Assembly: GCA_007695095.1 (NCBI GenBank) | Contig: REEL01000148.1 | Coordinates: 218-64,217, forward strand | From: Chitinophagaceae bacterium | GTDB lineage: Bacteria; Bacteroidota; Bacteroidia; Chitinophagales; REEL01 | Direction: 5' to 3' | Length of the DNA: 64,000 bases | Shown here: positions 1-64,000 of the stretch, one piece after another | Numbering within the stretch: the stretch's first letter is position 1 | How the letters are laid out: each line of letters starts with the position of its first letter | Notes under the pieces: generated by a model | Told to the model about the DNA's origin: nothing | Seen by the model: the letters and a program-made list of their open reading frames with translations, nothing else | Databases searched by the model: none | Position numbers and translations under genes: made by a program

Positions 1-3000
1 CCTGTAAAAACATTGAATTTGAGATTCATCATTATACATTATGATGAAAATGAACCAAGAAATTTTGAATCAAATAATCAAAATCATGTTGATTTTCTAC
101 AATTAATTGTTTCAGATTTAAATGATGCCTTTACAGATATTCAACCATCATCAAATTCAGATTGTACATCTGAAACAATTGTTCCAACTGGCACTTTAAA
201 CAATCAACCGGACACTAGGATTCAATTTTATCTACATGATATAGTTGAAGTCGTAGATCCAAATTTATGGGATGCAGACATTTTTTTGGATCATAGTTCT
301 ATGTCAGATGCTTTGGATTCTATCCACCCTCCAAGCGATAACAAAGCTATAAATATCTATATGACTGGAAGCGAATGCAATTATGATAAAAGAGTACTTT
401 TGAACACGAACCCAACTTGTACTAATCCTGACTGGGTTTCAAAAGGTTTAATGAAAGGAAGATTTCCTAATCAAAATTTAAATTTCTCTGAATTTTTAAA
501 AATTTATGCCTTTGATGCTTTTAGTAAGTATAAAGCTCACAATAATGGGTATTATTGTCACCTATATTCACAATGTTGTCCCGCTTGTCCTATTTCATGG
601 CAATCTGGTGTTGATGCTTATGCACATGAAATAGGCCATAATCTTGGATTGGGCCATGCAAATCAATGTCCTGAAAGTATAATGGATCAAGAATGTTGTT
701 CTGGAGCAAGGTTTTTATATGACAATCAATTATCTCAAATGCACAGATCATTAGGAATAACAAATGCAAGAAATGTTGTAAGAGATTGTCCTTATTCTCC
801 AGAACCTATCTTAATCACTAAGGATTCTGTTCTTAATTTGAACATAAGATTATACCAGGACCTAATAATTAAGTCAGGCAATACATTAACAATTACTTGT
901 AAAGTTTTAATGCCTGATGATGCAAAAATAATTGTAGAACCAAATGCAAAATTAATTATTGACGGAGGCAAAATAACTAATGCTTGTAATGGTCTTTGGA
1001 AAGGAATTGAAGTTTGGGGTGATAATGAACAACATCAATACACGATTAACTATATTAACCAACAGGGAAAAGTACATTTAAAAAATGGAGCAATCATTGA
1101 CGGTGCTGAAATTGGTATAGCTACATATAATCCTAATGAATATAATAGAAATACAGGAGGAATTATTATAGCAGAAGATGCGACTTTTAAAAACTGCAAA
1201 AATGCTGTTTTCTTATTTCCCTATCAAAACTTCTACCCTAATAACCCTAGTCAACTGCGTCCAAATTTAAGCAGATTTGACAATGTAGAATTTATAGCTA
1301 ATGGAGAAAATTATAATTCAGGAGTAAATTATGGTACTGGAATGGTAGTGCTTTGGGGTGTTAATGGTGTTCGATTCAGAGGTTGTAAGTTTCTAAACTT
1401 AGATGAAAATACTGAAAGTTCTAACTGGGAAAGGTCTGGAATTACATCATTAGATGCAAACTATACTGTTACCAGTTTATGTGTAACAGTACCGGGTGTG
1501 TTTAATCCACCTTTTTCATGTCCTCCTCAAAATATTGTCAGGAGTAAGTTTGAAAACCTTAAACAAGGTATTTGGGCAGGAAAGTATTCTGACCCATTTA
1601 AAACATATACTGTCGAAAATAGTGATTTTATAGGGAATCGTACAGGTATTTTAAATGCAGGGGTTGATTATGCTACAATAGTTCTGAATAATTTTGAAAT
1701 AACTACTTTTCCAAATGCAGATACGTTAAGTGCAATAGCGGTGGAAACAGGAACCGGATTTGCCATTGAACAAAATGACATTTTAGGCTCAATTGATATC
1801 AACAATAATGAGCAGGTTGGAATTTGGGTGAGAAACAGTGGAATTGAACCAAACAGGTTGTATAACAATAAGATTACTTCAACTTCTTATGCAACACTTG
1901 CAAACGGAAATAACAGATCAATACCAGATGTTGCTTATGCTCCAGTTGATGGCCTATTGTTTGAATGTAATGAATATGTGGATAACTTCAATGATATAGT
2001 AGCAGTTGGCACATCAGATGGAGATGGTGTAAAGTTACATCAAGGTACCAATATTTTGGGTGAAGAAGTACCCGCCGGCAATAAATTTTCTGATTATGAC
2101 AATCATCCATACAGAGACATAAATAATCCATCTGCTTGGCCTATGATTTATTTTTATTATGAAAATGAATCGATTGAAATTCCTGAATTTTACAATACAA
2201 ACAATGTAAATACCGAAGGATTAGGATATCCCAATGATTGTGATGCGAATTATAATCCTTCAAACAATTATTTATCTTCTGTTTTAACACATATAATGCT
2301 TGATCAGCAAAAAGATAATTTTAACACTTCTTTTGTACAGTACTCAAGTGTTTTGTTTTCTTATAATCAGTTAATTGACGGAGGAAATACAAATTCTTTA
2401 CTTGAGGACATTCAAAATGCCTGGTCGAGTGAAGCGTGGGAGTTATATAATGGCTTGATTGCAGAATCTCCTTACTTATCAACTACGGCAATAAAGCAAG
2501 CTGCTCAAACGGGTATTTTGCCTAATGAAATGTTACTTGACTTATGTGTAGCAAACCCAGAGGCAACAATGGGCTATCAATTTATTGATTTTTTAAAGGA
2601 CTCTATTCCAAATTCATTACCTGTTTATATGTTAGATATCATAGTAGCAAATTGGAGTACTCAAACACCGCGTGGCATAATTGAACTTCAGCTCAGTAAA
2701 CTCAATGAGGAAAAACACCAAAGTGCAAGTGCTGTATTAAGGCATTATATGAATGATACGACTAATTATGAAATGGACAGTATCAGAACATGGACTGCTA
2801 AGAAAGAAAATTTACCCTCATTATATGCTGAAGTAATGGATAATTTTTTGTATGTTGAGGATCCGGATTACGGTGGGCTTATGGACGATATACTTATTGA
2901 CTATGACAACTTGCCGGACTATATTCATGCATTGCATTATGATTATCACGGATTACTAGATTTTGTATTTCAAAACATTACAACATCAGGTTTATCAATT

Positions 3001-3450
3001 TTGGAGGCTGATACAACTGATTTGGAATCACTCAAATATTACGCAAATAAACAAGGTTGGCCGGCAGTTATAGCCAGTGGAATTTTACATTTTACAGGAT
3101 ATGAATTGTTTGATCCACTACCGGAACTTCCCGGACCTCCTCAGCAATATCGCAGAGCTCAAAATTCTGACAAATTTTCGTTAAATGATGAACAATTCGT
3201 ATCTTTATTAGTGTATCCCAATCCGGCACAAGTAATGGTCATTTTTGAATATGAATTGAAGAAAAATTATCCTGATGCAAAACTTATGATTTATGATGTG
3301 TCCGGTAAATTACAGAAAGATTTTATGATTAATCGGTATAAAGGTCAAAAAATTTGGGACACAAGACAAGTGGCTAATGGCATCTATATGTATTATATCC
3401 AATCCGGTGATAAAATCTTAAAAAATGGCAAAGTTACAATAAATAATTAA
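1..3450 (+). CDS. Large secreted metzincin-like zinc metalloprotease with T9SS C-terminal sorting domain; 5' end runs off the window
   Basis: The frame is open from nt 1 (codons 1-12 have no stop before the listed TTG at 13) and no signal peptide is visible, so the gene is truncated. It has the zinc motif HEIGHNLGLGH (HExxHxxGxxH) and a long Asn/Gly-rich middle that looks like a beta-helix. The C-terminus LLVYPNPAQ...MIYDVSGK...NGIYMYYIQ fits the Bacteroidota T9SS CTD pattern. Confidence 0.8.
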   Translation, partial: PVKTLNLRFIIIHYDENEPRNFESNNQNHVDFLQLIVSDLNDAFTDIQPSSNSDCTSETIVPTGTLNNQPDTRIQFYLHDIVEVVDPNLWDADIFLDHSSMSDALDSIHPPSDNKAINIYMTGSECNYDKRVLLNTNPTCTNPDWVSKGLMKGRFPNQNLNFSEFLKIYAFDAFSKYKAHNNGYYCHLYSQCCPACPISWQSGVDAYAHEIGHNLGLGHANQCPESIMDQECCSGARFLYDNQLSQMHRSLGITNARNVVRDCPYSPEPILITKDSVLNLNIRLYQDLIIKSGNTLTITCKVLMPDDAKIIVEPNAKLIIDGGKITNACNGLWKGIEVWGDNEQHQYTINYINQQGKVHLKNGAIIDGAEIGIATYNPNEYNRNTGGIIIAEDATFKNCKNAVFLFPYQNFYPNNPSQLRPNLSRFDNVEFIANGENYNSGVNYGTGMVVLWGVNGVRFRGCKFLNLDENTESSNWERSGITSLDANYTVTSLCVTVPGVFNPPFSCPPQNIVRSKFENLKQGIWAGKYSDPFKTYTVENSDFIGNRTGILNAGVDYATIVLNNFEITTFPNADTLSAIAVETGTGFAIEQNDILGSIDINNNEQVGIWVRNSGIEPNRLYNNKITSTSYATLANGNNRSIPDVAYAPVDGLLFECNEYVDNFNDIVAVGTSDGDGVKLHQGTNILGEEVPAGNKFSDYDNHPYRDINNPSAWPMIYFYYENESIEIPEFYNTNNVNTEGLGYPNDCDANYNPSNNYLSSVLTHIMLDQQKDNFNTSFVQYSSVLFSYNQLIDGGNTNSLLEDIQNAWSSEAWELYNGLIAESPYLSTTAIKQAAQTGILPNEMLLDLCVANPEATMGYQFIDFLKDSIPNSLPVYMLDIIVANWSTQTPRGIIELQLSKLNEEKHQSASAVLRHYMNDTTNYEMDSIRTWTAKKENLPSLYAEVMDNFLYVEDPDYGGLMDDILIDYDNLPDYIHALHYDYHGLLDFVFQNITTSGLSILEADTTDLESLKYYANKQGWPAVIASGILHFTGYELFDPLPELPGPPQQYRRAQNSDKFSLNDEQFVSLLVYPNPAQVMVIFEYELKKNYPDAKLMIYDVSGKLQKDFMINRYKGQKIWDTRQVANGIYMYYIQSGDKILKNGKVTINN

Positions 3451-3458
3451 TTATAAAT

Positions 3459-3496
3459 AAATCTGCTAAGCATAGACCTATATGCTTAGCGGATTT
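3459..3496 (+). repeat. 16-bp inverted repeat (hairpin) between the first two T9SS cargo genes
   Basis: AAATCTGCTAAGCATA (3459-3474), loop GACCTA, then TATGCTTAGCGGATTT (3481-3496). 15 of 16 positions are Watson-Crick and one is a U-G wobble. No U-tract follows on the plus strand, so this is an intercistronic hairpin rather than a canonical terminator. Confidence 0.6.
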
Positions 3497-3508
3497 AAAC
3501 ACACCCTT

Positions 3509-5278
3509 ATGAAATACCTTTACTTATTTATATTATACATTTTATTCTTTAGTAATATTTCTCTAAAAGCACAGCAAACCCCCACTTTTATACGTGGTGA
3601 TGTGTTTTCTATACCTTCTAACATGACATATGATGTAGTGGAAACGAATAGCGGTTATCTTGCTGCATATAGTCAATCTATTAATTATATTGATTTACCG
3701 GCCTTTTCTATGTTTGCAAAATTTGATTTTAATGGTAACTTAATTGACACTCTACATCTTCCTAAAATTGATTCTATACCAATCTATTATTCCCATTTAA
3801 TAGAGTTATTAAACGACTCTACTGCCATAATCCAGGGTAGATGTGATACTACGGTTAGAACTTTCGGCAGATTTGCTTTTTTTGCTGAAGTAGATTTAAA
3901 TACTTTAAAATTTAACTGGTTTACTTATGTTGACCGTTCTATAGTCGAAGATTCTACTTATCAACAAGAAATCAGAAATGTAGTGGAGGATTTTGTTATT
4001 GATAGTATAAGTGGCAATATATATTTTGTTGGTCATACAATTTATGATGACTATTACAGTTTTCCGCATTGGCAAAGTTTTCAAAAATTTAATGTGCTAT
4101 TAGGCAAAATGTCAAGTCAGGGGGAACTCTTATGGGTTAAAGAATATAAAAAACATGAACATCATTTATATGGTGGTCAAATAAATCTGGACTATATGAA
4201 CAATCAAATATTAATTGCAGGCTCTCAGCGTGATTCGTATAAACATCCCTTATTACCAACTGCATATCTACCTCTGAATTACCCATTAGTAATCATAACG
4301 GATATGGATGGAAATGAATTGGATCGTCTTGAAAACAATTTTGTAAGTGATTATGAACTTGGAGTTTCCAGAACTTCAAGCTATCAACCTACACCGGATG
4401 GAGGATATGTAATGGTTGGAAGGGCATTTGAAATTGTGGAAAACATGTACCCTCTGGGGAATCCCAACTTTTGGTATGATCAATTTGTTACGCAACATAT
4501 TTCAAAATATGATGCCAATCATCAATATTTATGGCATTGGGATGGTCATTTAGCTGTCTCAGCAGGGCATAATGATTATAGATATAGTCAATTAGTTGTA
4601 AATGATGACAATACGTATGTAGCAGGTGGACATTGCATAATAGATGCCGTTTGGTCTTGGAATGGGGAACAAGGAGTCATTTGTATGCATAAACTATCTG
4701 AAGATGGCGATTCTTTATGGAGAAGATATTATCATTATTTAGTGGAACGACCGGGAAATCGGCCACATTTTATTTATTTTTTAAAAAAAGCATCTGATGG
4801 TGGATATTTGATAACTGGAAAGATATATGACATGCTGTATATTCAACAAGAAACCCCAATTCAACATGCAGTATTAATTAAAACCGATTCTATGGGTTGC
4901 GTAGTGCCCGGCTGTGACACTTGCCATACGGCTACCTGTACAGAGGAATTCTTTTATGACTACCATCCCGATGACCTTATAGATGAAGAAGACACTACCA
5001 GTGTTTTTACACCGGAAAAACTTCAATTAAAATTGCAAGTGTATCCTAATCCCGCTTCAAATCATCTTTTTTTTATGCCTTCCGGCATGCAACAACCCGA
5101 TGTAGCTATTATAAGACTATATGACATGTCCGGTCGTCAGGTCCGTGAATTTGAAACTCAGCTCTTTAACGGGCATCAGTATATTATGGATATAAGTAAT
5201 CTGCAAGCAGGAAATTACCTATTGCAAGTTGAGGGTGAAAATTACCAATATCAAACAGAAAAAATATTAATACAGTAA
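3509..5278 (+). CDS. Secreted protein of unknown function with T9SS C-terminal sorting domain
   Basis: The ATG at 3509 gives the signal peptide MKYLYLFILYILFFSNISLKAQQ. The listed start at 3482 lies inside the upstream hairpin. The C-terminus LQVYPNPASNHLFF...RLYDMSGRQV...AGNYLLQV is a T9SS CTD pattern. No catalytic motif was recognised. Confidence 0.8.
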   Translation: MKYLYLFILYILFFSNISLKAQQTPTFIRGDVFSIPSNMTYDVVETNSGYLAAYSQSINYIDLPAFSMFAKFDFNGNLIDTLHLPKIDSIPIYYSHLIELLNDSTAIIQGRCDTTVRTFGRFAFFAEVDLNTLKFNWFTYVDRSIVEDSTYQQEIRNVVEDFVIDSISGNIYFVGHTIYDDYYSFPHWQSFQKFNVLLGKMSSQGELLWVKEYKKHEHHLYGGQINLDYMNNQILIAGSQRDSYKHPLLPTAYLPLNYPLVIITDMDGNELDRLENNFVSDYELGVSRTSSYQPTPDGGYVMVGRAFEIVENMYPLGNPNFWYDQFVTQHISKYDANHQYLWHWDGHLAVSAGHNDYRYSQLVVNDDNTYVAGGHCIIDAVWSWNGEQGVICMHKLSEDGDSLWRRYYHYLVERPGNRPHFIYFLKKASDGGYLITGKIYDMLYIQQETPIQHAVLIKTDSMGCVVPGCDTCHTATCTEEFFYDYHPDDLIDEEDTTSVFTPEKLQLKLQVYPNPASNHLFFMPSGMQQPDVAIIRLYDMSGRQVREFETQLFNGHQYIMDISNLQAGNYLLQVEGENYQYQTEKILIQ

Positions 5279-5290
5279 AAATTAAAACTA

Positions 5291-6736
5291 ATGAATTTTT
5301 TTAGAAAAATCAGCATACTATTTTGTTTCTTTATTCTTTTATCAAATTTCATTAAAGATTCAATTGCATCACCTGATTGTCGTGAAAGTGTTTTCTTTGG
5401 TTATTCAGCTGAAGGTGCTTTTCAACCTACTGTTTTTACTTTAATTCCAAGTTATCCGCAAAATTTTGGAGAAATTTTAATTGAATTACAACCGGTAATT
5501 CATTCAGGTGATTTGCTGGGAGTAAGGGCAACTTTTGTTGAAGGACTTACCGGTCCAATTAGGGTGGAAATGTCGTATGCATCAAATAATGACAGTATTT
5601 ATTTTGAAAAATATGATCTTAACATTCAAAGTACTCCTTTAGAAGATACTTCAATTTTTGTTCCCAACATTATTCAAATGATTCCGGATTGGCATAATTC
5701 TAATTATGTATTTAGTAAAAATGGAAATGAAATTGAGTTTTCAAAACTAAATTTAAATGATAAATCACTATTAAACATTGCTACTTTACAAATAGATAGT
5801 TTGGTAGATATATTTGAAAGCAGCTATTCATATTTTGGTTTACACCTAATAGGAATGAAAGATGATACTATAAGAAAGTATTACAATATTAAAGTAGAAA
5901 CAGGTTCAATTTTACTTGATGTTGATATCAGTGCCATTGAAGGGGAGATATTTTTCGCTGCCGGAGATGAAAACGAAGTGATGTTTATCTCTCAAAAAAC
6001 GGAAGACTCTTTGCAAACATTTTTTACACATTATTATTCTGATACAGATAGCTTTTCATACATGCAGATTACAGAATTAGATACCATATATAATGTGACA
6101 TCCTGGAGAAATGAACCGCCTTCAATGTCAATAAACGAAATAAATTCTGAAATTGCTATTTTAACCAACTCTACAGATACAAACTTTCAATCTAAGTTAC
6201 ACATCTATGATATAGATTCAGGTCAATTCATGACCTCATATCCCTTTGACTTTGATGCCAAAAAAGTGTATGTGCCCGGCTTGAAAAATGCATGGTTATC
6301 GTCTAATTTATATCTGTCTTCTACTCCCCCTGTATTCGTGGAATATGAAGAGGCTAATGAGCGATTTATTGCTCGATTATCTTCGGACTTAACAACGATT
6401 AATCAAAATGAAAAGAAAGAAATTCCATTAAGTGGTATTTCTACATATTCTTCAACATTTTATTGTATTGTCCCGGTAGAAGAAATTAGTGTAAATGAAT
6501 TTAATATTCAAATTTTTCCAAACCCTGCTTCCGGCTACACAACCATCAACCTTCCAGAAGAGATTACAAATCCTTCTGTTGCTGTTTATGATTTACAAGG
6601 TCGGAAAGTACTCACTCAAGATTTATATCAAAATGAAAATGTCTTGCCTCTGAAAGGCTTGACAAAGGGAGTTTATATTATTACAGTTAAGAGCGAAAGT
6701 CAGGTATTAAAGATGGATAAATTGGTCGTTTTTTAG
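5291..6736 (+). CDS. Secreted protein of unknown function with T9SS C-terminal sorting domain
   Basis: Signal peptide MNFFRKISILFCFFILLSNFIKDSIA. The C-terminus IQIFPNPASGYTTINL...VAVYDLQGRKV...KGVYIITVKS is a T9SS CTD pattern. Confidence 0.8.
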   Translation: MNFFRKISILFCFFILLSNFIKDSIASPDCRESVFFGYSAEGAFQPTVFTLIPSYPQNFGEILIELQPVIHSGDLLGVRATFVEGLTGPIRVEMSYASNNDSIYFEKYDLNIQSTPLEDTSIFVPNIIQMIPDWHNSNYVFSKNGNEIEFSKLNLNDKSLLNIATLQIDSLVDIFESSYSYFGLHLIGMKDDTIRKYYNIKVETGSILLDVDISAIEGEIFFAAGDENEVMFISQKTEDSLQTFFTHYYSDTDSFSYMQITELDTIYNVTSWRNEPPSMSINEINSEIAILTNSTDTNFQSKLHIYDIDSGQFMTSYPFDFDAKKVYVPGLKNAWLSSNLYLSSTPPVFVEYEEANERFIARLSSDLTTINQNEKKEIPLSGISTYSSTFYCIVPVEEISVNEFNIQIFPNPASGYTTINLPEEITNPSVAVYDLQGRKVLTQDLYQNENVLPLKGLTKGVYIITVKSESQVLKMDKLVVF

Positions 6737-6739
6737 AAC

Positions 6740-7095
6740 CCTCTGCCCCCAATCAGGAGATTTCACACTTCAAGCATGCCCTCTCGGCTCCCCTTTTGAA
6801 GCTCACAACGACGGTGGGGTGTGAGGCTGTTCTCTGTCCATTTTCTTCTCATAGTCTATGCGTTCCGGTTTTCTTGTTTTATTGGACAATCCCTCAAGGC
6901 CTGGTTAACGGCACGGAAGGCTTTAGTATTTATATTTTGGATGAACTTTAAGCTTAAAGACCATAAAGAAACCGTTTCGCAGAAGGGAATACGGCCTTTA
7001 TTCCGCACTTGGGGTGCCCGCTGCTTGAATCTTGCGTGAAAAATTTTACTGTTCGACGCAAGGAGAGATGAAAGCCCTAATTCTTCTAAATAAAG
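6740..7095. other. GC-rich, hairpin-rich non-coding island (candidate structured RNA or gene relic); strand and identity unresolved
   Basis: By hand count, 6741-6840 is 56/100 G+C against 26/100 for 7101-7200. Perfect stems are CTTGCGT 7031-7037 with ACGCAAG 7056-7062, GGAATA 6986-6991 with TATTCC 6999-7004, CTCACA 6802-6807 with TGTGAG 6820-6825, and CTTCAA 6768-6773 with TTGAAG 6796-6801. There is no convincing ORF. Confidence 0.35.
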
Positions 7096-7114
7096 CTAAT
7101 ACGGACAGTTAGTG

Positions 7115-7405
7115 CTATTTTATATTTAGCTTTTCTTTAGATAAATGATGAATTCTAACAATTCCTATAAATGTTGGTTTAACTCTATAAACAATTCTGT
7201 AATTTCCTTCAATGAGCTCTCTTATATCTTTTTTCCCAATTTCAGGAACTATACGTCCTATTTTAGGCTGCTTTTTAAGTATTTACACTCTTTCAAATAT
7301 TTTATTCACTTGTCTTTTTGCAAAAACTTTGGAGTCTAAAGAAATGTAATCATAGATATTTCTAAGGTCATGAATTGCTAATTCTGTCCAAACAATTTTT
7401 ACCAT
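7115..7405 (-). pseudogene. ParE/RelE-family toxin gene interrupted by an in-frame TAA
   Basis: Hand translation of the minus strand gives MVKIVWTELAIHDLRNIYDYISLDSKVFAKRQVNKIFERV, then TAA at 7283-7285. The same frame continues as ILKKQPKIGRIVPEIGKKDIRELIEGNYRIVYRVKPTFIGIVRIHHLSKEKLNIK, then TAG at 7115-7117. The motifs GRIVPE, IRELI and YRIVYR are typical of Bacteroidota ParE/RelE toxins. Both halves fall below the ORF-track length cutoff. Confidence 0.7.
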
Positions 7406-7572
7406 TTTTTTGCGATTTCTTTCACTTTTTCATGGCTAATTGTATTCTTTTTATCTAGCTGTTTTATCCCCTTTTCAATTTTGTCAACAAAAATTAATTT
7501 TTCAATTAACTCCTCTAACTCAATTTCTTTAGGTAGTTCTTTAATCGCTTCTATAATTTTATCTCGCTTCAT
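7399..7572 (-). CDS. Putative antitoxin (57 aa, helical) of the ParE/RelE-like module
   Basis: Hand translation gives MKRDKIIEAIKELPKEIELEELIEKLIFVDKIEKGIKQLDKKNTISHEKVKEIAKKW. Its TGGTAA end overlaps the toxin ATG (ATGGTAA at 7405-7399), which is the classic toxin-antitoxin coupling. It is not in the ORF track because it is under 60 aa. Confidence 0.65.
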   Translation of the reverse strand: MKRDKIIEAIKELPKEIELEELIEKLIFVDKIEKGIKQLDKKNTISHEKVKEIAKKW

Positions 7573-7692
7573 TTTTAAAGTTTACTCAAGTTTAAGAATA
7601 AAATGGAAAACACTTCGTCCAATAGCAAAACGCATTTTTTTAAAAAATAATAAAATATCCGTTTACTATAAACGAGACTACCGGCATCACAT

Positions 7693-9168
7693 TTACCTAA
7701 TACTTTTCACTGCCTTAGATTCTTTATGGCTTTTAATCATTTCTTCCAGATTATCAAAAAAACTAAAGTATATAGTATCAAAATGCATTTTATCTGTGAA
7801 TTCTAAGTTGTCAAAATCTTGTTTCCACTTTTCTAAAATTGGGATTTGCTCTGTAATATCATAAGCCTGTATGTATTTCCTACTGTACTTTACCAAAAAA
7901 TCATACGAATTTGAACTAATCTCATATTTCTCCATTTGCCTTTTAATAGATAAATGTACGCTGTCTAAGATTCTGTAATTGCCCAGTTTAAAATGAATCC
8001 AATAACTGATTACTCTTGCCCCAAGCAATCTATAAGGCAGTTCATGCTTCTTACAAAAACTTGTAGCTTTCTCTATCCAATCTAAAGCATTGTCATAATC
8101 TCCTTTTTTCATATATACTAATGAAAACCCCATTAAAAGTATGGCTCTGAAATCAATGCTGAATAATCGTTGTTTTTTTAAAAACTTTTTGGTATTTAAT
8201 TCTAAGTTGCTGAAGTCATTGCTGCAAATCATTTGCATATTCTGAATTTGAAATAAAACAGCAAGTGCATTATAGTTGCTCTTTGACAAATCAGTTAACT
8301 CATGTATAAATTTATGAGCCTCCTTTTCAATTAAATCTTTCCTTTTTAAATTGCTTAAAAACAGAATAACATTTCTAACTAAAGGAATTTTTATATCTGA
8401 GTAATATTCAGCACCGGGGTAGATATTGAGTAAATCTATAGCTTTAAATGCATTTTTAAGGCTCTCATCTAAATCAGAAACCATCAAATAATACAGCGAA
8501 AAAATATTATAACGTTTAATTTTAATTAATGTACTCTCTGAAGAATTGTTTTCAATCATCACCGGATCATCTAAAACATTTTCTACAGTAGAACGCAGCT
8601 CTAAATCTTCTTTTATACTAAATTTTCTTAAATGTATTTCCTTTATATAATAATACAGATAGTCCAGTTTATAGTTAATCAGATTTTCTTCAAAATGTTG
8701 CCTGTATTCAACAAAAACATTGGGGTCTGTGTCCTTTTTAAGCATACCTAATTTGTAATTCATACTATATATGGTCGGAATAAAATGAAAAAGTCCCTTT
8801 TCAATTATAGAAATCTTGAGTGTAAAGAGAACCTTAAGTGCTTCCGAGTAAAGTCCTTTCAACATCAGAATCTTAACCTCAGATAACTGTTGCAAAATGT
8901 CAATTTCATTATTTTCCTTATTATAGCGTATTATTGACTGGAGAAGCTCTGCTTTCAGGTAGGATTTTAATTTATACAAAGGTTGCTTACAACCACTTTT
9001 CTCTAATTCTTTGGCTAATTCCTTACTGTCATATATTTCCTTTTTCTTTATAAGGGTATACAGCGTAAAATAAAAGGTGTTTTTTCTGGCTGACTTTACA
9101 AAAAACTTCTCTTCCTTGTCAGCCATCGACTGTATAACTTCATAAACTATGTCTTCCCGAATATCCAT
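7693..9168 (-). CDS. 491-aa all-helical (TPR-like) protein of unknown function; paralog of 59663-61114
   Basis: Long ORF with no signal peptide. It shares collinear motifs with the 483-aa protein: YKLKSYL (aa 65) against YRLKNRL (aa 68), DYDNALD (aa 357) against NYDNAID (aa 361), and GNYRILD (aa 396) against GDYDVLD (aa 401). Confidence 0.75.
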   Translation of the reverse strand: MDIREDIVYEVIQSMADKEEKFFVKSARKNTFYFTLYTLIKKKEIYDSKELAKELEKSGCKQPLYKLKSYLKAELLQSIIRYNKENNEIDILQQLSEVKILMLKGLYSEALKVLFTLKISIIEKGLFHFIPTIYSMNYKLGMLKKDTDPNVFVEYRQHFEENLINYKLDYLYYYIKEIHLRKFSIKEDLELRSTVENVLDDPVMIENNSSESTLIKIKRYNIFSLYYLMVSDLDESLKNAFKAIDLLNIYPGAEYYSDIKIPLVRNVILFLSNLKRKDLIEKEAHKFIHELTDLSKSNYNALAVLFQIQNMQMICSNDFSNLELNTKKFLKKQRLFSIDFRAILLMGFSLVYMKKGDYDNALDWIEKATSFCKKHELPYRLLGARVISYWIHFKLGNYRILDSVHLSIKRQMEKYEISSNSYDFLVKYSRKYIQAYDITEQIPILEKWKQDFDNLEFTDKMHFDTIYFSFFDNLEEMIKSHKESKAVKSIR

Positions 9169-9426
9169 TAATTGTTATAATTTTTACCTCCTAAATATAA
9201 ATTTAACAGCTTAACAACTGATAATTAGTGAAATTATTTAATAAAAAGATTTTTTGTTAATTGCAAAGTTACACTTTACTATGCTTGTTTTTGTACATTT
9301 TAGACCTATTAATATTCGAATTAAATTTTATAACATTATATCGCCGGTTTTATAAGAAAAGCCTTAAATTAAAGTTCCTTATAAATACAGATAAAAAAAT
9401 AAATTTGTTAATTGAGAAAACAACAG

Positions 9427-9434
9427 TATTTTTG
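9427..9434 (+). promoter_or_regulatory. Candidate Bacteroidota -7 promoter box for the lipoprotein gene
   Basis: TATTTTTG matches TAnnTTTG and lies 56 nt upstream of the ATG at 9490. Confidence 0.3.
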
Positions 9435-9489
9435 CCTTTTAGTCCAAAATAAACTTTTGACTTTTAATTTTTTCTTAAAAAACAAACAC

Positions 9490-10023
9490 ATGAAAAACAT
9501 ATCAATAATATTTTTAAGTCTTGTAATAGCACTTTTTTTTAACGCTTGTGGCAGTGAGAAAGAAAAAAAGGAATCTGAAAAAACGAAAGTAGAGACGGAA
9601 GAGTCTGAAGAAGTTATTGCGAAAGACCCGGAATTGATGAAACCATATGACACACTCGCCAGAGAAGAAATTCGTGAAAATCTGGATATAATTTTGAAAT
9701 ATGCCTCAGAGGGTAAGGTGCAGGAAGTAGCTAAGTTGATGGCTTATAAAGGCAGCGAAACGGATAGACACTTAAAAACGAATCTCAACTTCAATAATCC
9801 AAATGAGCAGTTCACTGCCCAGTCAACTACAGATGTTATTAATATTTGGCTAAACCAATCTGAAAGCACGGAATATGGGACATTCAGAGAAAATGAAACT
9901 CAGGATGGGTACACCGAATACATACAGGAACTGGTTTTTATGGCTTCTCTAAATACCGAAAGAAGACGATTTGTTTTTGTGAGGACTCCGGACAAAGGCT
10001 TTTTACTGTCAAATGTTCAGTAA
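9490..10023 (+). CDS. Lipoprotein of unknown function
   Basis: The internal ATG at 9490 gives MKNISIIFLSLVIALFFNACGSEKEKK, a lipobox-like signal peptide with Cys. The upstream extension from 9412 has no signal character. Confidence 0.7.
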   Translation: MKNISIIFLSLVIALFFNACGSEKEKKESEKTKVETEESEEVIAKDPELMKPYDTLAREEIRENLDIILKYASEGKVQEVAKLMAYKGSETDRHLKTNLNFNNPNEQFTAQSTTDVINIWLNQSESTEYGTFRENETQDGYTEYIQELVFMASLNTERRRFVFVRTPDKGFLLSNVQ

Positions 10024-10037
10024 AAATTCAGCTTTTA

Positions 10038-11330
10038 TTAAAAAAGCATACCGGCAATAGTGGCTGTCATAAAAGCAGCTAAAGTTCCACCAATAAGTGC
10101 TCTTATGCCCAGTGAAGAAAGCGTTTTTCTTTGACCGGGAGCAATGGCACCTATACCTCCAATTTGAATACCTATAGAAGCAAAATTGGCAAATCCACAC
10201 AGAGCATAAGTTGCAATTATGATTGACTTTTCACTTATAATCAGTCCTTCGTCTTTGAATTCACCTAAGGATGCATAAGCAAAAAACTCATTGAGTATTG
10301 TCTTTTCACCTAAAAGCTGACCAATCAGCACCATATCGTGCGCCGGAACCCCTAAAACCCATGCCAATGGTGAAAAGAGCATTCCAAGCAAAAACTGAAG
10401 AGTAAAACCCTCATACCTGCCGTCCGTTTGAGCCACTATCAAGTCATTTAACCCTGTCCAGCTTCCGATTCCTTGAAAAAATAAATAATTCATCATATAG
10501 ATAAGCGCTGTGAATGTTAAAAGCATAGCTCCAACATTTATGGCAAGCTTAAGACCATCTGTTGTTCCATTTGAAATAGCATCTAAAAAATTAGATCCGA
10601 TTTTTTCTTTTGGAATAATTATTTCCCTTTCGAGTTTTTCAGGATTCGTTTCCGGCAAAATTATCTTTGCGGCTACTATAGCTGCAGGGGCCGACATTAT
10701 TGATGCAGACAATAAATGAGATGCAAAAAGGAGTTGCATTTCTCTGTCAGTACCACCCAAAAATCCCACATAGGCCGCAAAAACACCTCCGGCAATAGTT
10801 GCCATACCTCCTGTCATCAGGCAAAAAATTTCAGATTTAGACATCTTTTCGAGATATGGCTTAACAACTAAGGGCGCTTCTGTTTGTCCAATAAAGATGT
10901 TTGCTGCCGCAGCTAAGCTCTCAGCTCCGGACAATCGCATAGTTTTTCCCATTATCCATGCAAACACAAAAACGATTCTTTGTAAAATCCCTAAATAATA
11001 CAGTAAAGATGAAAGCGCTGAAAAAAAGACAATAGTCGGCAAGACCTGAAAGGCAAAAATAAACCCGAATGTGCTTGTGTCTGCTACCAATCCGGCAAAT
11101 AAAAACTCAGCTCCCGCACTGCTGAATTCCAAAACTATTACAAAAAAATTAGCAACAAATTCAAATCCCTGTCTTACTAAAGGGACTTTTAACACTCCAA
11201 CTGCAAAGATAAATTGCAGAATAACACCGGTGACAACAAGTCTCCAGTCAATTTTTGACCTGTGTTTACTTATCGCAAAAGCAATTAAAAGTAAGACAGA
11301 AATCCCAAGCAATCCCCTTATTACATCCAT
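10038..11330 (-). CDS. Concentrative nucleoside transporter (NupC/CNT family)
   Basis: 430-aa polytopic membrane protein. The N-terminus GLLGISVLLLIAFAISKHRSKIDWRLVVTGVILQFIFA and its length and organisation are typical of the NupC family. Confidence 0.8.
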   Translation of the reverse strand: MDVIRGLLGISVLLLIAFAISKHRSKIDWRLVVTGVILQFIFAVGVLKVPLVRQGFEFVANFFVIVLEFSSAGAEFLFAGLVADTSTFGFIFAFQVLPTIVFFSALSSLLYYLGILQRIVFVFAWIMGKTMRLSGAESLAAAANIFIGQTEAPLVVKPYLEKMSKSEIFCLMTGGMATIAGGVFAAYVGFLGGTDREMQLLFASHLLSASIMSAPAAIVAAKIILPETNPEKLEREIIIPKEKIGSNFLDAISNGTTDGLKLAINVGAMLLTFTALIYMMNYLFFQGIGSWTGLNDLIVAQTDGRYEGFTLQFLLGMLFSPLAWVLGVPAHDMVLIGQLLGEKTILNEFFAYASLGEFKDEGLIISEKSIIIATYALCGFANFASIGIQIGGIGAIAPGQRKTLSSLGIRALIGGTLAAFMTATIAGMLF

Positions 11331-11539
11331 GTAGGCATTTACTAAATTGTATAATCTATTCTTTTAGGCGGCTAAAGTTAATAAAATCTTCTAAAAAAGA
11401 AACACTTTATATTTTTCTGATAGAAATCTGAATTTTTCCGACCATTGAAATTAGTAAAAAAAAGCTTCCATACTGCATAATTAAAGTGAAATAGATTGAA
11501 AAACCCTTTTTAAAACTTTACTTTTGCAAAAAAATAAAA

Positions 11540-12100
11540 ATGAATTCCTGGCATAATATCTCATACGGGGAACACAGCCCCAGAATAGTACAAAGTATAA
11601 TAGAAATCCCAAAAGGAAGTAAAGGAAAGTTTGAACTCGATAAAGAAACCGGCATGCTAAGACTTGATCGGGTTTTGTTTTCCTCCGTTCACTATCCGGC
11701 TAATTATGGTTTCATTCCACAAACCTACTGTGAAGACAAAGATCCTTTAGATATTTTAGTAATTTCCTCGATTCAAATACCCCATATGTGTATTTTGAAT
11801 GCAAAAGTTATTGGTGTAATGCGAATGCTTGATCAGGGCGAAGCAGATGATAAAATTATTGCTGTTGCTGATAACGATATTTCCGTGGGTCACATAAAAG
11901 AAATAGAAGAACTTCCTCCACATACAATTGCTGAAATGAGAAGATTTTTTGAAGATTACAAAAAATTGGAAAAAAAGGAATCGCTGGTACAGGACTTTTT
12001 AGGCAGACAAGAAGCTTACAGAATTGTAAACGAAAGTATTGAGCTTTATAAAAAAGAGATCAAACCTAATGTCGCCGAAAAACTCTACAAAAGTTTATAA
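11540..12100 (+). CDS. ppa: Inorganic pyrophosphatase (family I)
   Basis: HYPANYGFIPQTYCEDKDPLDILV and EADDKIIAV are family I PPase active-site regions. The length is 186 aa. Confidence 0.92.
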   Translation: MNSWHNISYGEHSPRIVQSIIEIPKGSKGKFELDKETGMLRLDRVLFSSVHYPANYGFIPQTYCEDKDPLDILVISSIQIPHMCILNAKVIGVMRMLDQGEADDKIIAVADNDISVGHIKEIEELPPHTIAEMRRFFEDYKKLEKKESLVQDFLGRQEAYRIVNESIELYKKEIKPNVAEKLYKSL

Positions 12101-12670
12101 TACCTGACGGTGAAAGGATAGCTGAACTCTTCGAATGCTATCTAAAACATCATCGGTTTCTGTGATTATTTTACTTCCCTGATGAGCATCATCCTCAGGG
12201 ATAAGCATGTACTTTTGTCCTCCGGATAATTCAACCAATACCGCACATTCTATAACTATCTCTACTTTGGTTGCGCCTTCCGGATTGAAGAAATGCTTTT
12301 GAGTAAAAAACTGAATATTATCTAATTTGCCAATAGTTTTTAACTCGATATTCTGCTCGCTTTCCAAAACCTTTGCTTCAAATTTTTTCAACACTATAGT
12401 GGCAACAGAATAGTTATCTTCCAACATTTTTGAAGTAATGGTAAAAAAATAAGTTTCATTTTCTGCCACTAACACTAAGCCACAATTATTTTTCATTTCC
12501 TCAAAAGTATACTCATACACTTTTACATTCTTTCCAACCAACTCAATTAAATCTTCAAATAATTCATCTGATAAGACTATTCGCATAACTCTGCTTTTTA
12601 AAATATTTTTTAAAGCTCCAAAATTACAATAAGCAATATAGAAAGCTTTAAATTTTTCAGAAATAGCCAA
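12095..12670 (-). CDS. Hypothetical cytoplasmic protein
   Basis: Clean 191-aa ORF convergent with ppa. No motif was recognised. An alternative start is the ATG at 12586 (MRIVLSDELFEDL). Confidence 0.55.
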   Translation of the reverse strand: MAISEKFKAFYIAYCNFGALKNILKSRVMRIVLSDELFEDLIELVGKNVKVYEYTFEEMKNNCGLVLVAENETYFFTITSKMLEDNYSVATIVLKKFEAKVLESEQNIELKTIGKLDNIQFFTQKHFFNPEGATKVEIVIECAVLVELSGGQKYMLIPEDDAHQGSKIITETDDVLDSIRRVQLSFHRQVL

Positions 12671-12694
12671 AAAACTTTTACATCCTTCATTGAA

Positions 12695-15600
12695 ATGTTG
12701 TTATTTTGCAATGCTAAACAATCATCTATTTTGAGGCTGACAGATTTGCACATTAAGGGTTTTAAAAGTTTTGCTGAGAAAACACACATTTCCTTCGACA
12801 ATAACATTACCGGAGTTGTCGGACCGAATGGTTGTGGCAAATCAAATATTGTAGATGCTATCCGTTGGGTTTTGGGCGAGCAAAAGACTACCTCTCTGCG
12901 ACTTGAAAAAATGGAAAATATTATTTTCAACGGAACCCGTAAAAGAAAAGCTTCAGGCTTAGCAGAAGTAAGCCTGACTTTTGAAAATACTAAAAATAAT
13001 CTGCCAACAGAGTTTACCTCAGTTACTGTCACCAGAATTTTACACAGAGATGGAGAAAGTGAATATCGCCTCAATGATGTTCCCTGCCGTTTGAAAGATA
13101 TTACAAATCTCTTTTTAGACACCGGAATCAGCAGTGATTCTTATGCTATCATAGAGCTGAAAATGATAGATGAAATTTTGAATGACCGCGATAACTCACG
13201 CAGAAAACTCTTTGAACAGGCAGCCGGTATTAGTAAGTATAAACAGCGAAAAAAAGAAACCCTCCAAAAGCTTTCCGCCACGGATGCAGATTTAGAACGA
13301 GTGGAAGACTTGCTTTTTGAAATTGAGGGAAATCTTAAAAGTCTTGAAAAACAGGCCAGAAAAGCAGAACGATTCAAAAAGCTAAAAGCAGAATATAAAG
13401 AGTGCAGCTTAAATCTAATATCTATTCAACTAGATGATATAAAAAATGCCTATCACAAGCTTGAAAAACAAATTGATGATGAAAAACTAAAAGTTTCTGA
13501 GCTTGACGGGGAGATTGCTAAGCTCAACAGTTTTATTGAAAAAGAGAAAACAACTCTTTTAGATAAAGAAAAAGAATTGAGTCAATCCCAACACTCTGTA
13601 AACAACCTGAATAACAAAATCAATAAACTTGAAAACAGCCTGAATATTCAAAAGCAGGAAATTAAATTTTTGGAAGAAAAGCTGTTACAACTTCAAAAAC
13701 AGGAAAAAGAAGCCGGACCCAAACGACAATCTTTTGAAAAAGACATTGAAAATCTAACTATTTTAAAAGTTCAAGTAGATGAGGAAGTGGCAGTACTTGA
13801 AACAAAAGTCAAGCAACTTCAAGAGGCAAATACGAATGAGGAATCAGAAAAAACAGAACTTGAAACTCAACTCAAAAAAGTAAAATCCGAATCAGCGGAA
13901 CTGCAAAAAGAAATCGTTGAATTTGAAAAAAAATCAGCTGTTTTTGAAGCCCGCTTTCAAAATCTCGAGTTAAACTTTAAAAAAACAGATGTTGAAGAAA
14001 AAGAGAAAAGAGACAAAATTCAACATTTGCAAACTGAACTAAACACATTTTCAGCCAATAAAAAAAATGAAGAAAACAAGCTGGCAGACATTGAAAAAGA
14101 AGTAGAAAATCACCTTCAAAAAAAGAAAGACTTAGCAGATAAAAAAGACGGCTTAAAAGAAAAACTTTCATCTACTGAAAGAAAATGGGATGCCCGGAAA
14201 AATGAATATACCTTAGTGAAGAGTCTGGTAGACAATATGGAAGGTTTCCCGGAATCAATAAGATATTTGAAAAAAGGGACGGAATTTATGCAAAACATCC
14301 CCCTGCTTTCTGATGTAATTTACAGTGAAAATAAGTACCGGCCTGCAATAGAGAACTTTTTAGAACCTTATTTGAACTACTTCATAGTACCGGACTGGGA
14401 AACTGCAGATAAAGCAGTAAAAACACTTAACGATAGTGCAAAAGGCAGAGCTAACTTTTTTATTCTCAGTGCTTTTGGTAATGAAAAATCAAATAGAGCA
14501 AATGAAATAGAAGGTACTGTGAGAGCGATAGATGTTATTGAAGCCGATCAAAAATTTATGCCTTTATTGGAATACCTGTTTCAAAAGGTTTACATAGCTG
14601 AAGAGCAAGCTAAAAGCACCCTCAACCTAAGCGAAAAAGGAAATGTATTGCTAGATTCTGAAGGGCGATGGATAAAAGGTGACAAACAATTGTCAGGTGG
14701 CTCTGTGGGGCTGTTTGAAGGCAAAAGAATCGGCAGGGCTAAGTCGCTGGAAAAATTAAAAAAAGAGATTGAAAATCTGGAAAAGCAAAGCTGGGATTTA
14801 AAAGGACAAATTGATGGTGTTAATCAAAAAGAACAGGAACTAGAAAGAATTGACCCGGCAAAATCCCTTATTAAAGTGAGTGAAGACATTCAATCTTTAC
14901 AGCAACAGATAAATATTGTTCATGCTAAAATTGAACAGATAAATGCGAATATAGAGGAAAATAAGTCCAAAAACATAGCTATCTCGGATGAAATTCAGCA
15001 AATCAAAACTGAAAAACAGGCATTAGAAGAAAAAATTGCAGTTCGCAAAAAAACGCTAAAAACACTAAATGAATCCCAACAGCAGTTTGAAGAAAAATTT
15101 CAACAAAAAGCTGAGCAATTATCTGCAAACAAACAATCTTTCAATGATGTGAACTTAAGTTTTCATCAAAAAAAGAATCATCAGGAAAATTTGAAAAAAG
15201 AAATTCTCCAAAAAAACATCCGCATAGACGAGATAATTGAAGAAAACAAACACATTAGACGCGAGATAGTAACCGGAGAAGAAAAAATTAGCGAATTAAT
15301 TAAGTCAGTTAAAGTTACTGAAGAAAATGTGCATAATGCCCATGATGAAAAAAAGCTATTAGAAAAAACCCTTACGGCAGATGAAAACACTTTTTTTGAA
15401 GCAAAAGCAAAACTTCAGGAAAAAGAAAAAAGCCTTCGGGAAAAACAAAATGCACAGCGACAAAATGAAGAGCTTTTAAAAGAATTAAATGAAAAAATTA
15501 CTGATTTTAAAATAAAACTCAGTGGTCTCAGAGAGCGTCTTAAAATTGAATTCAATACTGACATCAATGATTTAATAAATGAAGAATCCGACAAAAGTCT

Positions 15601-16270
15601 TTCAGAATCTGAGGCCATAGAAAAAACACAAAAACTAAAACACCGCATAGAAACTTTTGGAGAGGTAAATCCAATGGCAATTGAAGCCTATGAAGAAATG
15701 AAAAGTCGCTATGACTTTATAATCGAGCAGCGTAAAGACTTAACAGATGCAAAAACATCCTTAGTTACTACCATAAATAAAATTGAAGACACGGCTAAAA
15801 GTAGATTTTTAGAAGCTTTTGTAAAAGTCAGAGAAAACTTCCAAATGGTATTTAGGGGTCTTTTTACCGAAGAAGATCAGTGTGATTTGAGTTTAGTTAA
15901 TCCGGACAATCCCCTTGAATCGGGCATACAAATTTTTGCTCAGCCAAAAGGTAAAAGGCCACAAGTAATTGATCAGCTGAGCGGAGGAGAAAAAGCCTTA
16001 ACAGCTCTATCCCTTTTATTTTCCCTTTACCTGTTAAAGCCGGCTCCATTCTGCATTTTAGATGAAGTAGATGCTCCTTTGGACGATGCCAATATTGAAA
16101 AGTTTAACAAAACAATTCGCTCATTTTCTGAAAAATCTCAGTTTATACTGGTTACTCACAACAAGCTTACCATGTCATCTGTTGATGTGATTTATGGAGT
16201 AACTATGGCAGAACAGGGAGTTTCAAAAGTTGTACCTGTTAATTTTAGTGAATTAAAAGCTGCATCTTAA
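12695..16270 (+). CDS. smc: Chromosome segregation protein SMC
   Basis: N-terminal LRLTDLHIKGFKSFAEKTHISFDNNITGVVGPNGCGKSNIVDAIRWVLGEQ (Walker A). A long coiled coil and hinge follow. The C-terminus has LSGGEKALTALSLLF and ILDEVDAPLD (signature and Walker B). The true start is probably the TTG at 12731. Confidence 0.95.
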   Translation: MLLFCNAKQSSILRLTDLHIKGFKSFAEKTHISFDNNITGVVGPNGCGKSNIVDAIRWVLGEQKTTSLRLEKMENIIFNGTRKRKASGLAEVSLTFENTKNNLPTEFTSVTVTRILHRDGESEYRLNDVPCRLKDITNLFLDTGISSDSYAIIELKMIDEILNDRDNSRRKLFEQAAGISKYKQRKKETLQKLSATDADLERVEDLLFEIEGNLKSLEKQARKAERFKKLKAEYKECSLNLISIQLDDIKNAYHKLEKQIDDEKLKVSELDGEIAKLNSFIEKEKTTLLDKEKELSQSQHSVNNLNNKINKLENSLNIQKQEIKFLEEKLLQLQKQEKEAGPKRQSFEKDIENLTILKVQVDEEVAVLETKVKQLQEANTNEESEKTELETQLKKVKSESAELQKEIVEFEKKSAVFEARFQNLELNFKKTDVEEKEKRDKIQHLQTELNTFSANKKNEENKLADIEKEVENHLQKKKDLADKKDGLKEKLSSTERKWDARKNEYTLVKSLVDNMEGFPESIRYLKKGTEFMQNIPLLSDVIYSENKYRPAIENFLEPYLNYFIVPDWETADKAVKTLNDSAKGRANFFILSAFGNEKSNRANEIEGTVRAIDVIEADQKFMPLLEYLFQKVYIAEEQAKSTLNLSEKGNVLLDSEGRWIKGDKQLSGGSVGLFEGKRIGRAKSLEKLKKEIENLEKQSWDLKGQIDGVNQKEQELERIDPAKSLIKVSEDIQSLQQQINIVHAKIEQINANIEENKSKNIAISDEIQQIKTEKQALEEKIAVRKKTLKTLNESQQQFEEKFQQKAEQLSANKQSFNDVNLSFHQKKNHQENLKKEILQKNIRIDEIIEENKHIRREIVTGEEKISELIKSVKVTEENVHNAHDEKKLLEKTLTADENTFFEAKAKLQEKEKSLREKQNAQRQNEELLKELNEKITDFKIKLSGLRERLKIEFNTDINDLINEESDKSLSESEAIEKTQKLKHRIETFGEVNPMAIEAYEEMKSRYDFIIEQRKDLTDAKTSLVTTINKIEDTAKSRFLEAFVKVRENFQMVFRGLFTEEDQCDLSLVNPDNPLESGIQIFAQPKGKRPQVIDQLSGGEKALTALSLLFSLYLLKPAPFCILDEVDAPLDDANIEKFNKTIRSFSEKSQFILVTHNKLTMSSVDVIYGVTMAEQGVSKVVPVNFSELKAAS

Positions 16271-16300
16271 AATCAACAGGCTTTTTAACACTATACCTGC

Positions 16301-16888
16301 TCATGCATCTTCTTCCAGAAAAGAAATATCAAAAAAGTAACTCTCCGGATTATCTTTATTTATATAAATATACGTGTGTTTTTGGGATCCCATATGAAAA
16401 CGCAGCGTAGAGGCATCCTTATACACAACAGGACTATAATAGGTGATTATAGCATTGTTCAATTCTTTTTTATAAACAATTACAGATTGAGATAATTCCT
16501 GATTCCCATTTGAAGCATCGTTACTGTTAAATAAATCAAAAATTGATACGCTATTATAATCTGAGGGTGAATTTTCTTTTACATAGTTATTGGTTAAAAT
16601 TTCACATTCATCCAGATTCACCTTTACTTTAACCGCGTTTTCTTTGAAGGAAGACAAATGCCGGTTGGTCATCACCTTGCTATTCGTTACAACTGAATCA
16701 TCAATACTGTTTAATAGTCTAAAACCTCCGATTAAAAAAGCGATTCCGGCAAACACTCCAATCCAGGGGTAAGTAAGAAAACTTCCGGAATAAGTCCAGA
16801 AGAAAACAATCATAACCAAACCCAAAGCAATCAGCAAAAATGCTGAGCAAACTTTAAGCTTGTTCGTTAAATATGAATTGGTAGACAT
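16301..16888 (-). CDS. Membrane protein of unknown function (two N-terminal TM segments plus a soluble domain)
   Basis: Hydrophobic segments CSAFLLIALGLVMIVFFW and GVFAGIAFLIGGF. No catalytic motif. Confidence 0.6.
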   Translation of the reverse strand: MSTNSYLTNKLKVCSAFLLIALGLVMIVFFWTYSGSFLTYPWIGVFAGIAFLIGGFRLLNSIDDSVVTNSKVMTNRHLSSFKENAVKVKVNLDECEILTNNYVKENSPSDYNSVSIFDLFNSNDASNGNQELSQSVIVYKKELNNAIITYYSPVVYKDASTLRFHMGSQKHTYIYINKDNPESYFFDISFLEEDA

Positions 16889-16944
16889 AAATAATGCTTA
16901 TGTCTACTAAGTTAATAAATATTTTTTCTAATATTAAATAGATT

Positions 16945-17496
16945 CTAGAGAATTTCCATTAAAAAATCATCTATCTGTTTCTCAATCAATTTTAAGGTAG
17001 AATCATCCTTAAGCCCATTATCATCTAATAAGTTTTCAATGGAAGAAAGTGGGAGTCTGTTATGAAAAACAGACATTTTTAAATGTAAAAAAATTCCGCT
17101 TAAGTGTTCCATTCCCCTTAGGTTACCTGCTCTTCCGGCTGCCACACCTGTTAATGAAACTTTTTTTCCGTGAAAACTTTTTTTAACGTCTGAACTATCG
17201 ATAAATAATTTTAAAATCCCCGGAAAGCTTCCATTATACTCAGGAGCCACTAAAATTATTTTTTCTGCCGGAAAAATATAAGATTCCATTAGTTTTTGCC
17301 ATTCCGGATCTCGTTTTTCATACATAGTATTGCTCAGGAAGTTTTTTGGTAAATCTTCCAGCGAAAAAAAGCAGTAATCAATCTTTTTTTCATCTAATAT
17401 CTTGCGGTAAACACCGGAAATAATGCTAGTTCTGCTATCTTTTCTATTTGTACCGTTTAAAAGTAGTATCATATTTTCAATTTTTTGTACAAACAT
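16945..17496 (-). CDS. NAD(P)H-dependent FMN reductase family oxidoreductase
   Basis: MILLLNGTNRKDSRT...ILVAPEYNGSFPGILKLFID is the flavodoxin-like NADPH-FMN reductase pattern. The likely true start is the ATG at 17472. Confidence 0.75.
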   Translation of the reverse strand: MFVQKIENMILLLNGTNRKDSRTSIISGVYRKILDEKKIDYCFFSLEDLPKNFLSNTMYEKRDPEWQKLMESYIFPAEKIILVAPEYNGSFPGILKLFIDSSDVKKSFHGKKVSLTGVAAGRAGNLRGMEHLSGIFLHLKMSVFHNRLPLSSIENLLDDNGLKDDSTLKLIEKQIDDFLMEIL

Positions 17497-17665
17497 AAGA
17501 ATACTAAAAAAGTTATCCCTAAATGTAGATTTTTTTAAAGATTCTACAAAAAATAAATCATGCTAAGTCAATGATATCAAGTTTAGCATATAAAAAGAAA
17601 TTTAACAGTTAAAAAATCTAAAAACATGAACAATATCAGCAGTCAAAATTTCGATATTAAAAGCT

Positions 17666-17673
17666 TATATTTG
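17666..17673 (+). promoter_or_regulatory. Candidate -7 promoter box for parA
   Basis: TATATTTG matches TAnnTTTG and lies 30 nt upstream of the parA ATG. Confidence 0.35.
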
Positions 17674-17702
17674 CAGTATACTAAAAGTCTTTTAAACAAC
17701 GT

Positions 17703-18503
17703 ATGGGAAAAGTTATAGCATTAGCAAATCAAAAAGGCGGAGTTGGTAAAACAACTTCAGCAATCAATCTGGCTGCCAGTTTTGCAGTCCTGGAATATAA
17801 AACTTTATTGCTTGATGTCGACCCTCAGGCAAATGCAACTTCAGGTGTTGGTTTTGACCCTAAGCACATTAAAACCAGCATTTATGAATGTATGATTAAT
17901 GAAGTTCGTCCGGCAGATATCATTTTGGAAACAGAAACACCAAATTTATACCTCCTCCCCTCTCATCTTGATTTAGTTGGTGCTGAAATAGAACTAATCA
18001 ACCACCCTAACCGGGAAAAAATAATGAAAACGGTGGTCAATGAGATAAAGGATGATTATGATTTTATAATCTTAGATTGTTCTCCTTCATTGGGACTTGT
18101 TACAGTAAATGCCCTTACAGCTGCAGATTCTGTGATAATACCTGTTCAGTGTGAGTATTTTGCATTAGAAGGTTTGGGAAAGTTATTAAATACCATTAAA
18201 ATAGTTCAAAGCAGATTAAACCCTGATTTACTTATTGAAGGGATTTTGTTAACCATGTTTGACACTCGTTTACGTTTATCAAACCAAATCGCTGAAGAAG
18301 TAAAACGTCACTTTAATGCCTTAGTATTTGATACTATAGTACACAGAAATACCCGTTTAGGAGAAGCTCCAAGTTTTGGTAAACCGGCAATTATGTACGA
18401 TGCAGAAAGCTCGGGAGCAATTAACTATCTAAATCTGTCGCGGGAAATTTTGCAAAAAAATGATATCACTAAAATTCCGCAATCAGACAAAATACTAGAA
18501 TAA
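17703..18503 (+). CDS. parA: Chromosome partitioning ATPase ParA/Soj
   Basis: KVIALANQKGGVGKTTSAINLAASFA (deviant Walker A), DYDFIILDCSPSLG, and 266 aa in length. Confidence 0.95.
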   Translation: MGKVIALANQKGGVGKTTSAINLAASFAVLEYKTLLLDVDPQANATSGVGFDPKHIKTSIYECMINEVRPADIILETETPNLYLLPSHLDLVGAEIELINHPNREKIMKTVVNEIKDDYDFIILDCSPSLGLVTVNALTAADSVIIPVQCEYFALEGLGKLLNTIKIVQSRLNPDLLIEGILLTMFDTRLRLSNQIAEEVKRHFNALVFDTIVHRNTRLGEAPSFGKPAIMYDAESSGAINYLNLSREILQKNDITKIPQSDKILE

Positions 18504-19394
18504 ATGAGTAAGCAAAAAGAAGCATTAGGAAAAGGAATCAGAGCCTTACTTGAAGGTTTGGATTCGGATGTGAAGAATGAAAGCATTCCTGAGCAGAAAA
18601 AAAAGATTTCCGGGAGTATTATACATATCCCCTTATCACAAATTGAGATAAATCCATTTCAACCCAGAGTTGATTTTGATAAAGAAAAATTAGGTGAACT
18701 GTCTGACTCTATTGTAGTTCATGGTGTGATTCAACCTATCACAGTGAGAATGATACAAGCAGACAAGTATCAGTTAATAGCCGGTGAAAGAAGATTAAGA
18801 GCTTCTAAAATGGCCGGATTAACAGAAGTACCTGCTTTTATCAGAACTGCTGATGATCAGGAAATGCTTGAAATGGCTTTAATCGAGAATATTCAAAGAG
18901 AAGATTTAAACTCTATTGAAATTGCTATTAACTATAAACGCCTGATGGATGAGTGTGAAATAAATCACGAAAAATTAGGTGAAAGACTCGGAAAAAACCG
19001 CTCTACAATAACAAACTATCTGAGATTGTTAAAGTTACCCCCTGAAATTCAGTCAGGTATTAAAACTAAAAAAATCAGTATGGGTCACGCAAGAGCAATC
19101 ATTAATGTTGAAGATCCGGTCACGCAACTTGCCATTTATAAAGACATCCTTAAACGCGATTTATCTGTAAGAAAAGTTGAAGAAATTACCAGAAATCTTA
19201 ATGATAAAACCAAACCTAAAGACGAAAATAAAAAAGCTGATTTATCTCCGGAATTAAAGAAAATTGAAGATGGACTAACCTCTCTTTTCAGTACTAAAGT
19301 GAGAATTAAAAAGAAGAGCAAGGGAGGTGAGATTAATATTTCTTTCTATTCTAAAGAAGATTTAAATAGAATTCTCGACTTCCTGGAAAAATAA
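18504..19394 (+). CDS. parB: Chromosome partitioning protein ParB/Spo0J
   Basis: IQPITVR...YQLIAGERRLRASKMAGLTEVPAFIR (ParB box) and an HTH region RSTITNYLRLLKL. It starts directly after the parA stop. Confidence 0.95.
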   Translation: MSKQKEALGKGIRALLEGLDSDVKNESIPEQKKKISGSIIHIPLSQIEINPFQPRVDFDKEKLGELSDSIVVHGVIQPITVRMIQADKYQLIAGERRLRASKMAGLTEVPAFIRTADDQEMLEMALIENIQREDLNSIEIAINYKRLMDECEINHEKLGERLGKNRSTITNYLRLLKLPPEIQSGIKTKKISMGHARAIINVEDPVTQLAIYKDILKRDLSVRKVEEITRNLNDKTKPKDENKKADLSPELKKIEDGLTSLFSTKVRIKKKSKGGEINISFYSKEDLNRILDFLEK

Positions 19395-19436
19395 ACTGCT
19401 CGTTTTTTCATTATTCATTTAATAAATAACCGGCAT

Positions 19437-20057
19437 TTGAAAACTTTCCTTTTAATCATATTGTCTTTTTACATTTTTTCAGCTAATGCGGCAACGCCCT
19501 TTGATGAAATTCCGGATACAAGCAGGCAGGATGCTATAATTGAAACAGAAAATATTCAGGAAAAAACAATCAGTAAGGAAGCACCGTCTCACAGCCCTGC
19601 AAGAGCAGCTTTCTTAAGTGCTGTACTTCCCGGTGCCGGTCAGGTTTATAACAGAAAATATTGGAAATTGCCAATTATTTATGCCGGTTTTGCAGGATTA
19701 GGATACTCTATCTATTTTAATGCCGGTGAGTATAGAAACTTCAGAAATGCAATTCTTACCCGATTGGATGACAATCCGGACACTACAGACCCCTATGAAG
19801 ATATTTATACAACGGAAAACCTGATTACACTTAAAAATTATTATCGAAGAAACTTAGACATTTCAGTTGTAGCGAGTATTTTACTGTATGCACTTAACAT
19901 CATTGATGCAACTGTAGATGCACACCTTTTTGAATTTGATGTAAGTGATGATCTAAGCCTGCAACTATTTAATTATGATGCGGTTAGTCAACCTTATTTT
20001 ACCGGGTTTCAAAATGGTTCGGTCAACTTCACTCTTCGTTGGAAAGTCGGTAATTAG
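19437..20057 (+). CDS. DUF5683-like membrane protein (typical gene after parB in Bacteroidota)
   Basis: TTG start, signal peptide MKTFLLIILSFYIFSANA, and motif AAFLSAVLPGAGQVYNRKYWKLPIIYAGFAGLGY. Confidence 0.7.
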   Translation: MKTFLLIILSFYIFSANAATPFDEIPDTSRQDAIIETENIQEKTISKEAPSHSPARAAFLSAVLPGAGQVYNRKYWKLPIIYAGFAGLGYSIYFNAGEYRNFRNAILTRLDDNPDTTDPYEDIYTTENLITLKNYYRRNLDISVVASILLYALNIIDATVDAHLFEFDVSDDLSLQLFNYDAVSQPYFTGFQNGSVNFTLRWKVGN

Positions 20058-20257
20058 TTTTTCTCCTGACTCTTCTTTTTTGAATCTGAAAACACAGATG
20101 CCCCCAAACCTCCAATCAAAGCACCATAAACGGTTGAATTGTACCATACTGAGGTAATTGAACAATTACCTGTCAAACAACCAATTTGATTCCAATACAA
20201 AAATCCGGCTACAGCCCCTATTGAAATACCTATTGCTATAATTATATATTTATTCAT
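20054..20257 (-). CDS. Small two-TM membrane protein (possibly DUF6132-like); last gene of the sulfur operon
   Basis: 67 aa, IIIAIGISIGAVAGFLYWNQIGCLTGNCSITS...YGALIGGLGA. It is co-oriented with the rhodanese genes at a 12-nt spacing. Confidence 0.6.
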   Translation of the reverse strand: MNKYIIIAIGISIGAVAGFLYWNQIGCLTGNCSITSVWYNSTVYGALIGGLGASVFSDSKKKSQEKN

Positions 20258-20269
20258 TTTTATTAAATT

Positions 20270-20665
20270 TTAATTTTTAATCGGCAAATTATTGCGGACC
20301 CAATCCTGAAAACCTCTGTTGAGATGATAAACTTTACCTTGACGATGTTCCATATAGGTTGAAAAAATTCTACTGCTTCTGTTTCCACTTGCACAGTAAA
20401 CAATGATATCTTTAGGCTCATCAGCTGTTTTCAACATCTTATCCCAAAAATCATTTCCATAAAAATTTATGTTTATGGCATTCTCTATATGACCTCTATT
20501 AAATTCTTGTGGAGTTCTTAAATCAATAACCAAATATTCACTTCCATTTAGAAATACTTCCTGCAAATCTAGTGCAGATACATTTTGCACATTTTCATTA
20601 TTTACTGAACCAGCACACGAAGTGAAGGTTATTGTTAAAAAAAATAATACTATAAAATTTTTCAT
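20270..20665 (-). CDS. Exported single-domain rhodanese (sulfurtransferase), probable lipoprotein
   Basis: Signal/lipobox LTITFTSCAG. The rhodanese fold motif is VIDLRTPQEFNRGHIENAINI, and the active-site loop is VYCASGNRSSR. Confidence 0.8.
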   Translation of the reverse strand: MKNFIVLFFLTITFTSCAGSVNNENVQNVSALDLQEVFLNGSEYLVIDLRTPQEFNRGHIENAININFYGNDFWDKMLKTADEPKDIIVYCASGNRSSRIFSTYMEHRQGKVYHLNRGFQDWVRNNLPIKN

Positions 20666-20675
20666 ATTTTAAAAT

Positions 20676-20996
20676 TTACTTTGAAAATTGTTGAAAATTA
20701 AACCACATTCCACCATTATAAACCTTTTCAAGACCTTTGTCTTTTAAGATTTCATTAGCGGTAGCGCTTTTAAAACCTGAACCGCAAACTACAATTACAG
20801 GAACATTAAGTTTTTTTAGTTTTTCAGCCTTTGTCTCCAACTCATTCATGGGAATATTCAATGCTCTTGGTGCATGCCCAAGTTCAAAATCTTTTTCTTT
20901 TCGGACATCAATCAACAAAGCCCCTTCCTGAAACAAGACTTCCCAGTCGGGTTGTCTGATTAATCGGGGGAATATTTTTTTTATTAGTGCAAACAT
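20676..20996 (-). CDS. Cytoplasmic single-domain rhodanese
   Basis: LIDVRKEKDFELGHAPRALNIP and the active-site loop VVCGSGFKSATA. Confidence 0.8.
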   Translation of the reverse strand: MFALIKKIFPRLIRQPDWEVLFQEGALLIDVRKEKDFELGHAPRALNIPMNELETKAEKLKKLNVPVIVVCGSGFKSATANEILKDKGLEKVYNGGMWFNFQQFSK

Positions 20997-21011
20997 ATAC
21001 TTAGCATAACG

Positions 21012-22736
21012 CTATTTCCCCTTTAAAAATTCCTCTTTCAAACTGATAATTGTACTTTTTGATTTCATCCTGTTTTCTGAAATATCCAATATAGCCTCAT
21101 AGACTTCCCTGTAAAAATTTTCTTCGCCCATAAAATCAATAAATCCTGCCTTTTCCATTCTGTCACTAACCGGCCCTATTAAACTTGTTATAACTAATAT
21201 AATTCCCTGTTCTTTAAGTTTTGCAGTAACTTTTTCCAACATTTCAAAAGCTGTTGAATCCACATGATTAATCCCGGCTGCGTCTAAAACTACATATTCA
21301 ACATCAGCATTATTTTTGATTTTTTCGAATAAATTCTCAGAAAAATATTCATGATTGGCAAAATATAAAGGACCATCAAATCTAACTACTACAAATCCCG
21401 GCTCTTTTATACAATTTTCGTAACGTTTAACATTTCTGAAAATTGGAGTATCGGGAAGTCTGCCTAATTCTACAAAATGTGGTTGAGTAGTTCTAAAAAT
21501 TATAATAATCAATGAAATCAATGCGCCAATCAAAATCCCATACAAAATACCCATACTGAGGGTTACTAAAAATGTGGCTATCCAAATGAAAATATCACCC
21601 TTTGACAGCTTCATCAATTTTAATGGCGTTTTAAAATCAACCAAACCTATTACAGCAAAAATTACAATCGTTGCAAGTATAGCTTTTGGTAAATAAAAAA
21701 ACATGTCTGTTAAAAAAAGTAATGTTACTAACACCATTGCCAAAGCAATAATACTTGAAAGCTGAGTTTTTGCTCCGGCCTCCTTATTAACTGTTGATCT
21801 TGAAAAACCACCGGCAACCGGAAAAGAACTAAAAAAGCTGCCTCCTAAATTTGATAAGCCCATAGAAATAAACTCCTGATTACTTTTAGGTTGCCCATCG
21901 CTATCATTTTCTGACAATTTTTTTGCAATAGCTATAGATTCTATAAAGCCAATTAATGCTATTGAAAAAGCTATAGGCAGTAATTCTAAAAGCTCTGACC
22001 ACAAAGGCAATGTAAACGGTGGCATTCCGGAAGGTACTTCACCCAAAACTTTTACTCCGTCCTGATGTAAATTTCCCATGTAAACAATAGAGATTCCCAA
22101 TACAACCACTATCAAAAACGAAGGAAAGCTTTTTTTATACTTTTTTATCAAAAATATTAATGCAAAAGCAATAACAGCAGTTATCATACTCGGAAAATGC
22201 AGTGTTTGTATATTCTGTATAATATTTAATACAATTTCATGAGCAAACTTAGAGGACTCCATATCGAGTCCGAACACATGCTTCAGCTGACTAAACGCTA
22301 TAATAATTGCAGCTGCCGATGTAAATGCTGCTAAAACCGGATGTGATAAAAAGTTAACTATAAAACCCAAGCGAAAAACACCCATTGATAATTGCAGTAT
22401 CCCAACCAAAAAGCTGAGTGTTACTGCATACTTTACAGCTTCAGCTGAACCATGTTCTGCATAAGGCAAAATACTTGCGCCCACTAAAATAGCTACTATA
22501 GCGACCGGTCCGACAGAAAGATATCTTGAAGTTCCAAAAACTGCATATATAAACAAAGGTACCAATGCGGCATACAAACCATAAATAGGCGGTAAGCCCG
22601 CAACCATTGCATAAGCCATACCCTGAGGTATGAGCATTACGCCTATGGTTAAACCTGCTGAAATATCATAGTTTAGCCAAGATTTCTTATAGTTTTTTAT
22701 CCACCCGGCAGCAGGTATAATTTTTGTTAGATTCAA
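21012..22736 (-). CDS. SulP-family anion transporter with C-terminal STAS domain
   Basis: 574 aa. The N-terminus WLNYDISAGLTIGVMLIPQGMAYAMVAGLPPIYGLYA is typical of SulP. The C-terminal soluble part (VVVRFDGPLYFANHEYF...VVLDAAGINHVDSTA) is STAS-like. Confidence 0.88.
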   Translation of the reverse strand: MNLTKIIPAAGWIKNYKKSWLNYDISAGLTIGVMLIPQGMAYAMVAGLPPIYGLYAALVPLFIYAVFGTSRYLSVGPVAIVAILVGASILPYAEHGSAEAVKYAVTLSFLVGILQLSMGVFRLGFIVNFLSHPVLAAFTSAAAIIIAFSQLKHVFGLDMESSKFAHEIVLNIIQNIQTLHFPSMITAVIAFALIFLIKKYKKSFPSFLIVVVLGISIVYMGNLHQDGVKVLGEVPSGMPPFTLPLWSELLELLPIAFSIALIGFIESIAIAKKLSENDSDGQPKSNQEFISMGLSNLGGSFFSSFPVAGGFSRSTVNKEAGAKTQLSSIIALAMVLVTLLFLTDMFFYLPKAILATIVIFAVIGLVDFKTPLKLMKLSKGDIFIWIATFLVTLSMGILYGILIGALISLIIIIFRTTQPHFVELGRLPDTPIFRNVKRYENCIKEPGFVVVRFDGPLYFANHEYFSENLFEKIKNNADVEYVVLDAAGINHVDSTAFEMLEKVTAKLKEQGIILVITSLIGPVSDRMEKAGFIDFMGEENFYREVYEAILDISENRMKSKSTIISLKEEFLKGK

Positions 22737-22765
22737 TGCTGAATATTTTTTATAAAACTAAACAA

Positions 22766-23179
22766 TTAATGTGGTAAATTAGGTCTAAAGTAACTATAAA
22801 CCCATGTTCCTATTAATGCAAACAATATAATTATTAATACAGGATAAACACCTGCTCCAACCAAAGCAAATAAAGGTCCTGGACATGCTCCTGTCATAGC
22901 CCACCCCATTCCAAATATACTTCCTCCAATTATATAACCATGGTTATATACTTTTTTGGGGAAATCAATTTTTGTACCATCAATTGCTTTTCCTCCGTTC
23001 AGTTTTAGCAACCCTATTAAAACCATCCCGGTAAAAATGGCACTACCAATTATTCCATACATATGAAAGGATTGAAACCGGAACATCTCCTGAATACGAT
23101 ACCAGGAAATCACTTCACTTTTTGTTAATATTATCCCAAAAAGGATACCTAAAAACAAATATATAAACCATCTAATCAT
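22766..23179 (-). CDS. YeeE/YedE-related sulfur-transport membrane protein, short second subunit
   Basis: 137 aa with four hydrophobic segments and the motif GWAMTGACPGP. It lies immediately downstream of the YeeE/YedE gene. Confidence 0.7.
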   Translation of the reverse strand: MIRWFIYLFLGILFGIILTKSEVISWYRIQEMFRFQSFHMYGIIGSAIFTGMVLIGLLKLNGGKAIDGTKIDFPKKVYNHGYIIGGSIFGMGWAMTGACPGPLFALVGAGVYPVLIIILFALIGTWVYSYFRPNLPH

Positions 23180-23188
23180 AACTAATAT

Positions 23189-23743
23189 TTAAAAGATTAA
23201 GGGAAATATAAGGTGTGTCATTACTAAGCCACCTGCAAAAAATCCAACAACAGCCAATAATGATGCCCATTGCAAATGAGATAAGCCGGTGATGGCATGA
23301 CCGGAGGTGCAACCTCCGGCATACCGGGTTCCAAAACCAACAAAAAACCCACCTATAGCCATAAATAAAAATCCTTGCCATGTGATAAAACTCTCAAAAG
23401 AAATCAGTGAAGAAGGTAATAAACCGGACTCATGACTTATTCCTAACTTTTGAATGTCTCTGATTGTGGCATCTGATATAGCTATTAGTTCCGGATGTCC
23501 AATTACATTCCATGCAATCACACCGCCTAAAAAAACACCTAATACAAAAATCAAATTCCACTTTTCTGCTTTCCAATCATATTTCAAAAATGAAATATTC
23601 GCCGGCACACAAGCTGCACATACATGTCTAAAGCTCGAGGAAATACCAAGGTTTTTATTACTTACCCATAAGAGTAAAAATAATGTAATACCTATTAAAG
23701 GCCCGGCCACATACCATGGCCAGGGCTCGTATAAAAAATTCAT
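23189..23743 (-). CDS. YeeE/YedE family sulfur-compound transporter subunit
   Basis: 184 aa, hydrophobic, with the motif RYAGGCTSGHAITG (conserved Cys loop of YeeE/YedE). Confidence 0.78.
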   Translation of the reverse strand: MNFLYEPWPWYVAGPLIGITLFLLLWVSNKNLGISSSFRHVCAACVPANISFLKYDWKAEKWNLIFVLGVFLGGVIAWNVIGHPELIAISDATIRDIQKLGISHESGLLPSSLISFESFITWQGFLFMAIGGFFVGFGTRYAGGCTSGHAITGLSHLQWASLLAVVGFFAGGLVMTHLIFPLIF

Positions 23744-23761
23744 CTTTCTTTGTTTTAATTA

Positions 23762-25087
23762 TTAATAATTATTGATTCGCTCACCCAGATCATACACTTT
23801 ATCTTTAAGTGCACCTTCTAAAATACTCGAACCGGCAGCACTTCTGTAACCTGCGGCACAATGAACCACAACCGGCTTTCCTGTAGGAATCTCAGCATAC
23901 CGCTCCCTTAATTCATTAAGTGGAATAAGAATTCGGTTGGTGAACTTCGCTTCTTTTGCCTCTCCCTCGTTTCGCACATCTACTATAGTGAATGAATCCG
24001 GATTTTTATCGAAATCTTCGATTGGTAAATCCTCTGATTGAGTGCTCATATTTGATTGTGGTAGAATTGCGGCTTTAATATTCAGTTCATAACCGATTTT
24101 TGCAGCTTTCTCAATCAATTCTTCCCTGCTATTCTCATCCTCTGCAAGTAAATAATACTTTTCGTCAGGGCTGACAATAGAACCTAACCATGTTTCAAAC
24201 TTCCCGCCATTCATCAGGTTTATACTACCCTTCAGATGCCCCTTCTTAAATTCTCTTTCATCTCTGGTATCTATAATTACATGCCCATCTTCAATATTCA
24301 CATCGCCTTCCGGACGATTTACCGCCTTAATACTTTCTTCATAGGCTGGTGCTCCTGCTTTATTTAAAGCAACATTATATCCAAAGTATTTTGGAATAAA
24401 GGGTTGATCTTCTAAAAGCATTTTTACAAAAGTGTCTTCATCCATAGGTTGTAGAGCTGTATTTTGCTCTAATTCTTTTCCTATAGTACTGGTAAGATCC
24501 GTACTTAGATTTTTACCACATAAAGAACCCGCTCCGTGTGCCGGATAGACCATAACTTGTTCTTCAAGCTTCATCAGCTTTTCACGAGTTGAGGTGTACA
24601 TATCTTTTGCCAACTCTTCTCTTTTAGCATGTATAGAACCCGCTTTTTCTCTTAAATCCGGTCTTCCAACGTCTCCAATAAATAATGTATCTCCGGTAAA
24701 AACGCCGTGCTGCTTACCGTCCTTGTCAAGTAATAAAAGTGTTATACTGTCCGGAGAGTGACCCGGAGTATGTATAATTCTAAAGTTTACTTCTCCTAAA
24801 GTTACGGTGTCTCCCTCATTAAGTGACTTATGAGGATAATCCGCACCTAAAAGCTCGCTCACATAAATATCCGCCCCTGTCGTTTCTGATATCTCTAAAT
24901 GAGAACTCACAAAATCTGCATGTGGATGCGTTTCAAAAACCTTTGTGATTTTTGCATTATGCTTGTCTACAAATTCATAATACGGCTTAGGATCTCTGGC
25001 CGGATCTACCAATGCCGCTTCTTTTCCGCTAATAATTACATAACTGGCATGTGCCAAACCTTTGTCATAAAATTGTTCTACTATCAT
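23762..25087 (-). CDS. Persulfide dioxygenase (MBL fold) fused to two rhodanese domains (CstB/Blh-like)
   Basis: MBL motif FETHPHADF...IHTPGHSPDS...GDTLFIGDVGRPDL. One rhodanese-like domain without Cys follows (VIIDTRDEREFKKGHLKGSINL), then a second with the catalytic loop VVVHCAAGYRSAAG. The 441-aa length is close to that of the S. aureus CstB architecture. Confidence 0.85.
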   Translation of the reverse strand: MIVEQFYDKGLAHASYVIISGKEAALVDPARDPKPYYEFVDKHNAKITKVFETHPHADFVSSHLEISETTGADIYVSELLGADYPHKSLNEGDTVTLGEVNFRIIHTPGHSPDSITLLLLDKDGKQHGVFTGDTLFIGDVGRPDLREKAGSIHAKREELAKDMYTSTREKLMKLEEQVMVYPAHGAGSLCGKNLSTDLTSTIGKELEQNTALQPMDEDTFVKMLLEDQPFIPKYFGYNVALNKAGAPAYEESIKAVNRPEGDVNIEDGHVIIDTRDEREFKKGHLKGSINLMNGGKFETWLGSIVSPDEKYYLLAEDENSREELIEKAAKIGYELNIKAAILPQSNMSTQSEDLPIEDFDKNPDSFTIVDVRNEGEAKEAKFTNRILIPLNELRERYAEIPTGKPVVVHCAAGYRSAAGSSILEGALKDKVYDLGERINNY

Positions 25088-25109
25088 TTTTTAATGTTTT
25101 TGTTTAAAA

Positions 25110-25143
25110 TTCATATCTAAGTATCTAAATGCAAAGATATGTA
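25110..25143 (-). promoter_or_regulatory. Promoter (-7 box) overlapped by a dyad operator candidate for the sulfur operon
   Basis: In gene orientation it reads TACATATCTTTGCATTTAGATACTTAGATATGAA. It contains TATCTTTG (TAnnTTTG; plus-strand 25132-25139) and the inverted repeat CATATCT-N16-AGATATG. The 20-mer CATATCTTTGCATTTAGATA is identical to 48398-48417. Confidence 0.6.
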
Positions 25144-25461
25144 AATTAGTTCAGAAAAAAAAATAGTATTTGTTAAAAAACTTTTTTTAAATTAAAAATC
25201 TGAAAAATGATAGCCTTTGTGACAGATTTACCTAAAGATTTTTCTCAACAATCCCATTTTCATTATTGATATACAGATACTTACAACATCCTGACGTTTT
25301 TTTTCCAGTAATGATGTGTAATTTTCAATATAAAAGACTTCAAAAAATATACATAAAAGTTCATCTTACATGCTTTAATTTTACTTTATTTGTCATAACA
25401 TTGTTCCGTATTCAAAAATATTTTTTAAACTTGTATTAATTATTAACAAAACCAAATCATC

Positions 25462-25923
25462 ATGAAAACTATGAAAAACTTTTTTCTACTTATGGCACTT
25501 ACTATTATAAGTGTGCCTGCATTTTCGTATTCAGCGGATCTATTTGAATTTGATGAACAAACTTTTAACGAATCCTTCAATGGCGTTAGCGAGTTAGAAT
25601 CATTTCTTTTAGAAAACCACGGAGTAACACTTTCTGAACTTGAAGCTTCAGGTTCACCACTTTTAAATGCTGTAGACCTAAGCATGGATCGTTCAAGTCT
25701 AATGTCTTCAGCTGTTGGGTATCAGGCTCCATTAGGAATACCATCTTTCCTTTGGGGATTCTGTCTGGGTGCAGTTGGGATACTTATTGTATACCTAATC
25801 AGCGAATCACGTGATGAAACCATCAAAGCACTTTGGGGTTGTATTGCCAGTGTTGCACTCTATTTCCTATTCTGGTTAGTTTATGCTATTATATTAGGAG
25901 CTTCAGGGTTCTTATTCTTTTAA
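25462..25923 (+). CDS. Membrane protein of unknown function (signal peptide plus two C-terminal TM segments)
   Basis: MKTMKNFFLLMALTIISVPAFS, an acidic soluble part, then PLGIPSFLWGFCLGAVGILIVYLIS and VALYFLFWLVYAIILGASGFLFF. Confidence 0.65.
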   Translation: MKTMKNFFLLMALTIISVPAFSYSADLFEFDEQTFNESFNGVSELESFLLENHGVTLSELEASGSPLLNAVDLSMDRSSLMSSAVGYQAPLGIPSFLWGFCLGAVGILIVYLISESRDETIKALWGCIASVALYFLFWLVYAIILGASGFLFF

Positions 25924-25935
25924 ATTTAACTATTA

Positions 25936-26640
25936 ATGAAGCTATATTTCATAGCATTTATCTTAATAAGTATTTTTACCATGTTGCCCGAGAGTCTTCT
26001 TGGGCAACATTTTTTTAGGATAAAAGCTGACTTTTCAATTAAAGAAAAATTAGCTGATGGTAAAGATCAGCTAATCATGGGAACTGTATATTACGATAAA
26101 AACTATAAGAAGTTAGTTTATGATATTCGTTTCCCGGAAGCAGAAACATGGGTATTGAGAGATACTTTTTTTTACAGTATAAAACCTGATGAAACTGAAG
26201 TATTTTCTTTTCCCGCCTTTACTGAATTTACGATGTTCCATTATGCTCTTAGCGGCAACTTACATGATTATGGTATTGATGACAAATATTATCAAGTAGG
26301 TAACGTTATCAGAGATGAGGGTATGGTAATTACCACCTATCACATCATACAGGAACTTGAAGATTTAATTGGAGATATCATAATTTCACAAAAAGATAGA
26401 AAGATATATGGTATAGCCTTTTACGATGCTGAAGAAAATTTATTAAACAGACAGTTTTTTAGAGATTATGTAAATGTCAGAGGATTAGAATTTCCAACCA
26501 GAATTATACAAATTGCATATGTTAATGATCAGGAGCTTTATAAAGAAACCCGTTTTAGAAATGTCAAAGTCAATGACCTGCAAGACAATCATATTTACAA
26601 TTATGATGTTTCTGACATTCAACCCACTTCAGGCAAATAA
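25936..26640 (+). CDS. Secreted protein of unknown function
   Basis: Signal peptide MKLYFIAFILISIFTMLPESLLGQ. The sequence looks beta-rich. A LolA-like fold is only a guess. Confidence 0.6.
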   Translation: MKLYFIAFILISIFTMLPESLLGQHFFRIKADFSIKEKLADGKDQLIMGTVYYDKNYKKLVYDIRFPEAETWVLRDTFFYSIKPDETEVFSFPAFTEFTMFHYALSGNLHDYGIDDKYYQVGNVIRDEGMVITTYHIIQELEDLIGDIIISQKDRKIYGIAFYDAEENLLNRQFFRDYVNVRGLEFPTRIIQIAYVNDQELYKETRFRNVKVNDLQDNHIYNYDVSDIQPTSGK

Positions 26641-26971
26641 CGAAAAATTTGAAGTGTTAAGGAACAATCTGACGAATGCAGGCAAGTCAAAAGAGCCTGC
26701 TTATAACTTTATCAAGAATAGTGATAATGAGTTCCAGATTATGTTTTCCGGATTATATTGGTTTTACAAAGAGTTTATTTCTTCTCAAGATGAGGGGAAT
26801 TGCCAATTTTGGCCATCCTGCTCAGAATTTGGATTACTTGCTATACAACAACAGGGGGCATTTATAGGTATAATTAATACTTTTGACCGTTTAATGCGTT
26901 GCAACGGACTAAGTCCGGAACTATATGAAGTTCACCCCGAAAGACGTCTTTTAAAAGATCCGGTAAAATAA
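26573..26971 (+). CDS. YidD-like (membrane protein insertion efficiency factor family) protein with an N-terminal hydrophobic extension
   Basis: YKEFISSQDEGNCQFWPSCSEFGLLAIQQQGAFIGIINTFDRLMRCN matches the YidD signature (C-x-F-x-P-[ST]-C-S ... R-x-x-R-C). The best start gives MTCKTIIFTIMMFLTFNPLQA. The start overlaps the previous gene, so it is uncertain. Confidence 0.65.
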   Translation: MTCKTIIFTIMMFLTFNPLQANNEKFEVLRNNLTNAGKSKEPAYNFIKNSDNEFQIMFSGLYWFYKEFISSQDEGNCQFWPSCSEFGLLAIQQQGAFIGIINTFDRLMRCNGLSPELYEVHPERRLLKDPVK

Positions 26972-26987
26972 ACTTAATAACCAATTT

Positions 26988-27884
26988 ATGCCTCTAAATA
27001 TTTTTACTTCACTCCTGTTTGCAGGGTGTTTTTTATTCATTGTAACGCCTGCATTTTCTCAAAATGATACGCTTTCTGAAATAAAAACAGATACTGTTTT
27101 TTTGGAAAAGGCTGAAAATATTTACAATGAAGAGAACTCAATGAATTTTGGTAAATACCTTTACTACAAAGGAGATTATCCACAATCTATAATTGAATTT
27201 GAAAGAGTTCTTTTTATGAATGATGAGAAAGGTGAAGCTGCAAACTTCCTCATTCGGGCTTTGAGAAAAACCGGTAAATATGAAAATGCTATTAACGAAA
27301 TTTATAAACGACATGGTTTGCCCGAAACGCTATCAGCAGATATGTTAAAGGAATTGATTGCCTTAAATATTTATCTGGGAAATTTTGAATCTGCAGAATC
27401 TTATTTAGTAACTACTGATAAATTCAATGCTGACGAAAGGCTTGAACTCAACCTTCAAATAGCTTTTATGCAGGATGATTATGACAAAGCTATTTCTTTA
27501 TATACAGAGAAGGGTTTTGATAACAGAGCTGCTGATTTGCGCTTCAGACCACTCATTAATGCTGCTGAATCTTACAATCATAAAAGACCCGGAGTTGCAT
27601 TAGGCTTATCAACGGTTGTCCCCGGCTTAGGTAAAGTTTATGCAGGTGCATGGAAAGATGGAATTATTTCTTTTCTGTTTGTGGGCGGAGCTGCTTTTCA
27701 GGCCTACAGAGGCTTCTCTCGCAGAGGGGTCGAAAGTGCTCATGGTTGGGTATTTGGAGCAATAGGTCTTGGCTTTTATTCCGGAAACCTTTACGGTTCC
27801 TGGAGAGCCGCTGAAAAAAGTAATGAAATTCAAAAACATCAAATACGACATCATGTACAAAGTTTTGACTGGCTTACTGATTAA
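26988..27884 (+). CDS. TPR-repeat protein with a C-terminal PGxGxxYxG membrane module
   Basis: Signal peptide MPLNIFTSLLFAGCFLFIVTPAFSQ. TPR-like repeats (YYKGDYPQSIIEFERVL, KTGKYENAINEIY, MQDDYDKAISLY). The C-terminus is LSTVVPGLGKVYAGAWKDG (27621-27647) followed by hydrophobic segments. Confidence 0.7.
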   Translation: MPLNIFTSLLFAGCFLFIVTPAFSQNDTLSEIKTDTVFLEKAENIYNEENSMNFGKYLYYKGDYPQSIIEFERVLFMNDEKGEAANFLIRALRKTGKYENAINEIYKRHGLPETLSADMLKELIALNIYLGNFESAESYLVTTDKFNADERLELNLQIAFMQDDYDKAISLYTEKGFDNRAADLRFRPLINAAESYNHKRPGVALGLSTVVPGLGKVYAGAWKDGIISFLFVGGAAFQAYRGFSRRGVESAHGWVFGAIGLGFYSGNLYGSWRAAEKSNEIQKHQIRHHVQSFDWLTD

Positions 27885-28725
27885 TTTTCTTATTTGTTGT
27901 GTTACAACTATTTCTGCTCAAACTATTGAAGAGACACTGAAGTTTGGGAAAGAGATGTATGCCCGGGGAAATTATGAAGCGGCTATTCCGGCTTTTGAAA
28001 GAGTAATATACTTTGATGATCAGGAGTTCAGCTCCAAAGCCTTTCATTTACTTGCAGATGCTTATTATGAAACCGGTGACTTTCGCAGAGCCATTTCTTA
28101 TTATGATCTTGCATATTATGCAACTGAAGATGAAGAAGATAAATTGACTTTTTTACTTAAAAAATCTTTTCTGCTTATAGTTGAAGGTAATTATATTCGA
28201 GCCAGAATGGAGTTATTCAGTATAGACGAGCCCGGAGATCCCAAATTTGCCAATCAGTATAACTTCTTTTTAGCCTTAAGTTACTTTCAGGTTTTGGAAT
28301 TTGAAAATTCAAAAGATTATTTCCTGAAAATTCAAACCTCAGACAGCATTTTTTACAAGCAGGAAATCGAAAATATTTTTGAAAACAATAAAAGAATTGA
28401 CCGACTAAACCCCAGAACAGCGAGAATCATGAGTATGATAATTCCCGGTTCAGGACAGTTTTATGCAGGAGATATCCGGGGAGGCCTGAACTCTCTTTTA
28501 CTTACAGCAGGCATAGTAGCAATTGGCTATTCAACGGCATTAACTCTCAGTTGGGTTGACGCATCTATTACTTACTTTCCCTGGTTTATGAGATATTATA
28601 TGGGTGGCTATGGCAATGCAGCAGAAGCTGTAAGAATCAGAAAAGATGATTTAAGAAGTGATCTTTTATTAGACTTAATCAATCTGGTTGAAGAAAATCA
28701 ATATCCAAATGTTGAAGAAAATTAA
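27853..28725 (+). CDS. Second TPR-repeat protein with a C-terminal PGxGQxYxG membrane module
   Basis: The start at 27853 gives MYKVLTGLLINFLICCVTTISAQ (an alternative ATG is at 27823). TPR-like repeats (YARGNYEAAIPAFERVI, YETGDFRRAISYYDLA). The C-terminus is MSMIIPGSGQFYAGDIRGG (28444-28470) followed by hydrophobic segments. Confidence 0.7.
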   Translation: MYKVLTGLLINFLICCVTTISAQTIEETLKFGKEMYARGNYEAAIPAFERVIYFDDQEFSSKAFHLLADAYYETGDFRRAISYYDLAYYATEDEEDKLTFLLKKSFLLIVEGNYIRARMELFSIDEPGDPKFANQYNFFLALSYFQVLEFENSKDYFLKIQTSDSIFYKQEIENIFENNKRIDRLNPRTARIMSMIIPGSGQFYAGDIRGGLNSLLLTAGIVAIGYSTALTLSWVDASITYFPWFMRYYMGGYGNAAEAVRIRKDDLRSDLLLDLINLVEENQYPNVEEN

Positions 28726-29648
28726 TGCTTCACAGAGGCAGTAGAAGATGCCAATAATGATTTCATCTCTTTTTCAAGATGCTGCTTAGAAGATAGCGGC
28801 AACTCACTATTGAGATTTAACTTGCTTAAAATATTATTCACTCTCCTTTCCAAAACTGTTTCCGGATAACCTAAGTTTTTAAGACTTTTAACATAATAGT
28901 ACTGGAAAATGTAGTTTTCAGGAGCAACTTCAATTAAATTAACTGCATGTATCAATGCATTGGTAAAATCATTTTCTAAATCCGCATAAATTTTCATTAA
29001 AAAATAATTTGCCTCTACGCTTATCAGTAAATTATCAGATTTGGCCGCTTTATGTAAATAATCAAATCCTTTTTCCCTATCTCCTTTGGGGTAAAAAATA
29101 ACAGCCGGATAAAATATCGGATAGGATCTTATGAGGTGATCCATATTATACAAATAAATACCGGCCAAAAGATTATACGGGTCATAATTATTATTTGTAT
29201 TACGCAAAACAATTCTAATTAAAGACATGGTCTCTTCCATGCTTCTAAATGCCGGCCAAAGTTTTTCATCAAGCATTGAAATCCGGGAACTAAAACCATG
29301 CAGACTAACCAAAATAAAAATTTCTTCACGACTAAGTTCTCTTCTGCTTTTATTGCTCAAAGCTGAAACTCCTGATTCTATTGATTGCAAAGCCAGCTCT
29401 TTAAAATTTTTTGAGTCATCTCCGCTGATGAAAGACCACCAGTAATAATGTGTTTTATACAGATGATAAAACTGATTTTCCGTAAAATCCGGATGATGTT
29501 CCTTGCTTAAAAGTGATTGAAGTTCTAAATTGTAAATTTGTTTGAATACCTTTTGAATTTCAGAATCTTCTGTATCAATTGCATACAAAAAGGTATTACA
29601 AAGTAAAACCCCACAAAATAGAATAAAAGTAGCGGACTTAAGAAGCAT
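28722..29648 (-). CDS. Secreted helical protein of unknown function
   Basis: 308-aa ORF with the hydrophobic N-terminus SATFILFCGVLLCNTFLYA. It is helix-rich and has no motif I recognise. Confidence 0.6.
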   Translation of the reverse strand: MLLKSATFILFCGVLLCNTFLYAIDTEDSEIQKVFKQIYNLELQSLLSKEHHPDFTENQFYHLYKTHYYWWSFISGDDSKNFKELALQSIESGVSALSNKSRRELSREEIFILVSLHGFSSRISMLDEKLWPAFRSMEETMSLIRIVLRNTNNNYDPYNLLAGIYLYNMDHLIRSYPIFYPAVIFYPKGDREKGFDYLHKAAKSDNLLISVEANYFLMKIYADLENDFTNALIHAVNLIEVAPENYIFQYYYVKSLKNLGYPETVLERRVNNILSKLNLNSELPLSSKQHLEKEMKSLLASSTASVKH

Positions 29649-29706
29649 AATGCGAAACTAAAAGAATTAAACCATTTTTTATATATTTACCTCCAAAACA
29701 AGTCTT

Positions 29707-30363
29707 TTGAAAATTAAATTATTCATTTTTATTCTACTAAGCTTTAATTACTTTTTAGTTTTCTCTCAAAATAATGAAAGATTACCCCAAAGCCTGGATT
29801 TAAATAATTTCAAGCAAGAAAAACAGCACATTTTAAAAACAAATCCATTTGCTCTTTTAATTTCCCAAAACCCTTTAACTGCCGAGTTCAGAGTTTTATA
29901 TGAGAGAACAAACGGGCTGAAGCAATCCTATAATATAGGCGCCTCTTATTTATATGCTAATTTTATTACACGCTATTTCTTTAATGAATTCAAAGATACT
30001 ACCGGAATTGATTTAGTAGTAAATGGATTCAGAGTACAGGCGGGCTATAAATTTTATCTGTCAAAAGATCAATATTCACCTACCGGAATTTACGTCTCCC
30101 CCCACGCTTCTTATTCCTTAGCTAAAATTAACCCAAGAGGTTTTATTAATGATTATTTAAAAGTATATTATATAAATGCCAACTTGCTATTAGGATGGCA
30201 GTTCTTTTTTTTAGACAAAATCGCTGTTGATCTATTTACCGGTCTGGGTTACAGATATAATTACATAATGTCAAAAGACAGGTTTAGCACTTCAGAAGAC
30301 TTTGAGCTTCTAAATAATGGAGTAAAATTCAGTCTTGGAATTAATTTTGGATATCCCTTTTAA
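29707..30363 (+). CDS. Small outer-membrane beta-barrel protein
   Basis: Signal peptide MKIKLFIFILLSFNYFLVFSQ, alternating hydrophobic beta-strand pattern, and a C-terminus ending in GINFGYPF (aromatic terminal residue). Confidence 0.65.
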   Translation: MKIKLFIFILLSFNYFLVFSQNNERLPQSLDLNNFKQEKQHILKTNPFALLISQNPLTAEFRVLYERTNGLKQSYNIGASYLYANFITRYFFNEFKDTTGIDLVVNGFRVQAGYKFYLSKDQYSPTGIYVSPHASYSLAKINPRGFINDYLKVYYINANLLLGWQFFFLDKIAVDLFTGLGYRYNYIMSKDRFSTSEDFELLNNGVKFSLGINFGYPF

Positions 30364-32684
30364 AAATTAAAGGATAGCTGCATTAAGTAGTTTCTGGGCT
30401 GCTCAAGTTTTGCCGGTCTGATATAATACTCCCTGTTTAGAATATTATTTGCAATAAAGCGAACATTAATCATATCATTCACCTGATAACCCAGCCTTAA
30501 TCCAAACACCCAATTCCCTGTCCTAGATTCGTTTTCCCGATACTCTGCAATATCAGGGATAAAAATCAGAAATATTTGATCAATATTTTCTATATAACTA
30601 TAAAAACGGGTATCAAATCCAAAAGTAAATTGCTTCCAGTCAAATTCAACATCTGCTTTTACCATGTGTCGGTAGCGATACTTTAAGAGTCCGTCGACAT
30701 TTTCATTATTTCTAACCAGAAAATCATTAATAAACCTATCCGCAAATACATCTCCTTTCGCAAGTAGAGTATCAGCTGTTAAATCAGCAGGATAAACATA
30801 AGTATACCCTCCATAGAAACGCATATCTGTATTCTCAGACAAACTACCTTCACCTAACCAACCCAGCTCAAAACCGGCTATTCTGGCACGACTAACATTT
30901 TCAGATCTAAAACCAATATAGTTTGGAGAAGGTGGTTGTCCCGGAGGAGGATAAACACCAATTTGAAACTCGGTCATTTCCCAGTAATCTGTCCAGAAAA
31001 GGGCTAAATCCAAATAACTACTCCAATTTCTGATGGCAATAGATTGTTTTACTCCCAGTTCAGCCGAATAGCCATATTCAGGTTTTAAATCCGGATTCGG
31101 GAAAATGCTTATATCTCCCACATCTGTCTCAACAAACCTTTCAGCAATAGAAGGGAAGCGATATCCCTGACCTATAGAAGCTCTCATGTGTGTTGTTCTT
31201 GTAACCGGATAGTTTAGTCCAAGTCTACCTACCGGCAAAGATGCTCCAAGGCTGTCGTTTAAGTTGAACACTTCCCACCTGAAACCGGCAACCAGTGTCA
31301 AATCTTTTATTTTCATATCCAATTGAGTGAAAATAGAAGACAGATTCCCGGTATTATCTCCCAAATCTTTATTTAAAGTAAAAAAGTAGTTATTCCCTAC
31401 TCCTGAGGTCCATGTCCAATCATTCGCAAAAGTCCGCTGAAATTGATATTCAGCATTTATTATACTGGCCGTTGCATATCCTCCACGTGAATAATATTGC
31501 CACAATGTATAAATTCTGCTTCTAAGTGAGTGTCTGTTACCTCTGCTGTCGAAATATGTTACATAAGGGTCTATATTGAAATTTGTCCTTCTGCCTCTGT
31601 ATAAAGTCCCTCTGCTATCCGGCCCTTCACTTCCACTTGGTATATACGCACCCTCACTTGCATTTTCCCAGAAGAAAAACTCCCCTTCATCAGAATATGT
31701 CACATTCCCATTTATTCCAAAGGAAAGACCTTCTATAGATTCAGGGCGATATCTGGTTTTAAAATTAACCCGGTAAATATTATCATCTTCCAGTCGCAAA
31801 TGCCCTTTTTTCTGTGTTGCAAAAGCTGATAAAACCAAATCAAATCTGCCAAAGCGTTGTAAATGAGCAATGCTCAAACCGGCTTCATAAGGAGGGTAAT
31901 CCCACCACTTTGTTTCTTCTCTGGGAGGGTTATCTGTAATACCATAAAAAAGGTTTACTCTTGTTTCCGGTTCTGAGCCAGGAAATGCGGTTCTAATATT
32001 AATCACACCATTGAGCGCGGAAGCTCCGTATAAAGAAGAAGCCGCTCCTTTCATGACTTCTACCTGTTCCGCTACCTCCATAGGAATGGATGACCATCTT
32101 ATATCTCCACGATCAGCAGTAATCATTGGCATGTCATCTACTACTACCATTACCCTGCTACCGGCACCATACGCATAACCGGAACCACCTCTGATAGTTG
32201 CCTGACCGTCTAATAAAGTGACTCCCGGGACTTTTTCAATAGCATCATTCAAACGAACTGAATTTGTTCGCTGCAACAACTCCACATTTAAAACATCAAT
32301 AGAAACTGTTTCTTCTGTAATTTTCCGCTCAAATTTACCTCCGCTTACAACAACCATATCTAACTCCCTGCTTGAAGGCTTAAGCATAAAAGATAAATCA
32401 TAAATCTGATCAGTGCTGATAACTATTGATTCTGTTTTGGTTTGATAACCTAAATAAGAAACCAATATATTGTATTCTCCATTTTCAAGATTTAAAATAA
32501 ACCGGCCGTCTAAATCTGTTGATGTTCCACCATGTCCTTCTACCAGAATATTTACTCCAATCAATGGCTCATTTGTTTTACTATCTGTAACTACACCATT
32601 AACATTCTGAGCAGAAGCACCCGGTACAAAAAAGTATATCAATGAAAGGAAAATAAATAAATTATACCTAAACATAAAAAGCAT
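30360..32684 (-). CDS. TonB-dependent receptor with N-terminal carboxypeptidase-regulatory-like domain
   Basis: NGVVTDSKTNEPLIGVNILVEGHGGTSTDLDGRF (CarboxypepD_reg-like). The plug region is VPGVTLLDGQATIRGGSGYAYGAGSRVMVVVDDMP. It has a 22-strand-sized barrel and the terminal residues QLSFNF. Confidence 0.9.
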   Translation of the reverse strand: MLFMFRYNLFIFLSLIYFFVPGASAQNVNGVVTDSKTNEPLIGVNILVEGHGGTSTDLDGRFILNLENGEYNILVSYLGYQTKTESIVISTDQIYDLSFMLKPSSRELDMVVVSGGKFERKITEETVSIDVLNVELLQRTNSVRLNDAIEKVPGVTLLDGQATIRGGSGYAYGAGSRVMVVVDDMPMITADRGDIRWSSIPMEVAEQVEVMKGAASSLYGASALNGVINIRTAFPGSEPETRVNLFYGITDNPPREETKWWDYPPYEAGLSIAHLQRFGRFDLVLSAFATQKKGHLRLEDDNIYRVNFKTRYRPESIEGLSFGINGNVTYSDEGEFFFWENASEGAYIPSGSEGPDSRGTLYRGRRTNFNIDPYVTYFDSRGNRHSLRSRIYTLWQYYSRGGYATASIINAEYQFQRTFANDWTWTSGVGNNYFFTLNKDLGDNTGNLSSIFTQLDMKIKDLTLVAGFRWEVFNLNDSLGASLPVGRLGLNYPVTRTTHMRASIGQGYRFPSIAERFVETDVGDISIFPNPDLKPEYGYSAELGVKQSIAIRNWSSYLDLALFWTDYWEMTEFQIGVYPPPGQPPSPNYIGFRSENVSRARIAGFELGWLGEGSLSENTDMRFYGGYTYVYPADLTADTLLAKGDVFADRFINDFLVRNNENVDGLLKYRYRHMVKADVEFDWKQFTFGFDTRFYSYIENIDQIFLIFIPDIAEYRENESRTGNWVFGLRLGYQVNDMINVRFIANNILNREYYIRPAKLEQPRNYLMQLSFNF

Positions 32685-32889
32685 TTAATTGAGCGCAAAA
32701 TTACTATTTTAAGTTTATAAAAGCTAAGAAACACTTTTTTTCGGTAAATAGTATTTGCACATTAAAAGTAAAAATCATCTCTATCAAGTAATATTATTCA
32801 AAGAAAGTTTGGTTATTTAAACATCAATTTTCAGCTTTTCTTCCATTATTGTCTATTTTTTTGTTTTTTTTGTGTTGAAACTAATATTT

Positions 32890-33735
32890 ATGTTAAAACT
32901 AATTTTCACCTTTCTTATCATTTCCTTTACTGTAATGGATAGTTATGGTGCCCTGGGAAAAACATTTGCCGGCGGAAAATCCGCCGGAACCGCTGGTATC
33001 AGAACAGTTCAATCAGATGTTTTTTCAGTGTACAACAATCAGGCTGCAATAGGATTTCAGGAAAAAACAGCCTTTGGATTTCATGCTGAACGAAGGTTTA
33101 TGGTAGAAGGACTAGATAAAATTCAAGGAGCATTTGTATTACCAACTTCATCCGGAGTTTTCGGACTTTCACTTACTTATTTTGGAAATAGTAATTACAA
33201 TGAAAGAAAAGTCGGCATTGCGTATGGTAGAAAGTTATCTGAAAATTTAACCTTAGGTGGTCAAATCAGTTATTTAGGCCTTAATATTGCTGAATTTGGA
33301 CAAAGAAATACCTTTACTTTTGAATTAGGTGTTCAATATTTTATAAATCCGGATTTGTTAATTGCCAGTCACATTTATAATCCGCTTAGAATAACACTGG
33401 AAGATTTTCAGGAGGAAGTTATTCCTACAGTAATTGGACTCGGTTTAAGGTATGAACCCTTAAAAAATGTGTTTTTAATGGCTGAAACTGAAAAGGATTT
33501 AAATCAGGATTTTCGCTTTAGATTTGGCCTTGATTATGCTATGTCTGATTTATTATCAGTACGTTTAGGGCTTTTGACAGATCCTGCATCTCCATCTCTT
33601 GGACTGGGTTTTAATGTAAATAATTTACTTATTGATATTTCCTCTTTTTATCATCCGGTTATGGGATTTACACCTCATTTATCTATTGCTTATTATTTTG
33701 GAAGTTCTACATCTAAAACAGATTTAACCGATTAA
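32890..33735 (+). CDS. Outer-membrane beta-barrel protein (PorQ/PorV-like N-terminal pattern), partner of the HhH-barrel gene
   Basis: The ATG at 32890 gives MLKLIFTFLIISFTVMDSYG; the listed GTG at 32872 adds a duplicated LKLIF. GGKSAGTAGIRTVQSDVFSVYNNQAAIGF resembles the start of PorQ/PorV-family barrels. The rest is beta-strand periodicity. The family call is tentative. Confidence 0.55.
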   Translation: MLKLIFTFLIISFTVMDSYGALGKTFAGGKSAGTAGIRTVQSDVFSVYNNQAAIGFQEKTAFGFHAERRFMVEGLDKIQGAFVLPTSSGVFGLSLTYFGNSNYNERKVGIAYGRKLSENLTLGGQISYLGLNIAEFGQRNTFTFELGVQYFINPDLLIASHIYNPLRITLEDFQEEVIPTVIGLGLRYEPLKNVFLMAETEKDLNQDFRFRFGLDYAMSDLLSVRLGLLTDPASPSLGLGFNVNNLLIDISSFYHPVMGFTPHLSIAYYFGSSTSKTDLTD

Positions 33736-33756
33736 GTCGCTAATAGAATACATCTT

Positions 33757-35874
33757 ATGAAAGTTAAAAATTTACTTTTACTTTTCTTCTTAACTCACAT
33801 CCTTCTAATTGCCGAAGATGACCCTCCACCACCGGAAGGAGAGTTTGAGATAGAACGTCAACAAGAAGACCGGGCAATCATAGATTTAATAGAATCGATA
33901 GTTGAAGAAACTGAAGCCGAGTTTGAATTTGAATCCTATCTGGAAGATTTGGAATTATTGCAACGCAGACCATTGGATTTAAATAGAGCACGTTATGAAG
34001 ATTTGGCAGCAATTCCTTTTTTAACAGATATACAAATTGCAGCATTATTAAATTATATAGATGAATTTGGGCATTTAGCAAACATTTATGAATTGCAGGT
34101 GGTGCCTGAATGGGACCTGAGAACAATTGAAAGTGTACTTCCTTTTGTAAGGGTCAGAGGTGAACTGGATGACTTTCAAATTCCTTTAGGGAGAATGTTG
34201 TATGAAGGAGATTATGTGTGGTTTGTAAGATATCAGCAAGTTCTTGAAGAGCAAAGAGGTTATTCACCTCTCCCTGAAGGCAGTACAGCAACCAGATATT
34301 TAGGAAGCCCTTACAGACTCTATACACGATTAAGATACACTTTTGGCAACCGAATTTCTTATGGCTTTACAGCGGAAAAAGATCCGGGTGAGGAGTTTTT
34401 TAAAGGCACTCAAAAGCAAGGCTTCGATTACTATTCCGGACATTTGTTTTTGCGAGATATAGGCCCTATGGAAGCTATTGCAATTGGTGACTATGAAGTA
34501 AGTATTGGACAGGGGCTGGTTATGTGGGGAGGCTTTGCTACCCGAAAAAGCGCTTTTGTTATGAGTATAAAAAAAGATGGCAGAACACTTCGCCCCTACA
34601 CTTCTGTAAATGAAAACAGATTTCTCCGCGGTGTAGCCGGGACTGTTAATATTACGGATAACTTACAGGCAACAGTTTTTGGATCACACAAACCCGTAGA
34701 TGCATCTGTGATAACTCAAACAGACACCCTTGACCCGGAAGTATTTCAAGTTGTTGGATTTTCTTCTTTTCAGCAAAGCGGGCTGCATCGTACAGAAACG
34801 GAAATGAGAAATCGGAATGCCGTCCAGCAAACTATTTTTGGAGCTAACTTAAGATATCAGCAAAGAACCAGATACATAGGACTTTCTGCTGTCCACCATC
34901 AAACAGATACAGATTTTCAGAGAAATACACGACCTTATAACCAATTTGAATATTCTAGCGGTTCACTGACTAATTTCAGCCTTGAGTATAATTATATTTG
35001 GCGAAACCTCAACTTCTTTGGAGAAACCGCTATGAGTCAAAATGGTGGTTTTGCAACACTCAACGGACTTATTGCCGGTTTAGGTAATCGGGCAGACTTT
35101 TCTTTGCTGCATAGATATTTCACGAAAGATTACCAAAGCCTTTTTGCTAATGCCTTTGCTGAGCAAACCAGACCGGTAAATGAAAACGGCTTATATATGG
35201 GGCTGTCTATCAGGCCGGTGAGAAACTGGCGTTTAGATGCTTATGCAGATATTTTCAGACACGATTGGTTGCGTTTTCAAACTGACGCACCTTCCTTTGG
35301 CACGGATTATTTAGTTCAGTTAACCTATCGTCCATCCAGAAATATTGAAATTTACGGCAGATATAAAACTAAAAATAAACCAAGAAATGTAAGAGATAAT
35401 GAAGAAAATATGAATTATATTGATGATCAGATAAGAAGCAATGTTCGTTTTCAGGCATCTTACAAAATCTCTGAATCTTTCACTCTAAGGAATCGGTTTG
35501 AAATGTCATTTTTTGATGACAACGTAAGGCCTCAGGAAACCGGTTTTCTGATTTATCAGGATATAAGATATGCAAGTCTCGGTTTTCCGTTGAGAGTTAC
35601 TGCAAGATTTGCACTTTTTGATACAGAGTCTTTTGACAGTCGAATTTATGCATACGAAAATGATGTTCTTTACGGCTATTCAATCCCCGCTTTTCAAAAC
35701 AGAGGTACCCGCTATTACTTACTTCTGAGATATACTGTCATCAGAAATGTAGATTTATGGCTGCGTTTTGCCCAGACCTACTATACTAACAGAGAAACAA
35801 TCGGCTCCGGACTTGAAGAAATTGATGGAAATGTTCGCTCTGAAATTAAAGCACAAGTTAGATTTAGATGGTGA
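33757..35874 (+). CDS. ComEA-like helix-hairpin-helix domain fused to a large outer-membrane beta-barrel
   Basis: A signal peptide and an acidic linker come first. LDLNRARYEDLAAIPFLTDIQIAALLNYIDEFGHLANIYELQVVPEW is an HhH/ComEA-type motif. About 560 aa of barrel-like sequence follows, ending in IKAQVRFRW (aromatic terminal residue). Confidence 0.7.
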   Translation: MKVKNLLLLFFLTHILLIAEDDPPPPEGEFEIERQQEDRAIIDLIESIVEETEAEFEFESYLEDLELLQRRPLDLNRARYEDLAAIPFLTDIQIAALLNYIDEFGHLANIYELQVVPEWDLRTIESVLPFVRVRGELDDFQIPLGRMLYEGDYVWFVRYQQVLEEQRGYSPLPEGSTATRYLGSPYRLYTRLRYTFGNRISYGFTAEKDPGEEFFKGTQKQGFDYYSGHLFLRDIGPMEAIAIGDYEVSIGQGLVMWGGFATRKSAFVMSIKKDGRTLRPYTSVNENRFLRGVAGTVNITDNLQATVFGSHKPVDASVITQTDTLDPEVFQVVGFSSFQQSGLHRTETEMRNRNAVQQTIFGANLRYQQRTRYIGLSAVHHQTDTDFQRNTRPYNQFEYSSGSLTNFSLEYNYIWRNLNFFGETAMSQNGGFATLNGLIAGLGNRADFSLLHRYFTKDYQSLFANAFAEQTRPVNENGLYMGLSIRPVRNWRLDAYADIFRHDWLRFQTDAPSFGTDYLVQLTYRPSRNIEIYGRYKTKNKPRNVRDNEENMNYIDDQIRSNVRFQASYKISESFTLRNRFEMSFFDDNVRPQETGFLIYQDIRYASLGFPLRVTARFALFDTESFDSRIYAYENDVLYGYSIPAFQNRGTRYYLLLRYTVIRNVDLWLRFAQTYYTNRETIGSGLEEIDGNVRSEIKAQVRFRW

Positions 35875-35970
35875 TTTTTTCAGTTTTCTAAATACTATAG
35901 CTTATTTTTACATCTGATAAACCAATTTATTCCATAATTTTTTTTAAAAAGTTTTATTAATCAGTTACTT

Positions 35971-36885
35971 ATGAAATATTTATTACTTTCTATTTGTTGT
36001 TTGTTATTTACATTCAATAAAATTGACGCTCAAAATTACTCTTCGATGTTGCCGGATACAATTAAATGGCATATCGCAAGCTATCAAAATGAAGAGGTGA
36101 CTACGCAAATTTTCAAAACACCAAAATCAACTGTTTTTATAGATGGAATCATTTATTTTAAAATTGAAAATGAACAAGGAAATGTTATTGGCTTTCTAAG
36201 AGAAGATTTAAATGCCGGTAAAACCTGGTTTTTTACTGCAAATTTTGATAATGATGAAGAAATCCTCATAATGGACTTAAGCTTAGATGTAGGAGATGAA
36301 TTTGAAATTGATAATGCCGGTGGTTTACTTGTAACTACAGTCACAAGTAGAACTGTCATTGATGATAAGATACACATTGAGTTTGATTATTTGCTTTTTT
36401 TAGAAGATACAACTATGCCATTAACTTTTATTGAAGGTATTGGTCCCAATGCCGGATTTACTTATATCTCTAATTTTCCCGGTAATACAGTTAATAATAA
36501 TCTGTTGCTTTGCACTTTCGTTTTGGAAGAAGAAATATACAAAAGTGATTTTGCTAATGAGGATTGTGATTTTGAAATTATTATTCCTGAAGATACCACT
36601 TCTGTTGAGTTTTTTTCAATTCAGGAGTCCGGCATTAACGTCTTTCCTAATCCTGCAACTGATTTCTTATACATACAATTTGATGATTTACAGGATAAGT
36701 ATATGGAAGTAGATGTTGTAGTTTATAATTTAGAAGGTAAAGTTATTTTCAGAGAAAAAGGTATTAATACCAACTCAATTGATTTTACTCATAAAATTGA
36801 AACCAACAATTGGTTAAACGGAAGTTATATTTTACAAATCAACACTAAAGATAACAGCTATCTTAAGCAGATTTTAAAAATGTAA
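35971..36885 (+). CDS. Secreted protein with T9SS C-terminal sorting domain
   Basis: Signal peptide MKYLLLSICCLLFTFNKIDAQ. The C-terminus is INVFPNPATDFLYIQF...VVVYNLEGKVIF...NGSYILQINT. Confidence 0.8.
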   Translation: MKYLLLSICCLLFTFNKIDAQNYSSMLPDTIKWHIASYQNEEVTTQIFKTPKSTVFIDGIIYFKIENEQGNVIGFLREDLNAGKTWFFTANFDNDEEILIMDLSLDVGDEFEIDNAGGLLVTTVTSRTVIDDKIHIEFDYLLFLEDTTMPLTFIEGIGPNAGFTYISNFPGNTVNNNLLLCTFVLEEEIYKSDFANEDCDFEIIIPEDTTSVEFFSIQESGINVFPNPATDFLYIQFDDLQDKYMEVDVVVYNLEGKVIFREKGINTNSIDFTHKIETNNWLNGSYILQINTKDNSYLKQILKM

Positions 36886-36913
36886 ACGATTTGACCTTTA
36901 AAGATTTTTAAAT

Positions 36914-36948
36914 AAAAAAGCTACCGAAAATTTTCCGGTAGCTTTTTT
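36914..36948. terminator. Bidirectional rho-independent terminator
   Basis: AGCTACCG (36919-36926) pairs with CGGTAGCT (36936-36943). An A-run lies upstream and a T-run downstream. It sits between convergent genes. Confidence 0.75.
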
Positions 36949-36978
36949 ATTCTTACAATACTGTTTCTTTGGTTAAAA

Positions 36979-37623
36979 CTAATTGTTAACCGTTTTTTTC
37001 TTAGACAAGTAAGAAGAAACACCTTCCTGAGAAGCCTGCATTGCATCTTCCCCTTCTTTCCAGTTTGCCGGACAAACTTCCCCTTTTGCTTCAAAAAAGT
37101 TCAAAGCATCAACCATTCTGATAGCCTCATCCACACTTCTTCCTAAAGGCATGTCATTCACTACCTGATGTCTTACAGTTCCTGACTTATCAATTAGAAA
37201 TAAACCTCTGTAAGCAACCGGATTTCCGTTAAATACTGCTTCTCCATTATCATTGTAGTCATAATCTCCGGCTAAAACACCATAGTTCATAGCTATAGTT
37301 TTAGATAAATCAGAAACCAATGGATAAGTTACACCCTGAATACCACCTACATCCTGAGGAGTTTGCAACCACTTCCAGTGACTAAAATGAGAATCAACAG
37401 AGCAACCGATAACAACCGTATCTCTCTTCTCAAATTCAGCCAGCTTATCTTGAAATCCGATCAACTCAGTCGGGCAAACAAAGGTGAAATCCAATGGATA
37501 GAAAAAGAAAACTACATTCTTCTTACCTTCATAATCAGCTAATGAAAAATTTTCTACCATTTCTTCTCCACCTACTACTGCATTTGCATCAAATAAGGGT
37601 GCTTTTTTTCCTACTAAACTCAT
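36979..37623 (-). CDS. Typical 2-Cys peroxiredoxin (AhpC/Tsa family)
   Basis: FFFYPLDFTFVCPTE (peroxidatic Cys) and GEVCPANW (resolving Cys). Confidence 0.92.
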   Translation of the reverse strand: MSLVGKKAPLFDANAVVGGEEMVENFSLADYEGKKNVVFFFYPLDFTFVCPTELIGFQDKLAEFEKRDTVVIGCSVDSHFSHWKWLQTPQDVGGIQGVTYPLVSDLSKTIAMNYGVLAGDYDYNDNGEAVFNGNPVAYRGLFLIDKSGTVRHQVVNDMPLGRSVDEAIRMVDALNFFEAKGEVCPANWKEGEDAMQASQEGVSSYLSKKKTVNN

Positions 37624-37966
37624 AAATACTTTTTTTGATTGTTAAATATATTTCCGCTATGCGGATTGAAATCGAGCGCAAAAATACAAAAAAAGACTAT
37701 TTTAAAAAAGTAAAATGACAACAAAAAGACAGCAAAACATCAGTAGTTAGATGTTTTATTAATTTTTATTTTTATGCGATATATTTACATATAAATTTGA
37801 TTAAAAGAAAGTTTATTTTATATATTTACTTTTATCTATAAAAAATATTGGACTTAAATGTCAGAATCATCATTATATTAAGGCAGCATGAAAATATTTG
37901 ACTTTGAGCTCAATATCTAATCTTATTTTGTGGAAATGACCCTTTAATAATCTAAATTAACTAATG

Positions 37967-39016
37967 CTAAGATTCCTTTTCATAATAAATCTTATAGAAC
38001 TTTCTACCATTTTCATCTTCTCCCTGTTCAATCATATTTCGATTTCCATGGATGTAAATATGAAAGTTCTTATCAAGCTTCAATATGCTTTTAAAAATTC
38101 TGGATTGCTTTTTAACTGTTGATGGGGATATTTCAAAGTTATTGTAGAGATTAACCCCTTTTTCATCCTGATATTGGTCTTTAAAACTATTAAAACGTTC
38201 TATCACTTCTCCCTGTTCCATTACACTTTCCGCATAAGTATTGAAATCCAGACTCTCATTTTCCTTTAAATAATTAGCGGACTTACTTAATAAATCCATT
38301 TGATCCGGTTTGGAAACTTCAAATTTATCCGGTAAATCCAGAGTAATAAAATCCTTGCATAAATTCATAAAATTCCTCGTTGTATAATGATTGTCTTCAT
38401 TTTCCTTAACCTGAAGAAATTCATCCATCCAATATTTTGCCTCTGACCTTTTATTAGTGTTATCCACTACTGACAGTATGTAACCATTTTCCTCATTCGT
38501 TTTATAAATCAAACAGCCTTTATCTAATCTGGATATGTCTATCCCCTTTTCATGCGCCAAATCTATTTTATTATTGTTTTGCAATACTTTTAAAAAACTA
38601 TGCCTTGACTCTGATTTAAAAAGTCCGATTGCATCAACCTCCTCTTCATTCACCTGACATTTTTTGAAATAACCCACATAAAGTTCACCGGATTTTACAT
38701 TGGGGTGCACAGAACGTTCATAAAGTAGTTTGGCTAAGTTAGCCGAATGTTCCAACAATGAATCAGGATTTTTAAAAATTTCTTTGCTGTAATAAAAAAC
38801 TTCATTTAACGCGATATCCGTTTCATGATGAAAAGTAAAAAAAAGATCTTCCTTCATAGAAGAAAAAAAATACTTTGCAACTGCATCTTTCAATTCTAAA
38901 TCTCTGATATTTAATAACTCATCAGAGATTAACAAATCTTCTTCCCTATTTTTATTACCCACTTTATGGATAGCCAAAGCATCAATTTCAGCATCTGAAA
39001 GAAACAACATGTACAA
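37967..39016 (-). CDS. Nucleoid-associated protein (NdpA/YejK-like family)
   Basis: The N-terminus IDALAIHKVGNKNREEDLLISDELL and the roughly 350-aa size match the Bacteroidota NdpA-like family as I remember it. Not checked by search. Confidence 0.6.
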   Translation of the reverse strand: MYMLFLSDAEIDALAIHKVGNKNREEDLLISDELLNIRDLELKDAVAKYFFSSMKEDLFFTFHHETDIALNEVFYYSKEIFKNPDSLLEHSANLAKLLYERSVHPNVKSGELYVGYFKKCQVNEEEVDAIGLFKSESRHSFLKVLQNNNKIDLAHEKGIDISRLDKGCLIYKTNEENGYILSVVDNTNKRSEAKYWMDEFLQVKENEDNHYTTRNFMNLCKDFITLDLPDKFEVSKPDQMDLLSKSANYLKENESLDFNTYAESVMEQGEVIERFNSFKDQYQDEKGVNLYNNFEISPSTVKKQSRIFKSILKLDKNFHIYIHGNRNMIEQGEDENGRKFYKIYYEKES

Positions 39017-39064
39017 TTATTTTAGATTAAAAACCGAAGTTAAAAAATCCCGGCCGAAACTCTA

Positions 39065-39985
39065 TCAAAATAAATAAGTAAAAGCTGCATGCAGATTAAT
39101 AGTATTGGAAAGTCTGTTCGGATCATTTTTCTGATACAAAGGATATTTCAAGCCGATACTGACGCCTTTATTCAAATAATAAACACTTCCGGATATGCCG
39201 GCATTCAGCAGGTAAAAACCATTATCATTTTCATAAACATATTCATCCATATAATCCTTACCAAAAACATTTAATAAAAATCCGACTTCAGGTGTAAAAA
39301 CTAAGTCATTTCTAAAAAACTGATGAAAAAAGACATTTTTTAATGAAAAAGAATTGCCGGGTTTAAAATACATACTGTTTTTACTAAAAAATCTATATTG
39401 AAGTGATGCAAGCATACCGGCATTATTGTGTTTTAGCATATAGTCCGTATGAAAACCAAATCCCCAACTGCCATAACCGGCCTGCATTCTGGGTTCAGCA
39501 TAACCTTCTGAATTCAACTGAGTATGACTGCCAAAAGGAAACTGTATTCCTGCACCTAAAATAAGTTCATGTGTAAGCGTGTTAATTTGATCTTCTCTTT
39601 CAATAAAATTATTAAAAGTAAAAACATATTTACCATACAAATAAGGATCTGAAAATCCATAAATTATATCTCTGCCATGATATAAGCTTTCATGGACTAT
39701 GGTTGAATAGGGAATCTCTATACCTACTAATAAATTAGGTAAAACATAATAACCTGAATGTAAATTCATGTTCACCCTTTGTTCATTGTGCTCAGCTAAA
39801 TTATCAGAAGCAGTCTTAAACTTACTGTACAAAACATTCATCGATAGAAAATTGGTATTTGACTCCGGCAATATTCCATTTACAGAAGAAACCGGTCTGC
39901 AACCACAAGGCCCACATGCTGACACCTTATTATCGGACAAAAGAATCCATAGGAATACTATACAAAAAAAGTATTTTTTATACAT
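39065..39985 (-). CDS. Outer-membrane beta-barrel protein with an N-terminal CGPCGC motif
   Basis: Signal peptide MYKKYFFCIVFLWILLSDNKVSA followed by CGPCGCRP. It has beta-strand periodicity and the terminal residues AAFTYLF. Confidence 0.65.
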   Translation of the reverse strand: MYKKYFFCIVFLWILLSDNKVSACGPCGCRPVSSVNGILPESNTNFLSMNVLYSKFKTASDNLAEHNEQRVNMNLHSGYYVLPNLLVGIEIPYSTIVHESLYHGRDIIYGFSDPYLYGKYVFTFNNFIEREDQINTLTHELILGAGIQFPFGSHTQLNSEGYAEPRMQAGYGSWGFGFHTDYMLKHNNAGMLASLQYRFFSKNSMYFKPGNSFSLKNVFFHQFFRNDLVFTPEVGFLLNVFGKDYMDEYVYENDNGFYLLNAGISGSVYYLNKGVSIGLKYPLYQKNDPNRLSNTINLHAAFTYLF

Positions 39986-40040
39986 TTTGTTAAAAATTAA
40001 AAAGAATTAAACTTTAAAATAAAAACTAAATAAGAATATT

Positions 40041-40082
40041 CCCGGCAGTCTAACTATTACACAGTAATAATAAACTGCCGGG
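40041..40082 (-). terminator. Hairpin downstream of the MbnP-like gene
   Basis: CCCGGCAGT (40041-40049) pairs with ACTGCCGGG (40074-40082). The 24-nt loop can pair further. An AT-rich tail follows on the minus strand, but there is no clean U-run. Confidence 0.4.
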
Positions 40083-40093
40083 ATTTAATTTTC

Positions 40094-40858
40094 TTAATGA
40101 GACCCGAAGATTTCCGGAATTCTGTCGGCAATTTTTTCTGCCAGCTCAGGATTATTCATTGTCATTGTAGAATTCTCTACCTGTAAGTCCAGATGCGATA
40201 ATAAATGTCTTAAATTCACATCAAGGTGAAGTGTTCTTGGGATAGATGTGTGCACTATAAAATTCTCATGCATATGCACCTGACGCAGTAAATTATCTGT
40301 ACCTAAATGGATGGTTAAACTCTCCATTTGAGATCCGTCTTTCGCTTCTGATACATCAACCTGCCCATCTATTCTAACAAATATATAACCTGTATTCCAG
40401 CTCCAATGCATGGAAGGCGAATGAAATCCTAAAGGGTGTCCTTCTTCATATTCTGACGGATCTTTTGCATCTGCTCCTTCATCAGTATTCTTATTTGCAG
40501 GAACACCTACTACAAAAGAATAACCGGAATAATTACCCGGCTCTACTTTCTGCCCTTTATAATTCATTTCATCATGAGTTACCAAAAGGTAGGTGTCATC
40601 CAAGATTACATCTTCACCACCTTCTCTGTGAAGGGTAAATTCAGATAAATAATAAGCTACATGATCAAAAACAATTTTTCTGTCGTCAATAAAATAGTCA
40701 TGATTGATTTTAAGCTCCTGATGTCCGAAATTAGTATGAATGTGAAAATTAACTTCTTGTAATTCATCTTTCTCGTCCTCATCCTTATCACATGCCGTTA
40801 AAATAAATAACAAAGGCATTAGCATAAAGACTATTTTTAATATATTTTTATAGTTCAT
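40094..40858 (-). CDS. MbnP-family-like lipoprotein (putative metal-binding)
   Basis: The start at 40858 gives MNYKNILKIVFMLMPLLFILTAC (lipobox). The motif HSPSMHWSWNTGYIFVRIDG resembles the W-x-W-x-x-GY-x-F signature I associate with MbnP-family proteins. This is from memory only. Confidence 0.5.
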   Translation of the reverse strand: MNYKNILKIVFMLMPLLFILTACDKDEDEKDELQEVNFHIHTNFGHQELKINHDYFIDDRKIVFDHVAYYLSEFTLHREGGEDVILDDTYLLVTHDEMNYKGQKVEPGNYSGYSFVVGVPANKNTDEGADAKDPSEYEEGHPLGFHSPSMHWSWNTGYIFVRIDGQVDVSEAKDGSQMESLTIHLGTDNLLRQVHMHENFIVHTSIPRTLHLDVNLRHLLSHLDLQVENSTMTMNNPELAEKIADRIPEIFGSH

Positions 40859-40964
40859 TTTTTTAGATTTTAAATGGATAAATTGCATACTCATTCGCTT
40901 TAGTCTGCAAATTAGTAATGCGCTGATTAATTGAAAAAATTTGAATAATGCTGTGAATACGCTT

Positions 40965-41339
40965 TTAGGAAATTTCTTTGGGTGGTGGGAGTTGAATACT
41001 TATGTTAACAGCATAATCCTTCTGAGAATAAACCGGAAGTAATACATCCAATTCAGTTGAATAAAATGTAAAGTTCTTAGTTACTTCACTAAAAAATAAA
41101 AAATTAATTTTAGGAGATTGCAATGATTCATCTGAGGTAGTTTTCTCAACCTGTTCTTTTAAATAACACAAACCATCGCATACAAAATCATCTTGTTGCT
41201 GATTTTTACATAAATTGACAATAATATATTCTTTATTTATTTCGTAAGCCGATCCTATTAATACAACATGGATATTGCCTGCCAAAAAAGACAGGAAAAT
41301 TATCGAGAGAGTAATATTTTTCCAAGTTGAAAGTCGCAT
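40965..41339 (-). CDS. Small membrane-anchored protein with a C-x14-C-x3-C motif
   Basis: N-terminal TM segment ITLSIIFLSFLAGNIHVV, then NKEYIIVNLCKNQQQDDFVCDGLCYLKEQ. Confidence 0.55.
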   Translation of the reverse strand: MRLSTWKNITLSIIFLSFLAGNIHVVLIGSAYEINKEYIIVNLCKNQQQDDFVCDGLCYLKEQVEKTTSDESLQSPKINFLFFSEVTKNFTFYSTELDVLLPVYSQKDYAVNISIQLPPPKEIS

Positions 41340-41355
41340 TTATTAAATACGTATT

Positions 41356-41784
41356 TTACTTAACGAAAACTACTTTAGAATTGCCATAATCTATAATTGC
41401 ATTAAATTGCTTAAGCAAATCACTGCCAATAATACCTTGAATTGTAGGTTGCTTAATCCTTTGATATGATTGGTTTACATGACTTAAATCTAAAACTGCT
41501 GTTCTCATATTTGGCAATGGCATATTTTGAAGAGAAAAATCTTCAATTTCAGCATATTGACTTTTAATATTAGACGCTCCTAAGCCACCTGTTATATCGT
41601 CGCTTGATTCTACAATTACTTCGGGCAGAAACTCCTCCAGAAAGCTTTTATCTAAAACTGTTTTTGAAGCGCCTGTGTCCAAAAGCAGCCTGACAGGTTT
41701 ATTTTGGATTACTCCTTCAAAAAAAAGATGATAACTTTCTTTTTCAAGCTCTGTAATGATTAGAGGGATTTCTATATTATTCAT
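41356..41784 (-). CDS. Retropepsin-like aspartic protease domain protein
   Basis: VRLLLDTGASKTVLD (D-T-G active site) and IQGIIGSDLLKQFNAIIDY (flap/dimer motif). It is 142 aa with no signal peptide. Confidence 0.75.
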   Translation of the reverse strand: MNNIEIPLIITELEKESYHLFFEGVIQNKPVRLLLDTGASKTVLDKSFLEEFLPEVIVESSDDITGGLGASNIKSQYAEIEDFSLQNMPLPNMRTAVLDLSHVNQSYQRIKQPTIQGIIGSDLLKQFNAIIDYGNSKVVFVK

Positions 41785-41789
41785 AAAAA

Positions 41790-41823
41790 TTAAAAAATAA
41801 GGTGAGTGCTATGCACACTCACC
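41790..41823 (-). terminator. Rho-independent terminator of mdh
   Basis: On the minus strand, GGTGAGTG-tgcatag-CACTCACC is followed by TTATTTTTTAATTTT. Confidence 0.75.
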
Positions 41824-41839
41824 ATTATTAACCTATAAT

Positions 41840-42778
41840 TTAGGATACAAGTTCCATTTTATCAAGTACGCTCATAACTTCCTTCACTGACTCTGCAGAG
41901 GCATTTAAAAGTTCCATTTCTTCATTGTTAAGCTTTAACTCTATAATCTCTTCAATTCCTTTTTTACCTAATTTAACCGGTACTCCCAGATAAATGTCAC
42001 TTAATCCATACTCACCTTGTAACCATGTGCAGCAAGGGAAAATTCTTTTTTCATCTTTCAATATTGCTTCAACCATCTGAGCCGCAGCCGCTCCGGGAGC
42101 ATACCATGCTGAAGTACCCATTAAATTTACAATTTCGCCTCCACCTTTTTTGGTTCTTTCGATGATTGCATTTAGCTTATCAGCATCAATTAACTCATCT
42201 ACAGGTATACCACTTACAGTTGTATATCTTGGAAGTGGTACCATAGTATCACCATGTCCGCCCATTAAAACTGCTTGTATATCTTTAGGAGAACAAGCTA
42301 ACTCATCAGCCAAAAAGGCTTTATAACGAGCCGTATCTAATATACCGGCCATTCCAAAAACTTTTTTAGAATCAATTTTGGCTGATAAATACGCACAATA
42401 TGTCATTACATCCAGTGGATTGGAAACAACAATTATTATAGTTTCAGGGCTATATTTAATGGCGTTTTCAGTAACAGTTTTTACAATATTTGCATTTGTA
42501 GAAATCAAATCATCACGACTCATACCCGGTTTCCTTGGTAAACCACTGGTTATGACAACAACGTCTGAATTTGCTGTCTTTTCATAATCATTTGTAACTC
42601 CTGTTAACTTGGTGCCATACATGTTAATAGGCGCTGTCTGCCACATATCTAATGACTTACCTTCAGCTACGCCTTCTTTAATATCTAATACAATTACTTC
42701 TTTAACATAGTCTCCTTGTGCAATTACGTTGGCGCAAGTGGATCCAACATTACCTGCTCCGATTACTGTAACTTTCAT
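41840..42778 (-). CDS. mdh: Malate dehydrogenase (LDH-like MDH)
   Basis: MKVTVIGAGNVGSTCA, ITSGLPRKPGMSRDDL and GGHGDTMVP. Confidence 0.93.
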   Translation of the reverse strand: MKVTVIGAGNVGSTCANVIAQGDYVKEVIVLDIKEGVAEGKSLDMWQTAPINMYGTKLTGVTNDYEKTANSDVVVITSGLPRKPGMSRDDLISTNANIVKTVTENAIKYSPETIIIVVSNPLDVMTYCAYLSAKIDSKKVFGMAGILDTARYKAFLADELACSPKDIQAVLMGGHGDTMVPLPRYTTVSGIPVDELIDADKLNAIIERTKKGGGEIVNLMGTSAWYAPGAAAAQMVEAILKDEKRIFPCCTWLQGEYGLSDIYLGVPVKLGKKGIEEIIELKLNNEEMELLNASAESVKEVMSVLDKMELVS

Positions 42779-42974
42779 AAAAATTTAATTTTTTATTATT
42801 TTATTTGATGTTTCGGGAACAAATTTAAGATAATTATTCGTTAAAAGAGATGATAAATCGATAATTGTAATTGAAAATATTAACTATTTTCAAGGAAAAA
42901 CTCAAGCTAAACCTAATCAGCTTTTACTTCTTTTAGTATATTCGCTTTTCTTTTTTTATGAATTTATACACACA

Positions 42975-44834
42975 ATGTACAAAATTTTATTTTTAACTTT
43001 CTCTCTCAGTATTTTATTTTTAACCGCAAAACCTTTTGAGCCATGTGCTACAGAGTTTCCAGAAGAAATGACAAAATGGCTAAAGGAGCATGTAAAAAAC
43101 AACACAAATCCTGTTTTCAGAAGAAGTGCTGAACCTTACTACATTCCTGTAAAAGTACATATAGTCGGTAACGATATAGGTGGAGGCTACTACCGAACCT
43201 CAAATTTGTTAAATGCTTTTTGTAATTTGAATCAGCAATTTGAGGAAACCGGTTTCCTTTTTTACATTTATGAGGATATAAATTACATTAACAACACCTC
43301 TTTGTATGAACACACCAGTTTTTGGGGACCTCATACTTTTGTGATTCAAAACAACATTGTATCTAATGTTGCAAATATGTTTTTTGTGAATAATCCCGCA
43401 GGTGCCTGTGGATATTATGCCGGTTCTATAGATTTTATTGCCATAAACAATAGTTGCGCAGGCTCCGGTAACTCAACCATAGCCCATGAGTTTGGGCATT
43501 ATTTTTCTCTTCCACATACCTTTTTCGGCTGGGAAGGTGGAAATACCCCCGGCAATCCGGAAAGAGTAGATGGTAGTAACTGTGCTACTTCAGCAGACTT
43601 CTTTTGTGACACACCGGCAGACTATATTGCGACAAGATGGAATTGTCCGTATACAGGAAGCCTTACAGATCCTACAGGAACACCTATAAATCCGGACGCA
43701 GCCAACTTTATGTCTTATTCATTTGATGCTTGTCAGGAATATTTTAGTAATGAACAGATGCATGCTATGAACACATACCTGCTCAATCAGCGTTCGAACT
43801 TACTCAATCATGCCCCACCCTCAATTGATTCACTTGAGAAAACAACTATTATTGAACCTGCTGACGGACAAACGAACTTATTTCCCAACTTCACTCAATT
43901 CAGATGGAACTCTGTCGAAGGAGCAACTCATTATCATGTGCTCATCAGCAGATATATTAATCCGAATATCTCGAACATAGACACAGTAATAACTGATACT
44001 ACTTTCATTGTTACAAATCTTGACCCTAATATTAATACTTACAGATGGAGTGTAAGGCCATATAATAGTGCATATACTTGTACACCACCAACAGATGTAA
44101 GTTTCTTTTCAACCGGGAATATTTCAGTATTACAACCTGAAGTTACTGTTAACAAACCCTCTTGTTTTGATAATACTGACGGGTCTATTGTCTTAAATAT
44201 TAACGGTGGGACACCACCATACACCTATAACTGGAGTAATAATTCAACCGGACCCACTGCATCTAATGTTAGTGCCGGAACTTATTCTGTAACTATCAGT
44301 GATGTTCAGGGAAATGATATAAACTTTAATGTTGATGTTTCTCAACCTCAGCCGGTAGAAATAGACTTTGTACAACAAGGAAATCAGCTAAACTTAAGCG
44401 TTAGCGGAGGTACTCCACCATATAGCTACAACTGGAATACCGGTAGTTCTGATTCATTTGTCGGAAATATTGAACCCGGCTTTAATTATCAGGTTGAAGT
44501 AACAGATTCAAGGGGATGTACCGGTTTTAATTCAACGGTCATTTCAAGTTTGCAAGAAACGAATAAACTTGAAAATAACATCAAAATTTATCCTAACCCT
44601 TTGTTTAACAACACTGATTTAACTGTAAAAATTAATTCTGAATCCTCAGGTGAATTATTGGTTACTGTTTTTGATAACTTAGGCAGAACAATTTATAACA
44701 ATATGGAGTTTGTTCAAAACGGGATGCAACATATTCAAATTCCTTTTACCAAACTTTCCGTTTCAAATGGTTTGTATCTGATTCGTTTTCATAAAGATGG
44801 GAACGAAGTTACCCGAAAAGTACAGATTTTATAA
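42975..44834 (+). CDS. M43 (pappalysin/cytophagalysin-like) zinc metalloprotease with SprB-type repeats and a T9SS CTD
   Basis: HEFGHYFSLPHTF zinc motif. Two repeats of the type CFDNTDGSIVLNINGGTPPYTYNW and GGTPPYSYNW...VTDSRGC. The C-terminus is IKIYPNPLFNN...VTVFDNLGRTI...NGLYLIRF. Confidence 0.85.
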   Translation: MYKILFLTFSLSILFLTAKPFEPCATEFPEEMTKWLKEHVKNNTNPVFRRSAEPYYIPVKVHIVGNDIGGGYYRTSNLLNAFCNLNQQFEETGFLFYIYEDINYINNTSLYEHTSFWGPHTFVIQNNIVSNVANMFFVNNPAGACGYYAGSIDFIAINNSCAGSGNSTIAHEFGHYFSLPHTFFGWEGGNTPGNPERVDGSNCATSADFFCDTPADYIATRWNCPYTGSLTDPTGTPINPDAANFMSYSFDACQEYFSNEQMHAMNTYLLNQRSNLLNHAPPSIDSLEKTTIIEPADGQTNLFPNFTQFRWNSVEGATHYHVLISRYINPNISNIDTVITDTTFIVTNLDPNINTYRWSVRPYNSAYTCTPPTDVSFFSTGNISVLQPEVTVNKPSCFDNTDGSIVLNINGGTPPYTYNWSNNSTGPTASNVSAGTYSVTISDVQGNDINFNVDVSQPQPVEIDFVQQGNQLNLSVSGGTPPYSYNWNTGSSDSFVGNIEPGFNYQVEVTDSRGCTGFNSTVISSLQETNKLENNIKIYPNPLFNNTDLTVKINSESSGELLVTVFDNLGRTIYNNMEFVQNGMQHIQIPFTKLSVSNGLYLIRFHKDGNEVTRKVQIL

Positions 44835-46163
44835 ACTGACTAAAACATCAGAAACTGTAAAGATACTGCCGGTAACAAAGATACAATCATTGTTACCGGC
44901 TTTATTTACAGCTGACAAATAAGCTTCATTTACCGTTGAGTGAATTGAAAATTCTCTTTTAGAATCAACAAAAAATCCGGCTAAAACATTTACATCCATT
45001 CCTCTTATTACGGAAGGCTTAGAAATATAATATGCAGCATTTATCGGCAAGTACTTTAGAAATTTTTCGGGATTTTTATCACTTACAAACCCTATGATAA
45101 TGTGTAAATTCTCATATTTAATAGCTTTTATATCATTGATGACAGACTTAATTGCTTCTTCATTATGAGCTCCATCTAAAACAATAGTTGGGTTTTGAGC
45201 TATAAAGTGTAGTCTTCCCCACATGGATGTCAATTCTCTGGTATTCTCCAGTCCATTTTTAATGCTGCTAACATCTAAATTAAACTTATTTTTCAGAATT
45301 TTGATAGCAGTTAAAACCGTATGAATATTTTCTTGCTGAAAAGCTCCCTTTAAAGATGGATTTACCTCATCTATCAAAAAGTCTTCGCCTAAATCATAAT
45401 CAAAGGTACCATTAGAAGAACTTTTTATCTGATGCGATTGAACTGTTTGATAAACCGGAGCATTCCTAGACAGTGCAATATTTTTAATAACCTGTAACGC
45501 ACTGTCATTCATTGCACCACAAACTACAGCTGTATTTTCTTTTATAATGCCTGCTTTTTCAGCTGCAATCAGTTCAAGTGTATCACCTAAAAAGGCTGTG
45601 TGATCCAAACCGATATTTGTAATAATTGTTAATTCGGGTAAAATTACGTTAGTAGAGTCAAGCCTTCCTCCCATTCCGGTTTCAATTATATTGATATCAG
45701 TTTGTTCATTTCTGAAATAATCAAAAGCCATTGCGACAGTAAGTTCAAAAAAAGAAGGCTGCATTTCCTTTACCTGACTTCTAACTTTATCTAAAAAAGT
45801 ATTTACAAAACTTTTGGAGACCATCTCCCCATTTACTTTTATTCTTTCCCTGAACTCTGTATAATGCGGACTGGTGTATAATCCTGTTTTGTAACCGGCT
45901 GATTGAAAAATAGCTGCCAGCATATGCGCTACAGAACCTTTACCATTTGTACCGGCTATATGTATAGTCTTAATCTTCTTTTGAGGATTATCAAGGATTT
46001 CGCAGAGGCTATAAGTATTATCTAAATTAGCTTTAAAAGCGACTTTCCCAACATTTTGAAACATGGGAAGCTGGTTATATAAAAAATCCAGATTTTGCTT
46101 ATATAAGCTTTCGATAGAATTAATTGAGTCGGAAGTCAATTCTAAGGGTTCCTCTTTGTTCAT
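44829..46163 (-). CDS. folC: Folylpolyglutamate synthase / dihydrofolate synthase
   Basis: HIAGTNGKGSVAHMLAAIF (P-loop), IIETGMGGRLDSTN and LDGAHNEEA. The start is uncertain. ATG 46163 (MNKEE...) overlaps the tonB 3' end by 44 nt, and the ORF runs up to 46211. Confidence 0.88.
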   Translation of the reverse strand: MNKEEPLELTSDSINSIESLYKQNLDFLYNQLPMFQNVGKVAFKANLDNTYSLCEILDNPQKKIKTIHIAGTNGKGSVAHMLAAIFQSAGYKTGLYTSPHYTEFRERIKVNGEMVSKSFVNTFLDKVRSQVKEMQPSFFELTVAMAFDYFRNEQTDINIIETGMGGRLDSTNVILPELTIITNIGLDHTAFLGDTLELIAAEKAGIIKENTAVVCGAMNDSALQVIKNIALSRNAPVYQTVQSHQIKSSSNGTFDYDLGEDFLIDEVNPSLKGAFQQENIHTVLTAIKILKNKFNLDVSSIKNGLENTRELTSMWGRLHFIAQNPTIVLDGAHNEEAIKSVINDIKAIKYENLHIIIGFVSDKNPEKFLKYLPINAAYYISKPSVIRGMDVNVLAGFFVDSKREFSIHSTVNEAYLSAVNKAGNNDCIFVTGSIFTVSDVLVSL

Positions 46164-46953
46164 CCGGTGCATTTGGATCGGGGTTAAAAGTAACTTGATA
46201 TGCAGCATCAATAGCCAGTCTGATTAACTGTGGATTGGTTGTGGTAGTTCCTCTCTGCGAGCGAGTTGCACTAATTACTTTACCTTGCCTGTCAACTACT
46301 ATATTTATAGTTACCTGCCCACCTTCCCTGGAACGAGCTGTTAAATTGGGTGTTTCGCCAAGCGATCTGTTACCTAAGCTATAAGAAAAGCCATCTCCAC
46401 CATCTATAAACTGTATTCCCTGATCACCACTTCCTCTGTCAGCTTGAGCATCGGCTCTGTCTCCACCTTCACGTGGATTTTGACCATTAGGGTCTGTAGC
46501 ATCCGGGCTTCCCCAATTTAAACGAGTGGGGTCAAATGCTAATTCAGGATCCGGCTCAGGCTCAGGAGTAGTTTCTACAACTTCTTCTTCTTCAGGAGTT
46601 TCTTCTTCATCAGGCTGCATAGCTATTGTTTCAGTATGATCCTGAGTAGCAACTTCTGTTTCTACAGGTTGCACAGCTTCCGTTTGACTTTCTGTGGCTT
46701 CCGGCTGTGCATCATCTACTGTTTCCTGAGGTGGTCTTTCACCCTGACGTTCAGGTGGTGCCTCAGAAGCACTTTCAGGCATACTCCCGAAATTTATATA
46801 AACTCCTTCTTCCGGTGGCGGCGGATATGGATAATTCCATCCTGCAAATAGTAAAACTATAAACAAAAAAGCATGAAACAGCACTGTAGATACCAAACCT
46901 CTTTTGCGGTTTTTATCTTCAATCAGCTGCCAGTTTTTGTTTTCTTTTATCAT
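46120..46953 (-). CDS. tonB: TonB-family energy transducer
   Basis: N-terminal anchor LVSTVLFHAFLFIVLLFAGW, a long Pro/Glu-rich linker (PEEEEVVETTPEPEPDPE), and a C-terminal TonB-like domain (VTINIVVDRQGKVISA...). It follows exbB and exbD. Confidence 0.85.
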   Translation of the reverse strand: MIKENKNWQLIEDKNRKRGLVSTVLFHAFLFIVLLFAGWNYPYPPPPEEGVYINFGSMPESASEAPPERQGERPPQETVDDAQPEATESQTEAVQPVETEVATQDHTETIAMQPDEEETPEEEEVVETTPEPEPDPELAFDPTRLNWGSPDATDPNGQNPREGGDRADAQADRGSGDQGIQFIDGGDGFSYSLGNRSLGETPNLTARSREGGQVTINIVVDRQGKVISATRSQRGTTTTNPQLIRLAIDAAYQVTFNPDPNAPDEQRGTLRIDFRLN

Positions 46954-46972
46954 AATATCAGCTTAAACTCTA

Positions 46973-47365
46973 TTAGTTAGGTTGTGTAGCCAAAATCATA
47001 TCAACTTTGAGTTTATTCGCTATATCCATAACTTTTACTACATATTCTATTGGTACGCTTTTTTCTGCATTTAAAACAACTGTAGGCTCTTCAATGCCTC
47101 TTAGCTCATTTAATAACTCTTCTTCCAGATTATCTGCCATAATTTGACGGGTTCCTATATAATAATCGATATTTTCAGTTATAGAAACAGAAACTGTAGT
47201 TTTAGCCATAGTCTGGCTTTTAGAGCTGGGCAAAAGCAGCTTTAACGCATTGGGACTTACAAGAGTGGATGTAAGCATAAAGAAAATCAACAATAAAAAT
47301 ATGATGTCCGTCAAAGACGACATATTGAAAGTTGCATTAGCTCTATTTCTACTTTTAAGTGCCAT
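46973..47365 (-). CDS. exbD: ExbD/TolR biopolymer transport protein
   Basis: 130 aa with FNMSSLTDIIFLLLIFFMLTS, then a periplasmic domain. Confidence 0.88.
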   Translation of the reverse strand: MALKSRNRANATFNMSSLTDIIFLLLIFFMLTSTLVSPNALKLLLPSSKSQTMAKTTVSVSITENIDYYIGTRQIMADNLEEELLNELRGIEEPTVVLNAEKSVPIEYVVKVMDIANKLKVDMILATQPN

Positions 47366-47368
47366 ATA

Positions 47369-48034
47369 TTAAGCAGGTTCCTGAAGTAAATCAATAAATT
47401 CCACAGAAGTAGCTTCCATTCTGTGAATTACCTTATCTATCATTGTAATTAGACTATTATATGCTATAAAGGCAATAATTCCAACGGCCAAACCGACAGC
47501 AGTTGTTATCAAAGCTTCATAAATACCTCCGGCCAATAGTCCTACATCTATGTTTGCTCCTTCACTTGCCAAATTAAAGAAAGCCCGAATCATACCTACA
47601 ACTGTTCCTAAGAAACCAAGCATTGGAGCTGCTCCCGCAATGGTTGCCAATACACTGAGCCCTCTCTCCAATTTATAAATCTCCAGTTTCCCAATATTCT
47701 CAATCGCTACTTCAATATTCTTTAACGGTTTTCCTATACGAATTATTCCTTTTTCTATCATTCTGGCAACCGGAGTTGGTGTATTTCTGCACAATTCCAA
47801 AGCAGACTCTATATTACCATTAACTACATAATCTTTAATTTTAGACATAAAATCTGCTTCAATATTAGACGCCTTTTTAATAGTCAAATAGCGTTCAATA
47901 AAAATATAAACAGCTATAATGGAAAGAATCAGAATGGGTATTAACAGTAACCCACCTTTAAATAATAATGACAGTAAAGACATAGTTTCTTCACCTTGTG
48001 TCTCCTCTACAATTTGCAAGAGTATTAAATCCAT
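47369..48034 (-). CDS. exbB: MotA/TolQ/ExbB proton-channel protein
   Basis: Three TM segments and LATIAGAAPMLGFLGTVVGMIRAF, the typical ExbB/TolQ motif. Confidence 0.9.
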   Translation of the reverse strand: MDLILLQIVEETQGEETMSLLSLLFKGGLLLIPILILSIIAVYIFIERYLTIKKASNIEADFMSKIKDYVVNGNIESALELCRNTPTPVARMIEKGIIRIGKPLKNIEVAIENIGKLEIYKLERGLSVLATIAGAAPMLGFLGTVVGMIRAFFNLASEGANIDVGLLAGGIYEALITTAVGLAVGIIAFIAYNSLITMIDKVIHRMEATSVEFIDLLQEPA

Positions 48035-48395
48035 ACTTTTTTTTAATTAAGTTTCTTTAACGTAAATAAATCTATTCCTATTTTGTTGCTGCAAATATAG
48101 CCAATATATATTCTGTTACATAATATTGATCAAAAACAATACCGGAAGATTTAACTCCATTTTAATTCATGCTTTTGACATAAAATTATCTAAAAATCAA
48201 TGCATGTTAAATAATTAAAAACTATACGAAAAGTCATACTTTTTTCTTTCAATACCTCTCCTTTTCAAACTACTCTTTTTAAATTTTATGGATTTAATGA
48301 GCTAATAAAAATAGCTCAAACAAAATTTGTAATCAGATTTACTTTTATTTTTTTATTGATTTTTTTAGTCCAAACGCTATTCATAGGAACCTTTA

Positions 48396-48431
48396 TTCAT
48401 ATCTTTGCATTTAGATATTTAAATACATGAA
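48396..48431 (+). promoter_or_regulatory. Promoter (-7 box) and dyad operator candidate of the ArsR-trxA unit
   Basis: TTCATATCTTTGCATTTAGATATTTAAATACATGAA. TATCTTTG at 48400-48407 matches TAnnTTTG. The 20-mer at 48398-48417 is identical to the element upstream of the persulfide dioxygenase operon. The outer arms are TTCATAT and ACATGAA. Confidence 0.6.
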
Positions 48432-48433
48432 CT

Positions 48434-48739
48434 ATGTCAGAGATTTTAACAAAACGAATAGAAGAAAAAAAACTATTTCAATGCGCCAGTATGTTGAAGG
48501 CCATTGCACATCCATCCAGAATGGCTATTGTAGACTTATTGGGTAAGAAAAAAGAACTTATAGTAACAGACATTTACCGTTTACTAGAAATGGAGCAAGC
48601 TGCCGTTTCACATCATCTTGGTATATTGAAAAGCAATGGGTTGCTTGAGTTTAGAAAGGATGGGAAAAACACTTACTATTCTTTAGCAAAAATTGAGGTT
48701 TTACAAATTATTCAATGCATAGAAAAGTGTGCCATCTAA
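48434..48739 (+). CDS. ArsR/SmtB-family transcriptional regulator (candidate BigR/SqrR-like persulfide sensor)
   Basis: LKAIAHPSRMAIVDLL...TDIYRLLEMEQAAVSHHLGILKSNGLL is the ArsR winged-HTH signature. Cysteines are at positions 17, 95 and 99. Confidence 0.85.
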   Translation: MSEILTKRIEEKKLFQCASMLKAIAHPSRMAIVDLLGKKKELIVTDIYRLLEMEQAAVSHHLGILKSNGLLEFRKDGKNTYYSLAKIEVLQIIQCIEKCAI

Positions 48740-48766
48740 TTTCTAACAAAAAAATAGAATTATATA

Positions 48767-49063
48767 ATGAGTAAATTTACAGAGTTAATAAACGGAGAAA
48801 TCCCCGTATTAGCAGATTTTCATGCTGAATGGTGTGGACCCTGTAAAATGATGATGCCAACCATCAATGAAATAGCAACGCATTTTAAGGGTAAACTAAA
48901 AGTGATAAAAATTGATGTTGATAAAAATGAAAGTGCCACTAAAAAGTATCAGATAATGGGAGTTCCTACATTAATTTTATTTAAAAATGGACGGATTGCA
49001 TGGAAACAGTCAGGGGTATTAAGTTTTTCAGATTTAAAAAAGATTATAGACAGTCATTTATAA
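48767..49063 (+). CDS. trxA: Thioredoxin
   Basis: VLADFHAEWCGPCKMM (WCGPC active site), 98 aa. Confidence 0.93.
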   Translation: MSKFTELINGEIPVLADFHAEWCGPCKMMMPTINEIATHFKGKLKVIKIDVDKNESATKKYQIMGVPTLILFKNGRIAWKQSGVLSFSDLKKIIDSHL

Positions 49064-49084
49064 ATGTTTAAAAAAAAGTACAAT

Positions 49085-49118
49085 AAAAAAAGTCCGGTAA
49101 ATTTTACCGGACTTTTTT
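49085..49118. terminator. Bidirectional rho-independent terminator between trxA and dnaK
   Basis: AGTCCGGTAAA (49091-49101) pairs with TTTACCGGACT (49103-49113). An A-run and a T-run flank it. Confidence 0.8.
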
Positions 49119-49144
49119 ATTTGAGACAATTAACAATTAACCAA

Positions 49145-51073
49145 TTACTTTTTATCTTTATCCTTATCGTTTACCTCTTCGTAATCAACATCTGTCACAT
49201 CATCATCTTCGTTTTGCTTATTCCCTTCACCGTTTTGTTGTTGATCAGGATTTGGTTGCTGACTTCCTCCCTGCTCTTTATAAATATGCTGGGAAGCTTC
49301 CTGCCATGCACTGTTCAAAGCTTCAATAGCTGAATCCAGCTCTTCCATATTTTGTGCTTTATGCACTTCTTTTAGCTTATTATGAGCTTCCTCAATTTTT
49401 GTTTTGTTTTCCGCAGGTAGTTTATCTGCAAATTCAGTCAGCTGCTTTTCGGTCTGGAAGATTAATGAATCAGCTGTATTAAGTTTTTCTATCTTCTCTT
49501 TTGCTTTCTTATCACTATCTTCATTAGCCTTTGCTTCCTGCTTCATTTTTTCTACCTCATCTTTCGACAATCCGGTAGAAGCTTCAATTCTAATAGATTG
49601 CTCTTTAGCGGTACCTTTATCTTTAGCTTTAACACTCAATATACCATTTGCATCTATATCAAAAGTCACTTCAATTTGCGGAACTCCTCTTGGTGCAGGC
49701 GGTATTCCATCCAGATGGAACCTGCCAATACTTCTGTTATCTGAAGACATTGGGCGTTCTCCCTGTAATACGTGTATTTCAACTGAACCCTGATTGTCAG
49801 CAGCTGTTGTAAACACCTGAGTTTCGCGTTTCGGTATAGTTGCATTAGACTCTATAAGTTTAGTCATTACACCACCCATAGTTTCAATACCAAGGGAAAG
49901 CGGAGTAACATCAACTAAAACGATTTCATCGTCAATATCCCCACTTAAAATTCCACCTTGTATAGCTGCTCCAATGGCTACTACTTCATCCGGATTTACT
50001 CCTTTAGATGGCTTTTTACCAAAGAATTTTTCTACTACTTCCTGAATTTTTGGTATTCTGGTTGAACCACCTACTAAGACCACTTCATCTATATCTGAAG
50101 ACTGCATTCCGGCATCTTTTAATGCTTTTTTACACGGCTCAAGCGTACGTTGTATCAATTCATCTGCCAATTGCTCAAATTTAGACCTGCTGAGTTTTTT
50201 CACTAAGTGTTTAGGAACTCCATCTATAGCAGTTATATAAGGTAAATTGACTTCTGATTCTGAGGAACCTGAAAGTTCAATTTTTGCTTTTTCAGCTGCA
50301 TCTTTTAGTCGCTGAAGTGCCATAGGGTCTTTCTTCAAATCTACATTTTCTTCTTTTTTAAATTCATCGGCTAACCAATCGATAATTATCTGATCAAAAT
50401 CATCGCCACCCAGATGGGTATCACCATTTGTAGATTTTACTTCAAAAACACCATCACCGAGTTCCAGTATAGAAATATCAAACGTACCTCCACCTAGGTC
50501 AAAAACTGCAATAGTCATATCTTTGTTTCTCTTATCCAGACCATATGACAAAGCTGCAGCTGTTGGCTCATTTAAAATTCTCTTAACAGTTAGACCTGCA
50601 ATTTCACCGGCTTCTTTAGTTGCCTGACGCTGTGAATCATTAAAGTAAGCAGGAACTGTAACAACAGCTTCTTTTACTTCATGACCTAAATAGTCTTCAG
50701 CTACTTTTTTCATTTTTTGCAAAACCATAGCTGAAATTTCTTGTGGAGTATACATTCTGCCATTTATATCAACACGAATGGTGTCGTTTTCCCCTTTCAC
50801 AACTTTGTAAGAAGCACGCTCTGCATCATTACCGATTTCAGAAAAACGATTTCCCATAAATCGCTTTATCGACATAATTGTGTTTGCCGGATTCGTAATC
50901 GCCTGTCTTTTTGCAGAATCTCCAATTTTTCTTTCTCCGTTTTCTAAAAACGCAACTATAGAAGGAGTCGTTCTTCTGCCTTCTTCATTTGATATTACAA
51001 CCGGCTCATTACCTTCCATTACAGAAACGCATGAATTTGTTGTACCTAAATCAATTCCAATTATTTTTCCCAT
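49145..51073 (-). CDS. dnaK: Molecular chaperone DnaK (Hsp70)
   Basis: [16 protein letters not shown] at the internal ATG at 51073, plus [25 protein letters not shown] and [11 protein letters not shown]. The listed 29-aa N-terminal extension is not DnaK-like. Confidence 0.97.
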
Positions 51074-51133
51074 TTTATTTTTTTTCTTTTGGGAGTTCAA
51101 TAGTTGTGCCAATAGACTTTTTATTTCTATTTG

Positions 51134-51156
51134 CTGTAATTTTGTCACAATTACAG
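51134..51156 (-). promoter_or_regulatory. Inverted repeat upstream of dnaK
   Basis: CTGTAATT-N7-AATTACAG (8-bp arms), 61-83 nt upstream of the dnaK ATG. It is preceded in gene orientation by TTGA. This is not the CIRCE sequence. Confidence 0.3.
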
Positions 51157-51199
51157 TCAAATTTAATATCTAAACATTAGTCTTCTGACATATAGACAG

Positions 51200-52261
51200 C
51201 TAGTTGCAATCAAAAAAACCGGCTCTGTCAGCAAAGTTTAATTGTCTTGTCAAGCTGCCACAAGCAAGTGAATCTACTGAAGTAGGAGTAATTCTAAAGT
51301 CACCAAAGGAACTTGTACTTCTACTACTCCATACTCCATATCCATTTTCAATATTTGAGTATACTGAACCGGCACTCCCGTCAGACAAGCCTGACTGAGC
51401 ACCTTCGGATATGATATAATTATAAATTTCTTCCCCACCGGATATAAATATATACTGAATACTTCCCAATGGTTTAACTCTTCTTCTTTTAGAATTATCG
51501 GCAGGAATTCTATTTGCAAGCTGATTATAAAACTCCCGATTGTCATATTGGAAAGTCAGCAATGTTCCACCTGAAGTTCCGGGAGATGTAAGCCCTGAAA
51601 AAGCCGTCCATTCAACGGATTTTAATTCTTTGTTATCACTATCTCCTATTTCCCATTCTTCATATAAAAAACGAATTTTCAAATCATAAACCCGTCCATT
51701 CTCAGGAGTATTAAAACGGATTGTCTGCCTGTTGGTAGAAAGTTTATTAATTTGAGTAACTACAGGGTTAGTTGGAAAAGTCATTTGAAGCTCGCCTACT
51801 AAACCGGTAACCGAACTTACAGTATATCCGGTTTCTGAATTTGTAGCTGTAATTTGATAATTTCTGTCCAGATTCGGCTGAAAATTAAATCGGTACAGAA
51901 TATTTCTTTCATTCGAGAAGATCCCTTCACTTTTGTTTATATCAGTTAAATTCCCGTCAATTTGCTGAGCTGTCCACTCCGGCCCGTTAGGTAATTCTCT
52001 GATAGTTACATCAAGATTTTCATAATAATAAATTGAATCCGGGTTTTGGGCAATCACTAAAGCATCAGTTTCAGGATCCAAAAAAACTTTATTAATACGA
52101 ACATAGTGTACTGAATCTTCCGGATTGATTAATCCATACAGTGCCATACCCTCTTTCCAGTCATCTGCCAAGTCAAAGTCAGTTGAGCAGGCTGAGAAGA
52201 AAAGTGAGAAACTTAATAAAACAAGAAGGAATCTATTCTTGACAGTTAAAAACAGTAACAT
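51200..52261 (-). CDS. Lipoprotein of unknown function (possibly DUF4249-like)
   Basis: The internal ATG at 52261 gives MLLFLTVKNRFLLVLLSFSLFFSAC (lipobox). The longer listed ORF overlaps panB. Confidence 0.6.
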   Translation of the reverse strand: MLLFLTVKNRFLLVLLSFSLFFSACSTDFDLADDWKEGMALYGLINPEDSVHYVRINKVFLDPETDALVIAQNPDSIYYYENLDVTIRELPNGPEWTAQQIDGNLTDINKSEGIFSNERNILYRFNFQPNLDRNYQITATNSETGYTVSSVTGLVGELQMTFPTNPVVTQINKLSTNRQTIRFNTPENGRVYDLKIRFLYEEWEIGDSDNKELKSVEWTAFSGLTSPGTSGGTLLTFQYDNREFYNQLANRIPADNSKRRRVKPLGSIQYIFISGGEEIYNYIISEGAQSGLSDGSAGSVYSNIENGYGVWSSRSTSSFGDFRITPTSVDSLACGSLTRQLNFADRAGFFDCN

Positions 52262-52388
52262 GCAGTAATTTGTTTGAAGAAATTGAATTTGATGACAAAA
52301 GTAACGAAAGTCCTTTAAAATAGTAAAGAAAGCAGGCGCTGATTTGTTCATCTTATTATTAATTAATAATTTGCACCAAAATTTGTTT

Positions 52389-53204
52389 ATGTCTGTCCAC
52401 AGAAAAGTAAAAAGAGTTACCACTCATACCCTGCAAGAAATGAAAAATGATGACGAAAAAATCTCTATGCTTACTGCATATGATTTTTCACTTGCTACTA
52501 TAGTAGATGACGCTAATGTAGATGTCATTTTAGTAGGAGACTCTGCTTCAAATGTTATGGCAGGTCATGAAACTACCTTACCAATTACTTTAGATCAAAT
52601 GATTTATCATGCAACTTCAGTTGTTCGGGCAGTTAAAAGAGCACTAGTGGTAGTTGATTTACCCTTTGGTTCTTATCAGGGAAATTCAAAAATAGCTTTG
52701 GAGTCAACTATAAAAATAATGAAAGAATCCGGAGCTCATGCAATTAAAATGGAAGGGGGAATTGAAATTAAAGAATCCATTCAAAGAATTCTTACAGCCG
52801 GAGTCCCGGTTATGGGACATTTAGGATTGACGCCTCAATCAATTTACAAATTTGGCACTTATACTGTAAGGGCAACAGAAAATGAAGAAGCAGAAAGATT
52901 AATTAGTGACGCTATGCTTCTGCAAGAATTAGGTTGTTTTGCTATTGTACTTGAAAAAATCCCTGCCCATCTGGCAGAAAAAATAGCAAAAAAACTAACA
53001 ATTCCGGTAATCGGGATAGGTGCAGGAGGAAAAATAGATGGTCAGGTTTTGGTTTTACATGATATGCTTGGGATTACCAAAGAATTTCAACCTCGCTTTC
53101 TGAGAAGATACCTCAACCTTTATGATGACATTAAAGTTGCCGTAAGTCGCTATGTGGAAGATGTAAAACTAAAAGATTTTCCAAACGAGGATGAACAATA
53201 TTGA
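52389..53204 (+). CDS. panB: 3-methyl-2-oxobutanoate hydroxymethyltransferase
   Basis: [51 protein letters not shown] and AHAIKMEGG. The start is at ATG 52389. Confidence 0.93.
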
Positions 53205-53261
53205 ATTTCGATTTTTAAACTTACACATTGACTTTTTTTAATAAAAAATAATACTAAATCT

Positions 53262-54152
53262 ATGAAAAATATAACAGTTATCGGCTCCGGAACTATGGGG
53301 AATGGAATTGCACACGTTTTTGCAATGAATGGCTTTTCAGTTAGCCTAATGGATATCTCTGAAGATTCCCTGAAAAAAGCTATGGAAACTATTGATAAAA
53401 ACCTGAGCAGAATGCTTGAAAAAGGCAGAATTGACGAAAATCTAAAAAATAGTACGCTTGCAAATATCAAAACCTATACAAAACTGGAAGAAGCTGCTAA
53501 AAATGCTGACTTAGTTGTAGAAGCAGCAACAGAAAATTTGGATATTAAACTCAAGTTATTTAAAAACCTGGATAGCATTTGCCCTCCAAAAACAATCTTA
53601 TCAACAAACACATCTTCTATACCCATTACGAAAGTAGCTGCCTCAACTACAAGACCTGAAAAAGTAATTGGTATGCACTTTATGAATCCTGTACCGGTTA
53701 TGAAACTGGTAGAAATTATAAAAGGATATTCAACTGATGAAGCTACTACCAAAGCAGTTATTGAAATATCTGAAAAATTGAATAAAATACCGGTAGCCGT
53801 GAACGACTATCCGGGATTCATAGCAAACAGAATTTTAATGCCTATGATAAATGAAGCAATTATCAGCTTGTTTGAAGGAGTGGGAGGAGTTGAAGAAATA
53901 GATACAATCATGAAACTTGGTATGGCTCACCCTATGGGACCATTACAATTAGCTGATTTTATAGGCTTGGATGTCTGTCTTTCTATTTTAGAGGTTCTAC
54001 ACGATGGTTTCGGAAATCCAAAATATGCTCCATGTCCCTTACTGGTAAATATGGTTACAGCCGGACATTTAGGCGTTAAAACAGGACAGGGCTTTTATAC
54101 TTATACTAAAGGCAGTAAGGAATTAGTAGTTTCTCCTCAGTTTAAAAAGTAA
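53262..54152 (+). CDS. 3-hydroxybutyryl-CoA / 3-hydroxyacyl-CoA dehydrogenase
   Basis: ITVIGSGTMGNGIAHVFAMNGF (Rossmann fold), SNTSSIPIT, HFMNPVPVMKLVEI and GFIANRIL. Confidence 0.9.
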   Translation: MKNITVIGSGTMGNGIAHVFAMNGFSVSLMDISEDSLKKAMETIDKNLSRMLEKGRIDENLKNSTLANIKTYTKLEEAAKNADLVVEAATENLDIKLKLFKNLDSICPPKTILSTNTSSIPITKVAASTTRPEKVIGMHFMNPVPVMKLVEIIKGYSTDEATTKAVIEISEKLNKIPVAVNDYPGFIANRILMPMINEAIISLFEGVGGVEEIDTIMKLGMAHPMGPLQLADFIGLDVCLSILEVLHDGFGNPKYAPCPLLVNMVTAGHLGVKTGQGFYTYTKGSKELVVSPQFKK

Positions 54153-54793
54153 TGAAACTTGAAGATTTAGTTAATTTTCTCACTAAAAGATTAAAGGAAC
54201 CTCTGCCCGGCTGGGAATCTCAAATTAAAATGGCTCCAAAGCTCAGAAATCCTGACTCTTATAAGTTGCCTGATAAGTTGAAGGCAAAAGTTGGGGGAGT
54301 ACTGATTTTTCTGTACAACTTTGAAAAAACACCTTATGTCTTGTTAATGAAAAGACCGGATTATCAAGGTGTTCACAGCGGTCAGGTTAGTTTTCCGGGC
54401 GGCAAAAAAGAAGATTCTGACCGGAATATTATTGAAACGGCCATTCGTGAATTTTCTGAAGAAACAGGTGTGAGTAAAAGTAATTTGACAATAATTGGCA
54501 GTTTATCTGAATTGTATATACCCGCCAGCAACTTTTATATTTACCCAACCATTGCCTACAGCACTCAAAGACCGGAAATGAAACCGGATAAAAAAGAAGT
54601 AGCTTATCTGCTTGAAATTAAAGTAAGAGATTTGATTAATGACAATTTGGTAAAAGATAAAAAAATTACGGCAGTTAAAAATTTTGAGTTAATTGCTCCC
54701 TGCATAGAGATTAACAATGAAATAATTTGGGGGGCAACTGCAATGGTAATTAGTGAATTTAAAACTATATTGCAGGAACTGCGTTTATCATAA
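54152..54793 (+). CDS. NUDIX hydrolase, CoA pyrophosphatase type
   Basis: Nudix box GGKKEDSDRNIIETAIREFSEETG, preceded by VLLMKRPDYQGVHSGQVSFPGG (NuCoA-like motif). The ATG overlaps the stop of the upstream gene by 1 nt. Confidence 0.82.
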   Translation: MKLEDLVNFLTKRLKEPLPGWESQIKMAPKLRNPDSYKLPDKLKAKVGGVLIFLYNFEKTPYVLLMKRPDYQGVHSGQVSFPGGKKEDSDRNIIETAIREFSEETGVSKSNLTIIGSLSELYIPASNFYIYPTIAYSTQRPEMKPDKKEVAYLLEIKVRDLINDNLVKDKKITAVKNFELIAPCIEINNEIIWGATAMVISEFKTILQELRLS

Positions 54794-54895
54794 AGCTTTG
54801 TTGTTTCTCACTTTAACAGCAGCTTAAATTGTCTATACTCAATAATTAAACTAACTTTGCCGTTAATTTTCAAAAATTTAAATCATTTATAGTTA

Positions 54896-56215
54896 ATGGA
54901 AGCATTGATAATGGTAGCCCAGCTTCTTTTGGGATTAGGCCTTTTGGTATTTGTCCATGAGTTAGGTCACTTTCTCGCAGCAAAAGCGTTTGGAATAAAA
55001 GTTGAAAAATTTTACGTTTTTTTTGACTTTGGAAATACAAAAATTTTCAGTAAAAAAGTTGGTGATACAGAATATGGAATCGGTTGGTTTCCATTAGGAG
55101 GGTATGTGAAAATTGTAGGGATGGTAGACGAATCCATGGACAAAGATCAGTTAGAAAAGCCTCCTGAAGACTATGAGTTCAGATCAAAACCTGCTTGGCA
55201 AAGATTTATAGTTTTAGTTGCCGGTGTGGTTATGAATGTTATCGTCGGTATTTTGATTTTTGCCGGTTCTACTCTTTATTTTGACAAGGAATATGTGCCC
55301 ATAAGTGCTGTCGAAAATGGCATCTATGCACATGAAATAGCCAGAAATGCAGGGCTGAAAACCGGAGATAAAATAACTAAAATAAATGGCCGGTCATTTG
55401 ACAGAGCCAAAGAAGTTGAATCCTTAAAAATGCTTTTCGGAGCTAAAGTAACCTTGGAAAGAAACGGACAAACAAAGGAAATTCAACTCCCTGATAATTT
55501 ATTTCTTGAAATCGGAAGAGGCGGAGGGCAGTTCATTAGTTTTCTGAATGTCCCTTTTGAAGTAAGTGAAGTTATGCCCGGGACTCCTGCTGAGGAATTT
55601 GGTCTTCAAAAAGGAGATCAGTTTTTAAGATTAGATACCGTAGAAATAAGCAGCTTTGGCCACTTTTCAGAAACCCTGAGCGGATATGCAGGACAAGAAA
55701 TTGAAATTGAAGTAAAGCGCTCCGGTGAAACCTTTACGGACTACGTTAAAGTAGGTGAAGATGGCCGCTTAGGCTTCTTCCCAAACCCTTTGATGGACTA
55801 TGATACAAAACCTTATACTGTATTTAACTCTTTAAAATACGGTACTATAGACGGCTTTGAAGCAATTTATTACAATGCTATTGGCTTGGGTAAAGTGTTT
55901 ACCGGTCAGGTCAAAGCCACTGAATCCATACAAAGTCCAATTGGTATCGCAACTATTTATGGTGGTGTATGGGACTGGAAACGATTTTGGTATTTAACCG
56001 GATTAATTTCATTCATACTGGCATTTATGAACATACTTCCAATACCTGCCCTCGATGGTGGACACATTATGTTTATCTTCATAGAAGTGATACAGGGAAA
56101 GCCTGTCAGTCAGAAAACTATGGAAAAAGCACAGGGAGTTGGTATGGTTTTACTCCTGCTTTTAATGGCATTTGCATTTGGAAATGATATTTATAAACTC
56201 ATCACCGGAGGGTAA
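54896..56215 (+). CDS. rseP: RIP metalloprotease RseP (site-2 protease, M50)
   Basis: VFVHELGHFLAAKAFG (HExxH), a central PDZ-like region, and NILPIPALDGGH near the C-terminus. Confidence 0.92.
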   Translation: MEALIMVAQLLLGLGLLVFVHELGHFLAAKAFGIKVEKFYVFFDFGNTKIFSKKVGDTEYGIGWFPLGGYVKIVGMVDESMDKDQLEKPPEDYEFRSKPAWQRFIVLVAGVVMNVIVGILIFAGSTLYFDKEYVPISAVENGIYAHEIARNAGLKTGDKITKINGRSFDRAKEVESLKMLFGAKVTLERNGQTKEIQLPDNLFLEIGRGGGQFISFLNVPFEVSEVMPGTPAEEFGLQKGDQFLRLDTVEISSFGHFSETLSGYAGQEIEIEVKRSGETFTDYVKVGEDGRLGFFPNPLMDYDTKPYTVFNSLKYGTIDGFEAIYYNAIGLGKVFTGQVKATESIQSPIGIATIYGGVWDWKRFWYLTGLISFILAFMNILPIPALDGGHIMFIFIEVIQGKPVSQKTMEKAQGVGMVLLLLLMAFAFGNDIYKLITGG

Positions 56216-56317
56216 AAATTTTGTTTTAAAAAATGCATTGTGTAATTTTATGCAACTGAAAAGTGCACTTTAATTAAAAAAGCACAATCCGTTGTATCAT
56301 TAAATTAATTTTTTAAC

Positions 56318-57172
56318 ATGAGAAATTTTCTACTTTTACTGCTTATATGTATCTCTTTTCAAGGATTTAGCAGCAATAAATCTGTCATGATAATTCCTTT
56401 TAATCAGGATATGTACTTTTCAGATGCAGACCATGAATTAGCCAGACATAATAAAATCAGTATACCTGAAGTAAGAGCAATGTTCCGACATGGGCTTAAT
56501 ACAAACATCAATGCACACATTCTTGCAGCTTACGAAACCAGGTCATTGCTGAATGATACAATTGAAGGTGCACTGGAGGACTTAAATGCCGTTTACAGAA
56601 GTTTGAGATACCGTATGGAAGCACCTGTCGGGAAATTTACAATTGGTAAGACAGAAGACTCAAACGAATCTGCAGAGTTAGAGCAAAAAGAAAAACCGGG
56701 TAGAGGACTAAGAAATTTACTTTCATCTAACAGAGATGAAGAAAAAGGTCAGCAAACAGATAAATATGATGTACCCGATCCTGACCGCCGATTTATGAAT
56801 GTTGTTATTCCTAATCCGGAGATGTTTTCTTATTTGTCAGATAAATATCAAACAAATTATTTCTTATTCATAAACCAGTTTGAATTAGCTACAAACTATG
56901 ATCGTTGCCTTGACAGAGCTACCAATAATTTCGAGCGGACAGTGAAGGTTCACTTTTCATTATTTGACAAAAGAGGAGATCAAATAGCCGGAGATTTTGT
57001 TGAAGTTAAGTTTGGCAGTAACTCTAACGACATAATGGAGATTATGAAAAATAAATTTCCACATATTTCACAGCATTTAACTGCTCAATTACCGGTTAAT
57101 GAGCGTCGTTTATTGCCTACCGGTAATCATGGAGAAGTGAAATATCAGGAAACTAATAAAGATTTTGAGTAA
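56318..57172 (+). CDS. Secreted protein of unknown function
   Basis: Signal peptide MRNFLLLLLICISFQGFSS. 284 aa with no recognised motif. Confidence 0.6.
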   Translation: MRNFLLLLLICISFQGFSSNKSVMIIPFNQDMYFSDADHELARHNKISIPEVRAMFRHGLNTNINAHILAAYETRSLLNDTIEGALEDLNAVYRSLRYRMEAPVGKFTIGKTEDSNESAELEQKEKPGRGLRNLLSSNRDEEKGQQTDKYDVPDPDRRFMNVVIPNPEMFSYLSDKYQTNYFLFINQFELATNYDRCLDRATNNFERTVKVHFSLFDKRGDQIAGDFVEVKFGSNSNDIMEIMKNKFPHISQHLTAQLPVNERRLLPTGNHGEVKYQETNKDFE

Positions 57173-57223
57173 AAAATCAACTGATTCCTAAATAATTTTC
57201 TTTAGATTTGCATTCCCATTTCA

Positions 57224-57307
57224 GCCCGGGTGGCGGAATTGGTAGACGCGTTGGTCTCAAACACCAATGGAGGTAACTTCGTGCCGGTTCGACTCCGGCC
57301 CCGGGTA
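57224..57307 (+). tRNA. tRNA-Leu (anticodon CAA)
   Basis: I folded the cloverleaf by hand. The acceptor is GCCCGGG paired with CCCGGGT (one G-U). The D arm is GCGGAATTGGTAGACGC. The anticodon stem TTGGT/ACCAA carries the loop CTCAAAC. It has a long variable arm and the T arm GCCGG-TTCGACT-CCGGC. CCA is not encoded. Confidence 0.93.
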
Positions 57308-57310
57308 CAA

Positions 57311-57341
57311 AAGCTACTTAGATTCTAAGTAGCTTTTTTTG
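57311..57341 (+). terminator. Rho-independent terminator after tRNA-Leu
   Basis: AAGCTACTTA (57311-57320) pairs with TAAGTAGCTT (57326-57335), followed by TTTTTT. Confidence 0.8.
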
Positions 57342-57381
57342 TTAAGAAATGCCGGTAATTCATATTTTGAATTGCTGTTAT

Positions 57382-57419
57382 AAAAAACTAACCTCCCAGG
57401 TACAAGCCCCTGAGAGGTT
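57382..57419 (-). terminator. Rho-independent terminator of the Kazal/PKD cargo gene
   Basis: On the minus strand, AACCTCTCAGG-ggcttgta-CCTGGGAGGTT (11 bp, one G-U) is followed by AGTTTTTT. Confidence 0.75.
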
Positions 57420-57446
57420 AATCACCTTACCTAAAAATCAACTATC

Positions 57447-59555
57447 TTACTCAGTAATAATCAGTTTTTCAAGCTGAATACCACTTTCATTTTTAATCTC
57501 AATAAAATATATCCCGGCACTTAATGACGAAACATTTAAACGTATTTGACATCTATCATTAATACAAGTTTCTACTGAACTTTCTTTTACTCTCTTACCG
57601 AATACATCAATAATGCTTATTTCATAATGTTCATTAACTGAATTATGTATTAATAAGTCTGCAAAATGATTAGCCGGATTCGGGTAGACTGTATATAAAT
57701 TTTTCTGTAGAATTTGATTTTGAATTCCTGTTGTATTAGCAAAAATAGTTTCCCCGACATAAAATTCAATATTATCAACTGTTTGGTTATCACTACTTAT
57801 AGTAACATAAGCTGCTTCAGATTCTTTACCTAACCATTCGACATAAACCTGATAACTACCATAAGGAATATCATCGAAAATAAAATCCCCATGAGCTGCA
57901 GTATAGGTAAAGATTAACATTTCTCCATCTGAATCAAGCAAGAAAACCGGAACATTTTCCAATGCTTCTTCACTTTCACTTGAAAGTTTAAGTCCATTTT
58001 GCCAACTTAAGTTTCCTCCTATTTTTCCAGGACCTGACAAAAGTGAAGTAGGAATTAACTCTATATCAACATTATTAGCAGTTGAGTCTAAAACTACTAT
58101 ATCTGCCTGATTCCAATATAAAGTACTCATATAGTAAGTCGGAGCAAAATCATAGTAAACAGAAGAACTGGGTAATAACTCTGCTTTTAAAATGTAGTCT
58201 CCCTGAGCTATATTATGGAAAACATAATTCCCGTTTGTAGTATAAGCTGTGTCTATCGTAAACATAAAGCCTGTCTGAAAAGAGTATAAATATACTTTTG
58301 CATAATCTGCATTTACATTATTATGCTGAACACTACCATAAATTGAAAAATGGTTCGATGAGCCTCCCGATCCACAAGGTCCGGTAGTATATGAGATAAC
58401 ACCATTATAATAAGTTGCCACACAATCATTTGTGTAAGTTATTCCATCGCACCCACATACAGGGCTATAAATAAAATTACAGGCTGCAGTCATATCAATA
58501 ATTGTAGTGTCTGTACAACTATTTTGACCGGTATAAATATATTGGCAATAAGTATCAGAAGCATTTTGACATGAAGTTCCACCATAAACCGTTAAACACA
58601 CATAATAAATACCTGCTGTACCAAAAGTATGTGAAGGAACCTGAAGATTTGAGCTATCTCCATCGCCAAAATCCCAGTGCCAGGAAGCTGTGTTCGCTGG
58701 TGCGCCACCTCCATAAAACGTAAATTCTAAAGAATTGGAGTTTTGATTAGAATATGTAAAGTATGCCTGTGGGCATGGAGATTGGCTCACATGAACAGAT
58801 TGACAGAAAACATCAACACAGCCGGATGTATCAGTTATTGTAAGGCAGGTTGTATAAGTATTTAATGATGAAAAATGATGAGAAGGGTTTGGATCAGTAG
58901 AATAATTTCCATCTCCAAAATCCCATTGATAAGAAGCTATTGAGCTATTCCCTGTATAATAAAAGTTAACTGTATCATTTAAACCTAAAGTATAGGTAAA
59001 GTCTGCTGAACAAGCTGAAGATCCACAAATGCCGTAAGTAAACTGAGTAATTCCGTACATATATCTTGCCTGGCATTCATTATGATATGTTGTCCCATCG
59101 CAACCACATACCGGTTCATAAATTGAAGGACAAAAAACATTCTGGCTGATTTGACTTGTATCTACGCAAAAATTATTTCCCGGAGAAGATACTCCACAGA
59201 TTTCAAAATCTGCAATACCACTATTTACCGTCCCCTGGTGGTTTTGCAGAAATTCAATGATTGGCTTACTAATGCAATCAAATACTACAACATAGTAATT
59301 TACATTTGGACCGGTAGAAGCACCTCCAGGAATGGTAAATTCATAGTATCCCGTGCTATCTGTAACTGTATTATCACTGTAATAGAAACCCATTGCCGGC
59401 TGAGCAGAATCAGTATATACATACACATTATAATTCTCCAAAGGATTTCCACTAATACTATCACTTACAGTACCGGAAAGATGAAAATTATTTTGTGCAA
59501 AAATAAAACAGGATGTAAGGATTAAAAAAGCACTTAGTAATGTTATCTTTTTCAT
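57447..59555 (-). CDS. T9SS cargo protein with two Kazal-type inhibitor domains, two PKD domains and CarboxypepD_reg-like domains
   Basis: Signal peptide MKKITLLSAFLILTSCFIFAQ. Kazal-like CPSIYEPVCGCDGTTYHNECQARYMYG (aa 130-177) and CNFIYSPVCGCDGITYTNDCVATYYNG (aa 347-394). PKD motifs YQWDFGDGNYS and WHWDFGDGDSS. The CTD is YTVYPNPANHF...IIDVFGKRV...AGIYFIEIK. Confidence 0.85.
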   Translation of the reverse strand: MKKITLLSAFLILTSCFIFAQNNFHLSGTVSDSISGNPLENYNVYVYTDSAQPAMGFYYSDNTVTDSTGYYEFTIPGGASTGPNVNYYVVVFDCISKPIIEFLQNHQGTVNSGIADFEICGVSSPGNNFCVDTSQISQNVFCPSIYEPVCGCDGTTYHNECQARYMYGITQFTYGICGSSACSADFTYTLGLNDTVNFYYTGNSSIASYQWDFGDGNYSTDPNPSHHFSSLNTYTTCLTITDTSGCVDVFCQSVHVSQSPCPQAYFTYSNQNSNSLEFTFYGGGAPANTASWHWDFGDGDSSNLQVPSHTFGTAGIYYVCLTVYGGTSCQNASDTYCQYIYTGQNSCTDTTIIDMTAACNFIYSPVCGCDGITYTNDCVATYYNGVISYTTGPCGSGGSSNHFSIYGSVQHNNVNADYAKVYLYSFQTGFMFTIDTAYTTNGNYVFHNIAQGDYILKAELLPSSSVYYDFAPTYYMSTLYWNQADIVVLDSTANNVDIELIPTSLLSGPGKIGGNLSWQNGLKLSSESEEALENVPVFLLDSDGEMLIFTYTAAHGDFIFDDIPYGSYQVYVEWLGKESEAAYVTISSDNQTVDNIEFYVGETIFANTTGIQNQILQKNLYTVYPNPANHFADLLIHNSVNEHYEISIIDVFGKRVKESSVETCINDRCQIRLNVSSLSAGIYFIEIKNESGIQLEKLIITE

Positions 59556-59662
59556 AATTAAAATTTTTATGATGAAATAGTTAAATGTTCACAATACAAA
59601 TATAAAGACAGCTAATTTGAAAAAAACTATTAAATTCTCTATTTCTTACGCATTCAAGAAGT

Positions 59663-61114
59663 TTAAATCTTAGTTTCAAGCCAATCATTATACTTTATTA
59701 TCTCTGCATTTAATACTTCAGGTGGCTGAGGCTTTTCTAAATACTTTTTAATCATACTAATAATTCTTTTGTCTTTAAATGGACTATATACAGAAGAAAA
59801 CTTTTTTATAAGCTTTACCAATTCTTTCTCTCTTTCATTTTCAATCTTGCTAAACAAATCTTTAAACTCTTTCTTAACCTGGTTTAACTTATAATCTAAA
59901 ACATCATAATCACCAACTTCATATCGAATTATCAATTCAGCAACTGCAATTTTCATTCTCAGGTTAGTATCTGTTTTTTTATAACTGTCATGGGTTGTAA
60001 GTTTAATTAAATTATCAATAGCATTATCATAATTTTGCTTATCAAACCAAAGTACCGCTAAGTTTGCATAAATAAATTGCTCGTAAAAAGAAGATTGTTT
60101 TATACTTTTCATCTCCTCCAGTAATTCAATAGCTTTATCTTTATCAAGCTCAGAGTAGTTTATTATCAGTGAATTATAATAAAAAAACAGATATTTATCA
60201 TATAAAACATTATCATATTTTTTCATAGCTTCCAGCAAATTCTCAGCATAACTCAATGACTTTTTATATTTTTTATTTTTGAACAAAGCATTTACAATAT
60301 AAGTAAGCATTTGAAGCTGTATCTCGTGATTATCCCTATCAAATAAATTTTTGTCTTTAAATTGTTTATAAGTAGATAACAGATATTTTTCTAAAGCAGG
60401 GTAATCATGTTGCTTTAGCAATAACTGGCTGGCAGCCCTATAAACACGAAGTTGGAGGATTTTGCTTTTTTGTAAATCCGGGTCATTCATAAATTGGTTG
60501 ACCATATCCTTAAGTTTCTGATACGCAGGGTCCATAGCTGATGAAAAATTTTGACTGACTTTCATTCTATATCCAACTATTGCCAGCACATCATCCATTT
60601 CACTAATTTTAGTTAATATGGTTTGATTCTGCTTTCGATTTTCAATATAAATTGAAGGGTCTATGGACACATCATCCATAGAAAGCTTTACAAATTGCTT
60701 ATATATTATTTCAAGCATCTCATATTGCTCGTATTTGGTTGCATTTCTTTCTGCTTTCTTTAAATAAAAAGCTGCTAACCTTAAATTATTTTTTAAATGA
60801 AAGAGAACTGCCAAAGAATAGTAATGAATCGTTGTTAAAGGTTCTGTTTTATGTATATGTTGCAAAACCAAACTCTTCCCAACATCTTCCAAGAGTCTGT
60901 TCTTTAGTCGGTAAAAGGCATTTTTATCCTTTTTGAAATATAGTTTTGTGAAAATTTTTTCTTCATCAAAATCTTCAGCTTTTGATTTGCGAATATACTC
61001 AAAGAGATACTTGTCTTTCCTTTTAATACCATAATTCATTCTTTGCTGATACATGGTAAAAGCTCTGGTTTCTTCTTTATTCAATTGACGAATAAAATGC
61101 TCTAAAATATCCAT
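59663..61114 (-). CDS. 483-aa all-helical (TPR-like) protein of unknown function; paralog of 7693-9168
   Basis: See the collinear motifs listed for 7693-9168. It has no signal peptide. It lies directly upstream of the Kazal cargo gene in the same orientation and divergent from another T9SS cargo gene. Confidence 0.75.
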   Translation of the reverse strand: MDILEHFIRQLNKEETRAFTMYQQRMNYGIKRKDKYLFEYIRKSKAEDFDEEKIFTKLYFKKDKNAFYRLKNRLLEDVGKSLVLQHIHKTEPLTTIHYYSLAVLFHLKNNLRLAAFYLKKAERNATKYEQYEMLEIIYKQFVKLSMDDVSIDPSIYIENRKQNQTILTKISEMDDVLAIVGYRMKVSQNFSSAMDPAYQKLKDMVNQFMNDPDLQKSKILQLRVYRAASQLLLKQHDYPALEKYLLSTYKQFKDKNLFDRDNHEIQLQMLTYIVNALFKNKKYKKSLSYAENLLEAMKKYDNVLYDKYLFFYYNSLIINYSELDKDKAIELLEEMKSIKQSSFYEQFIYANLAVLWFDKQNYDNAIDNLIKLTTHDSYKKTDTNLRMKIAVAELIIRYEVGDYDVLDYKLNQVKKEFKDLFSKIENEREKELVKLIKKFSSVYSPFKDKRIISMIKKYLEKPQPPEVLNAEIIKYNDWLETKI

Positions 61115-61214
61115 ATTTTACTATTTTAAGCACGTAAGATAAAAAAGAAATTGATATTAAAAATAAAATTTAAGCTTATAACTTTACGAAAACTTTAAAT
61201 TTAAATTTTCAGAC

Positions 61215-61877
61215 ATGAAAAAACATATCTACTTTTTAGGACTTTTTTTAGCTCTTTTTTTCTTTCAAAACAATGTACATTCTCAAGCTTCACTTGGGTT
61301 TTCAAGTTATTGGCAGGGCGACTCTCTAACTGCTGTAATGGGAGATACATTAATGCTGGATTTTTATATTATAAATACCGGCAATCAGGAATTTGTAGGT
61401 TATTTTGAAATTGCTTACAGCCTAAATAATGTGCCAAATCAAAACTTTTTAGCCAACGAAACAGTTCAGGAATTAATCCCAGGTGACAGCATACATTTTG
61501 AAGTAGAATTTCATCTTAATCCTGTAAATACACTTCTTGGATGGAATATTATTGTTATTTGGCCACAGTCGATTTATCAGCCATCTGATTCAGCAACCAT
61601 TCATGTAAACGTAGAGCCCTTTGTATCCTCAGCCCCTATTAAAAAGGAAGATGAACTTAAAATTTACACTTTAGATAAGTCACTATTTGTTTATACTGAA
61701 AAAAATAATAAAGCATTTGAAAGCGTAAGTTTATTTAACTTATCCGGACAAGTCATTTTTTCAAAAAACTATTACTCAAATCCTATTTCATTGGAAGGAA
61801 TCCCGGAAGGCATTTATATACTTAGTTTAAAACTAAATAATGGTGAAAAAATCAGGAAAAAGATTTACATAAATTAG
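61215..61877 (+). CDS. Small secreted protein with a probable T9SS C-terminal sorting domain
   Basis: Signal peptide MKKHIYFLGLFLALFFFQNNVHSQ. The C-terminus LFNLSGQVIFSK...EGIYILSLKLNNGEKIRKKIYIN fits the distal CTD motifs, but the PNPA motif is absent. Confidence 0.65.
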   Translation: MKKHIYFLGLFLALFFFQNNVHSQASLGFSSYWQGDSLTAVMGDTLMLDFYIINTGNQEFVGYFEIAYSLNNVPNQNFLANETVQELIPGDSIHFEVEFHLNPVNTLLGWNIIVIWPQSIYQPSDSATIHVNVEPFVSSAPIKKEDELKIYTLDKSLFVYTEKNNKAFESVSLFNLSGQVIFSKNYYSNPISLEGIPEGIYILSLKLNNGEKIRKKIYIN

Positions 61878-61995
61878 CTTTAACAAAATCAGGTATTCAC
61901 TTCACAGACTTTAAAAATCTAAAACCTCCAAGTACTTATAGCAAATACTTATAATCGCTTTTAAAATCATTAATGATTTGACAAAAATTAAAATA

Positions 61996-62019
61996 CCGGT
62001 AAGCATTTAATCTTACCGG
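61996..62019. terminator. Hairpin between convergent genes
   Basis: CCGGTAAG (61996-62003) pairs with CTTACCGG (62012-62019). AT-rich runs flank it. Confidence 0.6.
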
Positions 62020-62065
62020 CATTTTACTTGCGTTTATAAATCTACTTAAAATCTGAAAAATAAAA

Positions 62066-62605
62066 TTATTCAGCCTCCTTTGAGAACTGAACTTCAGCCA
62101 TGATTTTCACTTCTTCTCCAACTAACACACCACCTGTTTCTAAAGCAGCATTCCAATTTAATCCCCACTCTTTACGGTTAATTTTTCCATTTACAGAAAA
62201 ACCTGCTTTTTCAGCTCCCCAGGGGTCTTTATTTATACCGCCAAATTCAACATCTAATAATACTTCTTTGGTAACACCTTTAATTGTCAAATCACCCTTT
62301 AGCTTATATTCATCATCTCCGGTTTTTTCTAAAGATTTAGATTTAAACTGTAAAGTACTGTGATTTTCAACATCAAAAAAATCATCACTTTTCAAATGCT
62401 TATCTCTGTCATCATTATTCGTAAATATTGAAGGGGCTTCAATTGTCAGATTAACCTGAGCAGATGAAAAGTCATTTCCATTGGAAATTGCATCTCCCGA
62501 AAATTTTCTAAACTCACCTTTTACATTTGTAATCATAAGGTGTTTTACCTTAAATAACAACTCACTGTGTGAAGGGTCTAAAATCCATTTAGTTCTATTA
62601 TCCAT
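62066..62605 (-). CDS. YceI-family (polyisoprenoid-binding) protein
   Basis: WILDPSHSELLFKVKHLMITNVKGEFRKFSG and LKGDLTIKGVTKEV, the YceI-like lipocalin pattern. Confidence 0.85.
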   Translation of the reverse strand: MDNRTKWILDPSHSELLFKVKHLMITNVKGEFRKFSGDAISNGNDFSSAQVNLTIEAPSIFTNNDDRDKHLKSDDFFDVENHSTLQFKSKSLEKTGDDEYKLKGDLTIKGVTKEVLLDVEFGGINKDPWGAEKAGFSVNGKINRKEWGLNWNAALETGGVLVGEEVKIMAEVQFSKEAE

Positions 62606-62779
62606 GTCTTAAATTTTAAAATTGATTAATAATAATTTACTGGTACAAAAGTACAGTTCATTAAAACGCTAAACATTGACCTATGTTAAGAAATCAAATT
62701 AATCTCCACTTTTTTTAGCATGAACTAAAAAATCTAAATTTAAAATGGATGCATTGAGGGTAATAAAATAAGGCGAATT

Positions 62780-63364
62780 TTACTTTTTTGATTTCAAGTA
62801 AAGCTCTTTTCTGACTCTGCTAAGGCTTTCCGGAGCAACCCCAAGATATGAGGCAATCATCCACTGAGGCACTCTTTGTGTTAGGTTGGGATAAAGTTTT
62901 ATAAAATCCAAATATCGAACTTCCGCAGAGGAACCTATCAAAAGACTAATTCTCTTTTGCAAATGACGTATGTGGTTTTGTAGCAATATTTCATTAAACC
63001 TCCGAAACTTAGGATTTAATTCAGCAGCTGAACCCATAAAGTCTTCAGAAATTTGCACAACAATCGAAGATTCTATTGCGTCAATGAAATATTCTGTTGG
63101 TTCATTAAAATAAGCACTCCCTCTATCCATTACAATCCAATCTTCGGGAGCAAACTGAATAATATTTTTTACACCGTGTTCATTTATGGAATACATTTTA
63201 AGCAATCCTTTTTCTACAAAAAATGCATTTCTGCAAACGTCACCTTTTTGCAGAAGAGTTTGCCCTTTATTAATTTCTTTGATTCTAAATTTATTTGAAA
63301 GAAGTTCAAATTCTTGTTCAGTAAGTTGACCTTTATCAATAATAAATGATTTGAATTTCTCCAT
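62780..63364 (-). CDS. Crp/Fnr-family transcriptional regulator
   Basis: cNMP-binding-like N-terminal domain (LLQKGDVCRNAFFVEKGLLKMY) and C-terminal HTH (IASYLGVAPESLSRVRKEL). Confidence 0.85.
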   Translation of the reverse strand: MEKFKSFIIDKGQLTEQEFELLSNKFRIKEINKGQTLLQKGDVCRNAFFVEKGLLKMYSINEHGVKNIIQFAPEDWIVMDRGSAYFNEPTEYFIDAIESSIVVQISEDFMGSAAELNPKFRRFNEILLQNHIRHLQKRISLLIGSSAEVRYLDFIKLYPNLTQRVPQWMIASYLGVAPESLSRVRKELYLKSKK

Positions 63365-63374
63365 AAAACCTGAT

Positions 63375-64000
63375 TTAAAAGGATTTAAGGGAATGCTTTA
63401 TGACACTTTCTTCCATTACCTGATAAACTTTATCTCTCAATTTTTCTACATCATCCATTGTATAACCTTCTGTAGATATAGGGTCATGATAAATTACAGT
63501 AGCTTTACCGGGTTTCATCCAGATCGTTTTTTCGGACATCATTCGTCTGACGTTTGTCATTACCACCGGAACTATAGGGATTCCGGATTCAATAGCCAGG
63601 CGAAAGGCCCCATTATAAAATGGCCCCAATGGTTTATCTGTTCTATTTCGGGTACCTTCCGGAAAAATAAAAACTGACACTCCTCTGTCAATTAAGTTTT
63701 TCATTGCCTTCATACTTTCACTTCTGCTCTCTGCTGATGATCTATCGACAAAAATACCGGCCTTATCAAACAGATAACCCATAACCGGAATTTTCTTAAT
63801 CTCTTTTTTTGCTAAAGGTCTTAATGCAAATATACTGGAACGCGGAAATATCATAGTATCCAGGTTTGATGTATGGTTGCAGGCAAAGATATATGATTGA
63901 TTTTTGTCCACCTTGTGCCTGTCTATTACTTTAACACGAATACCACAAATTGAGCCCCATATTTTAGACCAATTTCTGTTGTATGTGGCTATTCTTTGCT
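63375..64000 (-). CDS. plsC: 1-acyl-sn-glycerol-3-phosphate acyltransferase; 5' end beyond the window
   Basis: FACNHTSNLD (HX4D-type motif) and FIFPEGTRN. The frame stays open upstream of the listed GTG at 63911 as far as nt 64000. Confidence 0.85.
   Translation of the reverse strand, partial: QRIATYNRNWSKIWGSICGIRVKVIDRHKVDKNQSYIFACNHTSNLDTMIFPRSSIFALRPLAKKEIKKIPVMGYLFDKAGIFVDRSSAESRSESMKAMKNLIDRGVSVFIFPEGTRNRTDKPLGPFYNGAFRLAIESGIPIVPVVMTNVRRMMSEKTIWMKPGKATVIYHDPISTEGYTMDDVEKLRDKVYQVMEESVIKHSLKSF

Follow-up and report, generated by a model that had tools for sequence, protein, structure and literature searches.

Repression of a persulfide dioxygenase (PDO)–rhodanese operon by an ArsR protein is already known from BigR and SqrR and, functionally, from CstR. 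BigR with its bigR-blh system (Xylella/Agrobacterium), PigS and YgaV, which belong to cluster 4 of the ArsR SSN, are autoregulated ArsR repressors, and this group controls a PDO of the metallo-β-lactamase fold together with one or more rhodanese domains and TauE/YeeE-type membrane proteins. SqrR of Rhodobacter capsulatus is a persulfide-responsive repressor of sulfide-oxidation genes with the ArsR/SmtB winged-helix fold, which senses through C41 in α2 and C107 in α5. Its operator, ATTC-x8-GAAT, is bound by one dimer (bioRxiv 10.64898/2026.05.15.721447), and its polysulfide link is reduced by TrxC (PMC10044876). All characterised ArsR-type persulfide sensors use a cysteine pair, with one residue in α2 and one in α5, that forms an intraprotomer polysulfide bridge (PMC11672702). 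CstR, which governs the cst operon of Staphylococcus aureus, is also a thiol-based repressor and acts over a CstB-like PDO-rhodanese, sulfurtransferases and a sulfur transporter, but it is a CsoR-family persulfide sensor with an unrelated four-helix bundle fold and a different type of operator. The paper library that we searched yielded no regulator of sulfide/persulfide detoxification in Bacteroidota.

Here we describe a candidate for such a regulator in a 64-kb window (the whole stretch of 64,000 nucleotides analysed, from contig REEL01000148.1 of a Chitinophagaceae bacterium), in which a putative operator embedded in a Bacteroidota promoter links an ArsR–thioredoxin unit to a PDO-rhodanese operon. 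By analogy, the closest characterised system in working principle appears to be SqrR. The window ArsR and SqrR share a recognition helix that starts with QAAVS, the predicted operator has the same 4-N8-4 geometry as that of SqrR, and a thioredoxin is encoded together with the window ArsR, an arrangement for which the re-reduction of SqrR by thioredoxin provides a precedent. The two systems differ in that D34 takes the place of the α2 cysteine in the window ArsR, which carries a CxxxC pair in α5, and in that the dyad arms read ATCT/AGAT instead of ATTC/GAAT. Where SqrR has the base-contacting residues R60 and Q66, the window ArsR has E54 and H60, and these substitutions would fit the differing operator arms. 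The window promoters are moreover of the Bacteroidota −7 type, and the thioredoxin gene belongs to the regulator's own operon. As for the BigR group, an ArsR-TauE-PDO gene order also occurs in three of the homolog clusters described below (L013, L131 and L033), whereas the window ArsR has no α2 cysteine and is encoded 23 kb from the PDO operon, to which only the predicted operator links it.

Organization of the two transcription units

The ArsR/SmtB-family regulator (101 aa; 48434..48739, + strand) is followed after 27 nt by a gene for a thioredoxin with a WCGPC motif (48767..49063, +). A palindromic, terminator-like hairpin at 49086..49118, consisting of a 15-bp palindrome flanked by runs of A and T, lies between the thioredoxin gene and the convergent dnaK gene, marks the end of the unit and is probably a bidirectional terminator. 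Since this is the only terminator-like hairpin, the ArsR and thioredoxin genes appear to form one unit, and they are probably co-transcribed.

The PDO operon lies on the opposite strand and comprises seven genes with gaps of 9–29 nt throughout. Its first gene encodes the PDO-rhodanese fusion, with metallo-β-lactamase and rhodanese domains (23762..25087, −), and is followed on the same strand by genes for two YeeE/YedE-type sulfur-transport half-proteins (23189–23743 and 22766–23179), a SulP-family permease with a STAS domain (21012..22736), two single-domain rhodaneses (20676–20996 and 20270–20665) and, as the last gene, a DUF6132 protein (20054–20257). Pfam and NCBIfam uphold the gene calls of both units. 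The Pfam domains of the first protein, Lactamase_B at residues 11–184 and two rhodanese stretches, give this predicted enzyme the architecture of a CstB/Blh-like PDO-rhodanese fusion; with 46.8 bits against an NCBIfam cut-off of 625, it is not a Blh equivalog.

The two promoters share an identical 20-nt element

The element CATATCTTTGCATTTAGATA is present at exactly two sites in the 64-kb window, with no mismatch at either. One copy lies at 48398..48417 on the + strand, leaving 16 nt to the ArsR ATG at 48434, and the other at 25122..25141 on the − strand, leaving 34 nt to the PDO-rhodanese ATG at 25087, so that the promoters of the two units are 23 kb apart. Coordinates and start-codon distances both agree with the original prediction, which had also noted, by eye, no third copy. 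Our pattern search of the whole window agrees, as it returned no further match with up to three mismatches; the next-best matches have at least five mismatches, and two matches were obtained in none of 100 dinucleotide shuffles. Neither site matches an RNA family in Rfam, the sole match of the window being a tRNA elsewhere. Two independent Logan assemblies of other runs carry an identical ArsR promoter, which is thus not an assembly artefact.

Downstream of the element, the copies agree at a further six of eight positions (TTTAAATA versus CTTAGATA), which brings the total to 26 of 28. The sequences further upstream had been described as unrelated, and we likewise found no significant similarity between these flanks. 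A MAFFT alignment was suggestive of promoter homology beyond the core, yet 29% of shuffles, as well as other window promoters, attained the local alignment score of the flanks, and we rejected this candidate.

The element combines a predicted −7 box with a putative operator

As originally described, both copies contain the box TATCTTTG and an internal TATCT/AGATA dyad. The box is an exact match to TAnnTTTG, the σA −7 box of Bacteroidota, which extends from −12 to −5, counted from the transcription start (PMC9723704). It is found at 48400..48407 (+) in the ArsR–thioredoxin promoter and, as a sequence match, at 25132..25139 (−) in the PDO promoter, and transcription is predicted to start near 48412 and 25127, respectively; a −33 TTTG is not evident at the two sites. 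The −7 reading gains support from TAnnTTTG sequences, mostly followed by CA or CG, that precede many window genes by 20–65 nt. For the same reason, about half of the identical bases (about 10 of the 20) can be ascribed to generic Bacteroidota promoter sequence. Two other −7-like boxes were observed in the window. The first, TATGTTTG at 20990–20997 (−), is placed 1 nt before the rhodanese gene 20676–20996 and could be an internal promoter or reflect a mis-set start codon; the second, TAGATTTG at 57203, lies ahead of a tRNA gene (57224–57307, +).

The predicted operator is the core dyad ATCT-N8-AGAT, located at 48401..48416 in the ArsR–thioredoxin promoter, where the full symmetry is ATATCT-N8-AGATAT (48399–48418), and at 25123..25138 in the PDO promoter, where it reads TATCT-N8-AGATA. 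At both promoters it is predicted to span about −11 to +5. These are the only intergenic occurrences of the dyad in the window: the four other exact matches to ATCT-N8-AGAT (4 in 58.6 kb) are intragenic, as are all nine other matches to TATCT-N8-AGATA with at most one mismatch. As regards its occurrence before unrelated genes, none of the approximately 17 other TAnnTTTG promoters of the window carries the dyad. One of the intragenic matches, at 20084–20099, falls inside the DUF6132 gene that ends the PDO operon, and is probably due to chance given the frequency of such matches.

The original prediction had further extended the symmetry into the flanks, and this part stands only as a description of the sequence. 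In the operon copy, CATATCT-N16-AGATATG is indeed present (arms 25141–25135 and 25118–25112), but with the second right arm AGATATG (25112..25118, −) it is centred 4 nt away from the conserved dyad; for TTCATAT...ACATGAA in the ArsR copy, the offset is 5 nt. Neither outer symmetry is concentric with the conserved dyad or consistently present in homolog promoters, so that comparative support is lacking. In the operon copy, the first AGATA arm and a second one further downstream start 8 nt apart (AGATACTTAGATATG), and the ArsR copy reads AAATACATGAA at the corresponding place (48423–48431). This second arm, which is not conserved in homolog promoters, could provide a second binding register or be due to chance. 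We also considered ATGAA-N6-TTCAT, an operator of the type found in Pontibacter (see below), of which a match with one mismatch at 48385–48400 abuts the 20-nt element; as the window holds four such matches, whereas 8.8 would be expected at random, this does not constitute evidence.

The dyad recurs at ArsR genes linked to PDO-rhodanese genes

Among 5.8 billion proteins, the nearest homolog of the window ArsR is 58% identical and that of the PDO 65%, which makes base-by-base footprinting in close relatives impossible. We gathered 173 loci with ArsR homologs from genome and metagenome collections and by direct look-ups. Most of them are orphan ArsR genes of anaerobic Bacteroidales-like genomes, and in nine the ArsR gene adjoins a PDO-rhodanese gene. 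With a tenth PDO-linked CxxxC ArsR that was reached from the PDO side (L180), the set of CxxxC ArsR/PDO-rhodanese loci consists of L011, L012, L013, L016, L033, L127, L131, L144, L148 and L180.

In four of the nine loci, 8 nt separate the end of ATCT-N8-AGAT from the start codon of ArsR: L013 (TATCTATAAATATAGATA), L127 (CATCTAGAAATTTAGATA), and L131 and L148 (CATCTACAAATATAGATA). Conservation at related loci, which the original prediction had named as a check, is thereby borne out for four of the nine PDO-linked promoters. The ArsR proteins of these four loci are 49–54% identical to the window ArsR and 60–74% identical among themselves, the L131/L148 pair reaching 96%. The four of nine compare with one of the 138 non-redundant promoters of homologs without a PDO link (Fisher p = 3e-5, or 4e-4 with L131 and L148 counted once), and that single instance is located at −102. 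ATCT-N8-AGAT is matched exactly at 48 places in the 2.24 Mb of DNA retrieved, and of these places only those at these ArsR genes directly precede a start codon. In the four relatives, the dyad follows closely after the −7 box, whereas in the window the box contains the left arm of the dyad, and this shift in relative position implies that the dyad is separable from the promoter box. In the window as in the four relatives, it covers the start region.

The exact dyad is absent from the other five of the nine PDO-linked promoters. Those of L033 and L144 contain palindromes made of A and T only, none is obvious in L016, and the two Pontibacter promoters contain CATGAA-N6-TTCATG. L033 has the recognition helix of L148, yet its promoter is without the exact dyad. 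The closest homolog of the window ArsR (P0002, 58% identical) is encoded by an orphan gene, also with no dyad.

The Pontibacter loci (L011 and L012) resemble the window in that their ArsR has a C-terminal CxxxC and in that their PDO-rhodanese is 63–65% identical to that of the window; there, the CxxxC ArsR gene lies directly upstream of the rhodanese and PDO-rhodanese genes in an ArsR-rhodanese-PDO-rhodanese unit. They differ in the ArsR itself, which is 39–41% identical to the window ArsR and has the recognition helix QSLLSHHLTNMRD, and in their palindromes, CATGAA-N6-TTCATG or ATATGAA-N6-TTCATAT in place of ATCT-N8-AGAT. The palindromes at L011:7113–7128 and L012:7080–7095, CATGAA-N6-TTCATG and ATATATGAA-N6-TTCATATAT, are perfect, and to judge from their sequence they are classical ArsR/SmtB-like operators, unlike the window dyad.

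Gene content of related clusters

Related clusters are organized as ArsR-(TauE)-PDO-rhodanese-rhodanese-rhodanese-(DUF6132)-(Trx)-rhodanese, where Trx denotes thioredoxin, and the ArsR genes of L013, L127, L131 and L148 all head PDO-rhodanese clusters. In L033, a Vicingus MAG, genes for ArsR, PDO, rhodaneses, DUF6132 and thioredoxin are united in one cluster. L033, L127 and L131 have thioredoxin genes within their PDO clusters, with products 53–63% identical to the window thioredoxin (56% for L033), and a DUF6132 gene is found in L033 and L131. Genes that are split over two units in the window thus form a single cluster elsewhere.

The window nevertheless does not simply represent such a cluster divided in two, as its PDO is only 33–37% identical to those of the dyad-bearing clusters. 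It belongs to the Pontibacter/Flavihumibacter type, with 62–65% identity, and the PDO genes of its closest homologs L010, L178, L179 and L180 are preceded by other palindromes or by none. The predicted operator hence follows the type of regulator and not the enzyme, which is the behaviour expected of a repressor site. The sequences seen before these PDO genes include ATATTAT-N6-ATAATAT (L179:5925–5950), ATTATGA-N2-TCATAAT (L180:5933–5950) and CAGGATT-N4-AATCCTG (L178:5953–5975); in L180, a PDO-SulP-SulP-PDO cluster is moreover followed by the gene for a diverged ArsR with CVNECATC at its C terminus.

The regulator belongs to an ArsR clade with a CxxxC pair in α5

The window regulator is a typical winged-helix protein of the ArsR/SmtB family. 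It scores above the cut-offs of the Pfam models HTH_5 and HTH_20 (PF01022, 37 bits; PF12840, 38.6 bits) and of NCBIfam NF033788 (82 bits against 55), and its AF2 model (pLDDT 93) has the expected order of elements, α1-α2-α3-αR-β1-β2-α5. A Foldseek search retrieved CadC, NolR, HlyU, CzrA, BigR and SqrR with TM scores of 0.73–0.79; these match about equally well, and the structure search does not separate subfamilies.

In the protein, C17 lies in α1, and C95 and C99 form the CxxxC pair in α5. In a phmmer alignment, D34 aligns with the α2 cysteine of SqrR and so occupies the SqrR/BigR α2 position. This position is never a cysteine among 138 family proteins, of which 136 have the CxxxC pair at the end of α5 and 20 have CxxxCxC. 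C17, by contrast, is confined to the window ArsR and its two nearest homologs. The literature library searched contained no characterised Bacteroidota member of this clade.

Membership in the BigR/SqrR type (ArsR SSN cluster 4) was rejected. The α2/α5 cysteine pair is absent, as is the sqr box ATTC-N8-GAAT, and the score against the BigR equivalog NF040642, 49 bits, misses the cut-off of 155; the PagR, SdpR and CadC-like models score the protein similarly to the BigR model, which indicates that it has no specific affinity to BigR. The linkage to sulfurtransferase, PDO and transporter genes that typifies this group is present at the ten homolog loci, where the genes are adjacent, and in the window by way of the predicted shared operator. 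With no α2 cysteine in the window ArsR, persulfide sensing finds no support in homology of the sensing site. We also rejected an atypical As(III)-sensing ArsR of the AfArsR type, which has three cysteines in or after α5 and is encoded next to ars genes (PMC10054925): the window ArsR and its PDO-linked homologs have only two α5 cysteines. The neighbourhoods inspected, around the window ArsR and at the homolog loci, contain no ars genes.

Orphan CxxxC ArsR genes occur in anaerobic Bacteroidales, Marinilabiliales and Lentimicrobium genomes, with AT-rich palindromes of their own upstream (loci L017–L095 and L096–L175). ATAT-N2/4-ATAT is present in 32 of 49 promoters of the group with a QSTTS helix and AATA-N8-TATT in 23 of 72 promoters of the group with a QAAAS helix. 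In L015 (positions 1–6200; same contig as L022), from a MAG assigned to Gemmatimonadota, the CxxxC ArsR P0011 heads an OEP/HlyD-like/RND efflux operon preceded by ATATATA-N6-TATATAT, so the family is not restricted to sulfur genes.

A model for the proposed regulon

The original prediction read the two sites as one autoregulated regulon, a reading that gains good computational support from the specificity of the dyad, its recurrence at PDO-linked homologs and the linkage of the genes across genomes. We consider it likely that the 20-nt element is a composite promoter–operator bound by the window ArsR, and that it defines a two-unit, autoregulated regulon that is induced by sulfane sulfur and subject to feedback by thioredoxin. 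Beyond the 64 kb searched, the regulon may extend further or the motif may be more frequent. In this model, the element would combine the σA −7 box TATCTTTG with the dyad ATCT-N8-AGAT at −11 to +5. We infer that a dimer of the ArsR protein (48434–48739) binds the dyad at both promoters, where it would occlude the −7 box and the start site and block RNA polymerase. It would thereby repress its own ArsR–thioredoxin operon as well as the seven-gene PDO-rhodanese/YeeE/SulP/rhodanese/DUF6132 operon. A rise in sulfane sulfur, in the form of persulfide or polysulfide derived from sulfide, would lead to oxidation or bridging of C95 and C99, with C17 as a possible participant. The modified repressor would leave the DNA, both units would be induced, and the PDO, rhodaneses and transporters would then clear the sulfur species. 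The induced thioredoxin would re-reduce the repressor, and probably other persulfidated thiols, and so close a negative feedback loop.

The one serious alternative, which we consider improbable, accepts the operator and the regulon and attributes induction to a signal other than sulfane sulfur, such as sulfite, general stress from disulfides or peroxide, or the binding of a thiophilic metal or metalloid to CxxxC pairs at the dimer interface. The α2–α5 cysteine pair of the known persulfide sensors is absent from the window ArsR, atypical As(III)-responsive ArsR proteins use α5 cysteines (PMC10054925), a minority of the family has the extended CxxxCxC motif, the gene of one member is the first of an RND efflux operon, and the NCBIfam label for BigR is 'sulfite-sensing'. 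The PDO, rhodaneses, YeeE/TauE, SulP and thioredoxin nevertheless make up a standard sulfide/persulfide gene set, and no ars or metal-efflux genes adjoin the ArsR gene in the window or in the PDO-linked homologs. As(III) sites, moreover, normally need three thiolates, and C17 is missing in most PDO-linked homologs.

The three remaining explanations fit the data poorly. It is very unlikely that the two copies are left over from a recent promoter duplication or gene conversion, with no regulation in common. Two operators of the same regulon are not usually identical at 20 of 20 positions, and a split accompanied by a copied promoter is plausible where related clusters are single operons. The identity stops abruptly, however, at flanks that behave like shuffled sequence, which points to selection on a core of 20–28 nt; the dyad arms are kept in genomes whose ArsR is only about 50% identical; and the PDOs encoded in the clusters there are not orthologs of the window PDO. 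An origin by duplication would, in any case, be compatible with operator function.

We give scarcely any credence to the proposal that the 20-nt element is a generic strong core of Bacteroidota promoters, with an identity that stems from the promoter consensus and no regulator site. TAnnTTTG followed by CA is common in the window and accounts for the generic half of the positions, and the promoter of an orphan homolog (L006) also reads TATATATTTGCATTTGAT. The approximately 17 other TAnnTTTG promoters of the window, however, are without the AGATA arm and none comes below five mismatches of the element, and the downstream placement of the dyad in L013, L127, L131 and L148 separates it from the box. 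Least credible of all is that a transcription factor encoded elsewhere binds the dyad and that the ArsR gene is merely a target: the case of L033, with the recognition helix of L148 and no exact dyad, speaks for it, but ArsR is the only regulator in the four dyad-bearing clusters, with the dyad directly before its gene, the arrangement classical for autoregulated ArsR genes, and the 4-N8-4 geometry matches an ArsR dimer.

Implications

Compared with the BigR, SqrR and CstR systems, the regulon that we propose would be new in its phylum, in its predicted operator sequence, which is embedded in a Bacteroidota −7 promoter, in its distribution over two promoters with a dedicated thioredoxin, and in a regulator clade whose α5 CxxxC appears to replace the α2/α5 pair. 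That this CxxxC pair, which comprises the only conserved cysteines of a Bacteroidota-wide ArsR clade, is the sulfane-sulfur sensor is a possibility that we advance tentatively, at somewhat less than even chances. If this were the case, the ArsR scaffold would sense persulfides in a structurally new way, in which cysteines one helical turn apart would more readily form a tri- or tetrasulfide bridge than a disulfide, which would be strained, and this would contradict the statement that all ArsR-type sensors of reactive sulfur species (RSS) use an α2/α5 pair.

The locus offers a predicted operator (ATCT-N8-AGAT) and a candidate repressor, together with a proposed regulon of two promoters, and an operator embedded in the −7 box would be useful for regulon prediction and for inducible promoters in Bacteroidota. 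It also points to a large uncharacterised clade of ArsR proteins with an α5 CxxxC. If the pair does act as a sensor, the orphan members of this clade in anaerobic Bacteroidales would be candidate global regulators of the response to sulfide and RSS in gut and sediment Bacteroidota.
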